A DNA stretch of 8,588 nt, taken from the IMG/VR virus record IMGVR_UViG_2563366821_000008. One strand, given 5' to 3'. This stretch comes from a virus (taxonomy: Duplodnaviria > Heunggongvirae > Uroviricota > Caudoviricetes). The position numbers were made by a program, and so were the translations under genes. Shown piece after piece: positions 1-8,588 of this stretch; the first letter of the stretch is position 1; the number at the start of each line of letters is the position of its first letter. The notes under the pieces were generated by a model. It saw only the letters and a list, made by a program, of their open reading frames with translations. It had not been told where the DNA came from and ran no database searches.

Positions 1-612
1 CAACGATTTGGCCGCCGCCTCAGCCTGTATGTGAACACGGCAGCGGAAGCCATTCGCGCCCTGTCGATGCAGATGCCGGGCTTTCGCCGTCAGATGAACG
101 AAGGCTGGTACCAGATACGTATTGCCGGTGATGACACGGCACCGGAGGCGGTGTACGCCCGTCTTCACGAACAGCTGGGTGAGGGAACGGTCATCCACAT
201 TGTGCCGCGACTGGCCGGGGCCGGAAAGGGTGGACTGCAGATTGTGCTGGGGGCGGCAGCCATCGTGGGCTCTTTCTTCACGGCCGGTGCCTCGATGGCG
301 TTATGGGGTACAGCCCTGAGTGCCGGCGGTTTTTCTGCCACCACGATGCTGTTTTCACTGGGGGCCAGCATGATACTGGGCGGTGTGGCCCAGATGCTGG
401 CCCCGAAGGCAAAAACACCGGATTACCGCGCAACGGATAACGGCAGACAGAACACGTACTTTTCCTCACTGGATAACATGATTGCCCAGGGGAACCCGAT
501 GCCGGTGCCTTACGGGGAAATGCTGGTTGGCTCCCGCCGTATATCCCAGGACATCAGCACCCGTGATGAAGGCGGGGGCGGAAAGGTCGTGGTTATCGGG
601 CGGCAGGGGTAA
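1..612 (+). CDS. I: Tail assembly protein I (lambda gpI family), 5'-truncated by the window edge
   Basis: Frame 1 is open from base 1 (QRFGRRLSLYVNTAAEAIRAL...) to TAA at 610-612. The translation has a Gly/Ala-rich hydrophobic centre (GGLQIVLGAAAIVGSFFTAGAS...FSLGASMILGGVAQMLAPKA) and ...QNTYFSSLDNMIAQGN...YGEM.VGSR tail, which match my recollection of lambda gpI. It sits immediately upstream of J. Confidence 0.88.
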   Translation, partial: QRFGRRLSLYVNTAAEAIRALSMQMPGFRRQMNEGWYQIRIAGDDTAPEAVYARLHEQLGEGTVIHIVPRLAGAGKGGLQIVLGAAAIVGSFFTAGASMALWGTALSAGGFSATTMLFSLGASMILGGVAQMLAPKAKTPDYRATDNGRQNTYFSSLDNMIAQGNPMPVPYGEMLVGSRRISQDISTRDEGGGGKVVVIGRQG

Positions 613-626
613 AAAGAATAAAAAAA

Positions 627-658
627 TCCCGCAGTGATCGCGGACAGGAACTGCGGGA
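627..658 (-). terminator. Intrinsic-terminator-like hairpin, oriented for - strand transcription
   Basis: Perfect 8-bp stem tcccgcag (627-634) / ctgcggga (651-658) with a 16-nt loop. On the + strand it is preceded by an A-run (620-626), so on the - strand the stem is followed by U7. It lies 15 bp downstream of the I stop codon. Confidence 0.5.
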
Positions 659-822
659 GAGTTACGAAGATTAAGTGTAAGGAATTATTCTTATATCACG
701 ACAAAAAAATTAACGCAGAGAAATTATACGCGCCACAGTCAGTTTGTGAAAATGTGAAGATATTCAGAATTTTTATGCCATTACCGGTTTTAACCAACAG
801 GATTATCGGTGGGCATGAAAGA

Positions 823-858
823 AAACCCCGGTATCTGCTGATACCGGGGTTTCTCTTT
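823..858. terminator. Strong hairpin with pyrimidine/T-rich tracts on both sides (possible bidirectional terminator or structured RNA element)
   Basis: Perfect 10-bp stem ccccggtatc (826-835) / gataccgggg (840-849) with a 4-nt loop tgct, extendable by three A:T pairs (823-825 with 850-852). + strand 3' flank is tttctcttt; - strand 3' flank is ttttctttc. Confidence 0.45.
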
Positions 859-955
859 AGCATGGCAGAAATGTGTTTCATGCTTTTCGGGCGAAGGATA
901 TCCGACTTCTGTACGGAATGGCAAGTGGCGGTTAATTTATTCAGGGGAAGGCTGT

Positions 956-3900
956 ATGGGAAAAGGTGGCGGTAAGGCACACACGCCTCGTGAGGCGAAG
1001 GATAATCTCAAATCCACGCAGATGATGAGTGTGATTGATGCGATTGGTGAGGGACCGATAGAAGGTCCGGTGAAGGGACTGCAGAGTATTCTGGTGAACA
1101 AAACCCCGCTGACGGACACGGACGGTAATCCCGTGATACACGGTGTGACTGCGGTCTGGCGTGCCGGGGAGCAGGAGCAGACACCACCGGAAGGCTTTGA
1201 GTCCTCCGGAGCTGAAACCGGACTGGGCGTGGAAGTGACGAAGGCAAAACCGGTGACGCGCACCATTACGTCCGCGAACATTGACCGCCTGCGGGTTACC
1301 TTCGGGGTGCAGTCACTGGTGCAGACCACGTCAAAGGGCGACCGTAATCCTTCCTCTGTCCGGATTCTGATTCAGTTACAGCGTAATGGCCGCTGGGTGA
1401 CGGAAAAGGATGTCACCATTAACGGCAAGACCACCTCGCAGTTCCTGGCCTCGGTGATTCTGGATAATCTGCCTCCCCGGCCCTTTAACATCCGGATGGT
1501 CAGGGAGACGGCGGACAGCACCACGGACCAGCTGCAGAATAAGACGCTGTGGTCGTCATACACCGAAATCATCGATGTGAAACAGTGCTACCCGAACACG
1601 GCCATTGTGGGGCTGCAGGTGGATGCGGAGCAGTTCGGCGGCCAGCAGATGACGGTGAACTACCATATCCGCGGTCGCATCATCCAGGTGCCGTCAAACT
1701 ATGACCCGGAAAAACGCACGTACAGTGGTATCTGGGACGGCAGCCTGAAACCGGCATACAGCAACAACCCGGCCTGGTGTCTGTGGGACATGCTGACTCA
1801 CCCGCGCTACGGCATGGGAAAACGTCTGGGGGCGGCGGATGTGGACAAGTGGGCGCTGTATGCCATCGGGCAGTACTGCGACCAGACGGTCCCGGATGGT
1901 TTCGGGGGGACCGAGCCGCGGATGACCTTTAATGCGTACCTGGCACAACAGCGTAAGGCGTGGGACGTTCTCAGTGATTTCTGCTCTGCGATGCGCTGTA
2001 TGCCGGTATGGAACGGCCAGACGCTGACGTTCGTTCAGGACCGTCCGTCGGATGTGGTGTGGCCGTACACCAACAGCGATGTGGTGGTGGATGATAACGG
2101 CGTGGGTTTCCGCTACAGCTTCAGTGCCCTGAAGGACCGGCACACGGCAGTGGAGGTGAATTACACCGACCCGCAGAACGGCTGGCAGACCTCCACGGAA
2201 CTGGTGGAAGACCCGGAAGCCATACTGCGCTACGGACGCAACCTGCTGAAGATGGACGCGTTCGGCTGTACCAGCCGCGGTCAGGCCCACCGTGCCGGGC
2301 TGTGGGTGATAAAGACCGAACTGCTGGAAACGCAGACGGTGGATTTCACGCTCGGGTCACAGGGGCTGCGTCACACACCCGGTGACATCATTGAAATCTG
2401 TGATAACGACTATGCCGGGACCATGACCGGCGGACGTGTCCTGTCCATCGATGCCGCCAGCCGTACCCTGACGCTGGACCGGGAGGTGACACTGCCGGAG
2501 ACCGGCACGGCCACTGTTAATCTGATTAACGGCAGCGGTAAGCCGGCGAGCGTGGCCATCACCGCACACCCCGCGCCTGACCGGATACAGGTCAGCACCC
2601 TGCCGGATGGTGTGGAGACATACGGTGTGTGGGGACTCTCCCTGCCGTCACTGCGTCGTCGCCTGTTCCGCTGTGTCTCCATCCGGGAAAACACGGACGG
2701 CACCTTTGCCATCACGGCGGTGCAGCACGTACCTGAAAAAGAAGCCATCGTGGATAACGGGGCCCGCTTTGAGCCGCAGTCAGGCACCCTGAACAGCGTT
2801 ATCCCACCGGCAGTGCAGCACCTGACGGTGGAGGTGAGTGCAGCTGACGGTCAGTATCTGGCACAGGCGAAATGGGACACGCCGCGGGTGGTGAAGGGTG
2901 TGCGCTTCAGTCTGCGTCTGACCAGCGGAAGCGGAGAAGACAGCCGTCTGGTGAGCACCGCCAGCACCGCAGACACGGAGCACCGTTTCAGCGGTCTGCC
3001 GCTGGGGGAATACACCCTGACGGTGCGGGCCATTAACAGCTACGGCCAGCAGGGCGAACCTGCGACCACCACCTTCCGGATTAACGCGCCTGCAAAACCC
3101 GCCACCATTGAGCTGACGCCGGGGTATTTTCAGATAACGGCGGTACCGGTGCTGGCGGTGTATGACCCGACGGTGCAGTTTGAGTTCTGGTTTTCGGAAA
3201 AACGCATCACGAACACGGCACAGGTGGAAAAATCTGCCCGTTATCTGGGGACCGGCAGTCAGTGGACTGTCCAGGGCGATCGGATTAAGCCGGGGATGGA
3301 TTTCTGGTTTTATGTGCGCAGTGTCAACCTGGTGGGCAAGTCTGCATTTGTGGAAGCCAGCGGGCAGGCCAGCAATGATGCAAAAGGGTATCTGGAATTT
3401 TTCCGTGGTCTGATAGATGAGACGCTGCTGGGGCAGGCACTGAAAAAGCGCATTGATGCGTCAGCCCTGCGATCGGATGTCACTCAACTGGAAGAGAATA
3501 TCGGACAACTGGAAGAAGACATCCGTCAGCGGATGGACACGGATATTGCGGAAGTGACCCGGAAAATCGGGGAGGCGGAAAACAGCCTCACGCAGCTGGT
3601 TGCGAAAAAGAATGAGGATCAGACGCTGGCCATCGCGCAGGTGAGTCAGAAAGTGGACCGTGTCAGCAGTGAAATCTCACAGACGGTCAGTCAGAGCAGT
3701 GAGGAAAATACCCGACAGATAGCACAGGTCCGCCAGTACGTGGACAAAAAGCAAAGTGAAATCAAGCAGACAGTCAGCCAGGGCCAGTCAGAAAACGCCC
3801 GGCAGATAGCACAGGTCCGTCAGTACGTGGATGAAAAAGGGAGTGAAATTGCCTCGACCACGGATAAAAAACTGGGTGACCAGGCCGTGACCATACAGCA

Positions 3901-4756
3901 AATCCAGCGGGTTCAGTCAGACACGCGCGATAATCTGAATGCCATGTATATGCTGAAGGTGCAGAAAACGAAGAAGGGTATTCCGTATGTGGCCGGGATT
4001 GGCGCGGGGATCGAGGATGTCGATGGTCAGACGCTGAGTAACATTCTGCTGCAGGCCGATCGCATTGCGATGATTACTCCGGAGAACGGTAACACCACGC
4101 CGTTATTTGTGGCGCAGGGGAATCAGCTGTTCATGAACGACGTGTTCCTGAAGCGACTGTTTGCGGTGAGCATCACGTCATCCGGCAATCCTCCGACGTT
4201 TTCCCTGACGCCGGATGGCAGGCTGACAGCCCGCAATGCGGATATCAGTGGAGCCATCACGGCGAATACCGGCACGCTCAATAATGTCACCATTAACGAG
4301 AACTGTGTCATCAGAGGGAAACTGTCTGCAAACCAGATTGAAGGCGATCTCGTTAAAACAGTGGGTAAGGCTTTCCCCCGTGACTCCCGTGCACCGAAGC
4401 GTTGGCCATCAGGAACCATTACCGTCAGGGTTTATGACGATCAGCCGTTTAACCGGCAGATTGTTATTCCGGCGGTGGCTTTCAGCGGTGCCAGACATGA
4501 GCGGGAGAACAGCGATACTTATTCGTCATGCCGCCTGATAGTGAAGAAAAACGGTGCTGAAATTTATAACCGTACCGCGATGGATAATACGCTGGTTTAC
4601 AGTGGTGTTATTGATATGCCTGCTGGTCGCGGCCACATGACGCTGGAGTTTTCTGTATCAGCATGGTGGGTAAATGGCTGGTATCCCACAGCAAGTATCA
4701 GCGATTTGCTGGTTGTTGTGATGAAGAAAGCCACTGCAGGCATCACGATTAGCTGA
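956..4756 (+). CDS. J: Host specificity protein J (central tail fibre / tip attachment protein), 1266 aa
   Basis: ATG at 956 preceded by ggggaagg. N-terminus [22 protein letters not shown]..., and motifs such as [51 protein letters not shown] and [32 protein letters not shown], match lambda gpJ as I recall it. It is about 130 aa longer than lambda J (recalled as ~1130 aa) because of an internal coiled-coil expansion. Confidence 0.95.
3668..3850 (+). repeat. In-frame 87-bp tandem direct repeat (2 full copies plus the start of a third) inside J
   Basis: The motif agtgaaat recurs at 3668, 3755 and 3842 (period 87 bp = 29 codons). Translated copies are [29 protein letters not shown] and [29 protein letters not shown], followed by SEIAST. 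The nucleotide copies are near-identical in the cagatagcacaggtccg(c/t)cagtacgtgga core. Confidence 0.85.
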
Positions 4757-4774
4757 ATTTTATAACCCCAATAC

Positions 4775-4800
4775 GGGCGCCAGAAATGGCGCCTTTTTTA
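4775..4800 (+). terminator. Rho-independent terminator downstream of J
   Basis: Palindromic stem ggcgcc (4776-4781) / ggcgcc (4788-4793), loop agaaat, followed by tttttt (4794-4799). It begins 19 bp after the J stop codon. Confidence 0.7.
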
Positions 4801-4823
4801 TTGCAGAAAAGCGAGAGGTAATT

Positions 4824-5423
4824 ATGCGTAAATTATGTGCTGCTATTTTGTCCGCAGTAGTCTGGCTGGTTGCCGCTGGTACGCCTGCATGGGCAGCAGA
4901 GCATCAGTCCACACTGAGCGCGGGGTATCTTCATGCCCGTACGAACGCTCCCGGCAGCGATAATCTGAACGGGATTAACGTGAAATACCGTTATGAGTTT
5001 ACGGACACGCTGGGGCTGATTACGTCTTTCAGTTATGCCGACGCAGAGGATGAACAAAAAACGCATTACAACGATACCCGCTGGCATGAAGATTCCGTGC
5101 GTAACCGCTGGTTCAGCGTGATGGCGGGGCCGTCTGTACGCGTGAATGAATGGTTCAGCGCGTATGCGATGGTGGGTGTGGCTTACAGCCGTGTGTCGAC
5201 TTTCTCCGGGGATTATCTCCGCGTAACTGACAACAAGGGGAAAACGCACGATGTGCTGACCGGAAGTGATGACGGTCGCCACAGCAACACGTCTCTGGCG
5301 TGGGGGGCTGGCGTGCAGTTTAACCCGACCGAATCCGTGACCATTGACCTTGCTTATGAAGGTTCCGGTAGTGGCGACTGGCGAACGGATGCATTTATTG
5401 TTGGTATCGGATACCGTTTCTGA
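4824..5423 (+). CDS. lom: Lom-like outer membrane protein (Ail/Lom family 8-strand beta-barrel), 199 aa
   Basis: ATG at 4824 preceded by gagagg. Signal peptide MRKLCAAILSAVVWLVAAGTPAWA with an AxA cleavage motif. GINVKYRYEFTD, SVMAGP, SAYAMVGVAYSR and the C-terminal IDLAYEGSGSGDWRTDAFIVGIGYRF (aromatic terminal residue) match lambda Lom as I recall it. The position directly after J is as in lambda. Confidence 0.9.
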   Translation: MRKLCAAILSAVVWLVAAGTPAWAAEHQSTLSAGYLHARTNAPGSDNLNGINVKYRYEFTDTLGLITSFSYADAEDEQKTHYNDTRWHEDSVRNRWFSVMAGPSVRVNEWFSAYAMVGVAYSRVSTFSGDYLRVTDNKGKTHDVLTGSDDGRHSNTSLAWGAGVQFNPTESVTIDLAYEGSGSGDWRTDAFIVGIGYRF

Positions 5424-5529
5424 CAACAGACGCCGATTTATCTTCTGTAAATATTGTTATGATACGCAGGTTCATCCACCTTATGGGGTGAACTGCGTTT
5501 GAGGAAACGTAAAGTTACACTGTCCTGAA

Positions 5530-5561
5530 GCCCGTGGCGTCACTGCTGCGGGCTTTTTTTA
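5530..5561 (+). terminator. Rho-independent terminator downstream of lom
   Basis: Stem of about 10 bp including G:U pairs (gcccgtggcg / tgctgcgggc) with loop tcac, followed by ttttttt (5554-5560). Immediately upstream of the stf ribosome-binding site. Confidence 0.65.
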
Positions 5562-5574
5562 TTGGTGGAAAAGT

Positions 5575-7641
5575 ATGACAGTAAAAATTTCTGGCGTGCT
5601 TAAAGATGGCACAGGAAAACCAGTACAGAACTGCACCATTGTGCTGAAGGCCAGACGAACCAGCAGCACGGTGGTGGTGAACACGGTGGCCTCTGAAAAT
5701 CCGGATGAAGCCGGACGTTACAGCATGGATGTTGAGCATGGTCAGTACAGCGTCACCCTGCTGGTTGAAGGTTTTCCGCCTTCACATGCCGGGACCATTA
5801 CCGTCTATGAAGGTTCCAGACCAGGTACGCTGAATGATTTTCTCGGCGCCATGACGGAGGATGATGTCCGTCCGGAGGCACTGCGCCGTTTTGAGCTGAT
5901 GGTGAATGAAGTGGCACGTCATGCCGGAGCGTCATCACAGAGTGCAGCGGCGGCAAAGAAATCCGAAACGGCAGCAGCCTCATCGAAGAATGCGGCGAAA
6001 ACCTCAGAAACGAATGCAGCTAACAGCGCACAGGCGGCAGCGGCCTCGCAGACTGCATCGGCAAACTCCGCGACAGCAGCCAAAAAATCAGAAACCAGCG
6101 CGAAAAATAGCGAGACAGCCACAAAGGCCAGCGAAAAAAACGCAAAATCCAGCCAGACGGCAGCGAAAACCAGTGAGACGAATGCCAAAGACAGTGAAGC
6201 CAACGCAAAGGTGAGCGAAACAGCGGCGGCGAACTCGGCGAAAGCATCGGCAGCAAGCCAGACGGCAGCAAAAGCAAGTGAAGATGCTGCCAGAGAATAC
6301 GCAAACCAGACAGCAGAGCCGTACAGATATGTTTTACAGCCGCTGCCGGATGTGTGGATACCCTTTAATGATTCGCTGGATATGATTACGGGCTATTCTC
6401 CGGGTTATAAAAAAGTGAAGATTGGTGATAATGTGGTTCAGGTTGCCAGTGATAAACAGGTTAATTTCAGTCGCGCATCAACGGCAACATATATCAACAA
6501 ATCTGGCGAACTGAAAACGGCGGAAATTAATGAGCCACGATTTGAGTGTGATGGCCTGCTTATTGAGGGGCAAAGAACGAACTTCTTCCCGAACAGTACA
6601 GACCCTTCGAAGTGGAATAAGTCAACTTCACTGGACGTTACAGAAACAGGCACAGATAGTTTCGGGTTTAATTATGGCCGGTTTGTCGTACAGGATTCGA
6701 TTGTTGGTACAAGTAAAGCGCATACCATTATCGGACTGTATTCGAGTACCGGAGGGGTTGATACTTCAGGGGACGAAAAGCATGTAACTATATCCTGTCG
6801 GGTAAAAAGTGAAGTTGATAATATCGCCGTTCGTATTTTATTTGAACATTATGATGGGGAGGTAAGGACATCAATAGGAGCAGCAAACCTGAACCTTACC
6901 ACCCGCATAATTAGCAAGACAGGTCAGACAAGCCGTGTTACAGCAAGGTCTGTTAAGGATGATGCAACTGGCTGGATATTTTTTGAGGCTACATTAAAAG
7001 CAGATACAACAGAAAATACGGTTGGTGGTTTTGTCCAGTATTCTCCGGATACAGGGCAGATGGTTGCATCAGGGGATTATCTCGATGTAACCACTCCACA
7101 GATTGAGGCTGGTACAGGCGCATCATCTTTTATTGTTACGGGGACGGCACCGGTAACGCGGGCAAGCGATATGGTTACAGTTCCGATTAAGAATAATCTT
7201 TATAATCTTCCTTTTACGGTTCTTTGTGAGGTACATAAGAACTGGTATAAAACGCCAAATGCAGCGCCACGTGTTTTTGATACCGGCGGTCATCAAACCG
7301 GAGCGGCTATTATTCTTGGCTTCGGATCTTCGGCAGATGGGCCAGACGGATTTCCTTATTGCGATATTGGTGGATCAAATAGGCGTGTTAACGAAAACGC
7401 ATCGTTGAAAAAAATGGTTATGGGGATGCGTGTAAAGTCAGATCAGTCTACATGTGCAGTAAGTAACGGGCGTATATCCAGCGAAACAAAAACCACATGG
7501 GAATATATCCGGAGTACAGCAATCATTCGCATTGGTGGACAAACTACAGCAGGATTACGCCATTTATTTGGGCATGTGAGGAATTTTCGTCTCTGGCATA
7601 AAGAGCTAACAGATGCGCAGCTTGGGGAGGTTGTGGAGTGA
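5575..7641 (+). CDS. stf: Side tail fibre protein Stf, mosaic: lambda-like N-terminal domain and heptad-repeat shaft joined to a non-lambda C-terminal domain (688 aa)
   Basis: N-terminus MTVKISGVLKDGTGKPVQNCTIVLKAR...GQYSVTLLVEGFPPSHAGTITVYE matches lambda Stf as I recall it. It is followed by an Ala/Ser/Thr/Lys-rich 7-residue repeat shaft, then an AT-richer C-terminal region of about 440 aa ending ...GHVRNFRLWHKELTDAQLGEVVE, which resembles the end motif of LamG-like / concanavalin-like jelly-roll domains (tentative). Confidence 0.9.
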   Translation: MTVKISGVLKDGTGKPVQNCTIVLKARRTSSTVVVNTVASENPDEAGRYSMDVEHGQYSVTLLVEGFPPSHAGTITVYEGSRPGTLNDFLGAMTEDDVRPEALRRFELMVNEVARHAGASSQSAAAAKKSETAAASSKNAAKTSETNAANSAQAAAASQTASANSATAAKKSETSAKNSETATKASEKNAKSSQTAAKTSETNAKDSEANAKVSETAAANSAKASAASQTAAKASEDAAREYANQTAEPYRYVLQPLPDVWIPFNDSLDMITGYSPGYKKVKIGDNVVQVASDKQVNFSRASTATYINKSGELKTAEINEPRFECDGLLIEGQRTNFFPNSTDPSKWNKSTSLDVTETGTDSFGFNYGRFVVQDSIVGTSKAHTIIGLYSSTGGVDTSGDEKHVTISCRVKSEVDNIAVRILFEHYDGEVRTSIGAANLNLTTRIISKTGQTSRVTARSVKDDATGWIFFEATLKADTTENTVGGFVQYSPDTGQMVASGDYLDVTTPQIEAGTGASSFIVTGTAPVTRASDMVTVPIKNNLYNLPFTVLCEVHKNWYKTPNAAPRVFDTGGHQTGAAIILGFGSSADGPDGFPYCDIGGSNRRVNENASLKKMVMGMRVKSDQSTCAVSNGRISSETKTTWEYIRSTAIIRIGGQTTAGLRHLFGHVRNFRLWHKELTDAQLGEVVE
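5935..6300 (+). repeat. Degenerate 21-bp (7-codon) tandem repeat region encoding the Stf shaft
   Basis: The translation parses into heptads (AKTSETN / AANSAQA / AAASQTA / SANSATA / AKKSETS / AKNSETA / TKASEKN / AKSSQTA / AKTSETN / AKDSEAN / AKVSETA ...). The repetition also generates long spurious ORFs in other frames and on the opposite strand. Confidence 0.8.
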
Positions 7642-7916
7642 GAGATTTCACGTTGCGTTTCAGTGATAAAGCAGATTTCAGGGCATTTCTCAGGAAACTT
7701 AACTGGGAAGAGGACGAAGAGCTGCAGAATGCCGTTCTGGTTGATGAGATTGGTTTTACGTTCAGTGAGTCAGGTGTTTCTGCTGACGGGGAGCCAGAAT
7801 ACACGCGAAACGAAGGGTACTTTGTTAATATCCGTCTTCTTGACGATGGCTTTGATGATTCCGTGTTCCGTGAGTGGGTGGTTACACCAGAGCGCCCGCT
7901 CAGGGAGTGGTTTTAA
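7638..7916 (+). CDS. Hypothetical acidic 92-aa protein, translationally coupled to stf (candidate fibre-specific chaperone/assembly factor)
   Basis: GTG start at 7638 overlaps the stf stop (gtGTGa) and is preceded by ggggagg at 7624-7630. There is no in-frame ATG anywhere in the ORF. The protein is highly acidic (many D/E), with no hydrophobic segment. I recognise no family. The overlapping alternative-frame ORF 7663..7965 translates to an Arg/Cys-rich product that does not look protein-like. Confidence 0.6.
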   Translation: MRDFTLRFSDKADFRAFLRKLNWEEDEELQNAVLVDEIGFTFSESGVSADGEPEYTRNEGYFVNIRLLDDGFDDSVFREWVVTPERPLREWF

Positions 7917-7925
7917 GGATAGCAG

Positions 7926-8222
7926 ATGGATATCACGTCGATACTTCATGCAATTTGTGCAGTAGCCGTACAGGGGCTGGTTGGGTGCATTACCGGTGAC
8001 TGGGCTTATGGTGCAGCCATTGCCTGTACGTTTTTTGTTGCCCGCGAATATACCCAGGCAGAATATCGCTGGATTAAGCGTTTTGGTGATGGTCACCGAC
8101 AGAACATGCCGTGGTGGGGCGGTTTTGATCCGCGTGTGTGGAATGTGGCCAGTCTGATGGATTTTGTGGTGCCGGTGGTGGCCTGTGCGGGATTGTATGG
8201 CTGTATGCTGATTTTTAGCTGA
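7926..8222 (+). CDS. Hypothetical small integral membrane protein, 98 aa (2-3 predicted TM segments)
   Basis: ATG at 7926 with aagga 6 nt upstream, 9 bp after the previous stop. Hydrophobic segments ILHAICAVAVQGLVGCI, YGAAIACTFFVA and VASLMDFVVPVVACAGLYGCMLIF. A lipobox-like LVGC occurs at residues 18-21, but the N-region carries no positive charge. A hairpin follows the stop codon. Confidence 0.6.
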   Translation: MDITSILHAICAVAVQGLVGCITGDWAYGAAIACTFFVAREYTQAEYRWIKRFGDGHRQNMPWWGGFDPRVWNVASLMDFVVPVVACAGLYGCMLIFS

Positions 8223-8248
8223 AAAAAAGGGGAGCACTCAGGCTCCCC
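8222..8248 (-). terminator. Rho-independent terminator for the - strand dinI-like gene (may also attenuate + strand read-through)
   Basis: Stem ggggagc (8229-8235) / gctcccc (8242-8248) with loop actcag. On the + strand it is preceded by a7 (8222-8228), giving U7 after the stem on the - strand transcript. Confidence 0.65.
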
Positions 8249-8339
8249 AACCAGAAGAAGTCGCTTGAAACGACAAGCTCGTTGTTATGCCTTTTAAGAA
8301 TGTCATACAAAACAGGTCATTACAGTGATTATGATCCCG

Positions 8340-8588
8340 TTATTGCATAAACCAGTCGTCCGCGGTTTGCCAGACTTCCTGTAGTGTTTCCTGTACGAAC
8401 TCCAGTGCTGATTCTTTATCGACGGCTCTTAAAATGGTGAGTCCATCATTGCTGGCAGATTTAACGATCACATCTGCATCGTCATATCGCTTACCTATGC
8501 GGCGCAGCATTTCTTGCTGCAGAGCAGGAACAGAACCTTTCGGCATTTTGCTGATTTTTTCTTTAGCGATACAGATCTCAACACGCAT
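8340..8588 (-). CDS. dinI: DinI-family DNA-damage-inducible protein (prophage DinI-like), 82 aa
   Basis: Translation [35 protein letters not shown]...[14 protein letters not shown] has the length and the MR(I/V)E..IAK start and W..ADDWF end of E. coli DinI as I recall it. The start codon lies exactly at the window edge, so the promoter and any LexA box are outside the window. Confidence 0.85.

Follow-up and report, generated by a model that had tools for sequence, protein, structure and literature searches.

Introduction

PasB (pathogenicity-associated small RNA B) is an 83-nt, Hfq-dependent small RNA (sRNA) encoded by prophage PP6 of EPEC O127:H6 E2348/69 and validated by Northern blot and RIL-seq (PMC8550237). 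Its gene lies on the minus strand of NC_011601.1 (1466343->1466261), between E2348C_1436 and 1437, and RIL-seq recorded 37 Hfq-mediated interactions of the RNA with transcripts unlinked to it, in which it behaves as RNA2, like classical trans-acting sRNAs (PMC8550237). It is also treated by Zhu, Shabalina and Storz (2026, bioRxiv 10.64898/2026.05.13.724894), who place the seed just 5′ of the terminator and describe PasB as differing by only a few nucleotides. EcOnc22, EcOnc23 and EcOnc24 come from prophages Sp15 (Stx1), Sp14 and Sp11 of O157:H7 Sakai (Tree et al. 2014, PMC4104026, Table S2); the RNA is about 85 nt long and is destabilised in a delta-hfq strain (PMC4104026). The EPEC and Sakai homologues were both detected in lysogens growing without induction, and the function of PasB/EcOnc22 is known only through RIL-seq partners (PMC8550237, PMC4104026). 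Table S6 of the PasB paper gives no EHEC homologue (PMC8550237), and a published link between PasB and EcOnc22-24 was not found in our literature search.

Here we analyse the spacer between tail genes I and J in a stretch of phage DNA of 8,588 nucleotides (IMG/VR record IMGVR_UViG_2563366821_000008), the whole of which is called the window. A preliminary description of this DNA had picked out the spacer as an AT-rich insert with two strong hairpins and had proposed a small antisense transcription unit, or else an insulator. The spacer very probably comprises two things, a minus-strand PasB-family sRNA moron (620-750) and an exchangeable cassette with a likely terminator or insulator (776-955).

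Results and discussion

The I-J spacer spans 613-955 (343 bp). In lambda the end of I (15444) and the start of J (15505) leave a gap of 60 bp by gene coordinates (54 by automated spacer extraction); the ORF, Pfam and lambda coordinates thereby bear out the reported difference of about 343 against about 60 bp. The GC content across 601-900 is 0.41, 0.34 and 0.42 (150-nt windows) against 0.55-0.65 in the flanks, about 0.6 overall, and the contrast between an AT-rich spacer and GC-rich flanking genes is thus confirmed. Both hairpins are perfect and their arms slightly longer than originally given: hairpin 1 pairs 627-635 with 650-658 (9 nt, 100% complementary, 14-nt loop) and hairpin 2 pairs 823-835 with 840-852 (13 nt, 100% complementary, 4-nt loop). 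Among relatives the spacer measures about 240, 343, 420, 850, 911 or 1599 bp, with a total range of 54-1599 bp, and holds one to four PasB-like units or sodC. This comparison of lengths, with lambda at 60 bp, supports the suggested discrete insertion between I and J. The arrangement is that of a moron, a discrete insertion between conserved phage genes with its own predicted promoter and terminator. The features of the region are listed below.

31-612, plus strand: tail assembly gene I (Pfam Lambda_tail_I), stop codon at 610-612
620-716, minus strand: predicted PasB-family sRNA, transcribed 716->620, about 97 nt (covariance model match)
620-658, minus strand: intrinsic sRNA terminator, hairpin 1 (stem 658-650/635-627) and U7 (626-620)
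664-692, minus strand: conserved single-stranded sRNA core with (ARN)3 AAGAAUAAU, UCCUUA and UUAAUCUUC (family alignments)
723-750, minus strand: predicted sigma-70 promoter, -35 TTCACA (750-745), 16-nt spacer, -10 TATAAT (728-723)
753-768, no strand: invariant CRP-like palindrome TGTGA-AGATAT-TCAGA (TGTGAAGATATTCAGA), 9 of 10 positions of the core consensus
776-955, no strand: R0 module, 180 bp, a cassette distinct from the sRNA gene
823-852, both strands: hairpin 2, 13-bp perfect stem and 4-nt loop, A-tract 5′ and T-rich tract 3′
895-924, minus strand: weak, speculative promoter-like site TTGCCA-18-TATCCT (9/12)
941-958, plus strand: Shine-Dalgarno region (GGGGAAGG) and ATG of J
956-4756, plus strand: J, seven gpJ domains (Pfam)

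The sRNA promoter has 11 of 12 consensus matches and is the top promoter-like site found by a promoter scan of the 8.6-kb window. Its -10 is conserved across alleles and the +1 is predicted near 716. Hairpin 1 with its U7 was scored as a minus-strand terminator by the terminator scan, as its terminator-like appearance had suggested; with no T-tract 3′ of the stem on the plus strand, its action is confined to the minus strand. Promoter, terminator and the homology to PasB and EcOnc22-24 described below together support the proposed small antisense unit ending just past I. Its extent has to be revised. The unit had been taken to span the whole insert of about 343 bp, and 860-955 had been suggested as the place to look for a minus-strand promoter; the predicted unit covers only about 130 bp (620-750), with its promoter at 723-750 instead. 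With the promoter at 750-723, the sRNA unit is therefore the left third of the spacer only and hairpin 2 lies outside it.

A covariance model was trained on 13 E2348-like alleles and no window-type sequences. It matches the window at 716->620 over all of its 98 positions (60.9 bits, E=4.4e-14), with no further significant match in the window. In prophage PP6 it is the I-J spacer that holds PasB; the spacers of the window and E2348/69 align, with promoter and terminator invariant, and the PasB Northern probe AATCCCGCAGTGATCGCGGAGCT matches window 625-644. Common to both are the I-J position, the antisense orientation, the promoter block, the stem CCCGCAG/CUGCGGG with U7 and the conserved core UCCUU...U(U/G)AUCUUC. 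The window copy differs in its longer terminator loop, and E2348/69 carries a short 84-bp right module in place of R0. Within the putative seed core, the window and other published-type variants have UUAAUCUUC and E2348/69 has UUGAUCUUC. Every element of the family consensus (GCGUUA, a U-run, A-rich ARN repeats, UCCUUA, UUAAUC and the terminator) is found in the window copy, and its core at 664-692 is a putative Hfq distal-face site and seed.

The terminator stem is paired in 99.3% of cells over 59 distinct family members and shows four compensatory pairs, all within one divergent unit. Beyond the terminator the family alignment gave no covariation support for structure. RNAalifold proposed a helix in the 5′ part of the sRNA, but no pair in it covaries and therefore only the terminator was modelled. 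The published 5′ end of the E2348/69 RNA, derived from RNA-seq coverage, corresponds to about window position 703. The +1 inferred from the -10 lies some 13-15 nt upstream of it, so that the predicted 5′ end of the window RNA carries an uncertainty of about 13 nt.

The Sakai RNAs map to the same place. Sp15, Sp14 and Sp11 have the EcOnc22/23/24 Hfq-CRAC peaks in their I-J spacers, antisense to the tail genes, and the covariance model matches the Sakai I-J spacers at 75 bits. The peak coordinates of Tree et al. do not match directly, owing to a later revision of the Sakai reference; the shift was calibrated with AgvB (about +137 to +146 nt) and identity confirmed by probe sequence, the first 23 nt of the published EcOnc22 probe being the exact reverse complement of the Sakai I-J RNA. 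The last 10 nt of the printed probe mismatch the Sakai genome, which we tentatively attribute to PDF text errors. EcOnc22-24 share with the window the I-J spacer, the antisense strand and a Rho-independent terminator with the same stem; they are 74% identical to the window, and their -35 region differs, with the upstream palindrome kept. On the evidence of position, model match and probe EcOnc22-24 and PasB are the same family, a link made here. The preliminary description was right to see an sRNA of a lambdoid prophage, and the name it could not supply is that of the PasB / EcOnc22-24 family.

The Rfam search suggested for the region gave no credible match: at gathering and permissive thresholds the best matches were chance terminator-like ones of 15-20 bits, far under the gathering scores. 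The AgvB and AsxR models (RF02702, RF02703) do not match window 500-1100 at the gathering threshold or at E<=10; as a control, the same models find the real AgvB in Sakai and nothing in the Sakai I-J spacers. Rfam and the genomic position thus rule out identity with AgvB/AsxR.

Judged by its sequence, the window unit is a real, ordinary and divergent member of the already described PasB sRNA family. Its anatomy, homology and synteny are established here; published work provides the expression and Hfq-dependence, those of the E2348/69 and Sakai alleles. Any two of the window, EPEC and Sakai alleles share about 74% identity, and the sRNA bodies of the window and EPEC PasB only about 67%. By analogy the window allele is presumably expressed and presumably has targets, which, with a body so diverged, may differ from those of PasB or be lost. 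As set in the 2026 survey (word size 28), a blastn search with PasB finds no match in the window, and at word size 11 it finds 25 nt only (30% coverage); the window allele probably went uncounted in that survey. This CFT073-type allele is unannotated and has no Rfam match.

Conservation bears on whether the spacer might be decayed, non-functional filler, a lost-gene remnant or recombination scars with chance hairpins. An AT-rich, mosaic spacer that ranges from 54 to 1599 bp between relatives has the look of such filler. However, promoter, +1 GCGUUA, seed core and terminator are conserved across alleles otherwise about 67% identical, 633 genome records carry the window allele at 99% identity or more, and the E2348/69 and Sakai alleles yield abundant Hfq-dependent RNAs (PMC8550237, PMC4104026). 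Nor does the folding resemble chance: the entire spacer gives z = -4.8 on either strand (0/100 shuffles equally stable), hairpin 2 alone gives z of about -6.5 (0/200) and hairpin 1 of about -4.1 (1/200). We consider filler highly improbable.

That the spacer encodes a small protein is hardly credible. A 66-aa plus-strand ORF (775-975) and a 61-aa minus-strand ORF (881-696) are both open in the window; the ASU11 record annotates a 'hypothetical protein' ORF corresponding to 775-975, and PhiR12_1 annotates a different 32-aa ORF in a shorter spacer. Neither window ORF matches Pfam, however, and no Shine-Dalgarno sequence lies 5′ of either start codon, in agreement with the initial judgement that the ORFs are implausible. 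The first extends through the 13-bp hairpin and into the start of J, the second crosses the sRNA promoter into independently swapped modules, and there are R0 variants with 1-, 5- and 47-nt indels inside the ORFs. RefSeq has no annotation at the spacer among the E. coli genome records listed. Coding hypotheses were rejected on the lack of Pfam matches and Shine-Dalgarno sequences and on the indel variants; the tiny-protein option earlier held beside the sRNA is without support.

Upstream of the sRNA promoter, the palindrome at 753-768 differs from TGTGA-N6-TCACA by one mismatch. It is the sole match in the window, yet 68 of 200 shuffles give at least one match and it is not significant alone. 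Among 20 unique upstream regions, which were not chosen by the palindrome motif, 18 have invariant half-sites and flanks and a variable N6. The centre of the palindrome lies at -44.5 from the predicted (unmapped) +1 in 16 of the 18 alleles; the CRP spacings are -41.5 (class II) and -61.5 or -71.5 (class I). The palindrome would be bound by a regulator. For CRP the consensus fits but the spacing of -44.5 is non-canonical, and CRP was kept as a lead only.

The right-hand module R0 occurs in 1446 of 5426 E. coli genomes and is at least 99% identical in 1443 records; other alleles have short modules of 83-93 bp where R0 stands. No homology between R0 and other modules or units was detected by blastn-short. 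Hairpin 2, which R0 contains, has a folding energy of -30.8 kcal/mol on the plus strand and -28.7 kcal/mol on the minus strand, with tails UUUCUCUUU (plus) and UUUUCUUUC (minus). It is absent from the output of the simple terminator scan, which applies a T-count rule, because part of the T-tract pairs with the 5′ A-tract.

Comparable hairpins stand in the other spacers. The 60-bp lambda spacer has ACCGCC-TGCG-GGCGGT followed by TTTGTCATTT, and other alleles have CAGGCAyCC..GGrTGCCTG followed by TTGTTTTT, with a T-A / T.G / C-G series at one pair. The lambda hairpin is GC-rich, has a T-tract behind it on the tail-sense strand and lies a few tens of nt 5′ of J, a relative position that hairpin 2 shares; the sequences are unrelated, and the window hairpin is longer (13 bp) with T-tracts in both directions. 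To our knowledge no function has been established for the lambda hairpin. By position, hairpin 2 corresponds to the tail-sense hairpins of lambda, E2348/69 and Sakai, and strong tail-sense terminators also follow J and lom in the window. Hairpin 2 is most likely a bidirectional terminator or insulator and less likely the end of a second sRNA. The antisense unit had been thought to include it; the hairpin is real but belongs to a separate module outside that unit. Similarly, the insulator alternative may apply to the hairpin 2 module only, because lambda too has a tail-sense hairpin before J.

If hairpin 2 terminated another RNA on the minus strand (about 888->818, some 70 nt), the spacer would hold two tandem antisense sRNA genes. 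The promoter-like site at 924-895 is at the right distance, UUUUCUUUC lies directly 3′ of hairpin 2 on the minus strand, and other phages have two to four tandem PasB-like units in the I-J spacer. By eye, window 803-818 (ggattatcggtgggca), left of hairpin 2, resembles the gene I 3′-end remnant at array junctions, and the second-best match of the covariance model is 908->818. That match is non-significant (8.9 bits, E=0.56), however, and the putative RNA is without the family motifs UCCUUA and UUAAUC. Promoter-like sites of 9/12 are equally common in shuffles (7 found, 6.0 expected), blastn shows no homology of R0 to any other unit, and no orphan Hfq peak (EcOnc entry) is listed for the Sp12 tail region of Sakai, an argument that presupposes R0 in Sakai. 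We regard a second sRNA as unlikely. R0 was also considered as a diverged PasB copy and rejected, given no blastn-short homology and a covariance E of 0.56; its sole support was the short similarity to the I 3′-end remnant. Neither the scan nor inspection by eye found a promoter on the plus strand from which a small RNA in tail sense could run to hairpin 2.

Taking the terminator/insulator reading of hairpin 2, we propose the following mechanism. The sigma-70 promoter (750-723) would fire away from J, against the tail operon, to give an RNA of about 85-97 nt ending at hairpin 1 and U7, directly past the I stop codon. By homology, this RNA would be made in the lysogen, bound and stabilised by Hfq, and would act in trans by base-pairing with mRNAs of the host and of islands. 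Hfq would contact the U-tail and terminator, the U-run and the (ARN)3 tract, and pairing would proceed via the conserved single-stranded UCCUUA...UUAAUCUUC just 5′ of the terminator. On the plus strand hairpin 2 could stop RNA polymerase unmodified by the Q antiterminator before J; on the minus strand, in the window allele, it could shield the sRNA promoter from antisense read-in.

Because the gene is antisense inside the late operon, its RNA and the I-J section of the late transcript are perfect complements, and mutual interference is therefore possible during lytic growth. The RNA might then be mainly cis-acting, with RNase III cleavage or transcriptional interference setting the I:J ratio or delaying J. 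An opposite-strand gene inside the late operon, fully complementary over about 97 nt and strictly conserved in its position right behind the I stop codon, fits this idea, and the RNA is kept in particle-forming phages such as ASU11 (mitomycin C induction) and the PhiR12 phages. Against it stand the 37 Hfq-mediated interactions of EPEC PasB with unlinked transcripts and its RNA2-like behaviour (PMC8550237), and the fact that lambda and sodC-bearing phages assemble tails without the sRNA. Tandem arrays of two to four diverged copies are also more what one would expect of trans regulators that diversify than of a single cis switch. A mainly cis-acting role thus seems improbable to us, and action in trans is preferred. 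The two modes are mutually compatible.

Of 5426 complete E. coli genomes, 1848 carry the locus family, which occupies 4761 places in all and reaches nine copies in a single genome. The 633 records with the window allele include CFT073, S88 and ATCC 25922, and the window allele is the usual one among uropathogenic and other extraintestinal strains of this sort. No annotated feature lies under the locus among the matches listed, no Rfam family matches the window or Sakai copies, and a literature search for CFT073 sRNA reports at the I-J locus returned nothing relevant. The I-J spacers of other phages hold tandem arrays of two to four diverged PasB-like units, or a minus-strand Cu,Zn superoxide dismutase gene (sodC) at the junction. 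An exact-motif scan of one genome per species found only E. albertii and two likely contaminated assemblies, and at that stringency gives no evidence of the locus outside Escherichia.

Conclusions

The basic picture is unchanged, a known kind of element that the preliminary description guessed correctly. What is added is that two separately named, validated sRNAs, PasB of EPEC and EcOnc22-24 of EHEC, are tied together, and that about a third of complete E. coli genomes (1848/5426) carry the locus. The third, equally divergent allele is a concrete candidate Hfq-dependent regulator for extraintestinal strains. BLAST-based surveys understate the diversity of the PasB family, and antisense cargo, whether sRNA genes, tandem arrays or sodC, has a hot spot at the I-J junction. 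The conserved operator-like palindrome could link prophage sRNA expression to host physiology.

A wider reading, which we offer tentatively and hold to be rather doubtful, is that the I-J junction is a dedicated, recombining cassette site for antisense regulatory RNAs at which promoter, invariant CRP-like operator and terminator are fixed and the RNA body, seed flanks included, is swapped or duplicated (1-4 tandem units), the CFT073-type allele being a functionally distinct ExPEC sRNA missed by PasB surveys and R0 adding a second, unrelated sRNA ending at hairpin 2. If this were true, each prophage would deliver a different regulatory specificity under common, possibly catabolite-responsive, control.

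Compared with other known systems, the PasB-family unit of the window resembles the 'anti-sRNAs' AgvB and AsxR in being a short, putatively Hfq-binding RNA of a lambdoid prophage with a conserved 3′ terminator, a variable 5′ part and an ARN tract proposed to bind the Hfq distal face; AgvB and AsxR differ in being encoded in the late-regulatory and lysis region, whereas the window sRNA lies in the tail operon. With the morons lom, bor and prophage sodC it shares the layout of an autonomous promoter and terminator unit between two late genes, presumably expressed from the prophage. Unlike theirs, its cargo is a non-coding RNA oriented against the operon.

The I-J spacer and its minus-strand transcription unit

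The window comes from a lambdoid prophage and covers its tail-tip region.

Features of the window
31-612, I-like gene (Pfam Lambda_tail_I)
613-955, I-J spacer, 343 bp
627-635/650-658, hairpin 1, perfect inverted repeat of 9 nt with a 14-nt loop
823-835/840-852, hairpin 2, perfect inverted repeat of 13 nt with a 4-nt loop
956-4756, J (seven gpJ domains)
4824-5423, Ail/Lom gene
5575-7641, side tail fibre gene

Lambda has only 60 bp between the end of I (15444) and the start of J (15505). GC content in the spacer is 0.34-0.42 against ~0.55-0.65 in both flanks. On either strand the whole spacer folds more stably than its shuffles (z ~ -4.8; 0 of 100 as stable), and hairpin 2 alone gives z ~ -6.5. 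These values bear out the AT-rich insert of about 343 bp with two hairpins noticed in the preliminary description, which had also put the lambda gap correctly at about 60 bp.

On the minus strand a consensus scan located a sigma-70 promoter (750-723; TTCACA, 16-nt spacer, TATAAT; 11/12) and a terminator (644-628), the latter followed by ATTTTTTT. The promoter is the best match over all 8588 bases, and only it and its own 18-nt-spacer variant score above 10/12 in the window. Hairpin 1 terminates in the minus direction only, because no T-tract lies behind the plus-strand stem. The predicted RNA runs from ~716 to ~620 (97 nt): GCGUUAAUUUUUUUGUCGUGAUAUAAGAAUAAUUCCUUACACUUAAUCUUCGUAACUCUCCCGCAGUUCCUGUCCGCGAUCACUGCGGGAUUUUUUU. 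The left third of the spacer is a complete minus-strand transcription unit with predicted promoter and terminator. Together with the PasB-family match, this makes the earlier proposal of a small antisense unit within the tail operon essentially correct. A search for a minus-strand promoter nearer J had been suggested; a weak promoter-like site lies there (924-895, 9/12), the main predicted promoter lying instead at 750-723.

Strong tail-sense intrinsic terminators occur elsewhere on the plus strand, at 4775-4794 after J (8-bp stem and T6) and at 5527-5556 after lom (13-bp stem and T7), so the late region is punctuated by terminators; their placement on both sides of lom is the classic moron layout. 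Downstream of the tail-fibre genes a minus-strand ORF of 155 aa (7770-8237), for which no Pfam match was found, has at its 5′ (upstream) end a terminator-like minus-strand hairpin, GGGGAGC...GCTCCCC with T7 (8229-8248).

Membership of the PasB family

RIL-seq in EPEC E2348/69 identified five 'pathogenicity-associated' sRNAs, among them PasB, which was verified by Northern blot and whose stability is Hfq-dependent (Pearl Mizrahi et al. 2021, PMC8550237). The 83-nt RNA is encoded on the minus strand (NC_011601.1, 1466343 to 1466261) of prophage PP6, between E2348C_1436 and E2348C_1437, and was probed with AATCCCGCAGTGATCGCGGAGCT (PMC8550237, Table S6). The RefSeq record annotates these neighbours as tail assembly protein (I) and gpJ; PasB begins 6 nt beyond the stop codon of I. 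Window positions 625-644 are identical to 20 nt of the probe. When the two spacers are aligned the promoter region and terminator are invariant and the RNA body differs. A covariance model was built from 13 E2348-like alleles, with no window-type sequences and only the terminator helix specified. With filters off it matched the window from 716 to 620 over its full length (60.9 bits, E=4.4e-14), and nothing else significant was found in the rest of the window. The element is thus a real member of the already described PasB sRNA family and carries every conserved family element, plus an excellent promoter and terminator. What is new is the assignment of a divergent, widespread ExPEC-type allele to this family.

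A search with an exact 25-mer of the promoter block gave 120 IMG/VR loci. These comprise six clusters of left-hand (sRNA) alleles and six right-hand modules, combined as mosaics; the pair found in the window (L0 with R0) is the commonest combination. A second scan, keyed on the terminator alone, gained further alleles. Conserved across 59 distinct members are GCGUUA at the predicted +1, a U-run, UCCUUA, UUAAUC(UUC), an A-rich tract of ARN triplets (AAGAAUAAU in the window) and the terminator with U7. In these members 99.3% of terminator-helix cells are paired, with compensatory changes at four pairs, all from one divergent unit; covariation support was sought for other helices in the sRNA and none was found. 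Conservation is selective: promoter, +1, seed and terminator are kept in alleles otherwise ~67% identical, which contradicts a reading of the spacer as decayed sequence.

The left part of the spacer occurs at 4761 places in 1848 of 5426 complete E. coli genomes, up to nine per genome, and 633 records have the window-type allele at 99% identity or more; no feature is annotated beneath any of the matches listed. The spacer is 100% identical, and unannotated, in CFT073, S88, ATCC 25922 and many more E. coli chromosomes. A recent survey using blastn with word size 28 and >75% query coverage reported that PasB differs by only a few nucleotides (Zhu, Shabalina and Storz, bioRxiv 10.64898/2026.05.13.724894). 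At word size 11 the E2348/69 PasB query aligns with the window over only 25 nt, and word size 28 gives no match; the window allele therefore probably went uncounted in that survey. The exact 25-mer is also present in tiny contigs of Asaia platycodi (NZ_BAKW01000035.1, 546 bp) and Streptomyces flavalbus (NZ_JBHTEB010000006.1, 3408 bp; PasB model match of 94 bits), which are probably E. coli or phage contamination of two unrelated assemblies.

The right-hand module and the architecture of the junction

A total of 1446 genomes carry the right-hand module R0 (776-955), with identity of at least 99% in 1443 records; only 13 phage records contain it, all identical. Homology between R0 and the alternative right-hand modules was sought and none detected, and R0 is a cassette separate from the sRNA gene. 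The alternative modules (83-93 bp) contain a different tail-sense hairpin, CAGGCAyCC-loop-GGrTGCCTG then TTGTTTTT, with a T-A / T.G / C-G series at one covarying pair. The Sakai spacers carry this same hairpin, and the 60-bp lambda spacer has an analogous one, ACCGCC-TGCG-GGCGGT then TTTGTCATTT, ~16 nt upstream of the J start.

Hairpin of the lambda spacer
NC_001416.1 about 15465-15488 (866-889 of the lambda locus, L128), tail-sense hairpin

Since a hairpin and T-tract precede J in lambda, Sakai and the alternative modules, this arrangement is ancestral here; the sRNA gene has been inserted past the I stop codon and ahead of the ancestral hairpin. Hairpin 2 occupies the same position but has A/T-tracts on either side, and is best read as a bidirectional terminator or insulator. 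It would halt polymerase unmodified by the phage Q antiterminator ahead of J and may guard the sRNA promoter against antisense read-in, a role for which R0 is too invariant to allow comparative tests. In one locus with a 295-nt spacer (L066) and one IMG/VR R0 variant, exactly 47 nt including hairpin 2 are deleted between AGAAA direct repeats, at about 819-823 and 866-870 of the window. What is left can form another hairpin, GCAUGAAA...UUUCAUGC, followed by UUUUC.

Two spacer ORFs, of 66 aa on the plus strand (775-975) and 61 aa on the minus strand (881-696), are unlikely to be genes. The former is annotated in phage ASU11, but neither has a Pfam match or a ribosome-binding site, they cross hairpin 2 or the sRNA promoter, and indel variants of 1, 5 and 47 nt disrupt them, in agreement with their earlier dismissal as implausible.

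Some IMG/VR phages have two to four diverged PasB-like units in tandem between I and J, each with its own promoter block and terminator. The 911-nt spacer of L164 has three significant model matches and a fourth unit with a different terminator; arrays in L156, L158 and L184 are similar.

PasB-like units of L164
322-414, minus strand
541-635, minus strand
994-1084, minus strand

One unit type has another terminator stem, CUCCCGU...ACGGGAG, and the inter-unit junctions retain a remnant of the gene I 3′-end (ggatatcggtggca...). A similar stretch directly left of hairpin 2 (803-818, ggattatcggtgggca), such arrays in other phages and the weak promoter-like site at 924-895 could together suggest a second minus-strand RNA of ~70 nt (888 to 818) ending at hairpin 2. 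We regard this as improbable: the model match there is not significant (E=0.56), family motifs are absent, and 9/12 promoter matches are equally common in shuffled sequence. A terminator or insulator remains our reading of hairpin 2.

In L176 and nine other loci (e.g. L168, L172, L166; spacers of 848-851 nt) a minus-strand Cu,Zn superoxide dismutase gene is inserted (Pfam Sod_Cu, E=4e-32), replacing the PasB promoter and leaving sRNA body and terminator. The sodC insertions therefore mark the I-J junction as a general hot spot for antisense morons, and its mosaic and tandem architecture is new.

A conserved palindrome upstream of the promoter

A palindrome, TGTGA-AGATAT-TCAGA (753-768; TCTGA-N6-TCACA on the sRNA strand), is situated upstream of the -35. 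It agrees with the CRP core consensus at 9/10 positions, a match that is not significant in the window alone as 68 of 200 shuffles also match. Among 20 unique upstream regions chosen without this motif, 18 have invariant half-sites and A/T flanks at a fixed position with a variable central N6; the two exceptions lost the promoter to sodC insertion. In 16 of the 18 independent alleles the site is centred at -44.5 relative to the predicted +1. Conservation of a palindrome at this predicted operator-like site is also new. PasB was commoner in the non-activating than in the activating condition (PMC8550237). CRP is only a lead, because -44.5 is a non-canonical position for CRP activation. If the conditions were LB and glucose-containing DMEM, as we take them to be, the difference in abundance would be weakly consistent with catabolite control.

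Proposed action

The homologues are ~83-85-nt minus-strand RNAs made in lysogens, with Hfq-dependent stability (PMC8550237; PMC4104026), and RIL-seq links EPEC PasB to transcripts of core and island genes in 37 interactions (PMC8550237). By homology, the window RNA is likely expressed and would be a trans-acting, base-pairing, Hfq-dependent sRNA. Its putative seed, the UCCUUA...UUAAUCUUC stretch, looks like an anti-Shine-Dalgarno sequence; the simplest mode would then be to repress translation at ribosome-binding sites. During lytic growth the late transcript would also contain, at I-J, a stretch perfectly complementary to the sRNA.

Relationship to EcOnc22-24

EcOnc22, EcOnc23 and EcOnc24 of O157:H7 Sakai (prophages Sp15, Sp14 and Sp11, plus strand) are ~85 nt by Northern blot and 'destabilised' in a delta-hfq strain (Tree et al. 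2014, PMC4104026, Table S2). In the current Sakai record their peaks lie in the I-J spacers of these prophages, where the tail genes are on the minus strand, and the covariance model matches each of the three spacers on the plus strand (75 bits).

PasB-family units in Sakai (NC_002695.2)
2902836-2902926, plus strand (L129)
2676767-2676857, plus strand (L130)
2166817-2166907, plus strand (L131)

Relative to the current RefSeq record the published peaks are displaced by roughly 125-145 nt, because the reference has since been revised; AgvB, used for calibration, indicates a shift of +137 to +146 nt, which puts the peaks within the model matches. Over its first 23 nt (GGGAGAGAACGATGAAGATTAAC...) the published EcOnc probe is exactly reverse-complementary to the Sakai RNA (...GUUAAUCUUCAUCGUUCUCUCCC). 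Its last 10 nt as printed do not match, which we attribute to errors in the PDF text. Location, model matches and probe complementarity thus place EcOnc22-24 and PasB in one family. Table S6 gives no EHEC homologue for PasB (PMC8550237), and the one examined paper that names EcOnc22 gives its target as unknown; the link is new, the equivalence not being stated in the literature examined. The EPEC and Sakai alleles are both expressed (PMC8550237; PMC4104026). Pairwise identity among the window, EPEC and Sakai alleles is 74% overall in every case (66-70% in the body), so the window allele is as far from each validated allele as those are from each other.

What the first reader, a model, noticed from the sequence alone, without database searches (positions are those of the whole stretch)
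4300..4756. Divergent C-terminal receptor-binding region of J with a local composition shift
The C-terminal ~150 residues keep the lambda J architecture (WPSG...DDxPFxRQIV...VIDMPAGRG) but are substantially diverged from the LamB-binding lambda sequence as I recall it. The DNA is locally AT-richer and shows relaxed codon bias: long ORFs open in other frames (4123-4419 on the - strand, 4236-4538 on the + strand), which is rare elsewhere in J. This suggests an exchanged specificity determinant targeting a receptor other than LamB.
Basis: partly seen in the sequence, partly recalled or inferred. Interest (0 to 1): 0.4.

Follow-up and report, generated by a model that had tools for sequence, protein, structure and literature searches.

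The report
Common OmpC-type receptor-binding tip of J
The end of this prophage's tail-tip gene J is a real, swappable receptor-binding module that differs from phage lambda's, but it is the commonest type in E. coli and its closest tested relative binds the porin OmpC, so it is ordinary.

Summary
The window is the I-J-lom-stf tail region of an E. coli lambdoid prophage. Positions 4300-4756 encode the last 151 residues of an intact 1266-aa gpJ: the Pfam Ig_GpJ_C receptor-binding domain plus its linker.

- **Divergence is real.** The region is 43% aa and about 57% nt identical to lambda J. A similarity breakpoint lies at about 4294-4331.
- **Composition shift is modest.** It is the lowest-GC3 part of J (0.52 against 0.74 in the hub). 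The decline starts near 3100-3200, and lambda, Sakai and phi330 J show the same drop.
- **The ORF argument is wrong.** Eleven other alternative-frame ORFs of at least 60 aa lie elsewhere in J.
- **The module is common.** It is 99.4% aa identical to phages PhiR49_2 and PhiR40_1. It is 88-89% identical to VT1-Sakai J, whose C-terminus matches my reconstruction of the '1A2' graft. The literature shows that graft needs OmpC, not LamB.
- **Relatives.** The A8/phi330 type (62%) also uses OmpC and has a solved OmpC complex (9wcb). Related DNA occurs in 3369 of 5426 complete E. coli genomes.

The receptor is probably OmpC, inferred by homology and not tested for this allele. Half of the 20 differences from 1A2 lie at known specificity hot spots, so the OmpC-allele range may differ. 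Interest is low.

The parts
956..4756 (+). Gene J (tail tip / central fibre protein gpJ), intact, 1266 aa
   Evidence: ORF list and translation. Pfam hits FNIII-A_GpJ, Phage-tail_3, Ig_J, Ig_J_second, Phage_Tail_Tip and Ig_GpJ_C are all above the curated cut-offs.
956..3082 (+). Mosaic segment 1: hub domains and first Ig/FNIII domains, VT1-Sakai-like
   Evidence: 86-98% nt identity to VT1-Sakai in 150-nt windows (mostly 93-97%; 6.8% divergence over 2300-3083), and 59-87% to lambda and PhiR49_2. Max chi-square breakpoints at 3083 (Sakai) and 3074 (PhiR49_2). GC3 0.736.
3083..4330 (+). Mosaic segment 2: second Ig domain end, alpha-helical shaft and beta-prism fibre (Phage_Tail_Tip, aa 980-1107). 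PhiR49_2-like, foreign to VT1-Sakai and lambda
   Evidence: Mostly 90-100% identity to PhiR49_2 outside the insertion (lower, with gaps, across about 3356-3880, where PhiR49_2 is 34 aa shorter), and 58-73% to Sakai and lambda where alignable. GC3 0.647.
3539..3877 (+). Insertion of about 113 aa, helix-like by sequence, in the shaft relative to lambda J. It contains an 87-nt (29-aa) tandem repeat at 3668-3839
   Evidence: The blastp alignment to lambda J skips window aa 862-974. Gaps against lambda and Sakai appear in the nt alignment. TRF finds period 87, 2.0 copies. Sequence shown.
4235..4753 (+). Specificity region (aa 1094-1266), homologous to lambda J aa 959-1132 and starting at NADISG. 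This is the same junction used for the 1A2 and A8 grafts
   Evidence: Alignment; PMC6646904; chimera sequences in PMC11338833 supplement 1. Identity: PhiR49_2 99.4%, VT1-Sakai/1A2 88.4%, A8 62%, lambda 46.6%.
4361..4753 (+). Ig-like receptor-binding domain (Pfam PF12421 Ig_GpJ_C, aa 1136-1266)
   Evidence: 130.5 bits against cut-off 26.2, full-length match 1-135/135. Best PDB sequence match is 9wca 'A8 gpJ 713' (E = 5e-110), ahead of lambda gpJ 8xcj (3.6e-90).
4373..4402 (+). Variable loop [10 protein letters not shown] (aa 1140-1149), homologous to the lambda S1012 hot spot. K1148 is specific to this allele (E in PhiR49_2, AH20K059 and 1A2)
   Evidence: A8 has a 4-aa deletion here. Lambda residue 1012 maps to window aa 1147.
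4487..4519 (+). Variable loop [11 protein letters not shown] (aa 1178-1188), homologous to the lambda 1048-1049 indel hot spot. Five of the 20 differences from 1A2 lie here
   Evidence: A8 carries a 5-aa insertion here. A loop is predicted between strands in the low-confidence AF2 model.
4580..4594 (+). Loop MDNTL (aa 1209-1213), homologous to the lambda 1077-1078 hot spot
   Evidence: M1209L; V1214I is adjacent.
4661..4693 (+). Variable loop [11 protein letters not shown] (aa 1236-1246), homologous to the lambda D1107 hot spot. W1238 and G1241 differ from 1A2 (L, N)
   Evidence: Lambda residue 1107 maps to window aa 1242.
4123..4419 (-). Chance alternative-frame ORF (98 aa), not a gene
   Evidence: Interrupted by a stop in AH20K059, which differs by only 2 nt between 3950 and 4800. 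It is one of 13 such ORFs inside J.
4236..4538 (+). Chance alternative-frame ORF (100 aa), not a gene
   Evidence: 9 internal stops in lambda and 1 in VT1-Sakai at the homologous position.
4775..4804 (+). Terminator-like hairpin with T-run, 19 nt after the J stop codon
   Evidence: Consensus scan: 8-bp stem, 6 GC pairs, TTTTTATTGC tail. Function not tested.
4824..5423 (+). lom (Ail/Lom outer-membrane protein): the downstream neighbour, not part of the receptor-binding domain
   Evidence: Pfam Ail_Lom, E = 9.6e-127.

Best explanation
Positions about 4235-4753, with the core domain at 4361-4753, encode the C-terminal specificity module of the trimeric central tail fibre gpJ of a lambdoid prophage. 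The module is an Ig-like receptor-binding domain belonging to the VT1-Sakai/'1A2' clade, not the lambda clade.

The most likely mechanism, by analogy with lambda gpJ-LamB and A8 gpJ-OmpC, runs as follows. The three domains at the fibre tip insert their distal loops into the extracellular face of a trimeric porin, most probably OmpC. Binding spreads the bottom of the trimer. The change is then relayed up the beta-prism fibre and the alpha-helical shaft to open the tail tip for DNA ejection.

Shown here: homology, domain identity, mosaic boundaries, purifying selection and prevalence.

Inferred: the receptor (OmpC) and the conformational relay.

The lower GC3 is a shared property of this module in all four J types compared here, not evidence of recent import.
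For: - **Domain identity.** Pfam Ig_GpJ_C full-length at aa 1136-1266. The best PDB sequence match is 9wca 'A8 gpJ 713', ahead of lambda gpJ.
- **Solved complex.** 9wcb holds three OmpC chains, and the 'A8 gpJ 713' sequence is deposited in 9wca and 9wcb (6 chains in total). I read this as a receptor-binding-domain:OmpC complex solved for the sister clade.
- **Closest tested relative.** The 173-aa region is 88.4% identical to VT1-Sakai J. That sequence is residue-for-residue my reconstruction of the Eligo '1A2' graft.
- **Receptor evidence from the literature.** 1A2 and A8 lambda particles transduce lamB ompC double-deletion cells only when complemented with OmpC. 1A2 uses EDL933-type OmpC but not K-12 OmpC (PMC11338833). 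Phage phi330, whose J tip is A8-type, fails to plate on a BW25113 ompC deletion and is rescued by ompC (PMC12502783).
- **The module works in live phages.** PhiR49_2 and PhiR40_1 carry a 99.4% identical module.
- **Selection.** dN/dS against VT1-Sakai is 0.18-0.21, which indicates purifying selection.
- **Module boundary.** Breakpoints lie at about 4294-4331. This fits the recombining 'specificity region' of PMC6646904.
- **Mechanistic template.** PMC11101478.
Against: - No experiment exists for this allele.
- It differs from 1A2 at 20 of 173 residues. Ten of these lie within 4 residues of the four lambda specificity hot spots (hypergeometric P = 0.003), including a charge reversal (K1148 for E) and W1238 and G1241 in the loop homologous to lambda D1107. 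Receptor or OmpC-allele choice could therefore differ.
- In lambda and phi21, one to four substitutions in this region are enough to add OmpF or OmpC use (PMC6646904, PMC11336670).
- Gifsy-1 J binds OmpC plus OmpX and BtuB (PMC12312913), so a single-receptor assumption may be too simple.
- Whether this prophage is inducible is unknown.
- The single-sequence structure model was of low confidence (pLDDT 47.5), so loop assignments rest on alignment.
Confidence: 0.78

Rival explanations
1. The module belongs to the 1A2/Sakai clade, but its hot-spot substitutions have shifted it to a different receptor. That could be another porin such as OmpF, PhoE or OmpN, or a set of OmpC alleles not overlapping that of 1A2.
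For: - Ten of the 20 differences from 1A2 cluster at the four specificity hot spots (P = 0.003).
- Few substitutions suffice to change porin use in lambda and phi21.
- 1A2 and A8 already differ in which OmpC alleles they accept.
- An allele of at least 99% nt identity is the best match in 281 genome records, so it forms a distinct sub-clade.
Against: - 88% identity, with no indels relative to 1A2. In natural J homologues, lineage-defining changes are indels at these loops.
- Overall purifying selection (omega about 0.2).
- Phages with 86-91% identical tips are propagated on the same hosts (ECOR13, E. coli C) as those with the 99% allele.
Confidence: 0.15
2. The module still binds LamB like lambda J, and its divergence is neutral drift on a conserved fold.
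For: It has the same fold family (Ig_GpJ_C) and shared motifs WPSG, DDxPFxRQIV and DMPAGRG.
Against: - Only 43-47% identity to lambda, with all four contact-loop regions replaced.
- The 88%-identical 1A2 graft works in lamB-deleted cells and depends on OmpC.
- Wild-type lambda particles do not transduce lamB ompC double-deletion cells complemented with OmpC.
Confidence: 0.03
3. The composition shift marks a recent import of the receptor-binding domain from an AT-richer donor genome into this particular phage.
For: The region has the lowest GC3 in J (0.52), and the change point at nt 4313 coincides with the similarity breakpoint. Fisher p is about 0.009 with independently set boundaries.
Against: - The same GC3 drop is seen in lambda, VT1-Sakai and phi330 specificity regions.
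- The unsupervised change point is not significant (p = 0.10), and the main shift lies at nt 3191.
- dS to VT1-Sakai is equal (0.24) in the hub and in the receptor-binding domain. The domain is therefore as old a partner of this hub as in Sakai, and the shaft is the piece of different ancestry.
- GC falls further into lom (0.54) and stf (0.48), a regional gradient.
Confidence: 0.1
4. The overlapping ORFs 4123-4419 (minus strand) and 4236-4538 (plus strand) are real embedded genes.
For: They are 98-100 aa long. The minus-strand ORF is also open in lambda, PhiR49_2 and VT1-Sakai.
Against: - Thirteen such ORFs occur in J.
- The plus-strand ORF has 9 stops in lambda and 1 in Sakai.
- The minus-strand ORF is broken in AH20K059, which differs by only two substitutions between 3950 and 4800.
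- The substitution pattern fits selection on the J frame (omega about 0.2).
Confidence: 0.01

Closest known systems
VT1-Sakai (O157:H7 prophage Sp15) J C-terminus, which matches my reconstruction of the '1A2' gpJ graft of Brodel et al. 2024 (PMC11338833)
   Same: Same length with no indels, and 153/173 residues identical from NADISG to the end. Same Ig_GpJ_C domain and the same junction with the fibre. Functionally tested: dependent on OmpC, independent of LamB.
   Different: Twenty substitutions, half of them at specificity hot spots (K1148E, R1180K, R1183K, N1185H, S1186T, T1188I, M1209L, V1214I, W1238L, G1241N). The OmpC-allele range of the window allele is untested. In VT1-Sakai itself the J gene is frameshifted.
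J of Escherichia phages PhiR49_2 and PhiR40_1 (temperate phages from the ECOR collection; Brenes and Laub 2025, cited in PMC13190303)
   Same: 99.8% nt and 99.4% aa identity across the specificity region, and the same shaft type from about nt 3080 on. These are viable, plaque-forming phages propagated on ECOR13.
   Different: One residue differs in the specificity region (K1148 here, E there). PhiR49_2 has a lambda-like hub (58-87% nt identity over 956-3055 in 150-nt windows) and a shaft 34 aa shorter. No receptor has been published for them in the papers I could read.
A8 gpJ / phage phi330 J tip (PDB 9wca, 9wcb; PMC11338833; PMC12502783)
   Same: Same domain family and the shared C-terminal strand [18 protein letters not shown]. 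It uses OmpC. The solved structure includes an OmpC trimer.
   Different: Only 62% identical, with a 4-aa deletion and a 5-aa insertion in two loops. A8 accepts K-12 OmpC, whereas 1A2 does not.
Lambda gpJ receptor-binding domain (PDB 8xcj, 8xck; Ge and Wang 2024, PMC11101478)
   Same: Same architecture (hub, FNIII, alpha-helical shaft, beta-prism, Ig-like receptor-binding domain) and the presumed same signalling mechanism. Shared motifs WPSG, DDxPFxRQIV and DMPAGRG.
   Different: Lambda binds LamB. Identity is 43-47% in the specificity region. Lambda lacks the shaft insertion of about 113 aa.

Membership tests
Lambda-type tip attachment protein J, C-terminal receptor-binding domain (Pfam PF12421 Ig_GpJ_C) | Significant full-length match to the family profile at the extreme C-terminus of a gpJ-type protein | tested here: met
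   130.5 bits (cut-off 26.2), profile positions 1-135 of 135, aa 1136-1266.
Lambda-type tip attachment protein J, C-terminal receptor-binding domain (Pfam PF12421 Ig_GpJ_C) | Sits on a complete gpJ with hub, FNIII/Ig and tail-tip fibre domains, in an I-J-lom-stf gene context | tested here: met
   All gpJ Pfam domains found in order. Lambda_tail_I lies upstream; Ail_Lom and phage_tail_N lie downstream. Synteny with lambda, VT1-Sakai and PhiR49_2.
Lambda-type tip attachment protein J, C-terminal receptor-binding domain (Pfam PF12421 Ig_GpJ_C) | Ig-like beta-sandwich fold with four distal loops | tested here: inconclusive
   The single-sequence AF2 model is all-beta but has pLDDT 47.5, so no fold search was run. 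Fold is inferred from sequence matches to 9wca and 8xcj (E = 5e-110 and 3.6e-90).
Recombining J 'specificity region' module (Maddamsetti et al. 2018) | Phylogenetic history of the last approximately 173 residues is decoupled from the rest of J, with recombination breakpoints | tested here: met
   Three-segment mosaic with breakpoints at about 3074-3083 and 4294-4331. The receptor-binding domain is shared with phages that have different hubs and shafts.
OmpC-using gpJ tips (1A2/VT1-Sakai and A8/phi330 types) | Close sequence homology to a tip shown experimentally to need OmpC | tested here: met
   88.4% identity to 1A2/VT1-Sakai and 62% to A8/phi330. Functional data from PMC11338833 and PMC12502783.
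OmpC-using gpJ tips (1A2/VT1-Sakai and A8/phi330 types) | Infection or adsorption depends on OmpC and not on LamB | not testable with these tools
   Needs plating or adsorption assays on ompC and lamB deletion hosts. The only circumstantial point is that phages with tips at least 86% identical are recorded on ECOR13 or E. coli C, and none on MG1655.
OmpC-using gpJ tips (1A2/VT1-Sakai and A8/phi330 types) | Conservation of the residues that contact OmpC in the solved complex (9wcb) | not tested
   Coordinates and contact lists are not available through these tools, and no paper for 9wca or 9wcb was found.
LamB-binding lambda-type tip | High identity to lambda J aa 960-1132, including residues around 1012 and 1107 | tested here: not met
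   46.6% identity. All four hot-spot loops differ in sequence.

The most novel reading that the evidence does not exclude
The sub-clade allele carried here (K1148, the RHERENSDT loop, W1238, G1241) has a receptor range distinct from 1A2. That range could be a different set of OmpC alleles, for example those of extraintestinal pathogenic lineages such as CE10 or ABU 83972 where the closest copies of this window occur, or an additional or alternative porin. If so, the handful of hot-spot substitutions would be a natural example of the receptor-shift steps seen in lambda and phi21 laboratory evolution.
Probability: 0.2. Interest if true: 0.35.

Novelty: already known. Interest (0 to 1): 0.14.

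Why it matters
It matters little as a discovery. Modular exchange of the J specificity region is documented (PMC6646904). OmpC-using J tips of this clade are already characterised and engineered (PMC11338833) and solved structurally for the sister clade (9wcb). DNA at least about 88% identical occurs in 62% of complete E. coli genomes.

The practical value is modest. This allele could extend the set of natural gpJ tips used to retarget lambda-based delivery particles to particular OmpC variants. Its 20 differences from 1A2 form a compact, testable set for mapping which loop residues set OmpC-allele range.

Tried and rejected
- **Overlapping genes.** Rejected for the two alternative-frame ORFs. 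They are not conserved and are typical of this GC-rich gene.
- **Sharp local composition step.** The unsupervised GC3 change-point analysis puts the significant shift at nt 3191. The step at 4313 has p = 0.10.
- **Recent import of the receptor-binding domain.** Not supported. dS to VT1-Sakai is equal in the hub and in the domain, and the module has low GC3 in all four J types compared.
- **Structure prediction.** The single-sequence AF2 model was too poor (pLDDT 47.5) to use for a fold search or loop mapping.
- **Literature.** No paper was found for PDB 9wca or 9wcb. Brenes and Laub 2025, the source of the PhiR phages, is not in the held library. No paper was found for phage 2G7b, so its isolation host is unknown to me.
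- **RNA families.** Rfam scans of the window, and of the I-J spacer at a permissive threshold, gave nothing credible.
- **1A2 sequence quality.** The 1A2 DNA in the supplement is OCR-damaged with indels. A direct tblastn broke into frames. I repaired the reading frame by eye, and the result matched the VT1-Sakai J C-terminus at 173/173 residues.
- **FhuA- and BtuB-using J proteins.** None of HK022, N15 or phi80 appeared among the tblastn rows listed. From my own knowledge, their tips are not homologous to this domain.
Full report
**What the window is.** The 8588-nt window is the distal tail region of an E. coli lambdoid prophage.
- The genes, in order, are: the 3' part of tail assembly gene I (31-612); a 343-nt AT-rich spacer; J (956-4756, 1266 aa); lom (4824-5423); a side-tail-fibre gene (5575-7641); two small conserved phage ORFs; and a dinI-like gene on the minus strand.
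- Megablast finds related DNA in 4980 of 5426 complete E. coli genomes. The best full-length matches are 97.5-98.2% identical, in strains AH20K059, CE10 and others. In AH20K059 the prophage end abuts btsS/btsR.
- Among deposited phages, the closest over most of the window are PhiR49_2 and PhiR40_1.

**Checking the observation.**
- The finding's coordinates (4300-4756) cover J residues 1116-1266.
- The quoted motifs are there: WPSG at aa 1150, [10 protein letters not shown] at aa 1161 and VIDMPAGRG at aa 1218. Lambda has the corresponding WPSG, DDHPFDRQIV and DMPAGRG.
- Divergence from lambda is real. Identity is 42.8% over these 151 residues and 46.6% over the 173-residue specificity region, against 71.6% over aa 1-861.
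- The two alternative-frame ORFs exist, but they are not 'rare elsewhere in J'. Eleven more of at least 60 aa lie between 937 and 3413, the longest being 198 aa.
- Neither ORF is conserved. The plus-strand ORF has 9 stops in lambda and 1 in VT1-Sakai. The minus-strand ORF is broken in AH20K059, which differs from the window at only two positions between 3950 and 4800. They are chance ORFs and say nothing about codon bias.

**Composition.**
- GC is 0.50 for 4300-4756 against 0.57 for J as a whole. GC3 is 0.517, and only 0.8% of 151-codon windows in J are as low.
- The decline is stepwise. GC3 is 0.736 for the hub (956-3082), 0.647 for the shaft (3083-4330) and 0.518 for the tip.
- The only change point that clears a permutation null is at aa 746 (nt 3191). 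The second, at aa 1120 (nt 4313), has p = 0.10. With independently defined boundaries, Fisher p is about 0.009.
- The same drop appears in the specificity regions of lambda (0.615), VT1-Sakai (0.561) and phi330 (0.552), against 0.72-0.76 in the N-terminal parts measured for lambda and phi330. GC continues to fall into lom and stf.
- The lower GC3 is therefore a property of this module, and of this end of the late operon, in lambdoid phages generally. It is not a signature of a recent event here.

**Mosaic structure.** I aligned J plus lom with lambda, PhiR49_2, VT1-Sakai and AH20K059 and scored 150-nt windows. Three segments emerged:
- **Hub, 956 to about 3080.** Identity in 150-nt windows is 86-98% to VT1-Sakai (mostly 93-97%) but 59-87% to lambda and PhiR49_2.
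- **Shaft, about 3080 to 4330.** Identity to PhiR49_2 is mostly 90-100% outside the insertion, where PhiR49_2 is 34 aa shorter. It is only 58-73% to VT1-Sakai and lambda where alignable.
- **Tip, about 4330 to 4756.** Identity is 99-100% to PhiR49_2 and 82-95% to VT1-Sakai in windows (91.5% over 4331-4756), and about 57% to lambda.

Max chi-square breakpoints fall at 3083 and 3074, and at 4331 for VT1-Sakai (chi-square 85). A weak one falls at 4294 for lambda.

Against VT1-Sakai, synonymous divergence is the same in the hub and in the tip (dS 0.24 in both). The shaft is the unrelated piece. Relative to its nearest relatives, this J carries a swapped shaft rather than a newly swapped tip. The tip is simply one that travels with several hubs and shafts.

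**What the region is.**
- Pfam places Ig_GpJ_C, the 'C-terminal receptor binding domain', at aa 1136-1266. The match is full-length at 130.5 bits against a cut-off of 26.2. Phage_Tail_Tip lies at aa 980-1107.
- The stretch from NADISG (aa 1094, nt 4235) to the end corresponds to lambda J residues 959-1132. This is the 'specificity region' of Maddamsetti et al. 2018.
- That paper showed the region holds 97% of the OmpF-gain substitutions. It also showed that it is an independently recombining module, with lineage-defining indels at residues 1012, 1048/49, 1077/78 and 1107 (PMC6646904).
- Ge and Wang 2024 describe the lambda protein as hub domains, two FNIII domains, an alpha-helical shaft, a beta-prism fibre and an Ig-like receptor-binding domain. 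Four bottom loops of that domain insert into LamB. Binding spreads the trimer base, and the change is relayed upward to open the tail (PMC11101478).

**Which receptor.**
- The best PDB sequence match is not lambda gpJ but 'A8 gpJ 713' (9wca/9wcb, E = 5e-110, against 3.6e-90 for 8xcj).
- Entry 9wcb also holds three chains of OmpC. I read this as a solved gpJ-tip:OmpC complex.
- A8 and 1A2 are lambda gpJ chimeras carrying natural prophage C-termini, made by Brodel et al. 2024. Both deliver DNA into lamB ompC double-deletion cells only when OmpC is supplied.
- A8 accepts both K-12 and EDL933 OmpC, while 1A2 accepts only the EDL933 type. Between them they cover 21 of 23 OmpC variants (PMC11338833).
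- I reconstructed the 1A2 graft from the OCR-damaged DNA in the supplement. The result is 173/173 identical to the VT1-Sakai J C-terminus and 88.4% identical to the window. Over aa 1116-1266 the identity is 89.4%.
- A8 is 62% identical to the window. The A8-type tip is also that of phage phi330, which cannot plate on a BW25113 ompC deletion and is rescued by ompC (PMC12502783).
- By homology, the window's tip is therefore a LamB-independent, most probably OmpC-binding module. This is inference, because no assay exists for this allele.
- One circumstantial point: of 55 phage records with a tip at least 86% identical, those with a recorded laboratory host were on ECOR13 (4) or E. coli C (2), and none on MG1655. 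This is in line with 1A2's failure on K-12 OmpC.

**How this allele differs from 1A2.**
- There are 20 substitutions and no indels.
- Ten substitutions lie within 4 residues of the positions homologous to the four lambda hot spots, where 22% would be expected (hypergeometric P = 0.003).
 - K1148 (E in 1A2, PhiR49_2 and AH20K059) sits next to the S1012 homologue.
 - Five changes lie in [11 protein letters not shown] (aa 1178-1188).
 - M1209 and V1214 flank the 1077/78 site.
 - W1238 and G1241 lie next to the D1107 homologue.
- dN/dS against VT1-Sakai is 0.18-0.21 in the tip and 0.08 in the hub. This indicates purifying selection overall, with a higher amino-acid substitution rate in the tip.
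- This pattern leaves room for a different OmpC-allele range, which is the only mildly novel reading.

**Prevalence and novelty.**
- DNA at least about 88% identical to 4331-4756 occurs in 3369 of 5426 complete E. coli genomes, with a median of 2 copies. Matches of at least 99% are the best hit in 281 records, and one record (MCJCHV-1) is 100% identical.
- The module, its modular exchange, and OmpC use by its clade are all in the literature. The identical tip is already deposited and annotated as 'tail tip host specificity protein J'.
- I rate it 'already known', with low interest.

**Side observations.**
- **Shaft insertion.** The shaft carries an insertion of about 113 aa, helix-like by sequence, relative to lambda (aa 862-974). 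It contains a 29-aa tandem repeat (87 nt, 2 copies, 3668-3839). Some form of it is in 726 genomes. The full-length version is at least 99% identical in only 12 records, and in the listed matches the aligned copy is about 108 nt shorter.
- **I-J spacer.** The spacer (613-955) is 343 nt, against 60 nt in lambda, with GC about 0.41. It has a minus-strand promoter-like site (11/12 match) and a minus-strand terminator-like hairpin that would bracket a transcript of about 95 nt. Several sequence blocks are conserved with VT1-Sakai and phi330. Rfam, Pfam and PHROGs give nothing there.
- **lom.** The gene has a dense patch of 24-25 substitutions at 4843-4955 relative to relatives that are nearly identical across the neighbouring J tip.

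Noticed in passing
window 3539-3877 (tandem repeat at 3668-3839): J carries an insertion of about 113 aa, helix-like by sequence, in the alpha-helical shaft relative to lambda and VT1-Sakai. It includes two copies of a 29-aa (87-nt) repeat (SEI.QTVSQ...[11 protein letters not shown]). The length is polymorphic: PhiR49_2 is 34 aa shorter. The full-length form is at least 99% identical in only 12 genome records, and in the listed matches among the other 716 the aligned copy is about 108 nt shorter. It may set fibre length; its function is unknown.
   Followed up: partly
window 613-955: The I-J spacer is 343 nt (60 nt in lambda) with GC about 0.41. It has a minus-strand sigma-70-like promoter (TTCACA-16-TATAAT, 750->723) and a minus-strand terminator-like hairpin (644->628 plus a T-run), which would bracket a transcript of about 95 nt. 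A second strong hairpin lies at about 826-850. Blocks are conserved with VT1-Sakai and phi330, although the -35 hexamer is not. There is no Rfam, Pfam or PHROG match. It is a possible small RNA or regulatory element.
   Followed up: partly
window 3083-4330 against 956-3082 and 4331-4756: Relative to VT1-Sakai J, the hub and the receptor-binding tip show the same synonymous divergence (dS 0.24), while the shaft between them is unrelated (58-73% nt identity). The shaft, not the tip, is the exchanged piece in this lineage.
   Followed up: yes
window 4843-4955 (lom, about codons 7-44): A dense patch of 24-25 substitutions relative to PhiR49_2 and AH20K059, which are nearly identical across the neighbouring J tip. 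It looks like a small recombination patch near the N-terminus of Lom.
   Followed up: no
window 4775-4804 and 5527-5566: Terminator-like GC-rich hairpins with T-runs lie directly after J and after lom, so lom is flanked by terminator-like hairpins.
   Followed up: no
window 5575-7641: The side-tail-fibre gene (688 aa) has the prophage tail fibre N-terminal domain, then an Ala/Ser/Thr/Lys-rich low-complexity stretch (aa about 115-245). That stretch explains the strong AT skew at 5850-6300. The C-terminal part matches phrog_1419 (tail protein). It is probably a second host-range determinant, but its target is unknown.
   Followed up: partly
window 7638-8222 and 8340-8588; L004 11337-14501: Two small conserved phage ORFs of unknown function (phrog_1361, phrog_1443) are followed by a dinI-like gene on the minus strand. 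In strain AH20K059 the homologous prophage end abuts btsS/btsR. This resembles VT1-Sakai, whose record gives its attachment site as yehV.
   Followed up: partly
L003 1350-4822 (VT1-Sakai): The J gene of VT1-Sakai, whose C-terminus matches my reconstruction of the functional '1A2' graft, is annotated as two CDSs truncated by a mutation. The tip sequence evidently remains functional when grafted onto lambda J.
   Followed up: no

Follow-up and report, generated by a model that had tools for sequence, protein, structure and literature searches.

Lambda Tfa, Mu gpU and P2 gpG are tail fibre assembly chaperones, and in lambda and in the Rac prophage of K-12 the tfa gene holds the place that is held here by a small gene, ORF92. 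S74 intramolecular chaperones, such as those of T5 Ltf, the K1F endosialidase and DT57C LtfA/LtfB, are an alternative means of folding a fibre C-terminus. Among phage membrane proteins, HK97 gp15, P22 SieA and T4 Imm are inner-membrane superinfection-exclusion proteins, and the Cor and Llp lipoproteins are adjoined by receptor-binding genes, as is ORF98, the gene that follows ORF92. We analysed both genes in a stretch of 8,588 nucleotides from a virus of the class Caudoviricetes (IMG/VR record IMGVR_UViG_2563366821_000008; hereafter the window), where they lie downstream of the side tail fibre gene stf. A preliminary description, made from the sequence alone, had assigned the pair to the tfa position; consistently, the Rac remnant of BL21(DE3) has the order truncated Stf, ORF92/ORF98 pair, tfa remnant and pinR, which places the pair before the remnant of tfa. 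The features of the window are the following:

5575..7641, plus strand: stf, side tail fibre gene, 688 aa (PF08400, E 4.2e-68)
7252..7638, plus strand: final 129 aa of Stf, forming the C-terminal head domain that tracks with ORF92 (tblastn)
7624..7630, plus strand: GGGGAGG, Shine-Dalgarno-like motif serving ORF92, within the 3' end of stf (from the sequence)
7638..7916, plus strand: ORF92, 92 aa, GTG start, PHROG 1361, putative fibre accessory
7915..7919, plus strand: AAGGA, ribosome-binding site of ORF98, overlapping the ORF92 stop codon (from the sequence)
7926..8222, plus strand: ORF98, 98 aa, ATG start, predicted three-helix membrane protein, PHROG 1443
8229..8248, minus strand: GC-rich hairpin followed by a run of seven T, apparent intrinsic terminator of the convergent dinI-like gene
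8340..8588, minus strand: dinI-like gene, 82 aa (PF06183, E 6.7e-17)

ORF92 and ORF98 are real genes, both under purifying selection (pN 0.25-0.38 against pS 0.77-0.89 for ORF92; dN/dS of about 0.2 for ORF98), and for ORF92 this selection is seen whether or not the lineage has a second fibre gene. A 155-aa ORF on the minus strand (7770-8237) is therefore spurious, being ruled out by the conservation of the two plus-strand genes. The stf stop codon (TGA, 7639-7641) overlaps the GTG start of ORF92 (7638-7640), and the GGGGAGG motif precedes this start with a spacing of 7 nt, in agreement with the overlap and the strong GGAGG-type site described earlier; a stop/start overlap (GTGA, ATGA or TAATG) with an upstream Shine-Dalgarno-like motif is repeated in seven other phages. 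Through such translational coupling ORF92 would be made in step with Stf. The 9 nt previously counted between the ORF92 stop and the ORF98 start were also measured here. This gap contains no terminator or promoter-like site, so that in the window ORF98 probably shares a transcript with the late tail genes, unlike a classic moron. The hairpin reported past ORF98 does exist at 8229-8248; however, it is preceded by an A-run on the plus strand and has its T-run on the minus strand, and it thus looks like the terminator of the dinI-like gene and not obviously like that of ORF98. A leftward dinI-int arm, close to the end of the prophage, starts with the dinI-like gene; PhiR40_1 shows this arrangement, its dinI being followed by the integrase gene. 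An Rfam scan of the whole window gave no match.

At its N-terminus the Stf protein has a prophage tail-fibre domain; it further comprises a stalk rich in Ala and Ser, a domain resembling the head spike fibre of gene transfer agents (GTA) and a lectin-like C-terminal head. Residues 329-530 matched phrog_1419 and NF048003 (GTA_spike_fiber), and residues ~298-545 matched PDB 6TB9, the RcGTA head spike fibre Rcc01080 (E 6e-6), a homology that, at the level of sequence, indicates a glycan-binding jelly-roll module in Stf. A Pfam scan found no Peptidase_S74 domain (PF13884) in the protein. Its type of C-terminal domain has been described as a lectin-like or galectin-like head (bioRxiv 10.1101/2024.10.28.620165; PMC11990801); two BASEL papers and a tail-fibre atlas describe the head and do not discuss the small protein encoded downstream.

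This small protein, ORF92, matched PHROG 1361 over its full length (residues 1-92 on positions 1-92 of 92, E 1.4e-39), a family annotated as of unknown function, and 69 homologues were identified in the database search. It was expected to be acidic and soluble, and it is indeed hydrophilic with a pI of 4.28; its predicted fold is alpha/beta. We found no Pfam match above noise at E<=1, no NCBIfam match, no match to the Tfa-type profile (PF02413, Caudo_TAP), no PADLOC-DB family at E<=1, and no match of the family profile to PDB sequences. The fold matched no known chaperone, and a Foldseek search of viral models returned only proteins of uncultured phages, 80-105 aa long and themselves uncharacterised.

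Across phages, the presence of ORF92 followed the type of fibre head closely. Homologues were found in 175 phage records, and a tblastn search with the last 129 aa of Stf identified 189, with nearly the same taxon breakdown; the two co-occur almost one to one in six or more phage lineages, some of them virulent. The virulent carriers include T1-like (Drexlerviridae), T5-like (Tequintavirus, Epseptimavirus) and rV5-like (Vequintavirus) phages, Dhillonvirus and Nonagvirus. In nearly all matches listed the ORF92 match touches the upstream tail-fibre gene, and in every locus examined this adjoining gene has a homologous C-terminal domain. One homologue, gp23 of IrisVonRoten, is annotated as "tail fiber protein"; the counterpart in KarlJaspers is bas06_0036. 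The gene that follows ORF92 in many relatives, among them 2G7b, Stokescottia, IrisVonRoten and JenP2, encodes an S74-type second fibre, and PF13884 is present in the second fibres of relatives. From this distribution we infer that ORF92 most likely serves as an accessory of the lectin-headed lateral or side fibre. It would act on this fibre as an assembly chaperone or as a small distal subunit or adaptor. The co-occurrence supports, in its general form, the earlier proposal of a chaperone linked to Stf; the further suggestion that it is dedicated to this particular C-terminal domain is not borne out, since the identities of ORF92 and of the last 129 aa of Stf did not co-vary (Spearman 0.09, Mantel p ~0.09). 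We also considered DT57C LtfA/LtfB as a precedent and discarded it: the literature gives these fibres S74 chaperones, without a small gene like ORF92. ORF92 is present in the lateral-fibre loci of many coliphages used as models or in therapy, for instance those of the BASEL phages IrisVonRoten, KarlJaspers and EmilHeitz, and leaving it out may make the engineering or swapping of lectin-headed fibres fail.

The second gene belongs to a different, large family. Residues 1-91 of ORF98 matched positions 1-91 of the 97 in PHROG 1443 (E 1.2e-44), annotated as of unknown function; among PHROGs only this family and 34165 were matched. The database search gave 230 homologues, and the family as a whole forms 453 clusters at 50% identity, all of about 90-120 aa, from Gamma-, Beta- and Alphaproteobacteria and Desulfovibrio. 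The GC content of ORF98 is higher than that of ORF92 and of the Stf C-terminus. There was no Pfam match above noise at E<=1 (ten distant relatives likewise gave only sub-threshold noise in a Pfam scan), no NCBIfam match, no PADLOC-DB family at E<=1, and no match of the family profile to PDB sequences. The view that neither small protein resembles a recognised family was therefore upheld in Pfam, NCBIfam, PADLOC and solved structures alike. Two or three transmembrane segments had been suggested for ORF98; AF2 predicts three helices with high confidence (residues 4-23, 26-53 and 74-97; pLDDT 94.3). The loop between helices 2 and 3 contains the near-invariant motif AREHTQAEYRWI..FG.GKR.NMPWWGGFDPR.W and all six K/R residues of the protein, with none before helix 1. 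H8, R40, E46, R48, W63/W64 and D68 are invariant. From the placement of the K/R residues, ORF98 is predicted to reside in the inner membrane with the conserved loop on the cytoplasmic side.

We identified ORF98 in 58 phage records, 53 of them from Escherichia; those listed from Escherichia were lambdoid or P22-like where examined, and none of the virulent phages carrying ORF92 was among the ORF98 phage records listed. The gene is thus present in temperate lambdoid, P22-like and P2-like phages. Its presence varies, and virulent phages with both this fibre and ORF92 lack it. In P22-like phages its neighbours are int on one side and, on the other, the tailspike gene, in some cases together with OafA; a P2-like Comamonas prophage has it between the genes for the receptor-binding protein and the sheath. 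ORF98-like genes also occur amid fibre or structural genes in an Aeromonas phage of 236 kb and in a P22-like Aeromonas phage. Immediately upstream of ORF98 there is a terminator-like hairpin in Gally, 2G7b and PhiR11_1. Outside phages, ORF98 is a lone chromosomal gene beside pirin and RIO1 in four Aeromonas species, and stands alone in varied housekeeping contexts in alphaproteobacteria, including sphingomonads; a scan of neighbours found no recurrent partner of these chromosomal homologues other than the Aeromonas pirin and RIO1. Among complete E. coli genomes, 1912 of 5426 (~35%) carry the gene, often in several copies (up to 7), and it is still unnamed. BL21(DE3) is one of the carriers, with the gene B21_RS07175; a literature search by the BL21 protein accessions gave no result.

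The preliminary description had treated ORF92 and ORF98 as a possible two-gene cargo or defence module, and had raised the question whether the pair always travels with this type of Stf C-terminus. ORF92 does so almost one to one; ORF98 has a different phage range. One could still suppose a single module serving the fibre, with ORF98 acting, for example, as a membrane-anchored assembly platform or in a fibre-linked late function. The two genes are indeed often close: the gap is 9 nt in the window, in PhiR40_1 and in ev243, and about 12 nt in Lambda_2E9, and of the 80 closest IMG/VR loci, 45 have ORF92 as the immediate upstream neighbour of ORF98 and 76 have it within ~1.1 kb. The gene just before the ORF98 homologue of Comamonas prophages encodes a phrog_18574 protein with a weak relationship to ORF92, and in Aeromonas phage ACP1 fibre-like genes flank the ORF98-like genes. 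However, about 130 virulent records have ORF92 and the fibre without ORF98 (E<=1e-5), P22-like phages and a P2-like prophage have ORF98 without ORF92, and on chromosomes ORF98 stands alone; in 2G7b and PhiR11_1, moreover, the interval between ORF92 and ORF98 contains a second fibre gene as well as a terminator-like hairpin, and hhalign gave no significant alignment between ORF92 and the Comamonas neighbour. We consider a single module unlikely. The link between ORF92 and this Comamonas protein consists in both matching the PHROG profile phrog_18574, and in nothing further. Taken together, the position of ORF98 among fibre genes in Aeromonas, the 9-nt gap and the phrog_18574 protein in Comamonas make it possible that ORF98 itself may have a role linked to the fibre.

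Since each gene occurs without the other and ORF92 is core to the fibre loci of virulent phages, a two-gene cargo or defence module finds no support. A related idea takes ORF98, by itself or with ORF92, for a defence system against phages or a toxin-antitoxin cargo in a tail-fibre hotspot. This idea would fit the location, a known hotspot of morons and defence genes close to the end of the prophage, and the variable presence of ORF98 among related phages. It is nonetheless very unlikely: neither protein matched PADLOC, ORF92 is a syntenic part of virulent-phage fibre loci, and the lone chromosomal homologues of ORF98 sit in housekeeping contexts without a recurrent partner. Our preferred reading, to which we give an about even chance, is that ORF92, an accessory of lectin-headed fibres, and ORF98, a moron-type inner-membrane protein, are independent cassettes adjacent here by chance. 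Apparent two-gene modules beside tail fibres can be chance neighbours with different evolutionary ranges, which matters for the annotation of moron and defence hotspots. Both genes of this pair are very common, and both are unnamed.

Considered on its own, ORF98 is most likely a moron-type inner-membrane factor; both its moron status in the window prophage and its mechanism we infer from context and predicted topology. It was probably gained where receptor-binding-protein loci end, a site prone to recombination. It would act in the host envelope, by superinfection exclusion or envelope modification, and this action would run through the highly conserved, probably cytoplasmic loop. The distribution and the moron-like placement agree with the lysogenic-conversion or exclusion factor proposed at the outset; the part of that proposal that invoked Cor/Llp-like masking is unlikely to hold. 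A factor of this type would block adsorption by masking the receptor of the adjacent fibre, and two observations invite the comparison: ORF98 adjoins receptor-binding genes in several phage types, and residues 18-21 of the window protein (LVGC) resemble a lipobox. This motif is confined to the window allele and its closest relatives, however, and the family consensus has Leu in the column of the Cys. The unconserved Cys and the K/R-rich loop, which predicts an inner-membrane location, make the analogy unlikely; in addition, the protein has no positively charged N-region and AF2 gives a three-helix integral membrane protein. The E. coli, Comamonas and Aeromonas copies are 50-60% identical beside unrelated receptor-binding proteins, which argues against receptor-specific masking. 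Overall, we give receptor masking a very small chance.

A holin-like or other lysis-timing membrane protein would share with ORF98 the small size and the three hydrophobic helices, and would agree with its probable co-transcription with late genes in the window. We regard this as highly improbable, because neither Pfam nor PHROGs gave a match to a holin family, the gene is outside the lysis cassette and follows the fibre genes (in the BL21 Rac remnant the lysis genes are several kb upstream), non-phage chromosomal copies exist, and the conserved portion is a polar loop, which is atypical of holins. Should ORF98, as a moron-type factor, change the envelope or the sensitivity to phages, prophages would be contributing to host phenotype in a way so far unrecognised.

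A bolder reading, which we hold only tentatively and think rather doubtful, concerns the large unnamed ORF98 family. Its loop (REHxQAEYRWI...MPWWGGFDPR.W) would carry out a conserved biochemical function on the cytoplasmic side of the membrane, and temperate phages of three morphotypes would have captured the gene repeatedly beside glycan-targeting receptor-binding genes, as a new lysogenic-conversion or superinfection-exclusion factor; ORF92 would in turn be a new, Tfa-unrelated class of accessory for lectin-headed fibres, common to lambdoid, T1-like, T5-like, rV5-like and other coliphages. If this were true, ORF98 might target undecaprenyl-linked glycan assembly or the entry of phage DNA.

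Compared with the known exclusion proteins HK97 gp15, P22 SieA and T4 Imm, ORF98 is likewise small, predicted to lie in the inner membrane, and located in or near the tail region of temperate phages; like exclusion morons it is variably present, and in some relatives it stands behind a terminator and beside lysogenic-conversion genes such as OafA. It differs in having no sequence relationship to gp15, SieA or Imm in PHROGs, in having homologues that are ordinary chromosomal genes (Aeromonas, sphingomonads), and in forming no separate transcription unit in the window, so the likeness is one of location and predicted topology. Unlike the Cor and Llp lipoproteins, ORF98 is polytopic by prediction, has no conserved lipobox Cys, and keeps its sequence whatever the neighbouring receptor-binding protein. 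The homology to Rcc01080 (PDB 6TB9) concerns Stf, and neither ORF92 nor ORF98. In contrast to the S74 intramolecular chaperones, ORF92 is a separate polypeptide unrelated to S74, and the Stf upstream of it has no S74 domain. A close parallel to ORF92 is found in the Tfa-type chaperones (PF02413): like them, it is small, lies directly downstream of a fibre gene and is co-inherited with one type of fibre C-terminus.

The window comes from a lambdoid E. coli prophage, of whose late operon it is the right end; in PhiR40_1, a near-identical phage, an integrase gene follows the dinI-like gene. The window contains these genes:

31-612, tail assembly I-like gene
956-4756, J
4824-5423, lom
5575-7641, stf, side tail fibre gene (688 aa)
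7638-7916, plus strand, ORF92 (92 aa), directly after stf
7926-8222, plus strand, ORF98 (98 aa), after ORF92
8340-8588, minus strand, dinI-like gene, convergent

The coordinates and start codons given to both ORFs in the preliminary description agreed with our reading of the sequence, as did the overlap of the stf stop with the ORF92 start (GTGA) and the Shine-Dalgarno (SD) site of ORF92 (GGGGAGG, 7 nt 5' of the GTG); the overlap is conserved in seven other phages, as is an SD-like motif. Both ORFs are genuine genes. Each has numerous homologues in database searches and matches over its full length a PHROG family of unassigned function (ORF92, PHROG 1361, E 1.4e-39; ORF98, PHROG 1443, E 1.2e-44), and both are under purifying selection, with a dN/dS of ~0.2 for ORF98 and, for ORF92, a pN of 0.25-0.38 against a saturated pS of 0.77-0.89.

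The two genes had been described as one module in the tfa position, with a check proposed of whether the pair always travels with this type of Stf head. ORF92 occurs without ORF98 in ~130 phage records, and ORF98 without ORF92 in P22-like and P2-like prophages and in bacterial chromosomes. Because each can be found without the other, a one-module view is not justified.

ORF92 is acidic (pI 4.28), with a predicted beta-alpha-alpha-beta4 fold (pLDDT 86.6). Using tblastn, we found it in 175 phage records, from lambdoid temperate phages as well as virulent Drexlerviridae (T1-like), Tequintavirus and Epseptimavirus (T5-like), Vequintavirus (rV5-like), Dhillonvirus and Nonagvirus; being maintained in virulent phages, it is not lysogeny cargo. 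Nearly all the matches listed touched an upstream "tail fiber" gene, and in all ten loci inspected (KarlJaspers, swan01, Stokescottia, FGS017, IrisVonRoten, EmilHeitz, rolling, JenP2, 2G7b and PhiR11_1) ORF92 came directly after a fibre gene, the codons of the two overlapping or abutting. Many of these loci have a second fibre gene, of Peptidase_S74 type, 9-13 nt after ORF92. ORF92 persists where this second fibre is missing (the window, ev243, PhiR40_1 and Lambda_2E9), which ties it to the first.

The last 129 aa of Stf (7252-7638), a C-terminal head domain termed lectin-like or galectin-like (PMC11990801; bioRxiv 10.1101/2024.10.28.620165), are found in 189 phage records, whose breakdown by taxon is almost that of ORF92. 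Across 14 loci, ORF92 identity did not track the identity of this head (Spearman 0.09, Mantel p ~0.09), but it did track more upstream fibre segments, from which we infer that the head domain is swapped independently. The earlier proposal of a dedicated chaperone survives in part: the link to the fibre stands, by record counts and synteny, and a dedication to this C-terminal domain found no support. Judging from these sequence comparisons, ORF92 appears to be a general companion of the fibre architecture rather than a chaperone adapted to a single allele of the head. It is best read as a fibre accessory protein that would be made together with Stf by translational coupling, and may serve as a chaperone, cap or small structural adaptor.

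Elsewhere in Stf, residues ~298-545 share homology with the RcGTA head spike fibre, which binds glycans (PDB 6TB9; NF048003). Residues ~110-245 (window 5900-6300) form a repetitive Ala/Ser/Lys/Glu-rich stalk (KKSETAA, KTSETNA and similar), where AT skew is extreme (up to 0.7) and which gives spurious weak matches to many unrelated families. The ORF92 and Stf-head searches also returned several records labelled as Campylobacter or Listeria phages (e.g., MG065692, MG065676, OR847733) whose fibre and ORF92 sequences are of E. coli rV5-like or T1-like type; these are probably mislabelled or contaminated.

ORF98 has three predicted helices (4-23, 26-53 and 74-97; pLDDT 94.3) and a GC content of ~53%, against 43-47% in ORF92 and the Stf C-terminus. 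The polar loop of its family is strikingly conserved (AREHTQAEYRWI..FG.GKR.NMPWWGGFDPR.W), and H8 and Q16 in helix 1 are invariant. The loop holds all six K/R residues and is predicted to be cytoplasmic by the positive-inside rule. The LVGC motif of the window allele is no conserved lipobox.

With tblastn, ORF98 was found in only 58 phage records (53 Escherichia), and none of the virulent phages carrying ORF92 was among the matches. Those listed for Escherichia include lambdoid phages (phage 21, mEp460) and P22-like Lederbergvirus, and every Escherichia record inspected in detail was lambdoid or P22-like. In Gally (P22-like), ORF98 sits between tailspike and int; vB_EcoP-611R6 has the same arrangement with OafA O-acetylase between tailspike and ORF98. 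This is the classical position for lysogenic conversion. In a P2-like Comamonas prophage ORF98 is flanked by the receptor-binding protein and sheath genes, and in another Comamonas prophage it follows a giant J-like protein. A terminator-like hairpin lies just 5' of ORF98 in Gally, 2G7b and PhiR11_1. Among 5426 complete E. coli genomes, 1912 contain ORF98-like DNA, in up to 7 copies each. The Rac remnant of BL21(DE3) (NC_012892.2, 1407115-1408539; locus L176) carries, in this order, a truncated lectin-type Stf, homologues of ORF92 (B21_RS07170) and ORF98 (B21_RS07175), a tfa remnant and pinR; the first three occupy the place of stfR-tfaR in K-12.

A full HMMER scan found the ORF98 family in 453 clusters at 50% identity, all of ~90-120 aa, and among GTDB species representatives it occurs in Escherichia, Leclercia, Silvania, Aeromonas, Halomonas, Comamonas, Acidovorax, sphingomonads, Devosia and Desulfovibrio. 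Four Aeromonas species have a lone chromosomal homologue between pirin and RIO1; alphaproteobacterial homologues sit in varied housekeeping neighbourhoods, where no recurrent partner was found. ORF98 is best read as a moron-type inner-membrane factor (a moron being an independent transcription unit inserted between phage genes), which phages would have acquired at the end of receptor-binding loci, a site prone to recombination. Its location and neighbours make two guesses at its action the most plausible: superinfection exclusion at the inner membrane, or interference with the assembly of envelope glycans.

A fibre-related role for ORF98 is a live minority hypothesis. Only 9 nt separate it from ORF92 in the window, the gap has no terminator- or promoter-like site, and ORF98 is probably transcribed there together with the late genes. 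ORF92 lies directly 5' of it in 45, and within ~1.1 kb in 76, of the 80 IMG/VR loci closest to the window ORF98, which are almost entirely close E. coli relatives. An 87-aa ORF98-like gene lies between large fibre-like genes in the 236-kb Aeromonas jumbo phage ACP1 (locus L095, 3923-4186) and another amid structural genes in the P22-like Aeromonas phage 4_4512 (locus L094, 3938-4201), so the family is not strictly confined to prophage ends. In Comamonas prophages the gene 5' of ORF98 matches phrog_18574, as ORF92 does weakly; however, direct profile comparison of ORF92 with this neighbour was not significant.

In the lambdoid relatives 2G7b (locus L014, 3418-4494) and PhiR11_1 (locus L092, 3666-4748) a 345-aa Peptidase_S74 second fibre stands between ORF92 and ORF98, followed by GGGGYCGAGCGCCCC and GTTTTATT, a terminator-like hairpin directly before ORF98; such a fibre is lacking in the window, which looks like a derivative. 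Five genes separate gpI from the sheath gene in the P2-like prophage of Comamonas kerstersii (locus L005, 5126-8324): they encode an N-terminal fibre piece (123 aa), a fibre (311 aa), an acidic protein (107 aa), a further protein (368 aa) and the ORF98 homologue. By eye, the 368-aa protein appears to have an FGE/C-type-lectin-like motif (GWHCITNAEWSAIALWC) and might be a receptor-binding protein of DGR-target type.

The hairpin reported 3' of ORF98 is present at 8229-8248, but its T-run (T7) falls on the minus strand, as expected for the dinI terminator and not for one of ORF98. Just downstream, that strand has a second, weaker hairpin (8260-8278), and the 8229-8278 region has no canonical terminator for the plus-strand late transcript. 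At the other end of the window, an AT-rich stretch of ~340 bp (613-955) separates I from J, which abut in lambda. It contains two strong hairpins, CCCGCAG...CTGCGGG near 628-657 and AAACCCCGGTATC...GATACCGGGGTTT near 823-851, and has no Rfam match. Of 5426 complete E. coli genomes, 1662 carry it without annotation; it may represent a small moron, a small RNA or a pair of terminators.

PHROG 1361 and 1443 are already catalogued and functionally uncharacterised, and we found no paper discussing either family. What is new to functional knowledge is the folds and families of ORF92 and ORF98; as types, fibre accessory genes and prophage membrane morons are well known.

Follow-up and report, generated by a model that had tools for sequence, protein, structure and literature searches.

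A lambda-type side tail fibre ending in a portable module of two predicted concanavalin-A-like domains

What does a lambda-type side tail fibre carry at its distal end when that end bears no resemblance to that of lambda, and what might such a tip do at the cell surface? The question is raised by an open reading frame at positions 5575-7641 (+) of the window, the whole stretch of 8,588 nucleotides analysed here (IMG/VR record IMGVR_UViG_2563366821_000008, Caudoviricetes). The frame encodes 688 amino acids without interruption and lies in the gene order I-J-lom-stf, with the flanking I, J and lom genes intact. Sequence comparison identifies it as the side tail fibre (Stf) gene of a lambda-like temperate phage or Escherichia coli prophage. 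A preliminary description of this DNA had placed a swapped, possibly lectin-like receptor-binding domain from position 6300 to the end of the gene; the frame itself exists, but 6300 is one base out of frame, and residue 243 begins at 6301. The C-terminus quoted there, GHVRNFRLWHKELTDAQLGEVVE, is the true end of the frame, and the quoted DNA string is located at 6405-6471. An identical J-lom-stf-orf92-orf98 layout is seen in PhiR49_2, an isolated phage recorded with ECOR13 as its host. An Rfam scan of the window returned no family at the gathering threshold. The features are as follows:

5575-5925, +, N-terminal anchor domain of the lambda-Stf type (aa 1 to ~117), delimited by PF08400, identity to lambda and a breakpoint
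5938-6315, +, shaft of 18 unbroken heptads rich in Ala, Ser, Thr and Lys (aa 122-247), delimited by heptad register and autocorrelation
6316-6453, +, neck or joint (aa 248-293) with the conserved PLPDVWIPFNDSL motif and a predicted beta-hairpin, start of the portable module, delimited by conservation, change point and model
6454-7176, +, domain 1 (D1, aa ~294-534), predicted concanavalin-A-like beta-sandwich of the 'GTA head spike fibre' family
7177-7641, +, domain 2 (D2, aa ~535-688 plus stop), smaller predicted concanavalin-A-like sandwich of Laminin_G_3 type, ending in RHLFGHxRNxRxWHxxLTDxQ, delimited by homologues, profile and fold
7638-7916, +, orf92, 92 aa, starting at a GTG that overlaps the stop codon of stf (GTGA), in the position of tfa
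7926-8222, +, orf98, small hydrophobic protein of PHROG 1443, 9 nt past orf92

The proximal part of the protein is of the lambda type, in agreement with what had been proposed for the first ~120 residues and the heptad shaft. PF08400 (prophage tail fibre N-terminal) matches aa 1-131 with E = 4e-68 and 227.9 bits, against a cut-off of 26.6, and BLASTP aligns aa 1-158 to lambda orf-401 with 73% identity. This domain would fasten the fibre to the tail tip. In the shaft, the residue autocorrelation reaches 0.43, 0.45 and 0.41 at lags of 7, 14 and 21, as compared with 0.09-0.21 at other lags, and similar repeats occur in orf-401; a trimeric coiled coil is presumed for this region. The fibre shares with the Stf-Tfa system of lambda (orf-401/orf-314, lambda PaPa) the J-lom-stf slot, a homologous anchor, the Ala/Ser/Thr-rich repeat shaft and the presumed role of an accessory fibre in primary adsorption. 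By contrast, its distal ~440 residues are unrelated to the distal region of lambda Stf, as had been suggested: no significant alignment to orf-314 was obtained with BLASTP (best E = 1.5). Nor was a full-length match of high identity to a well-characterised Stf found. The window also has no tfa, and the unrelated 92-aa gene stands in its place.

The DNA becomes AT-richer past the shaft, at the place where the preliminary description had located the change. The GC content is 0.544 at 5575-6300 and 0.446 at 6301-7641, and the corresponding GC3 values are 0.521 and 0.371. At this boundary, which had been specified beforehand, the differences amount to ~4 standard errors for GC and ~3.8 for GC3, and the break therefore exceeds chance and does not merely reflect the Ala-rich (GCN) codons of the shaft. 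A maximum-likelihood analysis positions the GC change point at 6270-6364. The junction expected directly past the repeats is real, given that homology across the whole family starts at PLPDVW (aa 255-261), but it is one of several joints. In 3,510 complete E. coli genomes with partial megablast matches, the commonest breakpoint lies at window positions ~5919-5925, at the end of the anchor (aa ~115-117), with others at ~6198, ~6545-6586, ~7586 and ~8186. As for the swapped host-range cassette, the module does occur on unrelated N-termini, but it belongs to a common allele family with no demonstrably recent event. The stf gene of the window is an ordinary case of modular host-range swapping.

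The AlphaFold2 model of the tip (pLDDT 92, pTM 0.89) comprises two concanavalin-A-like beta-sandwiches, and its superposition on solved domains of this class displays the two-sheet sandwich in the modelled tip. The jelly-roll of LamG or concanavalin type anticipated for the C-terminus is thus predicted, although as two distinct domains rather than one and with no direct Pfam LamG match. Sequence and structure prediction together indicate that D1 and D2 are two consecutive, independently folding domains; an internal duplication was considered and discarded, as hhalign detected no homology between them. The neck that precedes them is modelled with strands at 18-20, 35-41 and 44-50 (model numbering; pLDDT 81-94), and its residues P258, D259, W261, P263 and L268 are near-invariant among 53 family members with unrelated N-termini. 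D1 consists of a conserved frame (aa 294-340 and 503-532) surrounding a hypervariable body (aa 343-502), and megablast breakpoints coincide with the borders between the two. It is recognised by NCBIfam NF048003 (GTA_spike_fiber, 'phage head spike fiber domain') over aa 329-530, with 72.1 bits against a cut-off of 36 and coverage of profile positions 1-181 out of 182. Residues R300, R322, E331, N336, Q509 and E511 of D1 are invariant and are kept even in Rcc01080, the head spike fibre protein of a gene transfer agent (GTA).

D2 is closed by the conserved RHLFGHxRNxRxWHxxLTDxQ strand, a motif typical of Pfam Laminin_G_3. The tip of the window protein itself matches neither PF13385 nor Pfam LamG, even at E <= 5, and the assignment of D2 to the Laminin_G_3 type is made through its homologues and its predicted fold. 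PF13385 matches the equivalent last ~150 residues in 33 of the 53 aligned homologues; scores above the 27.6-bit cut-off include those of P0157 (44.8 bits), P0176 (34.2 bits) and P0141 (30.0 bits), the last being 42% identical to the window module. Further evidence for D2 comes from profile matches, at 1e-4 to 1e-3, to C-reactive protein, the HcN domain of BoNT/D and an S-layer protein. Laminin-G domains, pentraxins, botulinum-toxin HcN and CBM40-type concanavalin-A-like lectins share the fold predicted for D1 and D2, a relationship at the superfamily level only (7-18% identity). No Pfam match to an autoproteolytic Peptidase_S74 chaperone domain, the C-terminal type known from T5 pb1 and DT57C LtfA/B, was found in the window Stf, which ends in the LamG-type strand.

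The one D1 homologue that has been studied by experiment is Rcc01080 (GhsB), the head spike fibre of the Rhodobacter capsulatus GTA, a member of NF048003 that is detected with E = 7e-6 from the single sequence and 1e-40 with a profile. The RcGTA head spike fibre binds capsular polysaccharide and has been called lectin-like (PMC7296036; PMC10218006). It differs from the window Stf in being borne on the capsid of an alphaproteobacterial GTA rather than on a coliphage tail, as one monomer per pentameric base held by a 10-residue N-terminal peptide anchor; it has 325 aa and lacks a Laminin_G_3 D2. Further D1 homologues, in gp46 of Pa193 and gp45 of E217 (Pseudomonas phage baseplate triplex) and in gp17 of the Shigella phage Sf11 (distal tail), are decorations of a scaffold and not fibre tips. 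The function of the C-terminal appendage of Sf11 gp17 is stated to be unknown by its source, and the sources for Pa193 and E217 do not discuss function. Only Pa193 gp46 and E217 gp45 have the D1 homologue fully modelled in their structures; the structures of Rcc01080 (6TB9, residues 2-10 modelled) and Sf11 gp17 (9OCC, residues 3-165 modelled) lack the corresponding part. One protein of 4,244 aa contains six tandem copies of D1, and the domain also occurs as an insert of a baseplate wedge and of a distal tail protein. Together with the single copy, in monomeric form, on the head spike of the GTA, these arrangements argue for independent folding of D1.

The complete module is widespread. A first homologue search gave only relatives at least 94% identical, and the family alignment was built on 50%-identity representatives; 3,048 clusters at 50% identity match the module, which is C-terminal among the full-length matches listed. 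It is present in 223 phage records and ends fibres with at least six unrelated N-terminal anchor families, from lambdoid, T1-like, T5-like, Dhillonvirus, Nonagvirus and rV5-like phages; a search for the same domain on unrelated fibre N-termini, as the preliminary description had recommended, thus succeeds in many phage groups. Among the virulent coliphages it is shared by the lateral fibres of SelmaRatti (Bas34 gp21, T5-like), JeffSchatz (Bas55 gp26, rV5-like), tunus and SECphi27 (both T1-like), BRET (Nonagvirus), Dhillonvirus and the lambda-like 2G7b. At its C-terminus, without exception, each of these coliphage fibres contains full-length homologues of neck, D1 and D2 (36-67% identity), and an orf92 homologue comes next in every case; their anchors and shafts differ from those of the window, and most have a second fibre gene past the small ORF, which the window lacks. 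DT57C LtfA/LtfB, the O-antigen-binding fibres of a T5-like phage, were considered as a characterised relative and rejected, as they end in Peptidase_S74 (pfam13884) chaperone domains instead. The allele of the window is present in ~5% of complete E. coli genomes, and the module with orf92 is intact and 95-100% conserved in ~290 of them. Literature searches for any family member found neither a receptor mapped to the module nor a solved structure of the fibre tip, and no specific description of this tip in work on lambdoid Stf chimeras, concanavalin-A-like tail fibres and ECOR temperate phages, both BASEL papers included.

The small gene downstream belongs to the exchanged unit. A Shine-Dalgarno-like GGGGAGG precedes orf92, and a translationally coupled homologue of ~90 aa always directly follows the module, in place of tfa. 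Lambda Tfa does not align with orf92, and no Tfa-type match was found in Pfam, NCBIfam or PHROG. Sequence comparison indicates that the unit of exchange comprises neck, D1, D2 and orf92. The next gene, orf98, belongs to a PHROG of unknown function (1443), with no match in Pfam, NCBIfam or PADLOC. It is co-linear with the cassette in PhiR49_2 and SCU-125, and its slot is occupied in seven other phages by a second fibre gene. In E. coli prophages it is linked to the cassette, though probably without being part of the fibre.

The tip of lambda-type Stf depends on the Tfa chaperone, whereas that of the window fibre is predicted to consist of two globular lectin-like sandwiches. A lambda-type Tfa would not be needed, because the heads would fold on their own, and the orf92 product would serve the module as a dedicated partner in assembly or stabilisation. 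If the shaft trimerises, three globular lectin heads of two domains each would be displayed per fibre. Variation is concentrated in the sandwich bodies, aa 343-502 and 533-652, against a conserved frame, a pattern expected of a specificity surface. The most likely function of the tip is non-enzymatic glycan binding in primary adsorption, and it probably binds a surface sugar polymer. Binding of the hypervariable bodies to surface polysaccharide, be it O-antigen, capsule or LPS core, would be reversible and leave the polymer uncleaved; it would gather the phage at the cell surface, after which the central fibre J would bind its outer-membrane protein receptor irreversibly. O-antigen is considered the primary receptor of the lateral fibres of module-bearing siphoviruses (PMC8594841), and the coliphage fibres that share the module are regarded as binders of O-antigen or other surface glycans. 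We assign a probability of roughly 0.6 to the reading as a whole: a lambda-type Stf with a portable, Tfa-independent tip of two concanavalin-A-like domains, non-enzymatic glycan binding and orf92 as partner.

The alternative that retains most weight, although we regard it as unlikely, is that the receptor of the tip is a protein, perhaps a porin like OmpC, and not a glycan. The Stf of Ur-lambda has been reported to use OmpC, and LamG and concanavalin-A-like domains make protein-protein contacts in other systems. The named carriers of the allele, which include O25b:H4, O10 and O2:H1 strains, do not point to one O-antigen, which favours this alternative and counts against a glycan. The window tip, however, has no homology to the distal Stf of lambda, and the homologous domain in RcGTA binds capsule. 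D1 is also borne by heads, baseplates and distal tail proteins, sites at which carbohydrate-binding modules are the customary decoration, and alleles differ so extremely in their sandwich bodies that the diversity of glycans is the better fit.

We give a somewhat smaller chance to the module being the docking hub of a branched fibre, in which a second fibre protein would bear the true tip and the prophage form would be a reduced remnant. T5-like phages are known to have branched lateral fibres (PMC4728585), and a second fibre gene lies 6-12 nt past the small ORF in seven of nine other loci, most of these proteins sharing an N-terminal T-x-IP-x-DI-x-x-LK. Yet neither the window nor PhiR49_2 has a second fibre past orf92, and the module is nevertheless retained with orf92 in those ~290 genomes; orf92 itself is kept in the window with no second fibre gene at all. 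Moreover, hypervariable sandwich bodies would be unexpected of a pure hub, and in the rV5-like JeffSchatz the module terminates a fibre of 1,479 aa.

An enzymatic tip is less probable still. D1 would then be a glycanase or lyase of the concanavalin-A fold that cleaves O-antigen or capsule in the manner of a tailspike, and its invariant Glu, Gln and Arg residues would form the active site. We read the invariant residues of D1 as a putative structural clasp between the N- and C-terminal strands. No beta-helix (pectin-lyase-like) and no known glycosidase or lyase domain was found in Pfam, NCBIfam or PHROGs, and the predicted fold is a beta-sandwich. Finally, although defective tail regions are common in E. 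coli prophages and one allele (H10) is split by an IS3 element, it is very improbable that stf has lost its function and is decaying within a cryptic prophage, given its 688 unbroken codons, the coupled downstream genes, the intact I, J and lom, the same layout in an isolated phage and a protein in public collections identical over the whole 446-aa query (aa 243-688).

Beyond the glycan-binding reading, we advance a broader proposal only tentatively, as one that we consider doubtful. A separate tip system that dispenses with Tfa may be built from neck, D1, D2 and the orf92-family protein in at least seven coliphage lineages. A trimeric shaft would then display a 'bouquet' of three separate two-domain lectin heads in place of an intertwined trimeric tip, and an optional second fibre would dock through a conserved N-terminal peptide, T-x-IP-x-DI-x-x-LK. 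D1 would be the mobile lectin of GTA capsids, distal tails and myovirus baseplates, and the ~90-aa partner would have a new role, specific to this fold, as a chaperone, cap or branch adaptor.

The domain family is already known (NF048003), and the window Stf adds one further member to it. Current understanding is not overturned; the gap that is filled concerns a type of tip that is uncharacterised but widespread, and whose sister alleles, present in many more genomes, have no annotation beyond 'phage head spike fiber domain-containing protein'. The side and lateral tail fibres determine how host recognition begins, and these are the parts exchanged in the retargeting of phages or of delivery particles derived from lambda. 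Phages used in therapy collections that carry the module include T1-like, T5-like, rV5-like, Dhillonvirus and Nonagvirus members. Chimeric fibre design and host-range prediction gain boundaries to work with: a two-lectin head predicted to fold by itself, a conserved frame around hypervariable bodies, and one small partner gene instead of Tfa.

The window comes from a lambda-like Escherichia coli prophage, of whose late operon it covers the distal end, with the following features:

31-612: tail assembly gene I
613-955: AT-rich spacer between I and J (340 bp, 42% GC)
956-4756: J, the central fibre gene (1,266 aa, with every lambda-J domain present)
4824-5423: lom
5575-7641, plus strand: stf, the side tail fibre ORF in question (688 aa)
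7638-7916: orf92 (92 codons), whose GTG start overlaps the stf stop (GTGA), with a GGGGAGG Shine-Dalgarno-like sequence upstream
7926-8222, plus strand: orf98 (98 aa, three hydrophobic membrane-span-like segments, PHROG 1443)
after the two small ORFs, opposite strand: DinI-like gene

The order J-lom-stf-orf-orf-dinI is shared by the isolated phage PhiR49_2 and, with a DNA identity of 97%, by the E. coli SCU-125 chromosome. Public databases already contain a protein identical over the full 446-aa query region (residues 243-688), with no name beyond 'prophage tail fiber N-terminal domain-containing protein'.

The N-terminus of the stf product is the lambda Stf anchor (PF08400, E = 4e-68), with 73% identity to lambda orf-401, the proximal Stf part, over residues 1-158. 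The shaft encompasses residues 122-247 and consists of 18 unbroken heptads rich in Ala, Ser, Thr and Lys; its autocorrelation peaks sharply at 7, 14 and 21 residues. Both elements had been recognized in a preliminary description of the sequence, which also regarded the C-terminal ~440 residues as unrelated to the distal part of lambda Stf. Indeed, this region could not be aligned significantly with the distal half of lambda Stf, nor could the ORF downstream of stf with Tfa, the lambda Stf chaperone. The distal DNA is AT-richer, as had been reported: GC falls from 54.4% to 44.6% across the proposed boundary, a difference of ~four standard errors (arithmetic from the measured values), and a likelihood change point lies at 6270-6364. 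Because third-position GC also shifts, from 52% to 37%, the drop cannot be put down merely to alanine (GCN) codons in the shaft. Family-wide similarity starts at the motif PLPDVWIPFNDSL, eight residues past the last heptad. Since this start coincides with the GC change point, the junction placed directly after the repeat shaft is a real module boundary. All described features are present, and just one coordinate needs correcting: the frame resumes at 6301 instead of 6300.

The tip holds two domains, not one, which we term D1 (residues ~294-534) and D2 (residues ~535-688), and no relationship between them was detectable. The PHROGs assignment of the stf product is the 'tail protein' family phrog_1419. 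D1 is the NCBIfam 'GTA head spike fibre' domain NF048003, matched at residues 329-530 well over the cut-off, and the sole significant match in a single-sequence PDB search was Rcc01080, the head spike fibre of the Rhodobacter capsulatus gene transfer agent. AlphaFold2, supplied with an alignment of 52 diverse family members and the window sequence, yielded a confident all-beta model (pLDDT 92, pTM 0.89). Based on this model and on the Foldseek result that agrees with it, the predicted fold of the tip is a concanavalin-A-like jelly-roll, the lectin fold anticipated earlier.

The LamG-like character proposed for the C-terminus is supported for D2 through its homologues and fold, although a Pfam scan of the window protein itself gave no match. 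In 33 of the 53 family members the final ~150 residues match Pfam Laminin_G_3, and its curated threshold is exceeded in three of six individually checked members, one of them 42% identical to the window module. In its D2 part, the family profile extends to C-reactive protein and botulinum toxin HcN. Because its own Pfam match is absent, the assignment of the window D2 as a LamG-type domain rests on homology to matching members and on the fold. D1 contains six invariant polar residues (R300, R322, E331, N336, Q509 and E511), which are assumed to form a structural clasp, yet could constitute an active or ligand site.

Among 1.84 billion representative proteins searched, 3,048 clusters proved to be relatives of the module. 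In the full-length matches listed, it occupies the C-terminus, and the proteins carrying it measure 424 to 1,481 residues. In line with the horizontal exchange suggested in the preliminary description, it is joined to at least six unrelated kinds of N-terminus: lambda Stf (PF08400), P2-type tail-collar (PF12571), TSP1/gp66-type (PF18668), Phage_fiber_2, T7 fibre N-terminus and collagen repeats. It occurs in 223 phage records, among them lambda-like phages, T1-like Drexlerviridae, Dhillonvirus, Nonagvirus, T5-like Tequintavirus and rV5-like Vequintavirus. P0248, a giant protein of 4,244 aa from a metagenome/genome collection, has six tandem D1 copies separated by Gly/Ser/Thr-rich repeats. The module is also found, at 67% and 42% identity, in MG065692.1 and MG065654.1, titled 'Campylobacter phage C13/C15', a host or name label that looks doubtful.

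At least 80% of the window allele is carried by 290 of 5,426 complete E. coli genomes, and 3,510 share only parts of it. The commonest breakpoint lies at the anchor end (residue ~115-117), and others at the borders between a conserved frame (residues 253-340, 503-532 and 653-682 by per-column conservation) and two hypervariable sandwich bodies (residues 343-502 and 533-652). Judged from these alleles, exchange within E. coli appears more mosaic than a single junction. In E. coli WP4-S17-ESBL-08 (NZ_AP022049.1), an IS3-family transposase breaks this stf allele in two, an N-terminal fragment and a part annotated as 'phage head spike fiber domain-containing protein'.

In each of the nine other loci examined, an orf92 homologue (22-52% identity across lineages) directly follows the module on its 3' side, at a distance of -4 to +45 nt. 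Therefore, the exchanged unit includes orf92. A second fibre gene follows 6-12 nt after the orf92 homologue in seven of the nine, including these phage loci (L-numbers):

L002: from 5587
L006: from 3123
L007: from 3126
L008: from 3141
L009: from ~3092
L010: from 3088

Most second fibre proteins share the N-terminal motif T-x-IP-x-DI-x-x-LK, as in MATxTVIPxDITKLKxDVSxLK and MTTYTNIPxDITKLKDEK; their remaining bodies are unrelated. The phages concerned are T5-like, lambda-like, T1-like, Dhillonvirus and Nonagvirus, and the peptide appears to be a shared docking motif in a branched fibre. In the window, orf98 begins 9 nt past orf92, in the second-fibre slot of the seven other phages. It has no Pfam, NCBIfam or PADLOC match; one possibility is a 'moron' for lysogenic conversion or exclusion that took the place of the second fibre gene. 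A pure branch adaptor is the less favoured reading of orf92, because the window retains the gene though the second fibre gene is absent; we infer instead a role tied to the module itself, in folding or stabilization.

The J product is longer than its lambda counterpart (1,266 versus 1,132 aa), with a coiled-coil-like insertion of ~135 residues (~838-975), enriched in charged amino acids and Gln, directly N-terminal to the tail-tip fibre domains. From residue 975 to the C-terminus, including the receptor-binding domain, identity to lambda J is just 51%, so the central fibre probably also uses a receptor variant different from that of lambda. Between lom and stf, a strong intrinsic-terminator-like hairpin (5527-5556, plus strand; 13-bp stem, then a T run) ends 19 nt 5' of the stf start, and stf expression would presumably need a Q-antiterminated late transcript reading through it. 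The 613-955 spacer is missing in lambda and in the closest complete-genome prophage, whose I and J genes lie 60 bp apart. Of 5,426 complete E. coli genomes, 1,445 contain it in unannotated form, O157:H7 among them. A small transcript of ~90 nt is suggested by two elements on its minus strand: a sigma-70 promoter close to consensus (TTCACA-16-TATAAT, 750->723) and an intrinsic terminator (644->628) with ATTTTTTTAT after it. A strong hairpin lies at ~826-856, and no Rfam family matches the spacer.

Rival readings are an enzyme, a tip that binds a protein receptor, a docking hub and a dead remnant. Building on the domain architecture, predicted fold, homologies and portability shown here, we infer that the tip probably binds glycan. 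This is argued for by the fold class, by the homologous RcGTA head fibre, which was shown experimentally to bind capsule (PMC7296036; PMC10218006), by the fact that D1 also decorates the periphery of capsids, distal tail proteins and baseplates, by the accepted role of the lateral fibres of module-carrying siphoviruses in O-antigen recognition (PMC8594841), and by the hypervariability of the alleles. The heads would fold on their own, as suggested by the high monomer pTM, the monomeric GTA fibre, the six-copy tandem D1 protein and the absence of tfa. The heptad shaft would trimerize and display three globular two-domain heads, whose variable sandwich bodies would bind surface polysaccharide reversibly; J would afterwards engage its outer-membrane receptor.

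A literature search found no paper on this tip type on coliphage fibres, nor on the small partner orf92; sister alleles already receive the head-spike-fibre domain label from the NCBI pipeline. That phages swap fibre tips as modules is textbook knowledge, and lectin-like receptor-binding domains are well known. The finding is correct more than surprising.
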